Part shown: positions 1 to 64,000 of the stretch, piece after piece
How positions within the stretch are numbered: the first letter of the stretch is position 1
Layout: every line of letters starts with the position of its first letter
Position numbers and translations under genes: made by a program
Assembly: GCF_000026545.1 (NCBI RefSeq)
Contig: NC_011601.1
Source of the DNA: Escherichia coli O127:H6 str. E2348/69
Lineage (GTDB): Bacteria; Pseudomonadota; Gammaproteobacteria; Enterobacterales; Enterobacteriaceae
Direction: 5' to 3' (one strand)
Length of the DNA: 64,000 nt
Notes under the pieces: model-generated
The model's input: only the letters and a program-made list of their open reading frames with translations
What the model was told of the DNA's origin: nothing
Database searches by the model: none

Positions 1-642
1 CTCTTTTTCCGCCAGCTCTGAGCGCAAGCGCGCTAATTCCTGGCGGTTATTGGCAGATAGCTGCGCCAGCTCCAGTTCATCAACGAGCGCTTTCAGACGT
101 GCGGAGTCAGACTGCAACGCGAAATTTTGTGCCTGATTGAGCGGGGTATTGCCGGTAAGCGTCCCCAGGCGGCGTTCGATTTCATTCAACTGACGGCGGG
201 CATCGGTTTGCTGTTGCGGCAGTTGATTCAACGAATCGGCAATCTCGCGGGCGCGCTCCTGCTCTTGCTGGGCCTGACGGCTTTTATCCAGCAACTGACT
301 GCTGATCTGGAGAATTTCCTGATTCAGCGCATCGTTAGACATTCCCGGCGACACGCTGCGTGGCTCGTCACGCATGTTGTTTAACTGCGCGCGCAGAGTG
401 GCGGAAAGTTTCGGATAATTATCAATGACTTCTTGATATTGCTTGATGCGCTCAAGGGAACCTTTTCGTTCCTCAAGCGCATTTAAGGCAGACTGGAGTG
501 CCTCTACGACTTCCGGCTGCGCAGGTTTCGCCGCTTTTGCCTGCTCCAGTTCCTGGGTGATTTGTTTGCTATCGGGGGCCGTCGCGGCGTACGCCCCCCA
601 ACTGAGGCACCAGGCCATCAGAAAAGTGATAATCAGGCGCAC
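1..642 (-). CDS. mscM: Mechanosensitive channel MscM (YjeP), N-terminal part; gene continues beyond window start
   Basis: Minus-strand translation from GTG at 642 reads MRLIITFLMAWCLSWGAYAATAPDSKQITQELEQ (signal peptide plus coiled-coil N-terminus), recognised as MscM; sits 21 bp downstream of psd as in the psd-mscM operon. Confidence 0.8.
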   Translation of the reverse strand, partial: MRLIITFLMAWCLSWGAYAATAPDSKQITQELEQAKAAKPAQPEVVEALQSALNALEERKGSLERIKQYQEVIDNYPKLSATLRAQLNNMRDEPRSVSPGMSNDALNQEILQISSQLLDKSRQAQQEQERAREIADSLNQLPQQQTDARRQLNEIERRLGTLTGNTPLNQAQNFALQSDSARLKALVDELELAQLSANNRQELARLRSELAEKE

Positions 643-663
643 GTCAGCGTTTCCTTTGATGGA

Positions 664-1632
664 TTAGACCTGGTCTTTTTTATCGTCAATCAATGGGCTG
701 GCGTCGTGTTCTGCCTCGATTTCTTCAGCAGGAAGCGGGGCTGGTTCAGCATCTGGCGTAACAAAGGTTTCGGTAGATACTGCCAGCGGCTGGCCAATTT
801 TCGTGACAGACAGGCTTTCCAGTTGCTCAACCAGGTCCACTTTACCTGGTGCAAACAGGTTGATAACGGTAGAGCCTAGTTTAAAGCGACCCATTTCCTG
901 GCCTTTCAGCAGTGCCACAGAACCGTCGTTTTCCCCGGCAGGCCAGGTCCAGCGCTTGATGATGCCTTCGCGCGGCGGCGTAATGGTGCCCGCCCATACC
1001 GTCTCAATGCTGCCTACAATCGTCGCACCGACCAGAATCTGCGCCATCGGGCCAAATTCGGTATCGAACAGGCAGATCACGCGTTCGTTACGGGCAAACA
1101 GATTCGGCACGTTCTGAGCCGTGAGATGGTTAACGGAGAAGAGATCGCCCGGCACGTAGATCATTTCACGCAGAATACCGTTGCACGGCATGTGTACGCG
1201 GTGGTAGTCACGTGGGGAGAGGTAAGTGGTCACAAACGTACCGTTACGGAAGAGATCCGCCATCAGATAGTTGCCTGCCAGCAGGGCTTCGAGGCTGTAG
1301 TTGTGGCCTTTGGCTTGCAGGATTTTATCTTCTTCGATTTTGCCCAACTGGCTGATAACGCCATCGGCAGGCATAACCAGTACATTCGGATCGGTATCGA
1401 TTGGGCGTACTTCGTCACGCAGCGGACGGACAAAGAATTCGTTAAAGGTGCGGTAGCTGGCGGTATCCGGCTTTTGCGCCTCTTTCATGTCGACCTTGTA
1501 GTATTTAACGAACAGATCGATAACCAGTTTTGTCAGCCATCCTGCCCGCTTGCTTGCGCCCCAACCCGCCAGGCGAGTAAGCCATAGTTTCGGCAGAATG
1601 TACTGTAGCGAAAGTTTAAATGAATTTAACAA
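664..1632 (-). CDS. psd: Phosphatidylserine decarboxylase proenzyme
   Basis: 322-aa ORF; contains the LGST self-cleavage motif; full-length match to recalled Psd. Confidence 0.93.
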
Positions 1633-1728
1633 GGTAGCCTCCAGGCCATTGTTTTGTCGTTCCTGATCCGGCCTACATGCCGGATCCTGAAAAAAAGGGG
1701 ACGATTCTAACGACGGTTAGCTTAATTG

Positions 1729-2781
1729 TCAGTCATCCGTATCAGAAAAGTTTTTACGCGTTTTTACCTGCGCCATGCTTTCCAGAATACGGTGATAGTT
1801 TTCGAAACGGGTTTCCGCGATTTTCCCTTCCTCAACCGCTTCCCGGATAGCGCAGCCCGGATCGGTATCGTGTTTGCAATCGCGATATTTACACAGACCT
1901 AAATAGTCATGGAATTCGACAAAGCCCTGAGTGATTTGTTCCGGCTCCAGGTGCCAGAGACCAAACTCACGCACACCTGGGGAATCAATCACATCACCGC
2001 CGTGCGGGAAGTGATACAGTCGTGCGGCGGTCGTGGTGTGCTGACCAAGCCCCGAGTTGTCAGAGACATCGTTGGTCAGGATCTCTTTTTGCAGCCCCAG
2101 CAACGCGTTCAGCAGGCTGGATTTGCCAACGCCAGACTGCCCGGCAAAAATGCTGATGCGCCCGGTCAACGCCTCTTCCAGCGGTTTCAGCCCATCCTGA
2201 GTATGACTTGAAACCATCAATACGCGATAACCGATATTGCGGTAGATATCCATCTGCTCGTTGACGAACTCCATGCCTTCGTCGTCCAGCAGGTCTATCT
2301 TGTTGAGCACAATAATCGGCTCAATCTGCAAGGTTTCGCAGGCCACCAGGTAACGGTCGATAATATTGAGCGACAGCTCCGGCAAAATGGCGGAGACAAT
2401 GACAATCTGGTCGATGTTGGCAGCAATAGGTTTCACACCGTCGTAAAAATCCGGGCGCGTCAACACTGAGGTGCGCTCATGCACCGCTTCCACGATCCCT
2501 TTGACATTTACGCCTTCCGCCGCCGGTTTACCCGGACGCCAGACTACGCGGTCGCCGGTCACCAACGAACGGATGGTACGGCGAATATTGCAGCGGTGAA
2601 CGTCGCCATCGGCGGATTCCACATCAGCGTGCATACCAAAGCGGCTGATGACGATACCTTCATCAGGCTCGCCAAACAGATTGTCGTCGTAGTCGGGCTT
2701 CTCCTTAGACGTTTTAAGACGACGCTGGTGATTGGCGTTCACGCGGCGCTGCTGGCCTTTGGAGAGTTTATTTTTACTCAA
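1729..2781 (-). CDS. rsgA: Ribosome small-subunit-dependent GTPase A
   Basis: ORF 1729..2814; recalled RsgA N-terminus [13 protein letters not shown] corresponds to a TTG start at 2781 (ATG at 2814 is the alternative); P-loop [10 protein letters not shown] present. Confidence 0.88.
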
Positions 2782-2875
2782 TCGTACAGACTCCTGGTCG
2801 CCCCTGATGGGCAAAACATCTATGATACACGCAATTGTGGATCAATATAGTCACTGTGAATGGGTGGAAAATAGC

Positions 2876-3421
2876 ATGAGTGCCAATGAAAACAACCTGA
2901 TTTGGATCGATCTTGAGATGACCGGTCTGGATCCCGAGCGCGATCGCATTATTGAGATTGCCACGCTGGTGACCGATGCCAACCTGAATATTCTGGCAGA
3001 AGGGCCGACCATTGCAGTACATCAGTCCGATGAACAGCTGGCGCTGATGGATGACTGGAACGTGCGCACCCATACCGCCAGCGGGCTGGTAGAGCGTGTG
3101 AAAGCGAGCACGATGGGCGATCGTGAAGCTGAACTGGCAACGCTCGAATTCTTAAAACAGTGGGTGCCTGCGGGAAAATCGCCGATTTGTGGTAACAGCA
3201 TCGGTCAGGACCGTCGCTTCCTGTTTAAATACATGCCGGAGCTGGAAGCCTACTTCCACTACCGCTATCTCGATGTTAGCACCCTGAAAGAGCTGGCGCG
3301 CCGCTGGAAACCGGAAATTCTTGACGGCTTTACCAAGCAGGGGACGCATCAGGCGATGGATGATATCCGTGAATCGGTGGCGGAGTTGGCTTACTACCGC
3401 GAGCATTTTATCAAGCTGTAA
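2876..3421 (+). CDS. orn: Oligoribonuclease
   Basis: ORF 2732..3421; recalled Orn starts [19 protein letters not shown] at the ATG at 2876; DEDDh exonuclease motifs. Confidence 0.92.
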
Positions 3422-3519
3422 AATTTTTCCTGGTCACGTAAGCGCCGGAATCCACTTGCGGCGGCGTGATTTTGACGCCAAATTGAACGTCTTGCTGATA
3501 ATTTCAGCACTTGAGATAA

Positions 3520-3580
3520 AAACTCAAAAAAAATTTTTTAGGGGGGTTGCAGAGGGAAAGATTTCTCGTATAATGCGCCT
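3520..3580 (+). promoter_or_regulatory. Candidate sigma70 promoter of the glyVXY tRNA operon with upstream A/T tract and GC-rich discriminator
   Basis: TTGCAG (3547-3552), 16-bp spacer, TATAAT (3569-3574), then GCGCCTCCC discriminator typical of stringently controlled stable-RNA promoters; A/T-rich tract 3521-3541. Confidence 0.6.
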
Positions 3581-3631
3581 CCCGTAACGACGCAGAAATG
3601 CGAAAATTACGAAAGCAAAATTAAGTAGTAC

Positions 3632-3707
<76 letters not shown>

Positions 3708-3864
3708 AAATTTGAAAAGTGCTGCAAAGCACAGACCACCCAATCGCAGTATTTCGAATTGCGACAAGGCGGCAACTGAACGAATCCTTGGGAGCTTACA
3801 AAAGTAAGTGACTAAGGTGAGTGAAGGCAGCCAAGGCAGTAGCGGTTCGAAAGACGAAGATTAA

Positions 3865-3940
<76 letters not shown>

Positions 3941-3975
3941 AAATTTGAAAGTGCTGTAAAGCACAGACCACCCAA

Positions 3976-4051
<76 letters not shown>

Positions 4052-4059
4052 AATTCTTC

Positions 4060-4320
4060 TCTCAATAAAATATCCACAGCGACGCGATGCGTTATTGCTG
4101 GTTTTTGTTGTCTCTGACAAACTCTTGTAAACAGAGTTATCCACAGCCTCAGGCCGTAATCTTAATTTCAAAGAAACTTCGCACGGTGAATAGTATTTTT
4201 TTAACCTATTGATAGATAAGTTAAAAATTAAGATTTCGTTTTGTCGTATCGATCACTTGACGATTTTTTCCGGCTTGAATTGCAATGCGTTTTTATTTTT
4301 ATTCACAAGCTGTGGATGAA
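4060..4320. promoter_or_regulatory. datA: datA-like DnaA-box cluster (DnaA titration locus) between glyVXY and queG
   Basis: DnaA-box matches to TTATNCACA: ATATCCACA 4070-4078 (8/9), TTATCCACA 4137-4145 (9/9), TTATTCACA 4299-4307 (9/9) and inverted TGTGGATGA 4311-4319 (8/9), with an A/T-rich stretch between; position matches recalled location of datA. Confidence 0.6.
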
Positions 4321-5458
4321 TCAGGCGTCACGCGGTAACCCTTTTTCAATTACCCGAACCAGACGCTGTTTTTTCGGCAATTGCACTTCGACTATGCACG
4401 CATTTCGTCTCTCGATTTGCTGCGCAATCGCCCACGCTATGTGCTCATCAAGAAGTGGGTGCTCACCTTTACGACTTTCCAGCGCTGTCAAAATCGTTTC
4501 ATCCCAGGGGGCATTGCCTAATGCTACGGCGATATTACGCAGCCAACGCAGGTGACCTATACGGCGAATCGCCGAACCTTCCGTGACTTTTAAAAACTTC
4601 TCTTCACTCCAGGCGAATAACTCAATGAGTTCCGGTGCGTGTAGCGGCTTACGCGGGCTGAAATCGTCTTCTGTAGTGAGTTGCGAATAGCGATTCCACG
4701 GGCAGATAAGCTGGCAGTCATCGCAACCGTAAATACGGTTTCCCATTAACGGTCGCAACTCTTCTGGGATCGCCCCTTCCAGTTCGATGGTGAGATAAGA
4801 GATACAGCGGCGAGCATCGACGGTATATGGCTCGACGATGGCACCGGTCGGGCAAATCGTCATACAGGCCACGCATTTACCGCATCCTTCCTCGACTGGT
4901 TGATCCACGGGCAGCGGAATATCGACCAGCAATTCGCCTAAAAAGAAGAACGAACCGGCCTCGCGATTGAGGATAAGTGAGTGCTTACCTGTCCAGCCAA
5001 GACCTGCTTTTTCAGCTAACGGGCGCTCGAGAATAGGCGCAGAATCGACAAACGGTCTAAAATTCAGCGAAACACAATGTTGCTGAATCATCTCGCCCAG
5101 CTTTTTGAGTCGGTTGCGCAGAAGCTTGTGATAGTCACGGCCCAGCGCATAACGGCTAACATAGCCGAGTTTAGGATTTTTCAGTGTGCTGGCAAATGCG
5201 GCGTTAGCAGGAAGGTAATTCATCCGCACGCTGATCACGCGCAGCGTACCGGGCAATAATTCGTGAGGACGAGCACGCAGCATACCGTGACGCGCCATCC
5301 AGTCCATTTCGCCGTGGTATTGTTTGTCCAGCCATGCTTGCAGTTTGGGCTCGGACGCGCTGAGATCGGTATCGGTAATACCTACCTGCTGAAAGCCCAG
5401 TTCCAGCCCCCACTGTTTAATATTTTGCGCTAATTGATTGAGATCGAGGGGCTCTGAC

Positions 5459-5460
<2 letters not shown>
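4321..5460 (-). CDS. queG: Epoxyqueuosine reductase
   Basis: ORF 4321..5568; recalled QueG N-terminus MSEPLDLNQLAQNIKQWGLELGF gives start at 5460; 4Fe-4S ferredoxin Cys motifs (CGKCVACMTICP, CDDCQLICP). Confidence 0.9.
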
Positions 5461-7439
<1,979 letters not shown>

Positions 7440-7457
7440 CCTTTGAAAGGTGGCGGG

Positions 7458-8786
7458 ATGATGTATCGCATCAGAAATTGGTTGGTAGCGACGTTGCTGC
7501 TGCTGTGCGCGCCGGTGGGTGCCGCGACGCTCTCTGATATTCAGGTTTCTAACGGTAATCAACAGGCACGGATAACGTTGAGTTTTATTGGCGATCCTGA
7601 TTATGCGTTTAGCCATCAAAGCAAACGCACCGTGGCGCTCGATATCAAACAAACGGGGGTAATTCAGGGGCTGCCGTTGTTGTTTAGCGGCAATAATCTG
7701 GTGAAGGCGATTCGCTCTGGAACGCCTAAAGATGCACAAACGCTACGGCTGGTGGTCGATCTTACCGAAAATGGTAAAACCGAAGCGGTGAAGCGGCAGA
7801 ATGGCAGCAATTACACTGTCGTCTTTACGATTAACGCAGATGTGCCACCGCCGCCGCCCGTGGTTGCGAAACGCGTTGAAACGCCTGCGGTTGTCGCACC
7901 GCGCGTCAGCGAACCGGCGCGCAATCCGTTTAAAACGGAAAGTAACCGCACTACGGGTGTTATCAGCAGTAATACGGTAACGCGTCCGGCAGCGCGCGCG
8001 ACGGCTAACACAGGCGATAAAATTATCATCGCTATTGATGCCGGACACGGCGGTCAGGACCCTGGCGCTATCGGCCCTGGTGGTACACGGGAGAAAAATG
8101 TCACCATCGCCATTGCGCGTAAATTACGTACCTTGCTCAATAACGATCCGATGTTTAAGGGCGTTTTAACCCGTGACGGGGATTACTTTATCTCGGTGAT
8201 GGGGCGCAGTGATGTGGCACGTAAGCAAAACGCCAATTTCCTTGTGTCGATTCATGCCGATGCCGCACCAAACCGTAGTGCCACCGGTGCCTCTGTATGG
8301 GTGCTCTCTAACCGTCGCGCCAACAGCGAAATGGCCAGCTGGCTGGAGCAGCACGAGAAACAGTCGGAGCTACTGGGCGGAGCGGGCGATGTGCTGGCGA
8401 ACAGTCAGTCTGACCCCTATTTAAGCCAGGCGGTGCTGGATTTACAGTTCGGTCATTCCCAGCGGGTAGGGTATGATGTAGCGACCAGTATGATCAGTCA
8501 GTTGCAACGCATTGGCGAAATACATAAACGCCGACCAGAACACGCGAGTCTCGGCGTTCTGCGTTCGCCGGATATTCCGTCAGTACTGGTCGAAACCGGT
8601 TTTATCAGTAACAACAGCGAAGAACGTTTGCTGGCGAGCGACGATTACCAACAACAGCTGGCAGAAGCCATTTACAAAGGCCTGCGCAATTACTTCCTTG
8701 CGCATCCGATGCAATCTGCGCCGCAGGGTGCAACGGCACAAACGGCCAGTACGGTGACGACGCCAGATCGCACGCTGCCAAACTAA
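7458..8786 (+). CDS. amiB: N-acetylmuramoyl-L-alanine amidase AmiB
   Basis: ORF 7443..8786; signal peptide [22 protein letters not shown]; amidase_3 domain ([14 protein letters not shown]). Confidence 0.92.
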
Positions 8787-8795
8787 GGACGATTG

Positions 8796-10643
8796 ATGCC
8801 AATTCAGGTCTTACCGCCACAACTGGCGAACCAGATTGCCGCAGGTGAGGTGGTCGAGCGACCTGCGTCGGTAGTCAAAGAACTGGTGGAAAACAGCCTC
8901 GATGCAGGTGCGACGCGTATCGATATTGATATCGAACGCGGTGGGGCGAAACTTATCCGCATTCGTGATAACGGCTGCGGTATCAAAAAAGATGAGCTGG
9001 CGCTGGCGCTGGCTCGTCATGCCACCAGTAAAATCGCCTCTCTGGACGATCTCGAAGCCATTATCAGCCTGGGCTTTCGCGGTGAGGCGCTGGCGAGTAT
9101 CAGTTCGGTTTCCCGCCTGACGCTCACTTCACGTACCGCAGAACAGCAGGAAGCCTGGCAGGCCTATGCCGAAGGGCGCGATATGGACGTGACGGTAAAA
9201 CCGGCGGCGCATCCTGTGGGGACGACGCTGGAGGTGCTGGATCTGTTCTACAACACCCCGGCGCGGCGCAAATTCCTGCGCACCGAGAAAACCGAATTTA
9301 ACCACATTGATGAGATCATTCGCCGCATTGCGCTGGCGCGTTTCGACGTCACGATCAACCTGTCGCATAACGGTAAAATTGTGCGTCAGTACCGCGCAGT
9401 GCCGGAAGGCGGGCAAAAAGAACGGCGCTTAGGCGCGATTTGCGGCACCGCTTTTCTCGAACAAGCGCTGGCGATTGAATGGCAACACGGCGATCTCACG
9501 TTGCGCGGCTGGGTGGCCGATCCGAATCACACCACGCCCGCACTGGCGGAAATTCAGTATTGCTACGTGAATGGTCGCATGATGCGCGATCGCCTGATCA
9601 ATCATGCGATCCGCCAGGCCTGCGAAGACAAACTGGGGGCCGATCAACAACCGGCGTTTGTGTTGTATCTGGAGATCGACCCGCATCAGGTGGACGTCAA
9701 CGTACACCCCGCCAAACACGAAGTGCGTTTCCATCAGTCGCGTCTGGTGCATGATTTTATCTATCAGGGCGTACTGAGCGTGCTACAACAGCAACTGGAA
9801 ACGCCGCTACCGCTGGACGATGAACCCCAACCTGCACCGCGTGCTATTCCGGAAAACCGCGTGGCGGCGGGGCGCAATCATTTTGCTGAACCGGCAGTTC
9901 GTGAGCCAGTAGCTCCGCTTTACACTCCTGCGCCCGCCTCAGGCAGTCGTCCGGCTGCCCCCTGGCCGAATGCGCAGCCAGGTTACCAGAAACAGCAAGG
10001 TGAAGTGTATCGCCAGCTTTTGCAAACGCCCGCGCCGATGCAAAAACCAAAAGCGCCAGAACCGCAGGAACCTGCACTTGCGGCGAACAGTCAGAGTTTT
10101 GGTCGGGTACTGACTATCGTCCATTCCGACTGTGCGTTGCTTGAGCTCGACGGCAACATTTCACTTTTAGCCTTGCCAGTGGCAGAACGTTGGCTGCGTC
10201 AGGCACAATTGACGCCGGGTGAAGCGCCCGTTTGCGCCCAGCCGCTGCTGATTCCGCTGCGGCTAAAAGTTTCTGGCGAAGAAAAATCTGCATTAGAAAA
10301 AGCGCAGTCTGCCCTGGCGGAATTGGGTATTGATTTCCAGTCCGATGCGCAGCATGTGACCATCAGGGCCGTGCCTTTACCCTTACGCCAACAAAATTTA
10401 CAAATCTTGATTCCTGAACTGATAGGCTACCTGGCGAAGCAGTCCGTATTCGAACCTGGCAATATTGCGCAGTGGATTGCACGAAATCTGATGAGCGAAC
10501 ATGCGCAGTGGTCAATGGCGCAGGCCATAACCCTGCTGGCGGACGTGGAACGGTTATGTCCGCAACTTGTGAAAACGCCGCCGGGTGGTCTGTTACAATC
10601 TGTTGATTTACATCCGGCGATAAAAGCCCTGAAAGATGAGTGA
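8796..10643 (+). CDS. mutL: DNA mismatch repair protein MutL
   Basis: GHKL ATPase N-terminus [38 protein letters not shown]; ~615 aa. Confidence 0.95.
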
Positions 10644-11586
10644 TATCAGTAAGGCGAGCCTGCCTAAGGCGATTTTTTTGATGGGGCCGACGGCCTCCGG
10701 TAAAACGGCGTTAGCCATTGAGCTGCGTAAAATTTTACCAGTAGAGTTGATAAGCGTTGATTCTGCCCTTATTTACAAAGGGATGGATATCGGGACGGCG
10801 AAGCCGAACGTTGAAGAGTTACTCGCCGCGCCGCACCGATTGCTGGATATTCGCGATCCGTCGCAGGCTTACTCGGCTGCTGATTTTCGCCGCGATGCGC
10901 TGGCGGAAATGGCCGATATCACCGCGGCGGGGCGGATCCCACTGTTAGTGGGCGGTACGATGTTGTATTTCAAGGCATTGCTGGAAGGGTTGTCGCCGCT
11001 ACCGTCGGCAGACCCGGAAGTGCGGGCCAGAATTGAGCAACAGGCGGCAGAGCAAGGTTGGGAGTCATTGCATCGTCAACTTCAGGAGGTAGATCCGGTT
11101 GCGGCAGCAAGGATTCATCCAAATGATCCACAAAGGCTTTCCCGGGCACTGGAAGTTTTTTTCATTTCGGGTAAAACTTTAACGGAACTGACGCAAACGT
11201 CAGGAGACGCTCTACCGTATCAGGTGCATCAGTTCGCCATCGCCCCGGCGAGCCGTGAACTGCTCCATCAACGAATTGAGCAGCGTTTTCATCAGATGTT
11301 GGCTTCAGGTTTTGAAGCAGAAGTCCGGGCGCTTTTTGCCCGAGGAGATTTGCATACGGACTTGCCTTCCATTCGTTGCGTGGGATATCGCCAGATGTGG
11401 TCTTACCTTGAAGGCGAAATCTCATACGATGAAATGGTTTATCGAGGTGTTTGCGCCACGAGACAGTTGGCGAAGCGGCAGATAACCTGGCTGCGTGGTT
11501 GGGAAGGGGTTCACTGGCTTGACAGTGAAAAACCAGAACAGGCGCGTGATGAAGTATTACAGGTTGTTGGTGCTATCGCAGGCTGA
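10636..11586 (+). CDS. miaA: tRNA dimethylallyltransferase
   Basis: 316-aa ORF, P-loop GPTASGKT; overlaps mutL stop by 8 nt. Confidence 0.95.
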
Positions 11587-11659
11587 ATGTGTACAATTGA
11601 GACGTATCGTGCGCAATTTTTTCAGAATCGAAAGGTTCAAAGTACAAATAAGCATATAA

Positions 11660-11980
<321 letters not shown>

Positions 11981-12055
11981 GGTTTCGGGCTGTTTTTTTA
12001 CACGGGGAGCCAGCGATCCTGCGTTCCCCGCTGATCTATTTAGAGGGTTATACGC

Positions 12056-13336
12056 TTGTTTGACCGTTATGATGCTGGTGAGCAGGCGGTACTGGTACAC
12101 ATCTATTTTACGCAAGACAAAGATATGGAAGACCTCCAGGAGTTTGAATCTCTGGTCTCTTCCGCCGGTGTCGAAGCATTGCAGGTGATTACCGGTAGCC
12201 GTAAAGCGCCGCACCCAAAGTATTTTGTAGGTGAAGGTAAAGCAGTTGAAATTGCGGAAGCCGTAAAAGCGACGGGAGCTTCGGTCGTTCTTTTTGACCA
12301 TGCCCTGAGCCCGGCGCAGGAGCGTAACCTGGAGCGTTTGTGCGAGTGTCGTGTCATCGACCGCACCGGCCTTATTTTAGATATTTTCGCCCAACGTGCG
12401 CGTACCCATGAGGGTAAGTTGCAGGTTGAGCTGGCGCAGTTGCGCCATCTGGCTACGCGCCTGGTGCGTGGCTGGACCCACCTTGAAAGACAGAAAGGCG
12501 GGATTGGTTTGCGTGGTCCGGGTGAAACCCAGCTCGAAACCGACCGTCGTTTGTTGCGTAATCGCATCGTGCAGATACAGTCGCGCCTGGAAAGAGTTGA
12601 AAAGCAGCGTGAGCAGGGGCGGCAATCGCGTATCAAAGCCGACGTTCCTACTGTTTCGCTGGTGGGATATACCAACGCCGGTAAATCTACCCTTTTCAAT
12701 CGCATCACCGAAGCGCGGGTCTACGCGGCAGACCAGTTGTTTGCCACCCTCGACCCGACGTTGCGGCGTATTGACGTTGCGGATGTCGGTGAAACCGTGT
12801 TGGCAGATACCGTAGGGTTTATTCGCCACCTGCCGCACGATCTGGTGGCGGCATTTAAAGCCACGTTACAAGAGACGCGGCAAGCCACATTGCTGCTGCA
12901 CGTCATTGACGCGGCGGATGTGCGTGTACAAGAAAACATCGAAGCGGTGAATACGGTTCTTGAAGAGATTGATGCTCACGAGATCCCAACCCTGCTGGTG
13001 ATGAACAAGATCGATATGCTGGACGATTTCGAACCGCGTATTGACAGAGATGAAGAGAACAAACCGATCCGTGTCTGGCTTTCCGCACAGACCGGAGCGG
13101 GGATACCACAGCTTTTTCAGGCTTTGACGGAGCGGCTTTCCGGCGAGGTGGCGCAGCATACATTGCGTCTGCCGCCGCAGGAAGGGCGTCTGAGAAGTCG
13201 TTTTTATCAGCTTCAGGCAATAGAAAAAGAGTGGATGGAGGAGGACGGCAGCGTAAGTCTGCAAGTTCGTATGCCGATCGTTGACTGGCGTCGCCTCTGT
13301 AAACAAGAACCGGCGTTGATCGATTACCTGATCTAA
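12056..13336 (+). CDS. hflX: GTPase HflX
   Basis: 426-aa ORF; G-domain motifs GYTNAGKST and DTVGF. Confidence 0.94.
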
Positions 13337-13421
13337 CGGCGTAGCGTCTGAAGCGTGGAGTCATATCCTCTGGCGTCGAAAGACAACAGGGATCACCGCA
13401 TAACAAATATGGAGCACAAAC

Positions 13422-14681
13422 ATGGCGTGGAATCAGCCCGGTAATAACGGACAAGACCGCGACCCGTGGGGAAGCAGCAAACCTGGCGGCAACTCTGAGG
13501 GAAATGGAAACAAAGGCGGTCGCGATCAAGGGCCACCTGATTTAGATGATATCTTCCGCAAACTGAGCAAAAAGCTCGGTGGTCTGGGCGGCGGTAAAGG
13601 CACCGGATCTGGCGGTGGCAGTTCATCGCAAGGCCCGCGCCCGCAGCTTGGCGGTCGCGTCGTTACCATCGCAGCGGCAGCGATTGTCATTATCTGGGCG
13701 GCCAGTGGTTTCTATACCATTAAAGAAGCCGAACGCGGCGTGGTAACACGCTTTGGTAAATTCAGCCATCTGGTTGAGCCGGGTCTGAACTGGAAACCGA
13801 CGTTTATTGACGAAGTCAAACCGGTGAACGTGGAAGCCGTGCGTGAACTGGCAGCTTCTGGTGTGATGCTGACGTCGGACGAGAACGTAGTGCGCGTTGA
13901 GATGAACGTGCAGTACCGCGTCACCGATCCGGAAAAATATCTGTATAGCGTGACCAGCCCGGATGACAGCCTGCGTCAGGCTACCGACAGCGCCCTGCGC
14001 GGGGTTATCGGTAAATACACCATGGACCGCATTCTGACGGAAGGTCGTACCGTGATTCGTAGCGATACTCAGCGCGAACTGGAAGAGACGATTCGTCCGT
14101 ATGACATGGGCATCACTCTGCTGGACGTCAACTTCCAGGCAGCTCGTCCGCCGGAAGAAGTAAAAGCGGCGTTTGACGATGCGATTGCCGCGCGTGAAAA
14201 CGAACAGCAATACATTCGTGAAGCAGAAGCGTATACCAACGAAGTTCAGCCGCGTGCGAACGGTCAGGCGCAACGTATCCTCGAAGAGGCGCGTGCGTAC
14301 AAGGCCCAGACCATCCTGGAAGCTCAGGGTGAAGTGGCGCGCTTTGCTAAACTTCTGCCGGAATATAAAGCCGCGCCGGAAATTACTCGCGAGCGTCTGT
14401 ATATCGAGACGATGGAAAAAGTGTTGGGCAACACCCGCAAAGTGCTGGTTAACGATAAAGGTGGCAACCTGATGGTTCTGCCGTTAGACCAGATGCTGAA
14501 AGGGGGTAACGCCCCTGCGGCGAAGAGCGATAACGGTGCCAGCAATCTGCTGCGCCTGCCGCCAGCCTCTTCCACCACAACCAGTGGAGCAAGCAACACG
14601 TCGTCCACCAGTCAGGGCGATATTATGGACCAACGCCGCGCCAACGCGCAGCGTAACGACTACCAGCGTCAGGGGGAATAA
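13422..14681 (+). CDS. hflK: FtsH modulator HflK (SPFH/band-7)
   Basis: 419-aa ORF; Gly-rich N-terminus, one TM segment, SPFH domain. Confidence 0.94.
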   Translation: MAWNQPGNNGQDRDPWGSSKPGGNSEGNGNKGGRDQGPPDLDDIFRKLSKKLGGLGGGKGTGSGGGSSSQGPRPQLGGRVVTIAAAAIVIIWAASGFYTIKEAERGVVTRFGKFSHLVEPGLNWKPTFIDEVKPVNVEAVRELAASGVMLTSDENVVRVEMNVQYRVTDPEKYLYSVTSPDDSLRQATDSALRGVIGKYTMDRILTEGRTVIRSDTQRELEETIRPYDMGITLLDVNFQAARPPEEVKAAFDDAIAARENEQQYIREAEAYTNEVQPRANGQAQRILEEARAYKAQTILEAQGEVARFAKLLPEYKAAPEITRERLYIETMEKVLGNTRKVLVNDKGGNLMVLPLDQMLKGGNAPAAKSDNGASNLLRLPPASSTTTSGASNTSSTSQGDIMDQRRANAQRNDYQRQGE

Positions 14682-14683
14682 CG

Positions 14684-15688
14684 ATGCGTAAGTCAGTTAT
14701 CGCGATTATCATCATCGTGCTGGTAGTGCTTTACATGTCTGTCTTTGTCGTCAAAGAAGGTGAGCGCGGTATTACGCTGCGTTTTGGTAAGGTACTGCGT
14801 GACGATGACAACAAACCTCTGGTTTATGAGCCGGGTCTGCATTTCAAGATACCGTTCATTGAAACGGTGAAAATGCTCGACGCACGTATTCAGACCATGG
14901 ACAACCAGGCCGACCGCTTTGTGACCAAAGAGAAGAAAGACCTGATCGTCGACTCTTACATCAAATGGCGCATCAGCGATTTCAGCCGTTACTATCTGGC
15001 AACGGGTGGTGGCGACATTTCGCAAGCGGAAGTGCTGTTGAAACGTAAGTTCTCTGACCGTCTGCGTTCTGAAATTGGTCGCCTGGACGTGAAAGACATC
15101 GTCACCGATTCTCGTGGTCGTCTGACCCTCGAAGTACGTGACGCGCTGAACTCCGGTTCTGCGGGTACAGAAGATGAAGTTACTACCCCTGCAGCAGATA
15201 ACGCCATTGCCGAAGCGGCAGAGCGCGTAACGGCTGAGACGAAGGGCAAAGTTCCGGTCATCAACCCGAACAGTATGGCGGCGCTGGGTATTGAAGTTGT
15301 CGATGTGCGAATTAAGCAGATCAACCTGCCGACCGAAGTGTCTGAAGCGATCTACAACCGTATGCGCGCCGAGCGTGAAGCGGTAGCACGTCGTCACCGT
15401 TCACAAGGTCAGGAAGAAGCGGAAAAACTGCGCGCGACTGCCGACTATGAAGTGACCAGAACGCTGGCAGAAGCTGAGCGTCAGGGCCGCATCATGCGTG
15501 GTGAAGGCGATGCAGAAGCAGCCAAACTGTTTGCTGATGCATTCAGTAAAGATCCGGACTTCTACGCATTCATCCGTAGCCTGCGTGCTTATGAGAACAG
15601 CTTCTCTGGCAATCAGGACGTGATGGTCATGAGCCCGGACAGCGATTTCTTCCGCTACATGAAGACGCCGACTTCCGCAACGCGTTAA
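14684..15688 (+). CDS. hflC: FtsH modulator HflC (SPFH/band-7)
   Basis: 334-aa ORF starting 3 nt after hflK stop. Confidence 0.94.
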   Translation: MRKSVIAIIIIVLVVLYMSVFVVKEGERGITLRFGKVLRDDDNKPLVYEPGLHFKIPFIETVKMLDARIQTMDNQADRFVTKEKKDLIVDSYIKWRISDFSRYYLATGGGDISQAEVLLKRKFSDRLRSEIGRLDVKDIVTDSRGRLTLEVRDALNSGSAGTEDEVTTPAADNAIAEAAERVTAETKGKVPVINPNSMAALGIEVVDVRIKQINLPTEVSEAIYNRMRAEREAVARRHRSQGQEEAEKLRATADYEVTRTLAEAERQGRIMRGEGDAEAAKLFADAFSKDPDFYAFIRSLRAYENSFSGNQDVMVMSPDSDFFRYMKTPTSATR

Positions 15689-15714
15689 TATAACGACTGC
15701 GGTACAGGTCAATA

Positions 15715-15748
15715 AAGCCACCGCATCCTCAGGGATGTCGGTGGTTTT
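15715..15748 (+). terminator. Candidate intrinsic terminator downstream of hflC
   Basis: Imperfect GC-rich inverted repeat GCCACCG...CGGTGG followed by TTTTCTTTTTCT. Confidence 0.5.
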
Positions 15749-15769
15749 CTTTTTCTATAAGGATAATGA

Positions 15770-15967
15770 ATGAATTCGACAATCTGGCTGGCGCTTGCCC
15801 TGGTTTTGGTACTGGAAGGTTTAGGGCCGATGCTTTACCCGAAGGCATGGAAGAAGATGATCTCTGCGATGACCAATTTGCCCGATAATATTTTACGTCG
15901 TTTTGGCGGTGGACTTGTGGTTGCGGGCGTTGTGGTCTACTACATGTTGAGGAAAACGATTGACTGA
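15770..15967 (+). CDS. yjeT: Small inner-membrane protein YjeT (DUF2065)
   Basis: 65-aa ORF with two hydrophobic segments; conserved position between hflC and purA. Confidence 0.8.
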   Translation: MNSTIWLALALVLVLEGLGPMLYPKAWKKMISAMTNLPDNILRRFGGGLVVAGVVVYYMLRKTID

Positions 15968-16046
15968 ACAAAAAACAGACTGATCGAGGTCATTTTTGAG
16001 TGCAAAAAGTGCTGTAACTCTGAAAAAGCGATGGTAGAATCCATTT

Positions 16047-16064
16047 TTAAGCAAACGGTGATTT
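16047..16064. promoter_or_regulatory. Candidate PurR operator upstream of purA
   Basis: AAGCAAACGGTGATTT resembles the PurR box half-site GCAAACG; lies ~10 bp upstream of the purA start, with TAGAAT -10-like hexamer at ~16035. Confidence 0.5.
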
Positions 16065-16067
16065 TGA

Positions 16068-17369
<1,302 letters not shown>

Positions 17370-17434
17370 TTCTGGTACGCCTGGCAGATATTTTGCCTGC
17401 CGGGCTAACAGTGTGATACATTGCTGTGTCGGTT

Positions 17435-17475
17435 AAGCCATTACGCTATCCGACACAGTGTTAAATCCTCGCTTT
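17435..17475 (+). terminator. Candidate intrinsic terminator downstream of purA
   Basis: 9-bp inverted repeat CTGTGTCGG...CCGACACAG followed by a T-rich tract. Confidence 0.45.
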
Positions 17476-17573
17476 TTTCCTTCCCCGAACTGAAATAAAT
17501 TAGCGACACAGCTTGTGGCTGGTTTATCATCAATATAAATGTATTTTTCCCCGATTTCCCTTTTGAGGTTGAT

Positions 17574-17999
17574 GTGCAGTTAACGAGTTTCACTGATTAC
17601 GGATTACGTGCGCTGATCTACATGGCGTCATTGCCAGAAGGGCGGATGACCAGTATTTCTGAAGTGACTGACGTCTACGGCGTCTCCCGTAATCATATGG
17701 TCAAAATAATCAATCAACTTAGTCGTGCCGGCTACGTGACAGCTGTTCGTGGAAAAAATGGCGGCATTCGCTTGGGTAAACCGGCGAGTGCAATACGTAT
17801 TGGTGATGTGGTGCGCGAGCTGGAGCCCTTATCGCTGGTGAATTGCAGCAGTGAGTTTTGCCACATTACACCTGCCTGTCGGTTGAAACAGGCGCTTTCT
17901 AAGGCCGTGCAAAGTTTTCTTACGGAACTGGATAACTACACGCTTGCCGATTTGGTTGAAGAGAATCAACCGCTTTATAAATTATTGCTGGTGGAGTGA
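17574..17999 (+). CDS. nsrR: Nitric-oxide-sensing transcriptional repressor NsrR (Rrf2 family)
   Basis: 141-aa ORF; Rrf2 HTH and Cys residues for the Fe-S cluster. Confidence 0.93.
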
Positions 18000-18037
18000 C
18001 GAAAATCTTCATCAGAGATGACAACGGAGGAACCGAG

Positions 18038-20479
18038 ATGTCACAAGATCCTTTCCAGGAACGCGAAGCTGAAAAATACGCGAATCCCATCCCTAGTCGG
18101 GAATTTATCCTCGAACATTTAACCAAACGTGAAAAACCGGCCAGCCGTGATGAGCTGGCGGTAGAACTGCACATTGAAGGCGAAGAGCAGCTTGAAGGCC
18201 TGCGTCGCCGCCTGCGCGCGATGGAGCGCGATGGTCAACTGGTCTTCACTCGCCGTCAGTGCTATGCGCTGCCGGAACGCCTCGACCTGGTGAAAGGTAC
18301 CGTTATTGGCCACCGTGATGGCTACGGCTTTCTGCGAGTTGAAGGGCGTAAAGATGATTTGTATCTCTCCAGCGAGCAGATGAAAACCTGCATTCATGGC
18401 GATCAGGTGCTGGCTCAGCCGCTGGGCGCTGACCGTAAAGGTCGTCGTGAAGCGCGTATTGTCCGCGTACTGGTGCCAAAAACCAGCCAGATTGTTGGTC
18501 GCTACTTCACCGAAGCGGGCGTCGGCTTTGTGGTTCCTGACGATAGCCGTCTGAGCTTCGATATCTTAATCCCGCCCGATCAGATCATGGGCGCGCGGAT
18601 GGGCTTTGTGGTGGTGGTTGAACTGACTCAACGCCCGACTCGCCGTACCAAAGCGGTGGGTAAAATCGTCGAAGTGCTGGGCGACAATATGGGCACCGGC
18701 ATGGCGGTTGATATCGCTCTGCGTACCCATGAAATTCCGTACATCTGGCCGCAGGCTGTTGAGCAACAGGTTGCCGGGCTGAAAGAAGAAGTGCCGGAAG
18801 AAGCAAAAGTGGGCCGTGTCGATCTGCGCGATTTACCGCTGGTCACCATTGATGGCGAAGACGCCCGTGACTTTGACGATGCAGTTTACTGTGAGAAAAA
18901 ACGCGGCGGCGGCTGGCGTTTATGGGTCGCGATTGCCGACGTCAGCTACTATGTGCGTCCGCCAACGCCGCTGGACAGAGAAGCGCGTAATCGTGGTACG
19001 TCGGTGTACTTCCCTTCGCAGGTTATCCCGATGCTGCCGGAAGTGCTCTCTAACGGCCTGTGCTCGCTCAACCCGCAGGTAGACCGCCTGTGTATGGTGT
19101 GCGAGATGACGGTTTCGTCGAAAGGCCGCCTGACTGGCTACAAATTCTACGAAGCGGTGATGAGTTCTCACGCGCGTCTGACCTACACCAAAGTCTGGCA
19201 TATACTGCAAGGCGATCAGGATCTGCGCGAGCAGTATGCGCCTCTGGTTAAGCATCTCGAAGAGTTGCATAACCTCTATAAAGTGCTGGATAAAGCCCGT
19301 GAAGAACGCGGTGGGATCTCATTTGAGAGCGAAGAAGCGAAGTTCATTTTCAACGCTGAACGCCGTATTGAACGTATCGAACAGACTCAGCGTAACGACG
19401 CCCACAAGTTAATTGAAGAATGCATGATTCTGGCGAATATCTCGGCGGCGCGTTTCGTTGAGAAAGCCAAAGAACCGGCACTGTTCCGTATTCACGACAA
19501 GCCGAGCACCGAAGCGATTACCTCTTTCCGTTCAGTGCTGGCGGAGCTGGGGCTGGAATTGCCGGGCGGTAACAAGCCGGAACCGCGCGACTATGCAGAG
19601 TTACTGGAATCGGTTGCCGATCGTCCTGATGCAGAAATGCTGCAAACCATGCTTTTGCGCTCGATGAAACAGGCGATTTACGATCCGGAAAACCGTGGTC
19701 ACTTCGGTCTGGCATTGCAGTCCTATGCGCACTTTACTTCGCCGATTCGTCGTTATCCTGACCTGACGTTGCACCGCGCCATTAAATATCTGCTGGCGAA
19801 AGAGCAGGGGCATCAGGGCAACACCACTGAAACCGGCGGCTACCATTATTCGATGGAAGAGATGCTGCAACTGGGTCAGCACTGTTCGATGGCGGAACGT
19901 CGTGCCGATGAAGCAACGCGCGATGTGTCTGACTGGCTGAAGTGTGACTTCATGCTCGACCAGGTAGGTAACGTCTTTAAAGGCGTAATTTCCAGCGTCA
20001 CTGGCTTTGGCTTCTTCGTCCGTCTGGACGACTTGTTCATTGATGGTCTGGTCCATGTCTCTTCGCTGGACAATGACTACTATCGCTTTGACCAGGTAGG
20101 GCAACGCCTGATGGGTGAATCCAGCGGCCAGACTTATCGCCTGGGCGATCGCGTGGAAGTTCGCGTTGAAGCGGTTAATATGGACGAGCGCAAAATTGAC
20201 TTTAGCCTGATCTCCAGCGAACGCGCACCGCGCAACGTCGGTAAAACGGCGCGCGAGAAAGCGAAAAAAGGCGATGCAGGTAAAAAAGGCGGCAAGCGTC
20301 GTCAGGTCGGCAAAAAGGTCAACTTTGAGCCAGACAGCGCCTTCCGCGGCGAGAAAAAACCGAAGCCGAAAGCAGCGAAGAAAGACGCGAGAAAAGCGAA
20401 AAAGCCATCGGCGAAAACGCAGAAAATAGCCGCAGCGACCAAAGCGAAGCGTGCGGCGAAGAAAAAAGTGGCAGAGTGA
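18038..20479 (+). CDS. rnr: Ribonuclease R
   Basis: ORF 17996..20479; recalled RNase R starts [20 protein letters not shown] at 18038; RNB and S1 domains, Lys-rich C-terminal tail. Confidence 0.94.
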
Positions 20480-20570
20480 TAATTCACCCTCTTCAAACAG
20501 AAGAGGGTGAATTATCCGTAGGCCGGGCAAGCGTGGCGCTCCCGGCAAAACGTAAACAACGAGTACATTA

Positions 20571-21302
20571 ATGAGCGAAATGATTTACGGCATCCATGCA
20601 GTGCAGGCCCTGCTGGAGCGCGCCCCTGAACGTTTTCAGGAAGTCTTTATTTTAAAAGGCCGTGAAGATAAACGTCTGTTACCGCTGATTCACGCCCTTG
20701 AGTCTCAGGGCGTGGTTATCCAGTTGGCAAACCGCCAATATCTCGACGAGAAAAGCGACGGTGCCGTGCATCAGGGCATTATCGCTCGTGTGAAGCCAGG
20801 ACGGCAGTATCAGGAAAACGATCTGCCGGATCTGATCGCTTCGCTCGATCAACCGTTCCTGCTGATCCTCGATGGCGTAACCGATCCGCACAACCTCGGC
20901 GCGTGCCTGCGTAGCGCGGACGCCGCTGGTGTTCATGCGGTGATTGTGCCGAAAGATCGCTCCGCACAGCTCAACGCCACGGCGAAAAAAGTGGCCTGTG
21001 GTGCGGCAGAAAGCGTTCCGCTGATTCGGGTGACTAATCTGGCGCGCACCATGCGTATGTTGCAGGAAGAGAATATCTGGATCGTCGGTACGGCAGGCGA
21101 GGCGGATCATACACTCTATCAGAGCAAAATGACCGGACGCCTGGCGCTGGTGATGGGTGCGGAAGGTGAAGGTATGCGTCGCCTGACCCGTGAACATTGC
21201 GATGAGTTGATCAGCATCCCAATGGCAGGAAGTGTTTCTTCCCTGAACGTTTCGGTTGCAACCGGAATTTGCTTATTTGAAGCGGTTCGTCAGCGCAGCT
21301 AG
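20571..21302 (+). CDS. rlmB: 23S rRNA (guanosine-2'-O)-methyltransferase RlmB
   Basis: 243-aa SpoU/TrmH-family ORF. Confidence 0.93.
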
Positions 21303-21321
21303 TTCCTCTGAATTATGAAAA

Positions 21322-21350
21322 GCCATCCAGATTTGGATGGTTTTTTTTTG
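21322..21350 (+). terminator. Intrinsic terminator downstream of rlmB
   Basis: CCATCC-agattt-GGATGG hairpin followed by nine T. Confidence 0.7.
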
Positions 21351-21428
21351 TCTATAGCTGGTAAGATAATTACGTACTGCAAATATTCATTTTATTAATA
21401 TTTAAACTTAATCTATATGGAATAATAT

Positions 21429-21830
21429 ATGACATGGAATCCGTTGGCGCTGGCGACGGCGCTGCAAACTGTACCTGAAAAAAATATTGATGTAACAAAT
21501 AGCGAAAGCGCATTAATTATTAAAATGAATGATTATGGCGATTTGCAAATCAATATTCTTTTTACTTCCCGCCAAATGATCATCGAAACCTTTATTTGTC
21601 CGGTAAGTAGTATCAGCAATCCAGATGAATTTAATACCTTCTTATTAAGAAATCAGAAGATGATGCCGTTGTCATCGGTAGGGATCTCCAGCGTGCAACA
21701 GGAAGAGTATTACATTGTTTTCGGTGCGTTATCGCTTAAATCTTCTCTTGAAGATATCCTGCTTGAGATAACCTCGCTGGTAGATAACGCATTGGATCTG
21801 GCTGAAATTACAGAAGAATATTCACACTAA
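21429..21830 (+). CDS. yjfI: Uncharacterized protein YjfI
   Basis: 133-aa ORF; conserved position, first gene of the yjfIJKLMC cluster. Confidence 0.8.
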   Translation: MTWNPLALATALQTVPEKNIDVTNSESALIIKMNDYGDLQINILFTSRQMIIETFICPVSSISNPDEFNTFLLRNQKMMPLSSVGISSVQQEEYYIVFGALSLKSSLEDILLEITSLVDNALDLAEITEEYSH

Positions 21831-21848
21831 TTACAAGGACGGGTATTT

Positions 21849-22547
21849 ATGGGGATTTTAAAAAGTTTATTTACGCTGGGGAAATCGTTTATCTCCCAAG
21901 CGGAAGAGTCTATTGAAGAAACCCAGGGCGTGCGCATGCTGGAACAGCATATTCGTGACGCAAAAACTGAACTCGATAAAGCCGGAAAATCTCGCGTTGA
22001 TCTGCTGGCGCGGGTGAAATTAAGTCACGATAAGCTGAAAGATTTACGTGAGCGCAAAGCCAGTCTGGAAGCGCGTGCGCTGGAAGCGTTAAGCAAGAAC
22101 GTGAATCCGTCGTTGATTAACGAAGTTGCTGAAGAAATCGCGCGCCTTGAGAATCTCATTACCGCTGAAGAGCAAGTGTTGTCGAATCTGGAAGTCTCTC
22201 GTGATGGCGTGGAAAAAGCAGTTACAGCGACAGCGCAGCGTATCGCTCAGTTTGAGCAGCAAATGGAAGTCGTTAAAGCCACTGAAGCCATGCAGCGTGC
22301 ACAACAGGCTGTAACGACCTCTACTGTTGGCGCATCTTCCAGCGTTTCGACAGCGGCAGAATCCTTAAAACGCCTGCAAACGCGTCAGGCCGAACGTCAG
22401 GCTCGCCTGGATGCTGCCGCACAGTTGGAAAAAGTCGCAGACGGTCGCGATCTCGATGAAAAGCTGGCGGAAGCCGGAATTGGCGGTAGCAATAAAAGTA
22501 GCGCCCAGGATGTATTAGCAAGACTGCAACGCCAACAGGGCGAGTAA
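21849..22547 (+). CDS. yjfJ: PspA/IM30-family protein YjfJ
   Basis: 232-aa coiled-coil ORF with PspA-like heptad pattern. Confidence 0.85.
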   Translation: MGILKSLFTLGKSFISQAEESIEETQGVRMLEQHIRDAKTELDKAGKSRVDLLARVKLSHDKLKDLRERKASLEARALEALSKNVNPSLINEVAEEIARLENLITAEEQVLSNLEVSRDGVEKAVTATAQRIAQFEQQMEVVKATEAMQRAQQAVTTSTVGASSSVSTAAESLKRLQTRQAERQARLDAAAQLEKVADGRDLDEKLAEAGIGGSNKSSAQDVLARLQRQQGE

Positions 22548-22597
22548 TTTTTTTGCCAGCCTCACTGCAAGGCTGGCAACTATTTTAAGGATAAAAT

Positions 22598-23257
22598 ATG
22601 TCTGGTTTTTTCCAGCGTCTGTTTGGCAAGGATAATAAGCCTGCTATCGCTCGCGGTCCGCTGGGTCTGCATCTCAATAGTGGCTTTACGCTCGACACGT
22701 TAGCGTTTCGTTTGCTGGAAGATGCATTGCTGATCGAGCTACCGGGTGAAGAATATACCGTGGCCGCCGTCAGTTGCATCGATCTGGGCGGGGGTAGCCA
22801 GATTTTCCGTTACTACACTTCGGGCGATGAGTTCCTGCAAATCAATACCACCGGCGGCGAAGATATTGATGACATTGATGATATCAAGCTCTTTGTCTAT
22901 GAAGAGAGCTACGGTATCAGTAAAGAGAGTCACTGGCGCGAGGCGATCAACGCCAAAGCGATGGGGGCAATGACCTTAAACTGGCAGGAAAAACGCTGGC
23001 AGCGATTTTTTAACAGCGAAGAACCGGGAAATATCGAACCCGTCTACATGCTGGAAAAAGTAGAAAATCAAAACCATGCCAAATGGGAAGTGCATAATTT
23101 TACCATGGGCTATCAACGGCAAGTGACCGAAGATACTTACGAATATCTGCTGTTAAATGGTGAGGAATCTTTTAATGATCTCGGCGAGCCGGAGTGGTTA
23201 TTTTCGCGCGCGCTGGGGGTCGATATCCCGCTGACATCACTTCATATTATTGGTTAA
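22598..23257 (+). CDS. yjfK: Uncharacterized protein YjfK (DUF2491)
   Basis: 219-aa ORF, conserved neighbour of yjfJ. Confidence 0.8.
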   Translation: MSGFFQRLFGKDNKPAIARGPLGLHLNSGFTLDTLAFRLLEDALLIELPGEEYTVAAVSCIDLGGGSQIFRYYTSGDEFLQINTTGGEDIDDIDDIKLFVYEESYGISKESHWREAINAKAMGAMTLNWQEKRWQRFFNSEEPGNIEPVYMLEKVENQNHAKWEVHNFTMGYQRQVTEDTYEYLLLNGEESFNDLGEPEWLFSRALGVDIPLTSLHIIG

Positions 23258-23274
23258 TTACAAGGACGTTTACG

Positions 23275-23673
23275 ATGCATATACTGGATTCACTTCTTGC
23301 CTTTAGCGCTTATTTTTTTATTGGCGTGGCGATGGTGATTATTTTCCTGTTTATCTACTCCAAAATTACACCGCACAACGAATGGCAGTTAATCAAAAAC
23401 AATAACACCGCGGCGGCACTGGCGTTCAGCGGAACATTGTTGGGGTACGTGATCCCCTTATCCAGTGCGGCAATCAATGCGGTGAGTATTCCAGACTATT
23501 TCGCATGGGGCGGGATTGCTCTGGTGATTCAATTACTCGTTTTTGCTGGCGTCAGGCTTTATATGCCCGCATTAAGCGAAAAAATTATTAATCACAATAC
23601 CGCAGCAGGAATGTTTATGGGAACCGCCGCGCTGGCTGGCGGTATTTTTAACGCAGCTTGTATGACATGGTAA
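23275..23673 (+). CDS. yjfL: Inner-membrane protein YjfL (DUF350)
   Basis: ORF 23194..23673; start taken at MHILDSLLAFSAYFFIGVAMV (23275); four predicted TM segments. Confidence 0.8.
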   Translation: MHILDSLLAFSAYFFIGVAMVIIFLFIYSKITPHNEWQLIKNNNTAAALAFSGTLLGYVIPLSSAAINAVSIPDYFAWGGIALVIQLLVFAGVRLYMPALSEKIINHNTAAGMFMGTAALAGGIFNAACMTW

Positions 23674-23682
23674 TGGACGATC

Positions 23683-24321
23683 ATGGCCAGAAAACGCAAA
23701 TCCAGAAATAACAAAAATATCGGACATGGGGCAATCAGTCGCATTGGTAGACCGCATAATCCTTTTGAGCCGCGCCGCAATCGCTACGCACAAAAATACT
23801 TAACGTTGGCACTAATGGGCGGTGCCGCTTTTTTCGTATTGAAAGGTTGTGGCGATAGTGGCGATGTCGATAACGACGGCGACGGAACGTTTTACGCGAC
23901 TGTGCAGGATTGTATTGATGACGGTAATAATGCAGACATTTGCGCGCGTGGCTGGAACAACGCCAAAGCGGCGTTTTATGCCGATGTTCCGAAGAATATG
24001 ACTCAGCAGAATTGTCAGTCTAAGTACGAAAATTGCTACTACGACAATGTTGAACAGAGTTGGATCCCGGTCGTTTCTGGATTTTTGTTAAGCCGGGTTA
24101 TTCGTAAAGATCGCGATGAGCCGTTCGTCTATAACAGCGGCGGATCCTCATTTGCTTCCCGCCCCGTCTGGCGCAACACTTCCGGTGATTACTCCTGGCG
24201 CTCCGGTTCTGGCAAAAAAGAGTCTTACTCTTCGGGCGGCTTTACCACCAAAAAAGCGTCAACCGTTTCTCGCGGCGGCTATGGTCGTTCTTCCAGCGCC
24301 CGTGGGCATTGGGGAGGCTAA
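23683..24321 (+). CDS. yjfM: Uncharacterized protein YjfM (DUF1190)
   Basis: 212-aa ORF with N-terminal TM segment. Confidence 0.8.
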   Translation: MARKRKSRNNKNIGHGAISRIGRPHNPFEPRRNRYAQKYLTLALMGGAAFFVLKGCGDSGDVDNDGDGTFYATVQDCIDDGNNADICARGWNNAKAAFYADVPKNMTQQNCQSKYENCYYDNVEQSWIPVVSGFLLSRVIRKDRDEPFVYNSGGSSFASRPVWRNTSGDYSWRSGSGKKESYSSGGFTTKKASTVSRGGYGRSSSARGHWGG

Positions 24322-24323
24322 TC

Positions 24324-25487
24324 ATGCTGAGACACAACGTTCCTGTGCGGCGGGATCTGGACCGGATTGCCGCCGATAACGGATTTGACTTTCATATCAT
24401 CGACAATGAAATCTATTGGGATGAGAGTCGGGCTTATCGCTTTACTTTGCGCCAGATTGAAGAGCAGATCGAAAAACCGACTGCGGAACTGCATCAGATG
24501 TGCCTTGAGGTGGTGGATCGCGCGGTTAAAGACGAAGAGATCCTGACGCAACTGGCGATCCCGCCGTTGTACTGGGATGTGATCGCCGAAAGCTGGCGCG
24601 CACGCGATCCTTCGTTGTATGGCCGTATGGATTTTGCCTGGTGTGGTAATGCACCGGTTAAGTTGCTGGAGTACAACGCCGATACGCCAACTTCATTGTA
24701 CGAGTCGGCTTATTTCCAGTGGTTGTGGCTGGAAGACGCCCGGCGTGGCGGCATTATTCCGCGTGATGCCGATCAGTACAATGCCATTCAGGAACGCCTG
24801 ATTTCGCGCTTTAGTGAGCTTTACAGTCGGGAACCGTTTTATTTTTGCTGCTGTCAGGACACCGATGAAGACAGGAGTACCGTGCTGTACTTGCAGGACT
24901 GCGCCCAGCAGGCAGGGCAGGAGTCGCGGTTTATCTACATTGAAGATCTCGGTTTGGGCGTCGGCGGCGTACTGACCGATCTTGATGATAATGTCATCCA
25001 GCGTGCATTTAAGCTGTATCCGCTAGAGTGGATGATGCGTGACGATAACGGTCCGCTGCTGCGCAAGCGTCGCGAGCAATGGGTGGAGCCGTTATGGAAA
25101 AGTATCTTGAGTAATAAAGGGCTAATGCCGCTGCTTTGGCGCTTCTTCCCTGGTCATCCTAACCTTCTTGCATCCTGGTTCGATGGTGAAAAACCGCAGA
25201 TTGCCGCTGGCGAAAGCTATGTGCGTAAACCGATTTACTCGCGCGAAGGCGGAAACGTCACCATTTTCGACGGTCAGAATAACGTCGTTGACCACGCTGA
25301 TGGTGATTACGCCGATGAACCGATGATCTACCAGGCGTTTCAACCTCTGCCGCGATTTGGCGATAGCTACACACTCATCGGTAGCTGGATTGTCGATGAT
25401 GAAGCGTGCGGAATGGGGATCCGTGAAGATAACACGCTGATCACCAAAGACACCTCACGTTTCGTTCCGCATTACATTGCTGGATAA
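24324..25487 (+). CDS. yjfC: Glutathionylspermidine-synthase-like ATP-grasp protein YjfC
   Basis: ORF 24309..25487; start at MLRHNVPVRRDLDRIAADNGFDF (24324); GSP_synth-like. Confidence 0.85.
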   Translation: MLRHNVPVRRDLDRIAADNGFDFHIIDNEIYWDESRAYRFTLRQIEEQIEKPTAELHQMCLEVVDRAVKDEEILTQLAIPPLYWDVIAESWRARDPSLYGRMDFAWCGNAPVKLLEYNADTPTSLYESAYFQWLWLEDARRGGIIPRDADQYNAIQERLISRFSELYSREPFYFCCCQDTDEDRSTVLYLQDCAQQAGQESRFIYIEDLGLGVGGVLTDLDDNVIQRAFKLYPLEWMMRDDNGPLLRKRREQWVEPLWKSILSNKGLMPLLWRFFPGHPNLLASWFDGEKPQIAAGESYVRKPIYSREGGNVTIFDGQNNVVDHADGDYADEPMIYQAFQPLPRFGDSYTLIGSWIVDDEACGMGIREDNTLITKDTSRFVPHYIAG

Positions 25488-25570
25488 GAATGTTTTAGCA
25501 ATCTCTTTCTGTCATGAATCCATGGCAGTGACCATACTAATGGTGACTGCCATTGATGGAGGGAGAAACA

Positions 25571-27196
25571 GTGCACTGGCAAACTCACACCGTTTTTAAT
25601 CAACCTATACCATTAAATAACAGCAACTTATACCTGTCTGATGGCGCGCTCTGCGAAGCGGTAACGCGTGAAGGTGCTGGCTGGGATAGCGATTTTCTAG
25701 CCAGTATTGGTCAGCAGTTAGGGACGGCTGAATCCCTTGAACTGGGGCGGCTGGCGAATGTGAATCCGCCTGAATTATTGCGCTACGATGCGCAGGGGCG
25801 GCGTCTGGACGATGTGCGTTTTCACCCCGCCTGGCACCTGCTGATGCAGGCGCTATGTACCAATCGGGTGCACAATCTTGCCTGGGAAGAAGACGCTCGC
25901 TCCGGCGCATTTGTGGCGCGCGCGGCGCGTTTTATGTTGCACGCACAGGTTGAGGCAGGGTCGTTATGTCCGATAACGATGACCTTTGCCGCCACGCCAT
26001 TGCTGTTACAGATGTTACCCGCGCCGTTTCAGGACTGGACCACGCCGCTGTTGAGCGATCGCTACGATTCTCACTTATTGCCAGGTGGGCAAAAACGCGG
26101 TTTGTTGATTGGCATGGGAATGACGGAAAAGCAGGGCGGTTCCGATGTCATGAGCAACACCACCCGCGCAGAGCGCCTGGAAGATGGCTCTTATCGGCTG
26201 GTGGGGCATAAATGGTTTTTCTCGGTGCCGCAAAGCGATGCGCATCTGGTGCTGGCGCAGACTACGGGCGGTTTGTCCTGCTTTTTTGTGCCGCGCTTTT
26301 TGCCTGACGGGCAACGCAACGCGATTCGCCTCGAGCGGCTGAAAGATAAGCTGGGTAATCGCTCTAACGCCAGTTGCGAAGTGGAGTTTCAGGATGCCAT
26401 TGGCTGGTTGTTAGGGCAGGAAGGGGAAGGAACTCGTCTGATCCTGAAAATGGGAGGGATGACGCGTTTTGATTGCGCCCTGGGTAGCCATGCCATGATG
26501 CGCCGTGCATTTTCGCTGGCGATTTATCATGCACATCAACGCCATGTTTTTGGTAATCCATTGATCCAACAGCCTCTTATGCGTCATGTCTTAAGTCGCA
26601 TGGCACTTCAGCTTGAAGGGCAAACGGCGTTGCTGTTTCGTCTTGCGCGAGCGTGGGACCGGCGTGCCGATGCCAAAGAAGCCCTGTGGGCGCGTTTATT
26701 TACGCCTGCGGCGAAATTTGTGATCTGCAAACGTGGCATTCCGTTTGTGGCCGAAGCGATGGAGGTGCTGGGCGGCATTGGTTATTGCGAGGAGAGCGAG
26801 CTGCCGCGGCTTTACCGGGAGATGCCGGTAAACAGTATTTGGGAAGGTTCCGGCAATATTATGTGCCTGGATGTGCTGCGCGTTCTCAATAAGCAAGCGG
26901 GCGTATACGACTTATTGTCGGAAGCATTTGTGGAAGTGAAAGGGCAGGATCGCTATTTTGATCGCGCGGTTCGTCGTTTACAGCAGCAGCTGCGTAAGCC
27001 AGCTGAAGAATTGGGGCGAGAGATTACTCATCAGCTATTCCTGCTGGGCTGCGGTGCGCAAATGTTGAAATATGCCTCTCCGCCAATGGCGCAGGCGTGG
27101 TGTAAGGTGATGTTAGATACGCGCGGCGGCGTACGGTTGTCAGAGCAGATCCAGAATGATTTATTGCTGCGGGCGACGGGAGGAGTGTGTTTGTAA
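25571..27196 (+). CDS. aidB: Adaptive-response flavoprotein AidB (acyl-CoA dehydrogenase family)
   Basis: ORF 25553..27196; recalled AidB begins (V)HWQTHTVFNQPIPLNNSNLYL at GTG 25571. Confidence 0.92.
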   Translation: MHWQTHTVFNQPIPLNNSNLYLSDGALCEAVTREGAGWDSDFLASIGQQLGTAESLELGRLANVNPPELLRYDAQGRRLDDVRFHPAWHLLMQALCTNRVHNLAWEEDARSGAFVARAARFMLHAQVEAGSLCPITMTFAATPLLLQMLPAPFQDWTTPLLSDRYDSHLLPGGQKRGLLIGMGMTEKQGGSDVMSNTTRAERLEDGSYRLVGHKWFFSVPQSDAHLVLAQTTGGLSCFFVPRFLPDGQRNAIRLERLKDKLGNRSNASCEVEFQDAIGWLLGQEGEGTRLILKMGGMTRFDCALGSHAMMRRAFSLAIYHAHQRHVFGNPLIQQPLMRHVLSRMALQLEGQTALLFRLARAWDRRADAKEALWARLFTPAAKFVICKRGIPFVAEAMEVLGGIGYCEESELPRLYREMPVNSIWEGSGNIMCLDVLRVLNKQAGVYDLLSEAFVEVKGQDRYFDRAVRRLQQQLRKPAEELGREITHQLFLLGCGAQMLKYASPPMAQAWCKVMLDTRGGVRLSEQIQNDLLLRATGGVCL

Positions 27197-27253
27197 GCGT
27201 ATACGACTGATGCGACGCTGGTTTCGATTAACTAAATGAAATATTTTAAAATT

Positions 27254-27290
27254 GTAGGCCGGACAAGGCGCTCGCGCCGCATCCGGCATT
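27254..27290. repeat. REP (repetitive extragenic palindrome) element
   Basis: GTAGGCCGGACAAGGCGCTCGCGCCGCATCCGGCA, canonical REP-like palindrome between aidB and yjfN. Confidence 0.75.
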
Positions 27291-27312
27291 GTTCATTTGC
27301 AGTAGATGATAC

Positions 27313-27588
27313 TCACGCATACAGTATCGCCTGTACGCGCCAGTTATCAGGCTGCTGGTCTTCGTACATGGTAATAATGCGGTACCATGACGCACCTTGT
27401 TCATCGGCCTTTAACGCCACGATACGTTCCACGTCCTGCGGATCCCCTGAAATATTGCTAACTGAGATCTGACCTATTTCATTCAGGCCCGTCACGCAGT
27501 CAGCACTGGCGAATTCTGCAGACTGTGCCGTGGCGCTCGCAGGATAAGTCACTAATTGCAGCGAGGGTGAGGCAAGTAATTGTTTCAT
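27313..27588 (-). CDS. yjfN: DUF1471 (YhcN/BhsA-family) periplasmic protein YjfN
   Basis: ORF 27313..27615; start at MKQLLASPSLQLVTYPASA (signal peptide). Confidence 0.82.
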   Translation of the reverse strand: MKQLLASPSLQLVTYPASATAQSAEFASADCVTGLNEIGQISVSNISGDPQDVERIVALKADEQGASWYRIITMYEDQQPDNWRVQAILYA

Positions 27589-27736
27589 CGTCAGCTCCAT
27601 TTTTCGTTTCCCCACATGTTGCAGGGCATTCCATCGCGGTAATAAACGCCCGAGCTTCCAGCCGGTAATTTATTGTGCACAGGTAAACGCATAGGGACGC
27701 AAAGCAATGTAAAGCTGACTATGTAAGTTGTCTGAT

Positions 27737-28066
27737 TTATTTACGGTACAAAATGGCTTGTGAATACCACTGTCCTGTCACGATGGTTTCGTCCACCATG
27801 ACGACAACGTAATAATCAGCTTTTGCAGCGACAGCTTTCGCTCTGATTTCTGCTAATGCGTCATCCGGAGAACCCCGAACCATCGTGCTTACGCTACCTA
27901 TTCGCTGTAACCCTTGCGTCTGGTCGCGGCGAATCTCTTGCGGATGGTCCGTTACTGGCGGTGCTGGCTGTGGCGTACCTTGCAGTGCGCTACAGGCACT
28001 TAACATCAACACCAATAATAAACTGGCAAACCGGTAAATAACGCTATTACGTTTCCTGCTAACCAT
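27737..28066 (-). CDS. bsmA: Biofilm stress and motility lipoprotein BsmA (YjfO)
   Basis: ORF 27737..28165; start at MVSRKRNSVIYRFASLLLVLMLSAC (lipobox LSAC) at 28066. Confidence 0.82.
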   Translation of the reverse strand: MVSRKRNSVIYRFASLLLVLMLSACSALQGTPQPAPPVTDHPQEIRRDQTQGLQRIGSVSTMVRGSPDDALAEIRAKAVAAKADYYVVVMVDETIVTGQWYSQAILYRK

Positions 28067-28247
28067 AGTGTAGTGCCTTATTAATTTAACTTTGGGGGAA
28101 TGTTCCCGAATTGTTACCTGGTACGCGATTTTCGAATGAAAACGTGACGAAAGCGTAACCCACATCTCAACATTATGAACTAATACCGCCAGCAGAAACT
28201 TGTGCTAAGGATTTCTTCATGTCATACCAGACAAAAAGGAGAGACAG

Positions 28248-28997
28248 ATGATTGAAATAGAATCACGCGAGCTGGCAGATATTCCCGTTCTTCATGCTTA
28301 TCCTGTCGGGCAAAAAGATACCCCGTTACCGTGTGTGATTTTTTATCACGGCTTTACTTCGTCCAGTCTGGTGTATAGCTATTTTGCCGTTGCGCTGGCG
28401 CAGGCTGGTTTGCGGGTGATCATGCCGGATGCGCCCGATCACGGTAGCCGTTTTAGTGGCGACGCAGCGCGGCGGTTAAATCAATTCTGGCAAATCTTGC
28501 TACAAAGTATGCAGGAATTCACTACCTTACGTGCGGCAATAGCCGAAGAAAACTGGCTGCTTGATGACCGTCTGGCAGTCGGTGGCGCGTCGATGGGCGC
28601 GATGACGGCACTGGGAATTACCGCTCGCCACCCCACGGTAAAATGTACCGCCAGCATGATGGGATCGGGCTATTTTACATCGCTCGCCCGTTCACTGTTT
28701 CCACCGCTGATACCTGAAACGGCAGCACAGCAGAATGAATTCAATAACATTGTCGCGCCGCTGGCAGAGTGGGAAGCGACAAACCACCTGGAACAACTTG
28801 GTGACAGACCTCTACTGCTGTGGCATGGCCTTGACGATGACGTCGTGCCTGCCGACGAATCACTACGTTTGCAGCAGGCCTTAAGCGAGACGGGGCGGGA
28901 TAAACTGCTAACCTGTTCATGGCAGCCAGGCGTGCGTCACCGCATTACGCCTGAGGCGTTAGATGCTGCCGTGACATTTTTCCGCCAGCATCTTTAA
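28248..28997 (+). CDS. yjfP: Esterase YjfP (alpha/beta hydrolase)
   Basis: 249-aa ORF with GGASMGA nucleophile-elbow motif. Confidence 0.88.
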
Positions 28998-29749
28998 ACA
29001 CGCATAATGCTGACCCCTTGCGCTTCCAGCTGTTGCAGGATTTCCGGGTTAGCATTTTTGCCGGTGATCAGCATATCGATTTGATCGGCACGGCTAAAAA
29101 GCATTCCCGCGCGTTCGCCAATCTTACTGCTATCAACCAGTACCACCAGTTTCCCTACCACGCTCAGCATCTTCTGCTCTGCCATTGCCGTCAGCATATC
29201 GGTTTTATACAACCCTTCTGCTGTCAGTCCTTTGCCGCTGGTAAACATCCAGTGCCCGGCATAGAGACTGTTTTCGCTGCCCTGCGGGCTTAAGGTGATG
29301 GACTGGCTTTTGTTGTACTGTCCGCCCATAATGATCACGCTGTCATGTTCCTGATCGATCAGGTAGTTTGCCAGTGGTAGATAATTAGTGATGATTTGCA
29401 CTGGCTTGCCACACATTTCCCGCCCAAGCAGAAACGCGGTGGAGCCGCAGTTGATGACTACGCTTTCGCCCGGATTAACCAGCTGCGAGGCCGCTTTAGC
29501 AATACGTACTTTTTCATCGTGATTCTGCGCTTGATGCAGATTCATCGGCGTCCAGCGCGGGCGCTGTTGGGTAATAGCTTCTGCGCCATTGCGCACTTTT
29601 TTCAGTTTGCCGCTTTCGTCAAGTTTATTGATATCGCGTCGTGCAGTGGCGGGCGAAATTCCCAGACGCTCAACGACTTTCTCAACGGTCACAAAGCCCA
29701 ATTGTGCGAGCATTTCCAGGAGGATTTGATGTCTTTGTGCTTCAGTCAT
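28994..29749 (-). CDS. ulaR: DeoR-family repressor of the ascorbate utilisation (ula) regulon
   Basis: 251-aa ORF; N-terminal HTH ([29 protein letters not shown]), DeoR C-terminal sugar-binding domain. Confidence 0.92.
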
Positions 29750-29856
29750 GAGCTATTCCGATAAAATTTGATTTTTTTAGATGATATTTGAAATAGCCAG
29801 GAAATACTATGCCGGATAGCGCGAGCATCTCCACGCTATCCGGTACAAGCGACAGA

Positions 29857-30921
29857 TTACAGGAACGACTTGAACGGCAGATCTGGTTCAATAGTGAAGC
29901 AATCATCGAAACCACGCGGATAGTGGTACTCGAAGTTGTCTTTATCCAGCGGCCAGGTAAATTTGCCGCCGACCTGCCAGATAAACGGCTTGAAGCCATA
30001 CTTCAGGCGATCTTTTTTCATCTCCCACAGCACGCGGATCTCTTGCGGATCGGCCTGGAAGTTTGACCAGATATCGTGGTGGAACGGGATCACTACTTTC
30101 GCATTCAGCGCTTCGCCCATACGCAAGATATCAGCACTGGTCATTTTGTCGGTAATACCGCGTGGGTTTTCGCCGTATGAACCTAAAGCCACGTCGATCT
30201 GATGCTCATTACCATGTTTTGCATAGTAGTTAGAGTAGTGGGAGTCGCCGCTGTGATACAGGGTACCGCCTGGGGTTTTGAACAGATAGTTCACCGCGCG
30301 ATCGTCCATGCCGTCCGGCAGTACGCCAGCCGCTTTTTGATCGGCAGGCAGGGTGATCAGTGCCGTACGGTCGAAAGCATCAAGTGCATGAATTTCAATG
30401 TCTTTTACCTTCACTACGTCGCCCGGTTTAACGACGATGCAACGCTCTTTCGGTACGCCCCAGCCAATCCACAAATCAACGCAAGTTTTCGGTCCAATGA
30501 ACGGTACGTCATCAGCACAGTTCTGCATCACGGCAGCAGCGACGTTAACGTCGATATGATCGTTGTGATCGTGAGTCGCCAGTACCGCGTCGATCTGGCG
30601 AATCGCAAACGGATCAAGAACAAACGGGGTGGTGCGCAGGTTTGGCTGCAGTTTTTTCACGCCAGCCATGCGCTGCATCTGGTGACCCTGTTTCATGAAC
30701 GGGTTACCGTGGCTTTGTTTGCCAGTACCGCACCAAAAATCAACACAAACGTTGGCACCGCCTTCTGATTTCAACCAGATCCCGGTACAGCCGAGCCACC
30801 ACATTGCGAAAGTGCCAGGTGCGACCTGCTCTTGCTCAATTTCTTCATTCAGCCAGCTACCCCACTCCGGGAAAGTGCTCAGGATCCAGGACTCACGGGT
30901 GATACTTTTCACTTTACTCAT
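29857..30921 (-). CDS. ulaG: L-ascorbate-6-phosphate lactonase UlaG (metallo-beta-lactamase fold)
   Basis: ORF 29857..30927; start at [21 protein letters not shown]; HDHNDH metal-binding motif. Confidence 0.93.
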
Positions 30922-32673
<1,752 letters not shown>

Positions 32674-32688
32674 TAAGGAGTTTTGATT

Positions 32689-32994
32689 ATGACCGTACGT
32701 ATTCTGGCTGTGTGTGGTAACGGACAAGGCAGTTCCATGATCATGAAAATGAAAGTGGACCAGTTTTTAACCCAGTCGAACATCGACCACACGGTAAACA
32801 GCTGCGCGGTTGGCGAATACAAAAGCGAGTTGAGCGGTGCGGATATCATCATCGCTTCTACCCATATTGCGGGCGAAATCACCGTGACCGGCAACAAATA
32901 TGTGGTTGGCGTGCGCAACATGCTCTCTCCTGCTGATTTTGGCCCGAAACTGCTGGAAGTGATCAAAGAGCATTTCCCGCAGGACGTGAAGTAA
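32689..32994 (+). CDS. ulaB: Ascorbate-specific PTS EIIB component
   Basis: 101-aa [16 protein letters not shown] (phospho-Cys site). Confidence 0.93.
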
Positions 32995-33003
32995 GGACGC
33001 GCC

Positions 33004-33468
33004 ATGAAATTACGTGATTCGCTGGCTGAAAATAAATCTATCCGCCTGCAAGCGGAAGCAGAGACATGGCAGGACGCAGTGAAAATCGGCGTTGATCTGC
33101 TGGTAGCGGCAGATGTGGTAGAGCCGCGTTACTACCAGGCGATTCTGGATGCGGTTGAACAGCACGGCCCGTACTTTGTGCTCGCACCCGGCCTGGCAAT
33201 GCCGCACGGACGCCCGGAAGAGGGGGTTAAGAAAACTGGTTTTGCGCTGGTGACGCTGAAAAAGCCGCTGGAGTTCAACCACGAAGATAACGATCCGGTG
33301 GATATCCTCATCACCATGGCGGCGGTTGATGCCAACACTCACCAGGAAGTGGGCATCATGCAGATCGTCAACCTGTTTGAAGATGAAGAGAATTTCGACC
33401 GTTTACGTGCCTGCCGTACCGAGCAGGAAGTACTGGATCTCATTGACCGCACCAACGCGGCAGCTTAA
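33004..33468 (+). CDS. ulaC: Ascorbate-specific PTS EIIA component
   Basis: 154-aa PTS EIIA-2 fold ORF. Confidence 0.93.
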
Positions 33469-33481
33469 GAAGGAATTGAAC

Positions 33482-34132
33482 ATGTCATTACCGATGTTAC
33501 AAGTCGCGCTGGACAACCAGACTATGGATAGCGCCTACGAAACCACTCGCCTGATTGCCGAAGAAGTCGACATTATCGAAGTGGGCACCATTCTTTGCGT
33601 AGGCGAAGGCGTGCGTGCGGTTCGTGACCTGAAAGCGCTGTACCCGCACAAAATCGTACTGGCTGACGCCAAAATTGCCGATGCAGGAAAAATCCTTTCT
33701 CGCATGTGCTTCGAAGCCAACGCTGACTGGGTGACCGTAATTTGCTGTGCGGATATCAACACCGCCAAAGGCGCGCTGGACGTGGCAAAAGAGTTTAATG
33801 GCGACGTGCAGATCGAACTGACCGGCTACTGGACCTGGGAACAGGCGCAGCAGTGGCGCGACGCAGGCATTGGGCAGGTGGTTTATCACCGCAGCCGTGA
33901 CGCGCAGGCCGCAGGCGTGGCATGGGGCGAAGCGGATATCACCGCGATCAAACGTCTTTCCGATATGGGCTTCAAAGTTACCGTCACTGGTGGTCTGGCG
34001 CTGGAAGATCTGCCGTTGTTTAAAGGCATTCCGATTCATGTGTTTATCGCTGGTCGCAGCATTCGTGATGCCGCTTCTCCGGTGGAGGCCGCACGTCAGT
34101 TCAAACGTTCCATCGCTGAACTGTGGGGCTAA
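33482..34132 (+). CDS. ulaD: 3-keto-L-gulonate-6-phosphate decarboxylase
   Basis: ORF 33326..34132; start at [26 protein letters not shown] (ATG 33482); OMP-decarboxylase-like. Confidence 0.93.
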
Positions 34133-34141
34133 GGAGCGGAT

Positions 34142-34996
34142 ATGTTGTCCAAACAAATCCCGCTTGGCATCTACGAAAAAGCACTCCCCGCTGGGGAGTG
34201 CTGGCTGGAACGACTGCAACTGGCAAAAACGTTAGGCTTCGATTTTGTCGAGATGTCAGTAGATGAAACGGACGATCGCCTTTCGCGCCTCGACTGGAGC
34301 CGCGAGCAGCGTCTGGCACTGGTGAATGCGATTGTTGAAACCGGCGTGCGCGTACCGTCCATGTGCCTTTCTGCTCATCGTCGTTTCCCGCTGGGAAGCG
34401 AAGATGACGCGGTGCGGGCCCAGGGGCTGGAGATTATGCGTAAAGCTATCCAGTTCGCCCAGGACGTCGGCATTCGCGTGATCCAACTGGCGGGCTATGA
34501 CGTTTACTATCAGGAAGCCAATAACGAAACGCGTCGTCGTTTTCGTGACGGCCTGAAAGAGAGCGTTGAGATGGCGAGCCGCGCGCAGGTCACACTGGCG
34601 ATGGAGATCATGGATTACCCATTGATGAACTCCATCAGCAAGGCGCTGGGCTACGCACACTATCTCAACAATCCGTGGTTCCAGCTCTACCCGGATATCG
34701 GCAACCTGTCGGCGTGGGACAACGACGTGCAGATGGAGTTGCAGGCTGGAATCGGGCACATCGTCGCGGTGCATGTGAAAGACACCAAACCAGGCGTCTT
34801 CAAAAACGTGCCGTTTGGCGAAGGCGTAGTGGATTTCGAACGTTGCTTCGAAACGCTCAAACAGAGTGGCTATTGCGGGCCGTACCTGATTGAGATGTGG
34901 AGCGAAACGGCGGAAGACCCGGCGGCAGAAGTAGCGAAAGCGCGTGATTGGGTGAAAGCGCGCATGGCCAAAGCAGGCATGGTGGAGGCGGCATAA
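34142..34996 (+). CDS. ulaE: L-ribulose-5-phosphate 3-epimerase
   Basis: 284-aa xylose-isomerase-like TIM-barrel ORF. Confidence 0.93.
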
Positions 34997-35676
34997 TGCA
35001 AAAGCTGAAACAGCAGGTGTTTGAGGCCAACATGGAGCTGCCGCGTTACGGGTTGGTGACCTTTACCTGGGGCAACGTCAGCGCTATTGACCGTGAACGC
35101 GGGCTGGTGGTGATCAAGCCCAGCGGTGTCGCCTACGAAACCATGAAAGCGGACGATATGGTAGTGGTCGATATGAGCGGCAAGGTGGTGGAAGGGGAAT
35201 ATCGCCCGTCTTCCGACACCGCCACGCATCTCGAACTCTACCGTCGTTATCCGTCGCTTGGTGGTATTGTCCATACCCACTCCACTCATGCTACCGCATG
35301 GGCGCAGGCGGGGCTGGCGATCCCGGCGTTAGGCACCACGCACGCCGACTACTTCTTTGGCGATATCCCGTGTACGCGCGGATTAAGCGAAGTGCAGGGC
35401 GAGTACGAACTGAACACCGGCAAAGTAATTATCGAAACGCTGGGCAACGCCGAGCCGCTGCATACACCGGGGATTGTGGTGTACCAGCACGGGCCGTTCG
35501 CCTGGGGGAAAGATGCTCACGATGCGGTGCATAACGCGGTGGTGATGGAAGAAGTGGCAAAAATGGCGTGGATTGCCCGCGGCATTAACCCACAATTGAA
35601 TCACATCGACAGCTATCTTATGAATAAACACTTCATGCGTAAGCATGGTCCCAACGCTTATTACGGGCAGAAGTAA
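34996..35676 (+). CDS. ulaF: L-ribulose-5-phosphate 4-epimerase
   Basis: ORF 34948..35676; ATG at 34996 overlaps the ulaE stop (TAATG); class II aldolase/adducin fold. Confidence 0.9.
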
Positions 35677-35746
35677 AACACGCGCTGCGGAAATTTCCTT
35701 CTTCGGGAGATAACTGGTCTAATTCCGCAGCCGTTTTTCAAAAAAA

Positions 35747-35764
35747 GCCCCCTGCGAAGGGGGC
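35747..35764 (-). terminator. Intrinsic terminator of yjfY (minus strand)
   Basis: GCCCCCT-gcga-AGGGGGC hairpin with A7 upstream on plus strand (a T-tract after the hairpin on the minus strand); a second inverted repeat GCTGCGGAA...TTCCGCAGC plus T-run at 35687-35737 may terminate ulaF. Confidence 0.7.
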
Positions 35765-35804
35765 AAAGCAAACTATGGCAATGTTTCGTTGGTTATACCT
35801 GGTG

Positions 35805-36080
35805 CTAGCGATAAATATCCGCGCTGGCGTGCATATTGCCGTTACTTCCCGGTTCCCGCATCAGAATCACGTGGTAGTACGTTGCGCCCTGCGCATCTGT
35901 TTCTTCATTTAATGCCTGACGTGCTTCACTTTCAGTGGCGAAATTATGATTGATATAAATCACGCCTAAGCTTTGCACATCATCCATATTTCTGGCCTGG
36001 TGGTTATTAATTTCAATGGCTGCCCATGTATTTGCACTTAGCAAAAGCACAGCCAGAAGGGCTAAAACTCGACTGAACAT
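35805..36080 (-). CDS. yjfY: DUF1471 (YhcN/BhsA-family) protein YjfY
   Basis: ORF 35805..36149; start at MFSRVLALLAVLLLSANTWA (signal peptide) at 36080. Confidence 0.82.
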   Translation of the reverse strand: MFSRVLALLAVLLLSANTWAAIEINNHQARNMDDVQSLGVIYINHNFATESEARQALNEETDAQGATYYHVILMREPGSNGNMHASADIYR

Positions 36081-36388
36081 AGATACCTCCTCGACGGCTG
36101 ACTTTATGTGCTCTCCTCTGTGATGATCTTCTGATTTAATTTTAATCAATGATAAAGAAGTTGATGGTGACCATTTCTGATGCAGTTGTTCAAAAAAACA
36201 CCATGATGAATTGTGATGAACTCCAAATCAGCGGTTTAGAGGTTATTTGCGAAAGGGGAGATTTATTTCGGCTCTGCCCTTGAGTTTAGCGGGGTATGTC
36301 AGTACTATAACGCGTCATTTTTCAGCCGACCTTTAACACGTTCCTTGCCTCCCCGGGATTCGGCTGACCCAGACAGGAGGCTGAATAA

Positions 36389-36802
<414 letters not shown>

Positions 36803-36808
36803 TTTCTG

Positions 36809-37355
<547 letters not shown>

Positions 37356-37384
37356 TCGGTCACGGTCCATTAATACGACTTTGA

Positions 37385-37846
<462 letters not shown>

Positions 37847-37867
37847 TTCGTTATTCAACGAGACGTA

Positions 37868-37900
37868 AAAACGCCGACCAGTGGTCGGCGTTTTGCTTTT
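37868..37900 (+). terminator. Intrinsic terminator of the rpsF-priB-rpsR-rplI operon
   Basis: CGCCGACCA-g-TGGTCGGCG perfect 9-bp stem followed by TTTTGCTTTT. Confidence 0.85.
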
Positions 37901-38206
37901 AAGTGATAAAAACCGCAGAAACAGACGTTCCCTCCATAAATCTCTTGTTATTCCTTTTATAAAAAGTTCGCAGTACCCATACCTGGCCCCCAGCCTCGCC
38001 GCTGGTAGTTCGTGTCATGTTTTTTACGCGTAAAACACGACAAAAGCATCAATACAGCGATCGTCTCCCTTGTATGATAATAAAAACAATATGTTATATA
38101 TGAATGTGCTGTTATTTTATTGTTTTTATATATAAAAGGATAAAATATCATCACTTTCGTAATCTTGAACGCTTTGCAGGTGCGTTCAATCCAATAAATG
38201 CTAATA

Positions 38207-38227
38207 TTATGGCTATCATAGCCATAA
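38207..38227. promoter_or_regulatory. Perfect 21-bp palindrome, candidate operator upstream of the HipB-like gene
   Basis: TTATGGCTAT-C-ATAGCCATAA (10-bp arms, 1-bp centre) 20 bp upstream of ORF start 38248; flanked by two ~24-bp near-identical direct repeats (38132-38155 and 38223-38246) containing TAAAAT. Confidence 0.5.
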
Positions 38228-38247
38228 AAAGATAAAATATTATCACT

Positions 38248-38727
38248 ATGGGTAAAAAAACAGCACCGTTACTCCCTTATACGAATCAGATGCTTAGTGA
38301 ATTTGGTGAGCGGCTGAAACTTGCTCGTTTACGACGCAGGCTTACCGCAAAGCAAGTTGCTGAACGTGCTGGGATGTCGCCAATAACATTGCGCTCTCTG
38401 GAGTCAGGAAGTGCAGGGGTCACGATAGGGGCATATTTGTCTGTGATGCAGGTTTTGGGCCTGGAAACGGATTTAAATAAGCTTGCAGCTGAAGACGACT
38501 TAGGGCGTCAGCTCCAGGATTCCCGTTTGATTAAAAAAAGAGGGCTTTCTCGTTCATCAGGTAAAAATGAAGAAGGTATTCAGACAGACCCTTTTCAAAC
38601 GAGGTATGAGAAAGAAGGTTTACTCACCACGGATTTAACAGCACTGGCAGAAGGCTCAACGCCATCTATTACAGGAGAAACATCAACCTCTCTTGCAGCA
38701 CTATTAAAACCGATAAAAAACCGTTAA
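38248..38727 (+). CDS. HipB-like Xre-family HTH protein with long low-complexity C-terminal extension (candidate antitoxin/regulator)
   Basis: 159-aa ORF; [44 protein letters not shown]; start uncertain (alternative ATG at 38290); immediately upstream of HipA-like ORFs. Confidence 0.7.
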
Positions 38728-38740
38728 AAGGAAATTAATT

Positions 38741-39001
38741 ATGGCATTAATCGGAGTGTATGCGGATTGGGAAGGCCTGGATGGTCCGGAGCGGATTGGT
38801 TATTTACACAGTCGCCGCACTCGGACGCGTGAGATATTTGAGTTTGAGTACGATAAAAAGGCGCTTGCAGATCCTTCACTTAATTTCATTCAGTTAGATC
38901 CTGAAATAATGTTGTATGAGGGAGCACAGTACCCAATTCCTCCAAAGGATAAATTTGGTGCATTTAGTGATTCCTGCCCGGATCGTTGGGGCGTATGCTA
39001 A
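38741..39001 (+). CDS. HipA N-terminal-subdomain-like ORF (HipS-like), or 5' part of a frameshifted hipA-family gene
   Basis: 86-aa ORF ending FSDSCPDRWGVC*; resembles HipA N-subdomain; overlaps the next ORF by 16 nt in another frame. Confidence 0.6.
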   Translation: MALIGVYADWEGLDGPERIGYLHSRRTRTREIFEFEYDKKALADPSLNFIQLDPEIMLYEGAQYPIPPKDKFGAFSDSCPDRWGVC

Positions 39002-40008
39002 TGAAGCGTCGTTTTGAGAGGGATATTCGAGACGGGTTATGTGATAAAGACTCCCACCTTTATGAGTCTGATTATCTACTAGGTGTTCATGATCTTTATC
39101 GGGTTGGGGCTCTTCGATACAAACGTGAAGACGCTGGAGAGTTTCTTGATAATCGCATTGATGTTGCAGCCCCACCATTTACCGAAATAGCGAGTCTGGA
39201 AAGGGCTAGCCGGGCAATTGAAGAAGATCCTGATAATAAAGAGCTAATGGGGCAAAAATGGTTAAGAATGCTAATCGCTCCGGGGGGATCATTAGGGGGG
39301 GCACGTCCGAAAGCCAGTGTTGTTGATGAAGCTGGGCATCTCTACATCGCTAAATTTCCCAGTGTAAAAGATGAGTATGATGTTGGTGGATGGGAAATGG
39401 TCGTTAATGCACTTGCTGTTGGCTGTGGACTGAATGTTGCACCTGCTCAGGCGCATAAATTTGCCAGCAATTACCATTGTTTTATGGTTCGTCGTTTTGA
39501 CCGCACTAATGCGGGAAGGCGTCTGCATTTTGCTTCGGCTATGACACTAACCAGGCATCAGGATGGTGAAGATGCCTCTACAGGTGTGAGTTATCTGGAA
39601 TTAGCAGATGTTCTTATCAGGCATGGCGCGCAGACTAATACTGATCTTAAGGAACTCTGGTCCAGGATTGTTTTTAATATTCTTGTTTCTAATACCGATG
39701 ACCATTTACGTAATCATGGATATATCTTGATACCGGGAAAAGGTTGGCGGCTTTCTGAGGCATATGATTTGAATCCTGTTGCCAGGTCTGACGGTCTAAA
39801 ACTCAATATTACAGAAAATGATAATGCACTTGATTTGGAATTAGCTCGAGAAGTTGCGGAGTATTTTCGACTTGGTTTGACAGAAGCAGATGACATTATT
39901 GCTAATTTTAGAGGGATTGTCAGTCAGTGGCGAATCATTGCCGAGCGTCTTCGATTACCTGGTCGTGAGCAAGAGTTAATGGCAGAGGCGTTCAGGGGGG
40001 CAATTTAG
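38986..40008 (+). CDS. HipA-family Ser/Thr protein kinase core (HipT-like toxin candidate)
   Basis: 340-aa ORF (TTG at 38986; in-frame ATGs at 38995, 39001); Gly-rich loop PGGSLGGARPK, catalytic-loop-like SNTDDHLRNHG, AYDLNP motif, corresponding to HipA SVAGAQEK / DGHAKN / YDIIS. Confidence 0.7.
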   Translation: MGRMLMKRRFERDIRDGLCDKDSHLYESDYLLGVHDLYRVGALRYKREDAGEFLDNRIDVAAPPFTEIASLERASRAIEEDPDNKELMGQKWLRMLIAPGGSLGGARPKASVVDEAGHLYIAKFPSVKDEYDVGGWEMVVNALAVGCGLNVAPAQAHKFASNYHCFMVRRFDRTNAGRRLHFASAMTLTRHQDGEDASTGVSYLELADVLIRHGAQTNTDLKELWSRIVFNILVSNTDDHLRNHGYILIPGKGWRLSEAYDLNPVARSDGLKLNITENDNALDLELAREVAEYFRLGLTEADDIIANFRGIVSQWRIIAERLRLPGREQELMAEAFRGAI

Positions 40009-40106
40009 AATAGTTATTTTGATATATTCGCTAAATCATAAATTTGCGAAGCAATGCCAGTAGATACTGAACGTTTTGGAAGAGACGTTTAATTTATGAG
40101 AAAAAT

Positions 40107-40139
40107 AGAAACGCTACAAAGCTAAATTATAGCGTTTCT
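40107..40139. terminator. Candidate bidirectional terminator between convergent HipT-like gene and MFS transporter gene
   Basis: 9-bp inverted repeat AGAAACGCT ... AGCGTTTCT with 15-nt loop, A/T-rich flanks. Confidence 0.45.
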
Positions 40140-40150
40140 ATGTAAAATAA

Positions 40151-41428
40151 TTAGCTTGTCGCTAACTGTACTTGTGGTTCTTCGTCTTTAACTTTGATAA
40201 GCATCCACAGCGCAATGGCGCCAATAATGTCAAAGAAAGCCAGGGCAATAAAGAACGGCGCGAAGCCAATAATGTGAACGAATGCCCCGATAAACAGGTT
40301 GAAAATCAACTGACCGCTCCATGCACAGGCTCCTGCCATACCCACAGCGGTAGCTACTTCGTCTTTTTTGAATAGGTCACCGCCCAGAGTTGCTGCAACA
40401 GTAGAAAGACATTGATGCGAGAATGCGCCAATGCTAATCAGTAATACGGCGATGTAGGGATTTTCGACAATACTCACCAGACCAATCGTCATCATAATGA
40501 CGGCTGCAATAGTGAAGGTAATTCTTCGTGAGTTAATTAAACTCACGCCGCGATCGTGGAAGAACTTCGCGACAAAACCACTGGCTAAACAGCCGAGATC
40601 GCCCAGCAGGAAAGGCAGCCAGACGAACATGGCAATTTCTTTCAGGCTAAAATGCAGCGTTTCGACGAAGAAAATCGGTACCCAGAAGTTAATGGTTCCC
40701 CATGCCGGGTCAGCGAGAAAACGCGCGATGCCAATCCCCCAGAAATTACGTTGGCTGAGGATATGCTTGATTGACGTTTTTTCTTTCTTATCTGTTTTAA
40801 GATGCTGTTCTTGCCCAGACTCAATATAGTGGCGCTCTTCATCAGAAAGGCGTTTAGCATCTTTTGGATCTTTATAACAAAAGAACCAAAATAAAGCCGC
40901 GAGTAAAGCAAGGCTACCTGAGACAATAAACGCAAATTGCCAGCTATGAAACATAATGCACCAGGCAATCAACGGTGGAGCAAGCATCGCGCCGAGTGAG
41001 GTGCCCATATTGAAAACACCTGTCGCCACGCCACGCTCTTTTGCCGGGAACCATGTTGATGCGGTTTTTACACCCGCAGGAATTGCCGATGCTTCGCTGA
41101 AACCCATCAGGGCGCGCATAAATGCCAGACCTGACCATGTTCCTGTCAAGGCATGCCCCATTGTCGCCAGGCCCCAGATTGCGGCACATATCGCAAAACT
41201 TAACTTCAGACCCACGGTATCAATAAAGAAGCCCATTATCGGTTGCCCCAATGTATAGGCCAACTGGAATGCACTGACAATCCATGAATATTGTTCTTTG
41301 GTTATTCCGGTTGTCTCCATAATCGTTGGAGCCGCAATACCTAACGCCGTTCTGTCCAGATAATTGATTACAGTGATAAAGCATACGAGGGCAATCATAT
41401 GCCATCGATAATTCTTTATTTTATTCAT
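40151..41428 (-). CDS. MFS transporter, anion:cation symporter (ACS) family (ExuT/GarP/DgoT-like organic-acid transporter)
   Basis: 425-aa ORF, ~12 TM segments, N-terminal YLDRTALGIAAP motif typical of ACS-family sugar-acid transporters. Confidence 0.8.
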   Translation of the reverse strand: MNKIKNYRWHMIALVCFITVINYLDRTALGIAAPTIMETTGITKEQYSWIVSAFQLAYTLGQPIMGFFIDTVGLKLSFAICAAIWGLATMGHALTGTWSGLAFMRALMGFSEASAIPAGVKTASTWFPAKERGVATGVFNMGTSLGAMLAPPLIAWCIMFHSWQFAFIVSGSLALLAALFWFFCYKDPKDAKRLSDEERHYIESGQEQHLKTDKKEKTSIKHILSQRNFWGIGIARFLADPAWGTINFWVPIFFVETLHFSLKEIAMFVWLPFLLGDLGCLASGFVAKFFHDRGVSLINSRRITFTIAAVIMMTIGLVSIVENPYIAVLLISIGAFSHQCLSTVAATLGGDLFKKDEVATAVGMAGACAWSGQLIFNLFIGAFVHIIGFAPFFIALAFFDIIGAIALWMLIKVKDEEPQVQLATS

Positions 41429-41520
41429 TTTTAAACCTTTTAATTATATTAATAAACCCTGGTTATTGGTATTTCCATGTAATAGGCAATAAAAATCAGG
41501 TACAGAGGAAATATTGAAAA

Positions 41521-43593
41521 TTATTGTGTGTAAATGTCTCCCTTTAAAAAGTCTGGCCAGTTTTTTTCAAAGTAAATACCGTTAATACACGGTTGAATAC
41601 GTAAAGACTTTACTTCGGTAATAAAAGAACCTTGCGAATATTGAATTGTTAATTTGTGATTTTTGTCTTCAGCGAGTTCAGAGCGAAAACGCCATTCTTC
41701 TTTTGCGCCGCGACGAGTTTGTGGTAGGCATTTGCCTTGTGGATCAATAACCATACGCGCCCCACGGCTACCACCACCAGCATCAATATAATGCGTTAAT
41801 TGTGTTAATACCGCGGCAGAAGTCAGCGCCATATGCCGCCACATAAACAGCTCGGCAACTTCACCCACATGTTTGATTGCCAATCCATGCCGTTGCACAA
41901 ATTCACTCAATAGCAGGGCATCACGAGTGGCGCGTCGGACTTTATCGGCATGGCAAATAAATCCCGCATGGTCAGACATTCGTGCCTGAATTTTTTCTCT
42001 CACAACCGACAACGGCATCCCGGTCCCGTTATCGTGCGCCTGAGTAATGATCTCTCTTATAGAAGCCAGTGCCGGAGCTGCCAGCTGTGCAATATCTCCA
42101 TCAATATTCCGCTTTTGCGTGCAACCAATAAAGCGCGCCAGACGAACAGCAAAAACCTGCCCGGCATTCAACGCCGCGCCGCCAGGTCGGGTGACGCCGT
42201 GTGTGCCAGCAACTTCCCCCACCGCAAAACAACCGGGCAGAGATGTTTGTCCCCAGATATCGACTTCAATGCCGCCATTCATGTGCTGATTATTCATGGC
42301 AAACTGCAATGGCTGCGTGATGAGATCGTAACCGTGCATCTTATACAGCGAGATAGACAGAGGATTCATTCGTTGCAGGCGTTCGATGGGCGATGGTGCC
42401 AGAGCGTCGTTATTTTCCAGATACGTGCGAACGTCGTCGTCCAGTCGATCTAATGAGAACGGCAGGTCACCCGGCACAGGTTCAGGATTGCGATTGAAAT
42501 CCATAAATACCTGACGCCCTGATTGCTGCTCTTGCGCCACCGCCATATCTAACAAGCTGGAGCCAAAATCCATTACCCGCGTGGCGTGGAATGGCCACTG
42601 ATAGCCTTTACGGAAGATGTTTGAAGCCAACTCCTGGGTGGTGCGATAGTAATCTGCGAGGAAGTTATACTCGTTGCCCCCAGCATCCACGGAATAGATA
42701 TATGGGATCACCTGTACATAGGTGCCGGACAAATTCCACGGAAACGTGCTGCGCGGTGTGCCGATACCAAACTGGCTTTCAGTCAGATTCGTTAACGTCA
42801 GACCTTCCTCCAGCGCCAGCCCCAGCGAGCCGAAACATTTGTGTGGATACACACTGTCGCGATAAAGCTCGCCAGGCCCGCCTGTTGCCAGTACCACATT
42901 GGGTGCAGTCACAATTGCCAGCCCCCATGGGTTATGGGCGCGATGACCGGTCGCGAGGATTGCCCCCGCCACACGGTCTTCACCGTTTTCGTCACGCTGA
43001 TGCAGCAGTTTAATCACTGTTGCACTGGTCAACATTGGGATAGCAAGACGCTGTACTTCTTCCAGCAGCACTTTCACCATTAACCTTGAGGTACGCGGCC
43101 CACACGAGGTTGCACGCCCGGCTTCGTCGTGGTCGGTTTGATAACGAAGAATCGCGCCATAGCGATCTTCCGGTAATTCCAGACCAAGATATTGCAACCC
43201 GCCAAGAGTGTGCAGAGAACCTACCGCTTCAACATAAGCGGTGTCGTGATCCATCGCCCCACCGCTCGCCAGTGCCTCTGCCAGTTTGGCGAAGTTGTCG
43301 CCGTTGCCCGCGGTAGCGGCGGTAAACAGTGTTTGTTTATCAGAGCCAGAACATGCCGACGTCCCCATATATAACCCGGCGGTGGCGATTAACACATTTT
43401 GCTGGCGGCGTTTAAGTTCCACAGCTGCACGCAGCCCGGCTGCACCACTGCCGACTACCAGGGCATCTGTTTTCCAGAGTGGGTAATCAACACCGTCTAC
43501 CGTGACAACCCATGCGGGGTCTGCCTGTGCAAAACCCTTTGGGAAAGTAACGTGCGTCAGCGCATCAAGGATGGTGTCATCAAGCTGACTCAT
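41521..43593 (-). CDS. FAD-binding oxidoreductase (fumarate reductase/succinate dehydrogenase flavoprotein-like superfamily)
   Basis: 690-aa ORF with Rossmann dinucleotide motif ALVVGSGAAGLRAAVEL near N-terminus; start codon overlaps upstream gene stop (ATGA). Confidence 0.7.
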   Translation of the reverse strand: MSQLDDTILDALTHVTFPKGFAQADPAWVVTVDGVDYPLWKTDALVVGSGAAGLRAAVELKRRQQNVLIATAGLYMGTSACSGSDKQTLFTAATAGNGDNFAKLAEALASGGAMDHDTAYVEAVGSLHTLGGLQYLGLELPEDRYGAILRYQTDHDEAGRATSCGPRTSRLMVKVLLEEVQRLAIPMLTSATVIKLLHQRDENGEDRVAGAILATGHRAHNPWGLAIVTAPNVVLATGGPGELYRDSVYPHKCFGSLGLALEEGLTLTNLTESQFGIGTPRSTFPWNLSGTYVQVIPYIYSVDAGGNEYNFLADYYRTTQELASNIFRKGYQWPFHATRVMDFGSSLLDMAVAQEQQSGRQVFMDFNRNPEPVPGDLPFSLDRLDDDVRTYLENNDALAPSPIERLQRMNPLSISLYKMHGYDLITQPLQFAMNNQHMNGGIEVDIWGQTSLPGCFAVGEVAGTHGVTRPGGAALNAGQVFAVRLARFIGCTQKRNIDGDIAQLAAPALASIREIITQAHDNGTGMPLSVVREKIQARMSDHAGFICHADKVRRATRDALLLSEFVQRHGLAIKHVGEVAELFMWRHMALTSAAVLTQLTHYIDAGGGSRGARMVIDPQGKCLPQTRRGAKEEWRFRSELAEDKNHKLTIQYSQGSFITEVKSLRIQPCINGIYFEKNWPDFLKGDIYTQ

Positions 43594-45131
43594 GCATCCT
43601 CCATCGGCGTAAACAGGCTGCTTTCCATCAGACGTGGGTGCCTGATAATCGGACGGAAGGCCATGAATGGCAGAATGTCGCGCTCAATCTCTACGCCAGG
43701 GGCGATCTCAATTAATTCAACGCCTTCTGCCGTTAACTGGAATACCGCACGTTCGGTGATATACAGCACTTCCTGACCGCTTTGCTGTGCGTAGGCGGCG
43801 CTAAAGGTGATTTTTTCCACCAGGGCAACCAATTTAGGGATTTGACCTGACTGGGCGATATGCAAGCCATCTGGCGTTACATCAATCTTGCTGCCTTTGG
43901 CGTCGAACGTACCGCAAAACACCACTTTACGGGCGTTTTGTGCAATTTCGAGAAATCCGCCGGGGCCAATGAGATTGCCATTAAGATGGGATACGTTGAC
44001 GTTACCGTACCGATCCATCTCTCCCATGCCGAGGAAGGTGATATCGATACCGCCGCCACTGTAGAATTCGAATTGATCGAGTGATGGAATAATGGCATCG
44101 GCGTTACGGGCGCAGCCGAACAGAGCATCATCCAGCATCATGCCGTTATGTACACCCTGTTCTACACTCAGCCACAAACTTTGATAAGGCACGCCTTCGC
44201 GCAGCGCAACCCCAGGAATACCGCCGGGAATACCAAAGCCAAAGTTGGTTGAAGCGCCTGCCACCAGTTCCCGCGCTGCCCGACGGGCAATCAGGCGACG
44301 CACCGGATGACTAACCAGTTCAATAGCGTCGTTAGAACTTAGACGGCGATGTTGACCGCTGATGGTCAGGTCGTAACCGCCAAGATAGGTTTGCGGTTGT
44401 TCGCGGTGCTCAACGATGCCATCGACCAGAATTCCTGGTAGCTTGACCCGACGTGGTTCAATGGTACCTGCTTCCAGCACATCGCGGACCTGTACGAACA
44501 CTTTGCCGCCGCTGTTGTGTGCTGCCAGCGCCATCGAATAGCTATCCATATAAATCGCTTCTTCTTCGAGGCTAACGTTGCCTCGTGGATCGGCATAAGT
44601 GCCACGCAAAATCGCGTAATCCACTTTGAAAGGGCGATAACGAAGTTTGGTCTCACCGTCGATTTCAATCAGTTCTACCAGGTCGTCGGTAGTGCATTCA
44701 TTCGACTTACCGCCGCCATTGCGTGGATCAACAAACGATCCCAGCCCAACGTGGGTAAAAAGCCCCGGACGTCCGGCACCGATCTCCCGCAGCAGTGCCT
44801 GAATTACGCCACCAGGGAAACAGTAGGCTTCAATAGCATTGCTTTTCACCAGTTCCTGCATCTTGGGCGACCAGGTAAAATGTCCGGCAATAATGCGTTT
44901 GAGCATTTCGGCGTGAGCAAAACGGTTAGTGCCTTTGCTGTCGCGATCGCCAATACCCAGCGAGTGGATTAATGTCAGATCGCGCGGGTGTCCGGTTTGC
45001 AGGAAACGCGCTTCAATGGCGGCCAGAATATGGTCAGCTTCCACCATACCGCCGCCGTTACCGCTAATGGCAATGGTTGCGCCGTCCTGAATTTGCGCCG
45101 CCAGTGTCTCGGCGGTTGATAACTTACGCAT
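43590..45131 (-). CDS. Family-I acyl-CoA:acetate/3-ketoacid CoA-transferase (fused alpha/beta, YdiF-like)
   Basis: 513-aa ORF; N-terminus MRKLSTAETLAAQIQDGATIAISGNGGG and overall layout resemble fused family-I CoA-transferases. Confidence 0.75.
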   Translation of the reverse strand: MRKLSTAETLAAQIQDGATIAISGNGGGMVEADHILAAIEARFLQTGHPRDLTLIHSLGIGDRDSKGTNRFAHAEMLKRIIAGHFTWSPKMQELVKSNAIEAYCFPGGVIQALLREIGAGRPGLFTHVGLGSFVDPRNGGGKSNECTTDDLVELIEIDGETKLRYRPFKVDYAILRGTYADPRGNVSLEEEAIYMDSYSMALAAHNSGGKVFVQVRDVLEAGTIEPRRVKLPGILVDGIVEHREQPQTYLGGYDLTISGQHRRLSSNDAIELVSHPVRRLIARRAARELVAGASTNFGFGIPGGIPGVALREGVPYQSLWLSVEQGVHNGMMLDDALFGCARNADAIIPSLDQFEFYSGGGIDITFLGMGEMDRYGNVNVSHLNGNLIGPGGFLEIAQNARKVVFCGTFDAKGSKIDVTPDGLHIAQSGQIPKLVALVEKITFSAAYAQQSGQEVLYITERAVFQLTAEGVELIEIAPGVEIERDILPFMAFRPIIRHPRLMESSLFTPMEDA

Positions 45132-45140
45132 ACAATTTCC

Positions 45141-45923
45141 TTATTGATTGTGGAAGCTCACGCCGGCTTTTTCGGCAAATGCGTGCGTCGCCTGTTGGCA
45201 ATCCTGAGTGGCGGACATTAATCCAGCCAGTAACTGGTGGGAGTAATCGGCGTGTTTATTTTCCAGCGCCAGAATCAGTTGCTTAATATGTGCCAGTGCC
45301 ACCGGACCACATTTTTCCAGCTGCGCTAACTGGTTCACCATCCAGCTTTCCACCTGTTCTTTTTCTACCACTTCATCAATTAAATTCGCTGTCTGAGCTT
45401 CCTGCGCCGTCAGGCGTTTACCCAGCATCAGCATCTGGCGACCGACCACCGGGCCAACCTGATTAAGCACGCGTTCAATGCCCATCCAGCCAGGCACCAT
45501 GCCGAGCATCACTTCCGGGTTAGAGAATTTCGCGCCGGGGCGAGCGATACGAATATCACAGCACAAGGCGAGTTCAATCCCACCGCCAATGGTATGACCG
45601 TTGAGATTTGCAACCGTTAATTGGGGTAAATTGCGCAGGCGATTAAAAACCTCGTTACCGCGTTTAATCCATTTTCTGCCCATATCTAATGGCGAATAGG
45701 CCGACCACGATTTAATATCGCCGCCCGCACAAAAGAATTTATCGCCGGTTGCCGTTAATTCGACTAATCGTAATGTGGTGTCGTTTTCAATTTCATTTAA
45801 ATAATGGTCGAGAGATTCGATCATTTCTTCATTAATAGCATGACATTTATCTTCACGGTTCAATGTCAGGCGGCAAGAAGCCGCCGCTCTGCTGAACAGA
45901 ACGGGTTGGTCATTCATGATCAT
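45141..45923 (-). CDS. Enoyl-CoA hydratase/isomerase (crotonase superfamily)
   Basis: 260-aa ORF with crotonase oxyanion-hole motifs FCAGGDIK and NGHTIGGG. Confidence 0.75.
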   Translation of the reverse strand: MIMNDQPVLFSRAAASCRLTLNREDKCHAINEEMIESLDHYLNEIENDTTLRLVELTATGDKFFCAGGDIKSWSAYSPLDMGRKWIKRGNEVFNRLRNLPQLTVANLNGHTIGGGIELALCCDIRIARPGAKFSNPEVMLGMVPGWMGIERVLNQVGPVVGRQMLMLGKRLTAQEAQTANLIDEVVEKEQVESWMVNQLAQLEKCGPVALAHIKQLILALENKHADYSHQLLAGLMSATQDCQQATHAFAEKAGVSFHNQ

Positions 45924-45926
45924 TCC

Positions 45927-46769
45927 TTAACAATAATGTGCGATGCGATCGACGCTAATATCCAGCGTGCTGTTAATATCTTTCTGCCACCAGTACGGTG
46001 AGAATATTTCCAGTTCAATAGCGCCATTAAATCCGGCGTTTTCAACCAGCCGACGAATTGACGGAATATTGATGACACCATCTCCCGGCATTCCACGGTC
46101 ATTGACCAGATCGGTGGTCGGCACTAACCAGTCGGAAACATGAAACGCGAGGATGCGTTTTCCGGCACGCAGGATCTGACTGGCGAGATCCGGGTCCCAC
46201 CAGACATGGTAGACATCTACCGCCACGCCGAGGCCAAATTCGCCATCGGGATCGAGTTCATCACACCAGTCCAGCGCCTGACGTAACGTGCACAGACAAG
46301 AACGATCGGCAGCAGTCATCGGGTGCAGTGGCTCCAGTGCAATTGGCACGCCGACCTCTTTCGAATGTGGCAGCAACTGGCGAATCCCTTGTTTCACCTG
46401 TTCCCGTGCTTCGTACAGATCTTTTGTTCCCATTGGCAGACCGCCAACCACCTGCATATAACAGGCGGCGTTCAGTACAGCGGCGTCGTCCAGCGCCCGG
46501 CGGTTATCGTCAATCGCCAGTTTGCGCTCCGCCAGCGTCGGTGCGGTGTAGTAGGTGCTACGGCACAAACCGGAAACGTTCATGTTACTGGCAGCAAGCT
46601 GGCGGGCGATTTGCTGGAGATCTTCACTCTGCAACTCCCTGCGCCAGGGGGCAATCGCGCCAATACCGCGTGCGGCGCAGGCATCAATAATGGCGGGTAG
46701 CGGCGTTTTATAGCCCAGTGTCGCGGTATTGATACTGAATAAATCCGGGCGTTGTAACAGATCTCTCAT
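45927..46769 (-). CDS. Sugar phosphate isomerase/epimerase-like TIM-barrel protein (xylose-isomerase-like fold)
   Basis: 280-aa ORF; pattern resembles AP-endonuclease-2 / xylose-isomerase-like TIM-barrel proteins (weak, by eye). Confidence 0.55.
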   Translation of the reverse strand: MRDLLQRPDLFSINTATLGYKTPLPAIIDACAARGIGAIAPWRRELQSEDLQQIARQLAASNMNVSGLCRSTYYTAPTLAERKLAIDDNRRALDDAAVLNAACYMQVVGGLPMGTKDLYEAREQVKQGIRQLLPHSKEVGVPIALEPLHPMTAADRSCLCTLRQALDWCDELDPDGEFGLGVAVDVYHVWWDPDLASQILRAGKRILAFHVSDWLVPTTDLVNDRGMPGDGVINIPSIRRLVENAGFNGAIELEIFSPYWWQKDINSTLDISVDRIAHYC

Positions 46770-46778
46770 GATTCAGCC

Positions 46779-47570
46779 TCAGAAGCGCGGCATACTTAAG
46801 CCGCCGTCGATGGCGACCGCCTGACCACAGGTGTAAATCAGTTTACCTTCCGCCATCGCGCGGACAGTGGAAGCAATATCAGCCGGATAACCCCAACGTC
46901 CCCACGGCACCAGACCTTTGGCAATCAGTTCGTCGTAATAGGCCGTTGCCGGAATAGTCATATCGGTTTTGATGAGACCAGGACGCACTTCATATACGCC
47001 AATTTGTTCATTACAAAGGCGAGCAGCAAACAGACGAGCAGCGGCAGAGACGGCAGTTTTGGCAATGGTATATTCGCCGCGATTCATCGCCAGCATGATG
47101 GCGTTGATGGAACTGACAAAAATAATCGAGCGGTGCGGCAGTTCTGCTTCCGGTTTCGGCTGTGCCAGTAAGCGCTTACTGAATGCCTGAGCAAGGAAGA
47201 ACGGTGCGCGGGTGTTAATGGCAATATTTTGGTCGAAGCTGTCTGGTTCGAGGTCGAGAAGGTCACCGCGTTTTTTCACTGAAATGCCTGCGTTGTTGAG
47301 CAGGCAGTCCAGACGTCCCCACTGGTTTTGCGCTGCGTCGAGCATCTCTTCATGCAGGGAGAGATCGCCCACATCAGCAGGGAAGCAAATCACTTCCACG
47401 CCTTCCGCCAGACATTCTTGTTGTGTGGCATGTAATTTTTCTACGCTATCGGCATCCGGACGATCATTAATCAGCAGATTAAATCCGCCACGCGCAAGCT
47501 CCAGCGCACAGCCTTTTCCAATACCACGTGCGGCTCCGGTAATCACGGCAACAGGACGAGTGGATTTCAT
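46779..47570 (-). CDS. Short-chain dehydrogenase/reductase (SDR)
   Basis: 263-aa ORF with TGAARGIG cofactor motif, NNAG, catalytic YxxxK (YTIAK). Confidence 0.85.
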   Translation of the reverse strand: MKSTRPVAVITGAARGIGKGCALELARGGFNLLINDRPDADSVEKLHATQQECLAEGVEVICFPADVGDLSLHEEMLDAAQNQWGRLDCLLNNAGISVKKRGDLLDLEPDSFDQNIAINTRAPFFLAQAFSKRLLAQPKPEAELPHRSIIFVSSINAIMLAMNRGEYTIAKTAVSAAARLFAARLCNEQIGVYEVRPGLIKTDMTIPATAYYDELIAKGLVPWGRWGYPADIASTVRAMAEGKLIYTCGQAVAIDGGLSMPRF

Positions 47571-47783
47571 ACAATAGCTCTCTTTTTTTTGAATTTTGTT
47601 TCCTTAGTGATGATTAGCTTGCGACTGGAGGGTAAAAAGATCAACCATCTAGTTGGTTGATATGCGATGGCGATCACAGGACATTTGATAACCTGATGAA
47701 AGTACAAGTTTTTGCCCTTTTTTCTGAAGCTGAAATCAAATCAGGTTATGATAGTCACCACGAAGAGGTCGTGGGGAAGCGTT

Positions 47784-48431
47784 ATGTATCTTGATACCAG
47801 CAACGTACAGAGCCTGAAAGAAAAGCTGCTGTTATGCGCGGTTAATGAATTTGCCGAATATGGTTACGAAGGGGCCAGAGTCGATAATATCGTCAAGGCC
47901 GCGGGGTGCAGTAAACAGACGGTTTATCACCACTTTGGTAATAAAGAAAATTTATTTATCGAAGTACTGGAATATACCTGGAACGATATTCGACAAAAAG
48001 AAAAGGCCCTTGATTTCTCAGATCTTCCGCCACAGAAAGCCATTGAGAAAATAATCGATTTTACATGGGATTATTATATTTCTAATCCCTGGTTTTTAAA
48101 AATTGTGCATAGTGAAAATCAAAGTAAGGGTGTGCATTATGCAAAATCACAGCGTCTTTTAGAAATTAACCATGCGCACTTGCAGTTAATGGAATCCTTA
48201 TTGGATGAAGGGAAGAAACAAAATATTTTTAAGCCAGATATCGACCCATTGCAGGTGAATATTAATATTGCTGCGCTTGGGGGATATTATTTGATCAACC
48301 AGCATACGCTTGGCCTGGTTTATCACATCAGTATGGTTTCACCGCAGGCACTGGAAGCCAGACGTAAGGTCATCAAAGAGACAATCCTTAGCTGGCTTTT
48401 GGTTGACCCTTCATCTACCGCGCGCGAATAA
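47784..48431 (+). CDS. TetR/AcrR-family transcriptional regulator, divergent from the catabolic operon
   Basis: ORF 47712..48431; likely start ATG 47784 (MYLDTSN) preceded by GGGGAAG; Tet[32 protein letters not shown]. Confidence 0.8.
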
Positions 48432-49053
48432 AACTGCCATCCGGCTGGCGGGTAAACAGGACCTGTTGATTATTCCCCGTATCAATGGTTAAGCCCGTCA
48501 CCACGCCGCTGGCGTTCTGGCGGATTTTCACCATCTGCCCGTTTTGCAAATTACTCAGTGGCTTATCCGCGCCTTCTACCTGCGCCATGGCATAGACATC
48601 GGTAGCGGGCAGTCCGTGGTCGCGGAACAGCTGCGCCATCGTTTTACCGGGTTCGACACGATAGGAGCGCCATTGATTATCAATTCCGCTATCTGGCTGG
48701 AATGGTTGCGTATGGGTGGTTTGCGGCTGCTCTTCTGGCTGGCCTTCCTGTATTGGTTCTGGAGCGACCGGAGCCACCTGATCAGGATCATTTTGTGGCG
48801 TGACTAATTGCGCCCGCAGCTGTTCTTCTGTCGGTGGTTGTGATTGCGACTGAATATCTAACTGCGCTTCACGCGTCACCACCGGCGCGTTGGGCGTATC
48901 ATCAGATGGAAGCAGAAATCCGACCACCAATACAATGGCGGCAATAATGATCCCCCGACGATGCATCGGCGGCAGCGGGTCCATGAAGCGAAAATTGTCC
49001 GGCGCGTGCCAGACTTTCTCCAGGGTTGGTTTTAGTTCAAAGCGCCCGGGCAT
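48415..49053 (-). CDS. ytfB: Cell-division/opacity-associated protein YtfB (OapA, LysM-like)
   Basis: ORF 48415..49089; start at [23 protein letters not shown]; TM segment and Pro/Gln-rich linker; 3' end overlaps TetR gene 3' end by 17 bp. Confidence 0.88.
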
Positions 49054-49270
49054 GGTTTCCTCCTGCTCCGCGTCTTGTTCCTCAATCATAGCCTATGAAT
49101 AAGCTAACGCTATGATGTCCGTGGTAAACCCGCCTTTATTATATTCATACGGGATATTGCTATTGTTTCTTTTTCCCCGGGATTTGTCATCATTCCCGCG
49201 ACAAAGTTTTACCCAAAGAAGTGTGGCTGATATGCTGCCCGCTACTTTATACCCTAAGAAAGGAAATACG

Positions 49271-49891
49271 ATGACCACCCCAACTTTTGACACCATCGAA
49301 GCGCAAGCAAGCTACGGCATTGGTTTGCAGGTAGGGCAACAACTGAGTGAATCTGGCCTGGAAGGGCTGCTGCCAGAAGCACTGGTTGCAGGCATTGCCG
49401 ATGCGCTGGAAGGCAAACATCCGGCTGTTCCGGTTGATGTGGTGCACCGCGCGCTGCGTGAAATCCACGAACGCGCCGATGCCGTTCGTCGTCAGCGTTT
49501 CCAGGCGATGGCTGCTGAAGGTGTGAAATACCTGGAAGAAAACGCCAAAAAAGAAGGTGTAAATAGCACCGAATCTGGCCTGCAATTCCGCGTGATCAAC
49601 CAGGGTGAAGGCGCAATTCCGGCACGTACCGACCGCGTTCGTGTTCATTACACCGGAAAACTGATCGACGGCACCGTGTTTGACAGCTCCGTTGCTCGCG
49701 GCGAGCCAGCTGAATTCCCGGTTAACGGCGTGATCCCTGGCTGGATTGAAGCACTGACTCTGATGCCGGTAGGTTCTAAATGGGAACTGACTATCCCGCA
49801 GGAACTGGCATATGGCGAGCGTGGCGCAGGCGCGTCCATCCCTCCGTTCAGCACCCTGGTGTTTGAAGTCGAACTGCTGGAAATCCTCTAA
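49271..49891 (+). CDS. fklB: FKBP-type peptidyl-prolyl cis-trans isomerase FklB
   Basis: ORF 49112..49891; start at [22 protein letters not shown] (ATG 49271); FKBP domain. Confidence 0.93.
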
Positions 49892-49919
49892 GCAGCGCAT
49901 TCTGTTCCCCTCGAACCAG

Positions 49920-51469
49920 CTGTCTCTTATACACAAATCCCCACCCGGGGATTTGTGATGTCTGTCAGTCTGCTTTAGGGGGACTCTTTCCATCCGGTAG
50001 TTTCCTTCCTCCCCGGCAGCGATTTTTTGAACTTTTTCCTCACCTGTTGATCTTCTCTTATATTTCATTTTCTTCGGGTCTGTTATGGTACTTTCTGATT
50101 GTTATTCATGGGCTAACGAGCAGTTTGGACATGCCCGTCTCGGTGATCCGCGTCGTACACGACGCCTTGTGTCACTGGCCTCTTCTCTCGCTCAGCATGC
50201 AGGTCTTTCTATTGTGAAATCATCCCAGTCCACTGCTCAGGTTGAAGGTGCGTACCGCCTGATACGTAACCCGTCTGTGTCCCCGCAAGCCATTGCCGAA
50301 GCCGGATTTACCGCCACTGTAAGGGCATGTGAGGCTCATCCGCTGCTCCTCGCGCTGGAAGACACCACCACCATTAACTTCAGTCACAGTACGGCATCTG
50401 ATGACCTGGGGAATACCACCACTAACCCGAAGACGCGCGGGCTGCTGGCTCACTCTGTCCTGATGTACGCCCCCGACAGCGCCCTGCCAGTCGGTCTTAT
50501 CGAACAGCAGCGCTGGAGTCGTGCCACGGACACCTACGGTGTTAAGCACCAGCGAAAAGAACGTCCCTATGAAGAAAAAGAAAGTTACCGCTGGCAGCAG
50601 GCTTCGGAGCGCATGGCCGAACGGCTGGGGGAGATACAGAAACGGGTAATCACTGTCTGTGACCGGGAAGCGGATATCTGGCATTACCTGCATTATAAAG
50701 TCAGCCACGGGCAGCGCTTCGTGGTGCGTGCAGCACAGAATCGCCGGCTGGAAGAAGCACCCGGCAAGCTCTTCGAACTGCCGGAAGTCCTGGCAACCGC
50801 GGGAAGCCACACGCTGAATGTGATGCAAAAAGGCGGGCGGGCAGCCCGCCAGGCCCGGATGTTCATCAGTTACAGCGAAGTCAGCATAAAAAATCCCGAC
50901 AACAGCGGCCAGGCGCTCCCGCTCACGTATGTCTGTTGCCGGGAGCAGGCAGAGGACGGCGCCTGCTGGCATCTGCTGACGTCAGAAAAAGTGGCGAGTG
51001 CCGCCGATGCGCGACGTATCGTCAGCCATTACGAGCGACGCTGGCTGATAGAGGAATACCACAAGGCGTGGAAAAGTGGTGGTACATGTGTGGAATCGCT
51101 GTGAATGCAGACCCGGGATAACCTCGAGCGCATGGTGGTTATCAAGGCGTTTATCGCGGTGCGGGTGCTGGGCCTGCGGCAGGGCGGTATCAGTGAAGAA
51201 ACACAAAATGACAGCTGTGAGAAAATACTGACGCCGACAGAGTGGAAACTGCTGTGGGTTAAGCTGGAAGGAAAACCGCTTCCGTCACAGATGCCGACAC
51301 TGAAATGGGCCTGTCTGAAACTGGCGAAACTGGGGCGATGGCATGACAGCAAACGCACCGGTCGCCCCGGTTGGGTAGTCATGTGGGATGGCTGGTTCAG
51401 ACTTCAGGATATGGTTGAGGGTTACCTGGTGATGAAGTCTCTTGATCAGGAGATCTGATCAAGAGACAG
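49920..51469 (+). mobile_element. IS50-like insertion sequence (IS4 family), ~1.55 kb, with terminal inverted repeats and ~9-bp flanking direct repeats
   Basis: Left end CTGTCTCTTATACACAAAT (49920-) and right end AGATCTGATCAAGAGACAG (-51469) match IS50 OE/IE-type ends; flanks CGAACCAG at 49912-49919 and 51470-51477; internal transposase homologous to Tn5 Tnp. Confidence 0.85.
50085..51458 (+). pseudogene. IS50-like DDE transposase interrupted by in-frame TGA (339-aa + 117-aa fragments)
   Basis: ORFs 50085..51104 and 51105..51458 share one frame, separated by TGA at 51102-51104; Tn5-Tnp-like motifs GDPRRT, ALEDTT, CDREADI, RWLIEEYHKAWK in the first part and DNLERMV / DSKRTG in the second. Confidence 0.8.
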
Positions 51470-51757
51470 CGAACCAGAGGGGAGCAGACATTCAGCAATA
51501 AACCCTTCAGTTTGCCAAACGGCGCTATTTTGTGTTGCAAAGACCCCGTAAGCGTGTATTTTTGTGAGCTGTTTCGCGTTATCACCGTGATATGACACTC
51601 ACTTTAAACATAAAATTAACATTAGATCTAAATCTTAGTATTCATACCGCGTATTGTTACCTAATATCGATGAGTCCCGATACAGATTCGTCGTATCATA
51701 GACTGACTAAAGGCCGTAGAGCCTGAACAACACAGACAGGTACAGGAAGAAAAAAAC

Positions 51758-53170
51758 ATGGTAGATCAGGTAAAAGTCGTTGCCGATGATCAGGCTCCGG
51801 CTGAACAGTCGCTACGGCGCAATCTCACAAACCGACATATTCAGCTTATTGCCATTGGCGGTGCCATTGGTACAGGGTTGTTTATGGGGTCCGGCAAAAC
51901 GATTAGCCTTGCCGGGCCGTCGATCATTTTTGTTTATATGATCATTGGTTTTATGCTCTTTTTCGTGATGCGGGCAATGGGGGAATTGCTGCTTTCGAAT
52001 CTGGAATACAAATCTTTTAGTGACTTCGCTTCCGATTTACTCGGGCCGTGGGCAGGATATTTCACCGGCTGGACCTACTGGTTCTGCTGGGTTGTAACCG
52101 GTATGGCAGACGTGGTTGCCATTACCGCCTATGCGCAATTCTGGTTCCCTGGGCTTTCTGACTGGGTTGCTTCGTTATCCGTGATCATTCTGTTACTGGT
52201 TCTAAACCTCGCCACGGTAAAAATGTTCGGTGAGATGGAGTTCTGGTTTGCGATGATCAAAATCGTCGCCATCGTGTCGCTGATTGTTGTCGGCCTGGTC
52301 ATGGTGGCGATGCACTTTCAGTCACCGACCGGTGTGGAAGCATCATTTACACATTTGTGGAATGACGGCGGCTGGTTCCCGAAAGGCTTAAGCGGCTTCT
52401 TTGCCGGATTCCAGATAGCGGTTTTCGCTTTCGTGGGGATTGAGCTGGTAGGTACAACAGCTGCGGAAACCAAAGATCCGGAGAAATCACTGCCACGCGC
52501 GATTAACTCCATTCCGATCCGTATCATTATGTTCTACGTCTTCTCGCTGATTGTGATTATGTCCGTGACGCCGTGGAGTTCGGTAGTCCCGGAGAAAAGC
52601 CCGTTCGTTGAACTGTTTGTGTTGGTAGGTTTGCCTGCGGCTGCCAGCGTGATCAACTTTGTGGTGCTGACCTCTGCGGCGTCTTCCGCTAACAGCGGTG
52701 TCTTCTCTACCAGCCGTATGCTGTTTGGCCTGGCCCAGGAAGGTGTGGCACCGAAAGCGTTCGCTAAACTCTCTAAGCGCGCAGTACCCGCGAAAGGGTT
52801 GACCTTCTCTTGTATCTGTCTGCTCGGCGGCGTGGTGATGTTGTATGTGAATCCCAGCGTGATTGGCGCGTTCACGATGATTACAACCGTTTCCGCGATT
52901 CTGTTTATGTTTGTCTGGACGATTATCCTTTGCTCGTACCTGGTGTATCGCAAACAGCGTCCTCATCTGCATGAGAAGTCGATCTACAAGATGCCACTCG
53001 GCAAGCTGATGTGCTGGGTATGTATGGCGTTCTTTGTGTTTGTTCTGGTGTTGTTGACACTGGAAGATGACACCCGCCAGGCGCTGCTGGTTACCCCGCT
53101 GTGGTTTATCGCGCTGGGGCTGGGCTGGCTGTTTATTGGTAAGAAACGGGCTGCTGAACTGCGGAAATAA
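51758..53170 (+). CDS. cycA: D-serine/D-alanine/glycine transporter CycA (APC family)
   Basis: 470-aa ORF MVDQVKVVADDQAPAEQSLRRNLTNRHIQLIAIGGAIGTGLF. Confidence 0.95.
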   Translation: MVDQVKVVADDQAPAEQSLRRNLTNRHIQLIAIGGAIGTGLFMGSGKTISLAGPSIIFVYMIIGFMLFFVMRAMGELLLSNLEYKSFSDFASDLLGPWAGYFTGWTYWFCWVVTGMADVVAITAYAQFWFPGLSDWVASLSVIILLLVLNLATVKMFGEMEFWFAMIKIVAIVSLIVVGLVMVAMHFQSPTGVEASFTHLWNDGGWFPKGLSGFFAGFQIAVFAFVGIELVGTTAAETKDPEKSLPRAINSIPIRIIMFYVFSLIVIMSVTPWSSVVPEKSPFVELFVLVGLPAAASVINFVVLTSAASSANSGVFSTSRMLFGLAQEGVAPKAFAKLSKRAVPAKGLTFSCICLLGGVVMLYVNPSVIGAFTMITTVSAILFMFVWTIILCSYLVYRKQRPHLHEKSIYKMPLGKLMCWVCMAFFVFVLVLLTLEDDTRQALLVTPLWFIALGLGWLFIGKKRAAELRK

Positions 53171-53214
53171 TCGCATTATCATGCTGGATGGCGCAATGCC
53201 ATCCAGCTTTTAGA

Positions 53215-53877
53215 TCACTCACCCGCCAGCGCGCGCGGGAATAGTACATTGTTTTCCAGACTGATGTGCTCCATCAGGTCATCAATCAGTTCATTAATGC
53301 CGTTATACATCGCTTTCCAGGTGGTGCAGGCTTCCGGCGGCGGTGTGACGTTATTGGTGGTGTGTTTGATCACTTCCAGCAGTTCGCCCGCTTCATCGTG
53401 CTCGCTTTCCATTACGCTGATTGGCCCCATTGCCTGGCTGCCCATGCCTTGTTTAATCATCGGGAAGAGAATTTGCTCTTCTTTCATCATGTGGCTGGAA
53501 AGCTCTTCATGCAGCATAGTCAGGTATTTTGTCAGCCCTTTTGGCACACTTGGTTTGTCGGCGTGAACGCGCTCGACTTTAGTCGCTTGCAGGATCAGCT
53601 CCGGCAGCTGCTCGCGATGGCGATCGTGATAGCGCACAATAATGTGGTCGATGATTTCCGCCAGCGGCGCGCTACGCCAGTCTTTCTCAATCGGTTGTTC
53701 AGCAAGCTTTGCCAGTTCGGCTTCAATGACGTCAACATCCAGTTCTTTACGTGCCGCCGCGCGCGCCAGCGTCTGCTTACCGCCACAGCAGTAATCCATA
53801 TCATATTTACGAAACAGAGCCGAAGCGCGAGGAATAGAGAGCGCCAGTTCACCTAAAGGTTGGTCGCGATAAGCCAT
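53215..53877 (-). CDS. ytfE: Iron-sulfur cluster repair di-iron protein YtfE (RIC)
   Basis: 220-aa ORF with ScdA_N and hemerythrin-like domains. Confidence 0.93.
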
Positions 53878-53903
53878 AGCTGATACCTCATTCTTAATAA
53901 GAT

Positions 53904-53926
53904 AAGATGTATTTTAAATGCACCTT
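53904..53926. promoter_or_regulatory. NsrR operator in the ytfE promoter
   Basis: AAGATGTATTTTAAATGCACCTT, close match to the NsrR inverted-repeat consensus AAGATGCATTTAAAATACATCTT; 27 bp upstream of the ytfE start. Confidence 0.75.
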
Positions 53927-53984
53927 TAAGGCAAAAGCTATAACCCTTACGTAGCAGAGGCTTATTTAACTCACTGCCAGCGTG

Positions 53985-54959
53985 TCAACTTTCTGAGACA
54001 GATTCAGTTAAAGGTTTTTCTGGTTTTGCTCTGACCGCGATGACCACGCCAATCACTAACAGCGCGATACCGCTCAGCGTCATTAGCGGCGGCATTTGCT
54101 GGCGGAGTAAAAAGGTGTACAGCAAACCTGCCAGCGTTTCGAAAACAATCAGCGGCCCGAGAATCACTGTCGGTAATCGCTGGCTGGCGACGTTCCAGCA
54201 GAGTGCGCCAACCCATGAGCAAAGCACGGCTATCGCAACCATCAGACTAATAAACACCAGCGGACGGGGGCCAAAGGGTAAGGAGAAGTCCGGCGTTTGC
54301 ATATTCAGCCAGTAACAGGCGACGAGATAGCCGATGAGAGAAACCGGCAGCGTGACCAGCGCCTGCGCCGTCGCCCACATCATCGGATGTTTGTCGGGAT
54401 TTTCCCGCAGCCAGCGGGCGTTGCGCAGGGCATACCATGCCCAGCAGACCACGGAAACTAACGCTAGCACGATGCCTGAGGTATAACGTGCCCAGTCAAA
54501 ATCGGGGAGTCCGTGGTTTAACTCAGCAATATTCACACACGCCAGGCCGATGCCAATACAAACCAGTGCCGGGGCGAGTTTTCCCCACGCGAGTTTGCCA
54601 TCGCGCTGGCTATAAAGCAGATTGGCAAAAACGGGAATCACCACCGGCAGGGTGCCGATAATCATCGTGGAAACAGGTGCGCCAGTACGTTGAATGGCAC
54701 TGGCGAGGCAGAAGTAATAGATGAGGTTGCCCATCATAGTGAGCATCAAGGCGGTAAGCCAGTCGCGACGCGCCAACTGACGCAGACGCACGCGTCCCAG
54801 CCAGGCAATGGGCAGCGCAATTAACCCTAACGCCAGATAACGCCCCATCGACTGCAACATCGCCGGGTATTCCGGTACGATCAACGGCCCGACAAAAATA
54901 AGCCCCCACATCAACCCTGCTAACAGGGCGTACAGCACGCCGCTAATCATTACTGGCAT
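53985..54959 (-). CDS. ytfF: DMT-superfamily inner-membrane transporter YtfF
   Basis: 324-aa polytopic ORF (EamA-like); true start may be a few codons downstream. Confidence 0.85.
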   Translation of the reverse strand: MPVMISGVLYALLAGLMWGLIFVGPLIVPEYPAMLQSMGRYLALGLIALPIAWLGRVRLRQLARRDWLTALMLTMMGNLIYYFCLASAIQRTGAPVSTMIIGTLPVVIPVFANLLYSQRDGKLAWGKLAPALVCIGIGLACVNIAELNHGLPDFDWARYTSGIVLALVSVVCWAWYALRNARWLRENPDKHPMMWATAQALVTLPVSLIGYLVACYWLNMQTPDFSLPFGPRPLVFISLMVAIAVLCSWVGALCWNVASQRLPTVILGPLIVFETLAGLLYTFLLRQQMPPLMTLSGIALLVIGVVIAVRAKPEKPLTESVSES

Positions 54960-55058
54960 CCATTGGTCTGTCAGAAGAAACGTTCAGGAAGCAGACATGA
55001 TTGCTCCCGGCATCCCGTCATTATCAGAGAGGATGCGGGAGGATGCCACTTTAATTAA

Positions 55059-55919
55059 CTATTTATTAACATTAAAAAGATGGCTTACGCTCTCGGCTAA
55101 CGTTGTCGTTGGGCGGCCAATCAATTTGCTCAGTGTTTTGCTGTCATCAAACAGACCGCCTTTCGATGCGCCAACGTCAGAATCCGCCAGCATATCCGCC
55201 AGTCCGTCAGGCAGGCCAACGCTTTTCAGCGCCGCAGCGAAATCGGTTTCGCTCAGATTTTGATAGGTAACCGATTTGCCGCTCTGTTTGGTCAGCTCTG
55301 CCGCTAACTGTGTCAACGTCCAGGCACTATCGCCCGCCAGTTCGTAAACCTTGCCTTCGTGACCGGCTTCGCTAATCACGCGTGCCGCAGCTACCGCATA
55401 ATCAGCCCGCGTTGCTGAGGCAATTTTGCCATCGCCCGCGGCACCGATAAATACGCCGTGTTCCAGTGCTGCCGGGGCGCTGGCGAGGTAGTTTTCGGTG
55501 TACCAGCCGTTGCGCAGCAGGGTGTAAACGATGCCAGAATCAACCAGCATTTTCTCCGTCTCGATGTGCTCATCGGCGAGGCCGAGCGGGGAGGAATCGG
55601 CATGTAGCAGGCTGGTATAAGCGATAAATTTCACGTCGGCCGCCTTTGCGGCATTAATAACATTACGATGCTGCGGGGCACGTTGACCCACTTCGCTGGA
55701 AGAGATCAGCAGTAGTTTTTCCACTCCCTGAAGCGCAGATGTCAGTGCGGCTTCATCGCCGTAATCAGCCTTACGCACGGTAATGCCTTGTGCTGTCAGT
55801 ACCTGTGCTTTTGCCGGATTACGAACGATAGCCACTATTTGGCTGGCAGGAACCGTTTTCATCAAGGATTCAATAACATAGTGACCAAGTTGGCCAGTGG
55901 CACCAGTAATAGCGATCAT
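55059..55919 (-). CDS. qorB: NAD(P)H:quinone oxidoreductase QorB (YtfG), NmrA-like
   Basis: 286-aa ORF MIAITGATGQLGHYVIESL (Rossmann GxxGxxG). Confidence 0.9.
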   Translation of the reverse strand: MIAITGATGQLGHYVIESLMKTVPASQIVAIVRNPAKAQVLTAQGITVRKADYGDEAALTSALQGVEKLLLISSSEVGQRAPQHRNVINAAKAADVKFIAYTSLLHADSSPLGLADEHIETEKMLVDSGIVYTLLRNGWYTENYLASAPAALEHGVFIGAAGDGKIASATRADYAVAAARVISEAGHEGKVYELAGDSAWTLTQLAAELTKQSGKSVTYQNLSETDFAAALKSVGLPDGLADMLADSDVGASKGGLFDDSKTLSKLIGRPTTTLAESVSHLFNVNK

Positions 55920-56007
55920 GGGAAGTCTCCATCGTTTTGTCTTGTGTTTAAATACGCTAACACTTAAACTTACTTTTAGTAAGTACGTACAAAAAGGTAA
56001 GTATGAA

Positions 56008-56388
56008 ATGAGTCAGGTTAGCCTGTCGCAACAACTGAAAGAGGGAAATCTCTTTGCGGAACAGTGCCCGTCGCGCGAGGTGTTGAAACACGTCACCAGC
56101 CGTTGGGGGGTGTTGATTCTGGTGGCGCTACGCGAAGGTACTCATCGCTTTAGCGACCTGCGGCGCAAAATGGGCGGGGTGAGTGAAAAGATGCTTGCGC
56201 AGTCGTTACAGGCATTAGAACAGGATGGTTTTCTTAACCGTATCGCGTATCCGGTGGTGCCGCCGCATGTGGAATATAGCCTCACGCCGCTGGGCGAGCA
56301 GGTGAGCGAAAAGGTTGCTGCACTGGCGGACTGGATTGAGTTGAATTTGCCCGAGGTGTTAGCGGTGCGGGATGAACGTGCGGCATAA
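56008..56388 (+). CDS. ytfH: HxlR-family transcriptional regulator YtfH
   Basis: ORF 55897..56388; start ATG 56008 (MSQVSLSQQLKEG) preceded by AAAAAGG; winged-helix HxlR motif. Confidence 0.88.
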   Translation: MSQVSLSQQLKEGNLFAEQCPSREVLKHVTSRWGVLILVALREGTHRFSDLRRKMGGVSEKMLAQSLQALEQDGFLNRIAYPVVPPHVEYSLTPLGEQVSEKVAALADWIELNLPEVLAVRDERAA

Positions 56389-56390
56389 CT

Positions 56391-56505
56391 GCCGGATGCG
56401 CTGCGCTTATCCGGACTACGGTTCATGGCTTGTAGGGCGGATAAGATGCGTCAGCATCGCATCCGCCAATAAATGCCGGATGCGGTTGATGATTTGTAGG
56501 CCGAA
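56391..56505. repeat. Cluster of REP elements (BIME-like)
   Basis: Repeated GCCGGATGCG / CGCATCCGGC-type palindromic units and TTGTAGGGCGGATAAG between ytfH and cpdB. Confidence 0.7.
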
Positions 56506-56516
56506 AAAGAAGTGTT

Positions 56517-58460
56517 TTACTTACTCAGATCCACCTGATAAATCGCAAACCCGATATCATCGGTCGCGACTTTATTCATCGGATACTGCCCTTTTTCTTT
56601 AATAAACGCTGCGGCTTTATCTGACGGAGAGGTTTCGAAACGGATATCCAGTTTCTTATCGCCAGCTATCGGTGCTAAACGCCAGTTGTTATCTGCAGCC
56701 GGGTGAATTTCCCCCGCACGTTTCGACTCATCAGCAATCCACGCTGCCAGCACCGAGCGGTTCTCATCCGGTGAAGCAAAAGCGATATGGCTGTCGCCCG
56801 TACCGGCAAATTTGCCGCCGTAAGCGCGATAGTTATTGGTGGCAACGAGGAACATGGCGTTCGGATCAATCGGCTTGCCGTTAAAGGTCAGGTTCTTAAT
56901 CCTTTCCGCATTGGCATTAATCATCTGGCACTCGCCGTCATAACGGGCGGGCTGGGTAACATCAATCTGATAATTCACACCATCAATAACATCAAAGTTA
57001 TAGGTGCGGAAACCATCCCAGTTGATGAGTGACTGTGGTTTCGTGCTGTTAGGATCAATCTGGTTAAACTGTCCGGCGGAGCACTCCAGCCACTCTTTCA
57101 CCTCTTTACCGCTGGCTTTCACCACAATCAGCGTATTGGGGTAGAGATAAAGATCGGCGGCATTACGGAAGGTCAACTGGCCTTTTTCCACCTCCACATA
57201 GCTTGCCGGGTCATTTTTGCGACCACCAACTTTAAACGGTGCGGCAGCTGAAAGCACTGGCAGTTTTGCCAGATCCGGATCGCCCTGAATGTAATGCTCG
57301 ACATACGCTTTTTGCGCGTTGTTCACCACCTGCACGGTCGGATCGTCCTGCACAAGCGCCAGATAGCTATACATATTGTCGGCAGATTTACCGATTGGCT
57401 TGCTGACGAACTGGCGTGTGGCATCGTGATCGGCTTTGAGTGTTTCTACCAGCTTGCTGTCTTCCGCCGCGAGGGATTTTTTATTAGCGATGTCGTAAAT
57501 CGGCCGTGCTTCCGCTTTCGCCTGCGTCACCTGCCATTTACCGCTGTCATTACTGAGTTGTAAGTCGACCACACCAAGATGATCGCCCCACATGCCTGGC
57601 ATTACCGCCGGAACACCATTCAGCGTGCCTTTCGCGATATCAGCCCCTTCGATATCAGCAAAATCTTTACCTGGGAAAACGGCGTGAGCATGGCCAAACA
57701 TAATGGCGTTAACGCCCGGAATTTCACTGAGGTAATAAACTGAGTTTTCCGCCATCACTTTATACGGATCGGCAGACAGCCCGGAATGCGCCAGAACGAC
57801 AACGACATCGGCACCTTTCTCGCGCATTTCAGGCACGTATTTGCGTACGGTTTCGGTAATATCATTCACCGTCACTTTCCCGGATAAATTAGCTTTATCC
57901 CAGCCCATGATTTGTGGCGGGACGACGCCAATATAGCCAATCTTCAGCGTCTGTTTTTTTCCGTCTGTATCGACCACTTCGGTGTCTTTAATTAAATACG
58001 GTGTAAACATTGGCTGTTTGGTTCTGGCGTCAATGACGTTGGCATTTACATAAGGGAATTTCGCTCCCGCCAGCGCATTTTTCAGATAATCCAGACCGTA
58101 GTTAAACTCGTGGTTGCCAAGCGTGCCGACGGTATAGTCCAGCGTATTTAATGCCTTATAGACCGGGTGAATATCACCTGCTTTTAATCCTTTCGCCGAC
58201 ATGTAATCTGCCAGCGGACTCCCCTGAATCAAATCGCCGTTATCGACCAGTAGGCTGTTTTTCACTTCATTGCGGGCATCGTTAATCAGGCTTGCCGTAC
58301 GTACCAGTCCGAATTTTTCCGTGGCGGTGTCTTTGTAATAATCGAAATCCATCATGTTGCTATGCAGATCAGTGGTTTCCATGATACGCAGATCGACCGT
58401 CGCTGCATTCACACTGGCGGCAATCAGCGTGGCCAGGAGCGTTGCGCTAAACTTAATCAT
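56517..58460 (-). CDS. cpdB: 2',3'-cyclic-nucleotide 2'-phosphodiesterase/3'-nucleotidase (periplasmic)
   Basis: ORF 56517..58469; signal peptide [19 protein letters not shown]; calcineurin-like phosphoesterase and 5'-nucleotidase C domains. Confidence 0.93.
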
Positions 58461-58649
58461 CAGGGACATCCTTTTATCATCGGGAATACGAAAGAAAAGG
58501 GAGAATAAACGTCTTACTTATAGAACAGTGAAGAATGCCACAATTTTACGCTTTGAAAATGATGACACTATCACAGTTGGCGCATTCATTAACGATAGGG
58601 TATAAGTAAAACAATAAGTTAACACCGCTCACAGAGACGAGGTGGAGAA

Positions 58650-59390
58650 ATGTTAGATCAAGTATGCCAGCTTGCACGGAATGCAGGCGATGCCATTATG
58701 CAGGTCTACGACGGGACGAAACCGATGGACGTCGTCAGCAAAGCGGACAATTCTCCGGTAACGGCAGCGGATATTGCCGCACATACCGTTATCATGGACG
58801 GTTTACGTACGCTGACACCGGATATTCCGGTCCTTTCTGAAGAAGATCCTCCCGGTTGGGAAGTCCGTCAGCACTGGCAGCGTTACTGGCTGGTAGACCC
58901 GCTGGATGGTACTAAAGAGTTTATTAAACGTAATGGCGAATTCACCGTTAACATTGCGCTCATCGACCACGGCAAACCGATTTTAGGTGTGGTGTATGCG
59001 CCGGTAATGAACGTAATGTACAGCGCGGCAGAAGGCAAAGCCTGGAAAGAAGAGTGCGGTGTGCGCAAGCAGATTCAGGTCCGCGATGCGCGCCCGCCGC
59101 TGGTGGTGATCAGCCGTTCCCATGCAGATGCGGAGCTGAAAGAGTATCTGCAACAGCTTGGCGAACATCAGACCACGTCCATCGGCTCTTCGCTGAAATT
59201 CTGCCTGGTGGCGGAAGGACAGGCGCAGCTGTACCCGCGTTTCGGGCCAACCAATATTTGGGATACCGCCGCTGGTCATGCTGTGGCTGCAGCTGCCGGA
59301 GCGCACGTTCACGACTGGCAGGGTAAACCGCTGGATTACACTCCGCGCGAGTCGTTCCTGAATCCGGGGTTCAGAGTGTCTATTTATTAA
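58650..59390 (+). CDS. cysQ: 3'(2'),5'-bisphosphate nucleotidase CysQ
   Basis: 246-aa inositol-monophosphatase-fold ORF (WLVDPLDGT motif). Confidence 0.94.
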
Positions 59391-59937
59391 TTAATTTATG
59401 CAGCAGGTCCATCACTTGCTGCACCTCTTCCTGAGTAAGCGCCCCGTCTTTGGCCCATTGCACGCGACCGTCTTTATCCAGCACCACTACAGCAGAACTT
59501 TTTTCATCCAGCTGCCAGGCACCGCGTGCGACGCCATTGCTATCAACAATAAACTGCGACCAGGGATAAAGCTTTTTATTACTCTCCAGACTGCTGCGCA
59601 CAAACATCCCTGAACCCGGAATCGCGTCGTCGGTGTTAACAATGGTAGTGGTCTGGTAACGATCGTGCGGTAACTTCGCTGATTTAATCGCTTCAATCAG
59701 CGTCGCGTTTTTCTCTTTTGCAGAGGTGCGACCAGCAATATGTTGCAGTACTCGCACTTTTCCCACTAACTGCGCACTGTTCCAGGTTTTGTAGCTAAAC
59801 TGATCTTTATCAAGCACCAACTCGCCACGATCGGTGATGCCAATCGGCGGCACTCGCTGACCGGTTTCGAACTGATGTGCGGAAGCCATCATCGGCAACA
59901 GCAGGCAGGTGAGTGCCAGAATCTTGCGTAGGGTCAT
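59380..59937 (-). CDS. ytfJ: Periplasmic protein YtfJ (DUF1107)
   Basis: 185-aa ORF with signal peptide [20 protein letters not shown]; 3' end overlaps cysQ 3' end by 11 nt. Confidence 0.85.
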
Positions 59938-60261
59938 GGTGTTTCCTTCTTATGATATGCAGGTGATCCGACCACTTGGGTCTGAGTTTTAATCATATGT
60001 GCTATTTATCGAATTTCCCGCAAGTGTGATGCCAGTTTGCGGTCAAGCGCACAAATCATATGAAAAATGAATGCTTATACTGAAGACCGCGCTTCGGTAA
60101 AAAGATAATTCTGAATAATTGTAACCTTTAGGTAAAAAAAGTTATACGCGGTGGAAACATTGCCCGGATAGTCTATAGTCACTAGGCATTAAAATTTGCG
60201 CCTCATAATCGTTGGGCCGATTGTGGCACCGCAAAGGCGTAATACTCAGCAGGAGATAACA

Positions 60262-60468
60262 ATGAAAATTTTCCAACGGTACAACCCACTTCAGGTGGCG
60301 AAGTACGTAAAGATCCTGTTCCGTGGACGGTTATACATCAAGGACGTTGGCGCTTTTGAATTTGATAAGGGTAAGATTCTTATCCCAAAAGTGAAGGATA
60401 AGCTGCATTTGTCAGTGATGTCCGAAGTTAACCGTCAGGTTATGCGTCTGCAAACAGAGATGGCTTAA
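60262..60468 (+). CDS. ytfK: Small protein YtfK (DUF1107)
   Basis: ORF 60196..60468; start at [20 protein letters not shown] (68 aa). Confidence 0.85.
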
Positions 60469-60470
60469 CC

Positions 60471-60504
60471 AAAGTGCTATGCAGTAAAAAGTGCTATGCA
60501 GTAA
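60471..60504. repeat. Perfect 17-bp tandem direct repeat (2 copies) immediately after ytfK
   Basis: AAAGTGCTATGCAGTAA at 60471-60487 and 60488-60504, followed by hairpin ACGGCTCC-tgattcg-GGAGCCGT (60509-60530). Confidence 0.9.
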
Positions 60505-60545
60505 TAAGACGGCTCCTGATTCGGGAGCCGTTGATGTTTCTGGGG

Positions 60546-61889
60546 TTACGCGACGCTTTCTTCTTTATCTTTAGCGTCAGGCAGTTTTGGCGAAAGGGCG
60601 GTGGCCTTGCTGTCGATTCGGGTCACCAGCAGCTGGTCGATGCGGTAGTTATCGATATCCACCACTTCAAATTTGTAGCCGGCGAATTTCACCGAATCGG
60701 TGCGTTTCGGGATCTTACGCAGCATAAACATCATAAAGCCGCCGATGGTTTCGTAGTTGCCCGACTGCGGGAACTCGTCAATATCCAGCACGCGCATGAC
60801 GTCGTCAATCGGAGTGCCGCCGTCTATCAGCCATGAGTTCTCATCACGGGCGACAATCTGCTCTTCCAGCCCCTGACCGACCAGATCGCCCATCAGCGTG
60901 GTCATCACGTCGTTGAGGGTGATGATCCCCACTACCAGTGCGTACTCATTCATGATCACCGCGAAGTCTTCACCTGCGGTTTTAAAACTTTCCAACGCCT
61001 CTGAAAGGGTTAACGTATCCGGCACAATCAGCGTATTGCGAATTTGTACGCCGCTGTTCAGTGCCAGGCTTTGGTTAGCCAGCACGCGGTTCAGCAGGTC
61101 TTTAGAATCGACATAGCCGATGATGTGGTCAATATCTTCATTACAGACGAGAAACTTAGAGTGCGGATGTTCCGCCACCTTATTCTTCAGACTTTGCTCA
61201 TCTTCGTGGAGATCAAACCAAATCACGTTTTCACGCGGTGTCATTGAAGACGGAACGGTACGGGATTCCAGCTCAAAGACGTTTTCAATCAGCTCGTGTT
61301 CCTGTTTACGTAACACGCCCGCCAGCGCACCGGCTTCCACTACCGCGTAGATATCATCAGAAGTGATGTCATCTTTACGTACCATTGGCAGTTTGAAAAT
61401 ACGGAAGATTATGTTCGCCAGTCCGTTGAAGAACCACACCAGCGGGGTGCAAACGTACAGGCAGAAGCGCATCGGGTTGATGATACGCAAAGCCACAGCT
61501 TCTGGCGCAATCATACCGATGCGTTTCGGGGTTAAATCCGCAAACAGGATAAACATGCCAGTCACTAACGAGAAAGAGAGAATAAAGCTCAGTTGCTCAG
61601 AGAGTTCTGCCGACATATAGCGGGAGAACAGGCTGTGAAAAGCTGGAGAAAATGCCGCATCACCGACGATACCGCCGAGAATCGCCACTGCGTTCAGACC
61701 GATTTGGACCACGGTAAAGAACATGCCGGGATTTTCCTGCATATTCAGAACGCGTTGGGCATTTATATTGCCTTCATCAGCCAGCAGTTTAAGTTTGATT
61801 TTGCGTGAGGCGGCAAGCGAGATCTCGGACATCGAGAAGAACGCACTTACAGCGATCAAACAGAGTATGACTAAAATACTGTTTAACAT
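60546..61889 (-). CDS. ytfL: CNNM/CorC-family inner-membrane protein YtfL (DUF21-CBS-CorC_HlyC)
   Basis: 447-aa ORF with N-terminal TM domain, CBS pair and CorC_HlyC C-terminus. Confidence 0.9.
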   Translation of the reverse strand: MLNSILVILCLIAVSAFFSMSEISLAASRKIKLKLLADEGNINAQRVLNMQENPGMFFTVVQIGLNAVAILGGIVGDAAFSPAFHSLFSRYMSAELSEQLSFILSFSLVTGMFILFADLTPKRIGMIAPEAVALRIINPMRFCLYVCTPLVWFFNGLANIIFRIFKLPMVRKDDITSDDIYAVVEAGALAGVLRKQEHELIENVFELESRTVPSSMTPRENVIWFDLHEDEQSLKNKVAEHPHSKFLVCNEDIDHIIGYVDSKDLLNRVLANQSLALNSGVQIRNTLIVPDTLTLSEALESFKTAGEDFAVIMNEYALVVGIITLNDVMTTLMGDLVGQGLEEQIVARDENSWLIDGGTPIDDVMRVLDIDEFPQSGNYETIGGFMMFMLRKIPKRTDSVKFAGYKFEVVDIDNYRIDQLLVTRIDSKATALSPKLPDAKDKEESVA

Positions 61890-62065
61890 ATCTTATCCGA
61901 CCTTTCAGGCCAGATCCTCGGAAGGGGAAGTTGATTAATTTGTGTGAAATACACATTGAAAGCCGATTCGAAGAAAGTGAACCGGCATTTTCAGTGGCTA
62001 GTATAGCGTAAGGTACTGTAAAGCCGCCAGAGGGTTAAAATTCAGACAGCTGAAAAATGAAAAAC

Positions 62066-62168
62066 TGCCTGATGCGCTATGCCGAACAGGCCTACGCAGT
62101 CCCCACAATATATTGAATTTGGACGATTTTGTAGGCCTGGCAAGGCGTTTACGCCGTATCCGGCATAA
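62066..62168. repeat. REP elements (BIME-like) between msrA and ytfL
   Basis: TGCCTGATGCGCTATGCCGAACAGGCCTAC and GTAGGCCTGGCAAGGCGTTTACGCCGTATCCGGCA palindromic units. Confidence 0.7.
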
Positions 62169-62211
62169 ACAAAATGCACTTTATCAACAATCTACATTTG
62201 TACCCGTAACG

Positions 62212-62850
62212 CTATGCTTCCGGCGGCAGACAGACGCCAATTCCGCCAATTCCACAGTAACCATACGGGTTTTTATGCAGATATTGCTGGTGGTCATCTT
62301 CGGCATAATAAAACGGTGTGGCGTTAGCGATTTCCGTGGTGATGCGACGATCGTCATCGGCGGCAAGCATCGCCGCCTGAAAACGTTCCAGACTGGCGCG
62401 AGCGGCGGCATCCTGTTCTGGGGTCAGCGGATAAATCGCTGAACGATACTGCGTGCCGTGGTCATTGCCCTGACGCATTCCCTGGGCGGGATCGTGATTC
62501 TCCCAAAATACCTGTAGCAACTGCTCATAGCTGATGACGGAAGGATCGTAAACAATGCGTACCGCTTCGGCATGACCAGTATCACCGGAGCACACTTCCC
62601 GATAAGTCGGATTTGGCGTATAGCCGCCGGTATAACCTGCGGCGGTGCTGTAAACGCCGTGTAACTGCCAGAACAGACGCTCCACACCCCAGAAACAACC
62701 CATCGCAAAAATGGCAATCTCCATTCCGTCAGGTACATTGGTCATTGAGTGACCGTTAACCGCATGCAGCGTGGCTACGGGCATCGGGGTGTTACGTCCA
62801 GGCAGGGCATCGGCGGGGGAAACCAGATGCTTTTTATCAAATAAACTCAT
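62212..62850 (-). CDS. msrA: Peptide methionine sulfoxide reductase MsrA
   Basis: ORF 62212..62916; start at [19 protein letters not shown]; catalytic GCFWG motif. Confidence 0.93.
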
Positions 62851-63013
62851 GGTGTCGCTCTCCCGAAAATCGGTCATTGGGGTTAAGGTTGTAACAAGAG
62901 GCGTATTTGCACACAATAACCACCGTGAATAGGTCTAAAGTAAAACATAAGAAATATTTGGGGTTTAGTCTGCTTTTTAATCCATATTACTGGATTTTTG
63001 TTAAGCCGTTTAA

Positions 63014-64000
<987 letters not shown>

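What the first reader, a model, noticed from the sequence alone, without database searches (positions are those of the whole stretch)
59380..59390. cysQ and ytfJ overlap tail-to-tail by 11 nt; no ytfI-like gene between them
The cysQ stop (TAA 59388-59390) and the minus-strand ytfJ stop (complement of 59380-59382) overlap, so the 3' ends of the two mRNAs are complementary and could form antisense duplexes. From memory, K-12 has an extra gene (ytfI) between cysQ and ytfJ, implying an indel difference at this junction; that relies on recollection.
Basis: partly seen in the sequence, partly recalled or inferred. Interest (0 to 1): 0.3.

Follow-up and report, generated by a model that had tools for sequence, protein, structure and literature searches.

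The report
Conserved cysQ–ytfJ tail overlap, no ytfI
Two ordinary E. coli genes that face each other really do share their last 11 bases; this is the old, usual arrangement in enteric bacteria, lab strain K-12 is the exception because it picked up an extra foreign gene (ytfI) there, and the only new detail is a conserved RNA hairpin for cysQ hidden in the last codons of ytfJ.

Summary
cysQ (+, 58650-59390) and ytfJ (-, 59380-59937) overlap tail-to-tail by 11 nt. RefSeq annotates the same overlap in E2348/69, which is 100% identical to the window here.

The recollection about K-12 is also correct. MG1655 carries a 1,228-bp AT-rich ytfI segment at this junction, and that insertion is already published (PMC4720273).

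The ytfI-less state is both the majority and the ancestral one:
- About 70% of 5,426 complete E. coli genomes lack the ytfI segment.
- 74 of 80 other Enterobacteriaceae species show a direct overlap of 11, 7 or 4 nt.

Convergent overlaps are common (75 pairs in E. coli), so the finding itself is ordinary and already known.

One detail appears undescribed. A 9-10-bp stem-loop (59399-59423) lies 8 nt after the cysQ stop and is built from ytfJ codons V172-H180.
- Its synonymous sites are nearly invariant across 75 distinct sequences, with one compensatory pair.
- It is absent where ytfJ does not abut cysQ.
- It is replaced or duplicated next to cysQ in all five independent insertion lineages.
- It has no U-tract and is followed by a C-rich, G-poor stretch.

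I read it as cysQ's 3'-end protective or terminator hairpin (inferred; no RNA data for a ytfI-less strain). Regulation by antisense pairing remains untested.

The parts
58650..59390 (+). cysQ coding sequence (3'(2'),5'-bisphosphate nucleotidase, 246 aa), stop TAA at 59388-59390
   Evidence: ORF list. NCBIfam NF008182 E 9e-159 and Pfam Inositol_P. Same coordinates in the RefSeq annotation of E2348/69. The C-terminus PGFRVSIY* is conserved in 80 species.
59380..59937 (-). ytfJ coding sequence (periplasmic YtfJ_HI0045 family protein, 185 aa), stop TAG = reverse complement of 59380-59382
   Evidence: ORF list. TIGR01626 E 5.5e-92 and PF09695 E 1.5e-77. RefSeq annotation. The K-12 promoter is reported as sigma-E/sigma-S bound (PMC4447067).
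59380..59390 (.). 11-nt tail-to-tail overlap (CTATTTATTAA) shared by the last codons and stops of cysQ and ytfJ
   Evidence: An overlap of 11, 7 or 4 nt is present in 74 of 80 other Enterobacteriaceae species loci. A more distant syntenic locus has a 39-nt overlap (L086).
59391..59398 (.). 8-nt spacer (TTAATTTA) between the cysQ stop and the stem-loop. In K-12 this position is occupied by the 1,228-bp ytfI segment
   Evidence: Base-by-base comparison with MG1655. The ytfI segment is present in 1,623 of 5,426 complete E. coli genomes. The spacer is identical in four sampled ytfI-less E. coli genomes and variable between genera.
59399..59423 (+). Conserved stem-loop UGCAGCAGG(U)-CCAUC-(A)CUUGCUGCA. 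It is encoded by ytfJ codons V172 Q173 Q174 V175 M176 D177 L178 L179 H180. It is a palindrome, so it can fold in either transcript
   Evidence: Fold prediction gives a 10-bp stem, with z -2.1 and -2.35 for the two segments tested. RNAalifold finds a consensus helix. The 9 core pairs are each kept in 71-75 of 75 distinct sequences, and one pair shows GC 66 / AU 5 / GU 4. Its two arms are the lowest synonymous-entropy triplets of ytfJ outside the overlapped tail. No Rfam match.
59424..59503 (+). C-rich, G-poor tract (29 C, 14 G) directly after the stem-loop on the cysQ-sense strand. This is a rut-like composition, antisense to ytfJ codons
   Evidence: window; median C/G is 1.87 against 1.02 for the rest of antisense ytfJ, and it is higher in all 74 overlap lineages.

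Best explanation
cysQ and ytfJ are two unrelated housekeeping genes that converge and share their last 11 bases. This overlap is the ancestral arrangement in Enterobacteriaceae. K-12 and about 30% of E. coli genomes differ because a 1.2-kb AT-rich foreign segment carrying ytfI was inserted at the junction.

With no intergenic space, the RNA element that defines the 3' end of the cysQ transcript is written into the coding sequence of ytfJ. The codons GTG CAG CAR ... CTG CTG CAY (V172-H180) form a 9-10-bp G+C-rich stem-loop starting 8 nt after the cysQ stop (59399-59423). It has no U-tract and is followed by a C-rich, G-poor stretch.

The most likely mechanism (inferred, not shown):
- RNA polymerase reads cysQ through into antisense ytfJ.
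- Rho terminates it on the C-rich tract.
- Exonucleases trim the RNA back to the hairpin, which protects it.

This would give cysQ a 3' UTR of about 35 nt that is fully complementary to the end of the ytfJ ORF. ytfJ RNA must extend at least 11 nt into cysQ, and how it ends is not known.

Shown here: the overlap, its antiquity, the insertion in K-12, and selection on the hairpin. Inferred: that the hairpin serves cysQ, and the Rho/trimming route.
For: Overlap and annotation.

The ytfI indel:
- Comparison with K-12.
- The ytfI segment is in 1,623 of 5,426 E. coli genomes.
- It is published as a K-12-specific, H-NS-bound insertion absent from SE11 and SE15 (PMC4720273).

Ancestry of the overlap:
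- 74 of 80 species loci overlap.
- A locus with only 50% YtfJ identity and the same synteny overlaps by 39 nt and keeps the hairpin.

Selection on the hairpin:
- The stem is kept in all but two of 75 distinct sequences, apart from the loop-closing pair, which is unpaired in four. One pair is compensated (GC to AU) in non-coli Escherichia.
- The Leu codons in the stem are CTG in 76/81 and 80/81 sequences, while other conserved Leu codons of the gene are CTG in only 16-58 of about 80. Gln167 (alignment numbering) is CAG in 80/80.

Link to cysQ:
- The hairpin is absent at the equivalent position in 5 ytfJ loci not adjacent to cysQ. It is also absent in one syntenic locus that has a 52-nt spacer with its own intergenic hairpin.
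- In all 5 independent insertion lineages a strong stem-loop starts 2-12 nt after the cysQ stop. In C. youngae this is a 42-bp direct repeat that duplicates the ytfJ hairpin next to cysQ.
- Where such a non-coding copy exists, the coding copy is weakened. The only mid-stem mismatches in the whole set are in Kluyvera L059 and L062.
- In K-12, the published primary 3' terminus of cysQ is at 4437541 (PMC10687069 supplement). That is 1 nt after the last paired base (4437540) of the insert-borne hairpin.

Fit to the Rho-dependent class:
- No U-tract.
- C/G is 2.07 in the next 80 nt of the window, and the skew is conserved in 74 of 74 lineages.
- This matches the published description of Rho-dependent 3' ends: stable stem-loops not followed by U-rich sequence, with rut sites immediately downstream (PMC6061677 abstract).
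Against: - No RNA 3'-end data for a ytfI-less strain could be read here. The EPEC, Salmonella and Klebsiella sheets of PMC10687069 are cut off in the stored supplement.
- The element is a palindrome and folds in the ytfJ sense too. The RNAalifold consensus energy stands out more on the ytfJ-sense strand (z -4.9) than on the cysQ-sense strand (z -2.3).
- The strand asymmetry of wobble pairs rests on only 3 informative independent events, which is suggestive at best.
- The C-rich tract could be a by-product of the conserved YtfJ protein sequence.
- The single-sequence folding z-scores in the window are modest (-2.1 and -2.35).
- The association with cysQ adjacency is a correlation across few independent lineages. 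Only 6 loci lack the overlap and lie outside Enterobacteriaceae.
- The hairpin is still intact in K-12, where cysQ has another hairpin, although that insertion may be too recent for decay.
Confidence: 0.6

Rival explanations
1. The stem-loop is a bidirectional, collision-type terminator or pause site serving both convergent genes. Polymerases from cysQ and from ytfJ would pause at the hairpin and terminate by head-on collision, independently of Rho.
For: The palindrome folds in both transcripts. The genes are convergent and lack canonical terminators. Published work describes hundreds of E. coli bidirectional terminators between convergent genes. These do not resemble intrinsic terminators, do not depend on Rho, and use a stem-loop to position the collisions (bioRxiv 10.1101/2022.10.23.513370).
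Against: For ytfJ the hairpin ends 16 nt before the first base of its own stop codon. A ytfJ transcript ending at the hairpin would therefore lack a stop codon. Wobble intermediates pair only in the cysQ sense. In every insertion lineage the hairpin stays with, or is recreated next to, cysQ.
Confidence: 0.2
2. The overlap works as a cis-antisense regulatory coupling. Complementary 3' ends of cysQ and sigma-E-driven ytfJ mRNAs would pair and be cleaved, or convergent transcription would interfere, so that envelope stress lowers CysQ. This is not exclusive of the other explanations.
For: At least 11 nt of complementarity is unavoidable, and it is probably 44 nt or more. The overlap has been kept for the whole family. 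The ytfJ promoter is reported as sigma-E and sigma-S bound, and the cpdB/cysQ intergenic region as sigma-S bound (PMC4447067).
Against: No expression data were obtained. At least 5 lineages tolerate separation of the two genes by 71-2,120 nt, and about 30% of E. coli genomes carry ytfI between them. The overlap length varies (4, 7, 11, 39 nt), so it is not tuned. No functional link between PAP hydrolysis and YtfJ is known.
Confidence: 0.12
3. The conserved palindrome acts on ytfJ itself, for example through mRNA stability or translational pausing near the C-terminus. Alternatively it acts at the DNA level as a binding site for a dimeric protein, with no role for cysQ.
For: It lies inside the ytfJ ORF. 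The ytfJ-sense consensus fold has the stronger z-score. A 10-bp inverted repeat with a 7-bp spacer looks like an operator.
Against: It is absent from ytfJ homologues not adjacent to cysQ. It is duplicated or replaced on the cysQ side after insertions, and the coding copy decays in the two Kluyvera species. G.U intermediates would be A.C mismatches in the ytfJ sense, and wobble pairing is irrelevant to double-stranded DNA recognition.
Confidence: 0.06
4. The window lineage lost ytfI by deletion, rather than K-12 gaining it.
For: ytfI also occurs in a divergent Escherichia lineage whose flanks are 89% identical to K-12 (L006), so the insertion is old. The E. coli empty-site spacer differs at 4 of 13 positions from sister Escherichia species.
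Against: 74 of 80 outgroup species have the direct overlap and none has ytfI. A deletion would have had to recreate both reading-frame ends exactly. The spacer is variable in all genera, and strain E69 is an intermediate. The ytfI allele carries the older TGAGCAACTT junction type. The insert is AT-rich and H-NS bound, typical of acquired DNA (PMC4720273).
Confidence: 0.05

Closest known systems
E. coli K-12 MG1655 cysQ-ytfI-ytfJ locus (b4214-b4216)
   Same: The flanking genes and order are the same (cpdB, cysQ, ytfJ, ytfK, paeA), at 98.2% nucleotide identity over the shared 1.8 kb. The hairpin in the ytfJ codons is the same.
   Different: K-12 has 1,228 bp (34.7% GC) with ytfI in place of window 59391-59398. 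As a result cysQ and ytfJ do not overlap there. Each has its own insert-borne stem-loop, and YtfJ ends ...QKLLK (184 aa) instead of ...HKLINK (185 aa).
Protective 3' stem-loops of Rho-dependent transcripts (Dar and Sorek 2018, PMC6061677)
   Same: A stable stem-loop with no U-tract, followed immediately by a C-rich, G-poor stretch. In K-12 the mapped cysQ 3' end sits 1 nt after such a hairpin.
   Different: Here the stem-loop lies inside the coding sequence of the opposing gene, so it is also constrained as protein. Rho dependence and the RNA end were not measured for this arrangement.
Bidirectional terminators between convergent E. coli genes (Ju et al. 2019, as described in bioRxiv 10.1101/2022.10.23.513370)
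   Same: A stem-loop at the meeting point of convergent genes that does not look like an intrinsic terminator.
   Different: Those elements lie between gene boundaries. This one lies upstream of the ytfJ stop, so it cannot be a productive end for ytfJ.
Convergent overlapping gene pairs in bacteria (75 in the E. coli reference genome, PMC4161906)
   Same: A short tail-to-tail overlap created by stop-codon position, conserved between species.
   Different: Nothing unusual. At 11 nt, this is an ordinary member of the class.

Membership tests
Convergent (tail-to-tail) overlapping gene pair | Both ORFs are genuine protein-coding genes | tested here: met
   CysQ matches NF008182 at E 9e-159. YtfJ matches TIGR01626 at E 5.5e-92 and PF09695 at E 1.5e-77. 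Both are conserved in 80 species.
Convergent (tail-to-tail) overlapping gene pair | The stop codon of each gene lies inside the other gene's reading frame on the opposite strand | tested here: met
   The cysQ stop is at 59388-59390 and the ytfJ stop at 59380-82, an 11-nt overlap.
Intrinsic (Rho-independent) terminator | G+C-rich stem-loop just after the gene | tested here: met
   A 9-10-bp stem at 59399-59423, 8 nt after the cysQ stop.
Intrinsic (Rho-independent) terminator | A run of U directly after the stem | tested here: not met
   The tail is CCUCUUCCUG. The terminator scan found nothing here. The tails are likewise not U-rich in 82 aligned sequences.
Rho-dependent 3' end with protective stem-loop (PMC6061677) | Stable stem-loop not followed by U-rich sequence | tested here: met
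Rho-dependent 3' end with protective stem-loop (PMC6061677) | C-rich, G-poor (rut-like) sequence immediately downstream | tested here: met
   C/G is 2.07 in 59424-59503. The median is 1.87 against 1.02, and the skew is seen in 74 of 74 lineages. This is composition only.
Rho-dependent 3' end with protective stem-loop (PMC6061677) | Steady-state RNA 3' end immediately after the stem. Read-through when Rho is inhibited. Shortening blocked by the stem in exonuclease assays | not testable with these tools
   Only K-12 data were readable: the cysQ 3' end at 4437541 lies 1 nt after the insert-borne hairpin. The EPEC, Salmonella and Klebsiella sheets are cut off.
Bidirectional collision-type terminator of convergent genes | Stem-loop located between the two gene boundaries and giving usable 3' ends for both genes | tested here: not met
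   The stem lies inside the ytfJ ORF, and the first base of the ytfJ stop codon is 16 nt downstream of it in the ytfJ sense. No conserved counterpart exists in the cysQ codons.
Cis-antisense regulation through overlapping 3' ends | Complementary transcripts exist | tested here: met
   This follows from the two stop-codon positions, which give at least 11 nt of complementarity.
Cis-antisense regulation through overlapping 3' ends | Duplex formation or interference changes the expression of one partner | not testable with these tools
   No expression or RNase III data are available here.
ytfI-carrying allele of the junction | A ytfI-like ORF or its AT-rich segment lies between cysQ and ytfJ | tested here: not met
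   The window has 8 nt where K-12 has 1,228 bp. tblastn with YtfI gives no hit in ytfI-less loci.

The most novel reading that the evidence does not exclude
The family-wide retention of the overlap together with the embedded hairpin is not just economy of space. It would be a regulatory device that ties CysQ (removal of toxic PAP, sulfur assimilation) to the envelope-stress gene ytfJ. When sigma-E fires ytfJ, convergent polymerases or the antisense RNA would disrupt the formation of the cysQ 3' hairpin and destabilise cysQ mRNA. Lineages that inserted cargo at the junction, including K-12, would have uncoupled the two genes.
Probability: 0.08. Interest if true: 0.5.

Novelty: already known. 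Interest (0 to 1): 0.2.

Why it matters
As reported, the finding matters little. The overlap is in the public annotation, and the ytfI insertion in K-12 is published.

Two modest points are useful.
- K-12 is the atypical strain at this locus. Transcript maps, terminator lists and H-NS maps from K-12 do not describe the arrangement found in about 70% of E. coli genomes or in most enteric genera.
- The locus is a clean natural example of one DNA stretch doing two jobs: protein codons for ytfJ and a 3'-end RNA hairpin for cysQ. It comes with built-in evolutionary controls, namely five independent insertions that each left or recreated a hairpin beside cysQ.

This is relevant to people who recode genes or interpret synonymous-site conservation. 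It also offers an easy test case for how convergent genes without an intergenic region terminate.

Tried and rejected
- **Canonical terminator scan** of 58400-60300. Nothing was found at the junction. The one nearby hit (59358-59374, + strand) lies inside cysQ before its stop, and the total count was at chance level (4 found against 2.0 +/- 1.4 expected).
- **Rfam** with permissive thresholds. Only noise, with E above 3.
- **A mirror-image element**, that is, a ytfJ terminator hidden in the cysQ codons. There is no consistent hairpin and no unusual synonymous constraint in the last 30 cysQ codons. How ytfJ RNA ends remains open.
- **Function of YtfI.** No Pfam, NCBIfam or PDB-sequence match. 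The only hits were marginal: PADLOC Cas6b (E 8e-4 over 41 residues) and PHROG 3250 (E 2e-3). I treat these as noise. I ran no further search on a gene that is absent from the window.
- **The idea that the derived E. coli spacer (TAATTAATTT) is a scar of ytfI excision.** Dropped, because this spacer varies in every genus and strain E69 is an intermediate.
- **ytfI as a transposon-like unit.** It has short inverted ends, and the overlap segment is duplicated at the right junction, matching 14/16 to the ancestral sequence. This was noted but not resolved. The segment is single-copy and always sits at this locus.
- **Direct experimental 3' ends for EPEC E2348/69, Salmonella and Klebsiella** in the PMC10687069 supplement. 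The stored file is truncated and only the K-12 row was readable.

Full report
**Observation.** The window around the finding is E. coli. It is 100% identical over 1.8 kb to EPEC strain E2348/69.
- cysQ occupies 58650-59390 on the + strand and ends ...TCT ATT TAT TAA.
- ytfJ occupies 59380-59937 on the - strand. Its stop TAG is the complement of CTA at 59380-59382.
- Both are well-supported genes. CysQ matches NF008182 at E 9e-159, and YtfJ matches TIGR01626 at E 5.5e-92.
- RefSeq annotates the same overlap in E2348/69.

**The K-12 comparison.** MG1655 has ytfI (b4215, 312 aa) between cysQ and ytfJ.
- Base-by-base comparison shows that homology stops right after the cysQ stop and resumes at TGCAGCAGG.
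- Window 59391-59398 (8 nt) therefore corresponds to 1,228 bp in K-12.
- The K-12 segment is 34.7% GC against 50.8% in the flanks.
- This segment is found in 1,623 of 5,426 complete E. coli genomes, including K-12 derivatives, O157:H7, O55:H7 and some ETEC. About 70% lack it, like the window.
- The indel is already in the literature. Higashi et al. 2016 show ytfI as a K-12-specific, H-NS-bound insertion between cysQ and ytfJ, absent from strains SE11 and SE15 (PMC4720273).

**Which state is ancestral.** I fetched the ytfJ locus from one genome each of 80 other species: Escherichia, Citrobacter, Salmonella, Klebsiella, Raoultella, Enterobacter, Kosakonia, Kluyvera and others.
- In 74 of them cysQ and ytfJ overlap directly, by 11 nt (41 loci), 7 nt (27) or 4 nt (6).
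- A more distant locus, with 50% YtfJ identity and the same msrA-ytfL-ytfK-ytfJ/cysQ-cpdB order, overlaps by 39 nt.
- No outgroup carries ytfI.
- The overlap is therefore ancestral and ytfI is an insertion.
- Overlap as such is unremarkable. 75 convergent overlapping pairs are reported for the E. coli reference genome (PMC4161906).

**A recurrent insertion point.** Six of the 80 loci have something between the genes, representing five independent events when K-12 is included:
- ytfI, in K-12 and in a divergent Escherichia lineage (L006). Between these two, the flanks are 89% identical, the insert is 77% identical, and YtfI is 67% identical.
- A pentapeptide-repeat protein in E. albertii.
- A radical-SAM/SPASM gene plus a membrane protein in C. 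youngae.
- A Peptidase_S11 carboxypeptidase in two Kluyvera species.
- A 71-nt spacer in K. intermedia.

**The stem-loop.** With no intergenic DNA, I asked where the transcripts could end. No canonical terminator is present.
- Folding shows a 10-bp stem at 59399-59423, 8 nt after the cysQ stop.
- RNAalifold recovers it as the consensus helix across 74 aligned junctions.
- The family consensus is GTGCAGCAGG-N7-CCTGCTGCAC. In the ytfJ frame this reads Val-Gln-Gln ... Leu-Leu-His, corresponding to V172-H180 in the window protein.
- On an 82-sequence alignment (75 distinct sequences), seven of the nine core pairs are paired in 74-75 of 75.
- The pair at columns 11-21 is always paired but varies: GC 66, AU 5, GU 4. 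The AU state, in non-coli Escherichia, is a two-sided compensatory change.
- The loop-closing pair is unpaired in four sequences.
- The two arms are the lowest-entropy codon triplets of ytfJ apart from the overlapped tail. The stem Leu codons are CTG in 76/81 and 80/81 sequences, while other conserved Leu codons of the gene are CTG in 16-58 of about 80. One stem Gln is CAG in 80/80.
- Codon bias and shared ancestry cannot explain this, because neighbouring synonymous sites have turned over freely.
- Rfam has no matching family.

**Whom the hairpin serves.** Four lines of evidence point to cysQ.
1. It is absent at the equivalent position in five ytfJ homologues that are not next to cysQ. It is also absent in one syntenic locus where a 52-nt spacer carries its own intergenic hairpin.
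2. In every insertion lineage a strong stem-loop begins 2-12 nt after the cysQ stop.
   - In C. youngae a 42-bp direct repeat flanks the insert, so an exact copy of the ytfJ hairpin stays beside cysQ.
   - The Kluyvera and K. intermedia hairpins have the same CAGCAG...CTGCTG core and look like diverged duplicates.
   - The ytfI and E. albertii inserts bring unrelated hairpins.
3. Where a non-coding copy exists, the coding copy is weakened. It has G.U pairs in C. youngae and K. intermedia, and the only mid-stem mismatches of the whole data set occur in the two Kluyvera species.
4. In K-12 the published primary 3' terminus of cysQ is at 4437541 (PMC10687069 supplement). That is 1 nt after the last paired base of the insert-borne hairpin at 4437498-4437540. 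In the one strain with data, cysQ RNA therefore ends at the first hairpin after its stop.

**Likely mechanism.**
- None of these hairpins is followed by a U-tract.
- In the window the next 80 nt on the cysQ-sense strand have 29 C and 14 G.
- This skew is present in all 74 overlap lineages, with a median C/G of 1.87 against 1.02 for the rest of antisense ytfJ.
- I therefore favour Rho termination in antisense ytfJ followed by trimming back to the hairpin.
- The main alternative is the collision-type bidirectional terminator described for convergent E. coli genes (bioRxiv 10.1101/2022.10.23.513370). Against it, the hairpin precedes the ytfJ stop and so cannot give a usable ytfJ end.
- I found no mirror-image element for ytfJ in the cysQ codons. 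How ytfJ RNA ends is unexplained.

**Caveats.**
- The hairpin is a palindrome, and its consensus fold scores at least as well in the ytfJ sense.
- The wobble asymmetry favouring the cysQ sense rests on three independent events.
- The C-rich tract may simply reflect the conserved protein.
- No 3'-end data for a ytfI-less strain were readable here, because the relevant supplement sheets are truncated.
Several lineages tolerate separation of the genes.

**Verdict.** The embedded, conserved cysQ 3' hairpin is a small, apparently undescribed addition of a known kind.

Noticed in passing
window 59391-59398; loci L001, L006, L008, L045, L059, L062, L068, L095: The cysQ/ytfJ junction is a recurrent insertion point, with five independent events carrying unrelated cargo. 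These are ytfI, a pentapeptide-repeat protein, a radical-SAM/SPASM gene plus a membrane protein with a Cys/Gly/Ser-rich tail, a Peptidase_S11 carboxypeptidase, and a 71-nt hairpin spacer. The cysQ C-terminus is always preserved, while the YtfJ tail changes.
   Followed up: partly
L045 (Citrobacter youngae ATCC 29220), flanks of the 2,120-bp insert: A 42-bp direct repeat (AGCAATTTGTGCAGCAGGGCAATCACCTGCTG[C/T]ACC[G/T]CTTCC, 40/42 identical) brackets the insert. It duplicates the ytfJ 3' end, including the hairpin. The mechanism, whether a long target duplication or an element-borne copy of the gene end, is unknown.
   Followed up: partly
L001 5497-5510 and 6690-6700; L006 insert ends: The ytfI segment has short inverted ends that differ between alleles but remain inverted: TAAATTCAG...CAGAATTTA in K-12 and TTAATTCCATA...TATGGAATTAA in L006. 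The K-12 right junction ATTATTTGAGCAACTT matches the ancestral overlap sequence ATTTATTGAGCAACTT at 14/16, which suggests the overlap segment was duplicated at insertion. In AT-rich sequence this could be chance.
   Followed up: partly
window 59388-59400 compared with L003, L004, L007: The E. coli ytfI-less junction (TAATTAATTTATG) is identical in four sampled E. coli genomes. It differs at 4 of 13 positions from E. whittamii and Escherichia sp. E1V33 (TGAGCAACTTATG), and strain E69 is intermediate. The ytfI allele carries the TGAGCAACTT type, so it did not arise on today's E. coli empty allele.
   Followed up: partly
L001 5708-6646 (K-12 ytfI; absent from the window): YtfI (312 aa) has no Pfam, NCBIfam or PDB-sequence match, only marginal PADLOC (Cas6b, E 8e-4) and PHROG hits. 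It diverges about twice as fast as its flanks (77% against 89% nucleotide identity, K-12 versus L006).
   Followed up: partly
L095 (NZ_CP144926.1, 'E. coli' SCPM-O-B-7615) and L006 (SCPM-O-B-8794): Two genomes labelled E. coli match this locus at only about 89% identity. One carries the E. albertii-type pentapeptide-repeat insert. They are probably other Escherichia species or clades filed as E. coli.
   Followed up: no
window 59358-59374 (+): A 7-bp hairpin, CTGAATCCGGGGTTCAG, lies inside the last cysQ codons and uses the rare Arg codon AGA. Other genera have a different small hairpin (CCCGG-CTT-CCGGG) at the same place, but many lineages break it and there is no synonymous constraint.
   Followed up: yes
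protein P0004: A 391-aa database protein joins a membrane-transporter-like N-terminus to a full YtfJ domain. This is probably a gene-calling or frameshift artefact rather than a real fusion.
   Followed up: no

Follow-up and report, generated by a model that had tools for sequence, protein, structure and literature searches.

Introduction

Several RNAs are known to offer extended complementarity to one Hfq-dependent sRNA at a site outside the ribosome-binding site, as do SroC for GcvB, chbBC/ChiZ for ChiX, 3'ETS-leuZ for RyhB/RybB and OppX for MicF. Hfq-dependent sRNA pairing past a stop codon has a counterpart in Spot 42, which reportedly acts on the 3'UTR of hilD in Salmonella. The capacity of a transcript for its regulator is multiplied where several identical sites are carried on one molecule, as in miRNA sponges and competing endogenous RNAs (ceRNAs), and in CsrB/CsrC and RsmY/Z with their repeated GGA motifs. 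Head-to-tail arrays of short units whose number differs between strains are, in turn, familiar from VNTR and MLVA loci, including those used for typing O157:H7.

The locus described here lies in the 3'UTR of ytfK in Escherichia coli E2348/69, within a 64-kb stretch of DNA that was analysed as a whole and is referred to below as the window. The interaction between ytfK and the sRNA FnrS is already visible in public interactome tables, and the ytfK 3'UTR and FnrS form the most abundant Hfq-bound pair of E. coli K-12 in early stationary phase, a result that was reported without explanation (PMC12262471). The FnrS-complementary repeat that follows the ytfK stop codon would provide an explanation for this top chimera at the sequence level. 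In the literature that we searched, we found no description of what the site is, of how deeply it is conserved or of its arrangement as a tandem array of 1–4 copies. Literature searches with the 17-mer and with its core, each in both orientations, gave no match, and the site is not described there as a ytfK tandem repeat.

Results

Layout of the locus

The original prediction of a perfect 17-bp tandem duplication directly after the ytfK stop codon was confirmed by the sequence, by TRF and by a repeat search, which all agree (Table 1). The array starts two bases past the stop codon and ends four bases (TAAG) ahead of a hairpin. Its two copies are 100% identical, and TRF describes them with a period of 17, 2.2 copies and a score of 69, which makes this the sole TRF array with a score of at least 50 across the 64-kb window. 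With up to 3 mismatches allowed, the 17-mer was found in the 64 kb at the two array positions only; the shuffle expectation was 0.14, and two or more matches were obtained in 0 of 100 shuffles. An Rfam scan of positions 59900-60700 at E ≤ 1 returned no family, and the ytfK 3'UTR is thus not a described RNA. Each unit also holds a two-codon mini-ORF, AUG CAG UAA (60481-60489 and 60498-60506; 13 nt past the ytfK stop), the stop codon of which is UAG in most other genera.

Table 1. Positions of the features between ytfK and paeA, numbered from the first base of the window.
Feature	Position	Strand	Basis or remark
ytfK CDS, 68 aa, stringent-response modulator YtfK / DUF1107	60262-60468	+	ORF, sequence, RefSeq annotation of identical matches
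ytfK stop codon TAA	60466-60468	+	Followed by CC, then the repeat array
Repeat unit 1, AAAGTGCTATGCAGTAA	60471-60487	+	Core GUGCUAUGCAGUAA at 60474-60487, complement of FnrS nt 65-78
Repeat unit 2, identical to unit 1	60488-60504	+	Core and T60505 (60491-60505) pair perfectly with FnrS nt 64-78 over 15 nt
A-rich junction AGUAAAAAG, three successive A-R-N triplets made by the duplication	60484-60492	+	Read from sequence
Second A-R-N run AGUAAUAAG, ahead of the hairpin	60501-60509	+	Read from sequence
GC-rich hairpin, ACGGCTCCTGA / TCGGGAGCCGT, common to convergent ytfK and paeA	60509-60531		Inverted-repeat search, terminator consensus scan
paeA (ytfL) CDS, convergent neighbour, stop codon 60546-60548	60546-61889	-	ORF, annotation

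Complementarity to FnrS

The core GUGCUAUGCAGUAA is the exact reverse complement of FnrS nt 65-78 (TTACTGCATAGCAC, also given as UUACUGCAUAGCAC; MG1655 fnrS, L086 4130-4251), a region that is weakly structured in the FnrS fold. The resulting duplex is perfect over 14 nt in each unit, and over 15 nt in the last copy thanks to the base that follows it. Binding was modelled by multi-strand cofolding of full-length FnrS with the 70 nt upstream of the repeat (the end of the CDS, the stop codon and CC) and the remaining 3'UTR. This replaced plain duplexfold, which disregards intramolecular structure and over-extended the duplexes. The net binding energy was -6.5 kcal/mol when no unit was present, -17.7 kcal/mol for one unit with one FnrS, -35.4 kcal/mol for two units with two FnrS and -54.0 kcal/mol for three units with three FnrS. 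In the cofold models FnrS keeps its 5' stem-loop and its terminator, and ytfK keeps its hairpin; a second FnrS, where present, is placed on repeat unit 1. In the model, each unit behaves as an independent FnrS site, so that two Hfq-bound FnrS molecules would occupy sites 3 nt apart.

Association of ytfK and FnrS on Hfq

Published tables place the two RNAs together on Hfq. In RIL-seq of K-12 with Hfq-FLAG, the chimera of ytfK.EST3UTR (RNA1) with fnrS (RNA2) ranks first in each of the two wild-type replicates (112,573 and 85,192 chimeras; PMC12262471). It outranks the ChiX–chiP/chiZ (second) and GcvB–argT IGR (third) pairs of the same table (PMC12262471). In the Hfq rim mutant R16A the pair was represented by 11 chimeras or undetected, in the distal-face mutant Y25D by 995 and 1,985 (a 50-100-fold decrease), and in K31A by 11,463 and 14,864 (PMC12262471). 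The RIL-seq coordinates are regional and not nucleotide-resolved, spanning K-12 positions 4439412-4439899 (PMC12262471). The ytfK CDS of MG1655 occupies 4439587-4439793 and paeA begins at 4439872; the repeat, at about 4439796-4439829, therefore falls inside the annotated RIL-seq region.

Triplets of the form A-R-N bind the distal face of Hfq. This rule, taken together with the loss of chimeras in Y25D, makes the A-R-N runs AGUAAAAAG and AGUAAUAAG candidate distal-face contacts. The strong effect of Y25D also fits an mRNA-type partner that is bound via A-R-N triplets.

The pair is likewise recorded in EPEC E2348/69, where RIL-seq of three libraries yielded 197 ytfK–fnrS chimeras at p = 1e-180, and where fnrS–ytfK.EST3UTR appears as a further entry. 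In Salmonella, the ytfK mRNA is 31.8-fold Hfq-enriched; two Salmonella interactome supplements contain no ytfK entry. The ytfK–FnrS pair was undetected by iRIL-seq, which relies on ligation in vivo, as was the second FnrS pair among the top 25. The authors of that work cite a bias against 5'-triphosphate sRNAs and different growth conditions; it could also be that a very stable ytfK–FnrS duplex arises, or is over-counted, after lysis. An Hfq dataset from nitrogen-starved E. coli contains chimeras of the ytfK CDS with MgrR and none with FnrS, as is to be expected given that these cultures were aerobic. BhsB, a 3'UTR sRNA, also has ytfK among its listed partners.

Conservation of the core and of FnrS

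Conservation was assessed in 80 loci, taken from one genome per species with YtfK. The core GTGCTATGCAGTA(A/G) was present no more than 60 nt past the ytfK stop in 69 of the 80, in other Escherichia, Salmonella, Citrobacter, Enterobacter, Kosakonia, Lelliottia, Leclercia, Trabulsiella, Pluralibacter, Yokenella, Raoultella and Phytobacter. Beyond E. coli it occurs as a single copy, and the spacer and hairpin loop around it vary freely. By a separate measure, contiguous runs of 12-24 nt complementary to FnrS nt 56-82 were found in 68 of the 80 loci, and in most loci the core region is the best FnrS-complementary site of the 2.6-kb locus. The complementarity extends over 16 nt in Enterobacter and Citrobacter and over 20-24 nt in Kosakonia and C. 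amalonaticus, where it reaches into the U-rich FnrS nt 56-63 and exceeds that of E. coli.

Pairwise identity averages 0.90 over the whole core and 0.93 over its first 13 nt, compared with 0.78 at 21 four-fold-degenerate sites of the adjacent ytfK gene, itself very conserved. Two variants are common, A/G at position 10 (in 13 loci) and G/A at position 14 (in 47 and 22 loci, respectively). Each faces a U of FnrS and exchanges A-U and G·U pairs; true mismatches within the core are restricted to single loci. Since pairing is kept in this way as G·U, the constraint appears to act on the ytfK-sense RNA, unlike one on a DNA site or on the opposite strand. It had been suggested from the sequence of the window that the duplication might be a repeated protein- or sRNA-binding site. 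The sRNA half of this suggestion is borne out by the perfect 14-nt FnrS complement in each unit and by the FnrS chimeras of K-12 and EPEC, whereas the protein half finds no support, as the G·U-preserving A/G variants argue for constraint at the RNA level. The locus thus combines the extended complementarity, the association on Hfq in published tables and the conservation alongside the sRNA that characterise a pairing site for FnrS (Rfam RF01796).

The sRNA itself is strikingly constant. FnrS was retrieved beside zntB from eight further genera, and nt 1-93 are identical in all nine (E. coli, Salmonella, Citrobacter, Phytobacter, Leclercia, Raoultella, Yokenella, Kosakonia and Franconibacter); it is also at least 99% identical in 5,389 E. 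coli genomes. As FnrS is invariant, covariation on the sRNA side is impossible, and it is the mRNA side that is informative instead. In the alignment of the nine genera the terminator loop alone varies, which is unusually strict for an sRNA. We know of no partner assigned to FnrS nt 79-93, which lie within the invariant stretch. No fnrS match was found in 34 of 5,426 E. coli genomes, and three genomes carry a copy that is about 7 nt longer (H192).

Among the 80 loci scanned, the core is absent after ytfK in most of those from Klebsiella (L013, L016, L017, L019, L038, L046) and in those from Intestinirhabdus, Entomohabitans and Tenebrionibacter (L041, L055, L077), all of which keep ytfK and the hairpin. 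In an uncultured Klebsiella MAG (L018) the core is borderline. Klebsiella and a few other genera have thus lost the FnrS site, which is therefore dispensable there.

Downstream of the single full core, Leclercia (L081), Citrobacter sp. (L083), Phytobacter (L007/L028) and Lelliottia (L074/L084) have an additional short module, GCAGTA(A), of which GCAGTAAAAAAATCGCAGTAAAAAAAA is an example. It falls within the first ~45 nt past the ytfK stop (locus positions ~1405-1450). Outside E. coli, the 3' half of the site has therefore undergone partial duplication independently.

Copy-number polymorphism in E. coli

A 181-nt query around the repeat matched 5,419 of 5,426 complete E. coli genomes. By our estimate, approximately 4,165 of these ~5,419 genomes carry one copy of the unit, approximately 1,035 carry two, 215 carry three and 3 carry four, although the collection is biased towards laboratory K-12 and O157:H7 and the counts are not population frequencies. 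A single copy is therefore the state of 77% of sequenced E. coli genomes. The two-copy query matched 1,039 genomes at 95% identity or above, and the one-copy query placed 1,033 genomes in the 90-95% band, as expected for a 17-nt gap. A query of flank and three copies was exact in 221 genomes, and one of the left flank and four copies was at least 80% covered in 218 and fully covered in 3. When both flanks were included, the four-copy query was ambiguous because split alignments score like true matches, and it was the left-flank-only design that settled the counts.

Representatives with one copy (MS7163 and 806883-9-2019), two copies (the window and K-12) and three copies (O157:H7 FRIK2069) align with the same boundaries and contain perfect arrays. 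Two-copy strains thus include K-12 and E2348/69, and the three-copy genomes that were listed or inspected are O157:H7 or O157-like. Four copies were found in strain 472, in O157:H7 PA20 and in the PA20 culture mutant 20R2R; the ytfK-paeA spacer of these three genomes is 112 nt long, compared with 95 nt in three-copy strains, which corresponds to exactly four copies.

The flanks of the array allowed copy number to be followed within haplotypes. The window differs from K-12 by a G for A in the hairpin loop (60524) and by GGGG for GGGGG just downstream (60539-60543), and O157 strains are marked by TTTATG, not TTTCTG. One and two copies are each seen with the B2-type flank (loop G, GGGG) and also with the K-12-type flank; the O157-type flank accompanies arrays of 2, 3 and 4 copies. 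Copy number thus differs within single flank haplotypes, which points to recurrent gain and loss. Slippage or duplication had been proposed as the origin of the repeat, and counting the 17-mer across E. coli genomes, the check put forward with that proposal, upholds it: copy number ranges from 1 to 4 among genomes and changes within single flank haplotypes, so that two copies are not a fixed feature of the species. As in a VNTR locus, copies of one unit stand head to tail and their number differs between isolates, including close relatives. No paper listing the locus was found in the searchable literature, to which the MLVA primer tables of subscription journals do not belong.

In the E. coli collection, records labelled as plasmids account for three of the matches to the ytfK region and for six of those to fnrS. 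E. coli RM13745 (H100) contains a partial second 'DUF1107 family protein' locus.

The hairpin between ytfK and paeA

The hairpin that had been predicted downstream of the repeat is present, with arms of 11 nt (60509-60519 and 60521-60531); the predicted span stopped one base short of these arms, at 60530. A consensus scan flags it as terminator-like on both strands, in keeping with the role in termination that had been suggested for it, even though its tails are imperfect (UUGAUGUUUCU on the plus strand and, in E. coli, CUUAUUACUG on the minus strand). In most other genera, an A7 run upstream of the hairpin provides a U-tract on the minus strand. The stem is kept across genera and the loop is variable, with covariation from T/A to C/G in Kosakonia and Franconibacter, and the stem stays intact in the cofold models. 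In the alignment, the hairpin-proximal copy of the unit and its junction with the hairpin are unchanged, which indicates that expansion of the array leaves both terminator contexts unaltered.

In E. coli AF40 (NZ_OZ547043.1; locus L005, 1590-2300), an IS200/IS605-family element (tnpA, 459 nt) lies between a single FnrS site and the ytfK/paeA hairpin. The insertion has therefore parted this FnrS site from its terminator.

Discussion

A variable array of probable FnrS sites

We consider it probable, at roughly three chances in four, that the 3'UTR of ytfK carries a variable, slippage-made array of FnrS pairing sites, which may act as a sponge or decoy for FnrS. As RNA, each unit would constitute one docking module for the FNR-induced, Hfq-dependent FnrS, consisting of a 14-nt complement followed by an A-R-N stretch that could contact the distal face of Hfq. 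The ancestral state was presumably one module, conserved across Enterobacteriaceae. The one-copy allele has an AAG at either end of the unit, with a spacing of 17 nt (AAAG...GTAA, followed by TAAG), and in E. coli this 3-nt microhomology may have given rise to the first slippage duplication. The perfect repeats so produced could then slip further, expanding and contracting to yield 1 to 4 copies. If each copy takes up one FnrS, as the cofold models suggest, copy number would set how many FnrS molecules are bound per ytfK transcript. The abundant ytfK mRNA would thereby become a high-capacity competing RNA, perhaps with coupled turnover of the ytfK mRNA itself.

Titration of FnrS by the ytfK transcript is in our view the most likely consequence of such pairing, and we infer this direction of regulation from these circumstances: the site lies past the stop codon, its chimera count resembles that of known decoy pairs, and FnrS nt 65-78 adjoin, yet differ from, the U-rich region used for yieP. 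Circumstantially, a sponge would also fit the top chimera count of the pair and the control of ytfK by sigma-S in Salmonella, which is confined to the RNA. For the region of FnrS that serves its targets we draw on the yieP study, in which the FnrS mutation tested was U61. The searchable literature did not yield a test of FnrS–ytfK pairing by mutation and compensatory mutation. A further idea, that E. coli lineages tune their effective FnrS pool via array size (1 in most, 2 in K-12 and EPEC E2348/69, 3-4 in O157:H7) and so maintain a natural variable sponge, is more doubtful, and the change in copy number itself could be selectively neutral.

Alternative roles of the site

The same pairing could instead serve mainly to control ytfK: RNase E might, for instance, be drawn to the mRNA and destabilise it when oxygen is limiting, or the 3' end of the mRNA might be protected. 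The number of copies would in that case determine the sensitivity of ytfK to FnrS and not the availability of FnrS. Control of ytfK mRNA stability by FnrS is nearly as likely as titration and is compatible with a sponge; that it should be the principal function of the site is a real possibility, if something short of an even one. It draws on the same pairing, conservation and RIL-seq evidence, and is further favoured by the order of the chimeras, in which ytfK is RNA1 and FnrS is RNA2, as is usual for target and sRNA. Moreover, the literature connects YtfK with tolerance of oxidative stress, and the genes that FnrS represses include aerobic and oxidative-stress ones. However, the position of the site past the stop codon makes a block of translation initiation impossible, and a response of ytfK mRNA or protein to FnrS induction was not found in the literature searched. 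Regulation of ytfK by sigma-S in Salmonella is seen in the RNA and not in the protein, and with YtfK protein decoupled in this way from its mRNA, a smaller effect would be expected from control exerted on the mRNA.

It is highly improbable that the array is a neutral minisatellite, i.e., a functionless product of slippage that matches FnrS by coincidence. Free variation in copy number, the 77% of genomes that are single-copy and the AAG microhomology flanking the unit would all accord with such an origin. Nevertheless, we estimate that an exact 14-mer match to the ~10^4 nt of known sRNA would be expected ~4e-5 times, the core is conserved in more than 15 genera above the synonymous level and with G·U-preserving variation, and the ytfK 3'UTR–FnrS pair is the top Hfq chimera in vivo.

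Two further readings were rejected as barely credible. The core does contain a 9-bp quasi-palindrome, TGC-TAT-GCA, that a protein might bind as double-stranded DNA, in line with the original prediction, but to our knowledge no operator resembles it, the promoter/terminator consensus scan detected no promoter between the convergent genes, and the common A/G variants keep RNA pairing on one strand yet would change a DNA site. As for a 3'-end element unrelated to FnrS, be it a terminator or 3'UTR stability part or a mini-ORF (AUG-CAG-UAA) that re-engages terminating ribosomes, the unit does lie directly upstream of the terminator-like hairpin and AUG-CAG-UAA/UAG is kept in most genera, but the unit is outside the stem in every fold, the mini-ORF has no Shine-Dalgarno sequence and owes its preservation fully to FnrS pairing, and the chimeras would be left unexplained.

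Implications

An FnrS array behind ytfK would join YtfK, an activator of SpoT, to the anaerobic regulon of FnrS through one RNA. Were the array to act as a sponge, the FnrS regulon would be coupled to the transcription of a stringent-response modulator that phosphate starvation, sigma-S, Rcs and oxidative stress induce, and the locus would parallel, in a bacterium, the multi-site competing endogenous RNAs, with a dosage that varies across the population. Strains with 1, 2, 3 and 4 sites form a natural allelic series for relating site number to sRNA activity, a relationship that in bacteria is usually approached with synthetic constructs. As K-12 carries a duplicated site that 77% of genomes lack, its interactome counts may overstate the pair for the species. 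The locus is also a simple marker, since a small difference in PCR product size separates O157:H7 sublineages.

Comparison with known systems

The ytfK site resembles the ChiX–chiP/chiZ and GcvB–argT IGR pairs in being among the top-ranking Hfq chimeras, and it is by its pairing and its chimeras that it can be likened to the sponges SroC, chbBC/ChiZ, 3'ETS-leuZ and OppX. Unlike these, it is situated in the 3'UTR of a translated mRNA and consists of identical tandem copies whose number depends on the strain. Compared with the pairing of Spot 42 and the hilD 3'UTR, the ytfK duplex is perfect over 14-15 nt and is present in multiple copies. With VNTR and MLVA loci the array has in common its short head-to-tail units, the variation of their number between strains, even within O157:H7 (2, 3 or 4), and a likely origin by slipped-strand mispairing. 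It differs from typical loci of this kind in its low range (1-4) and in a unit that is a conserved RNA site and not anonymous sequence. Finally, RNAs of the CsrB type titrate a protein and eukaryotic ceRNAs use Argonaute, whereas the ytfK transcript presents 1-4 sites for an Hfq-dependent sRNA.
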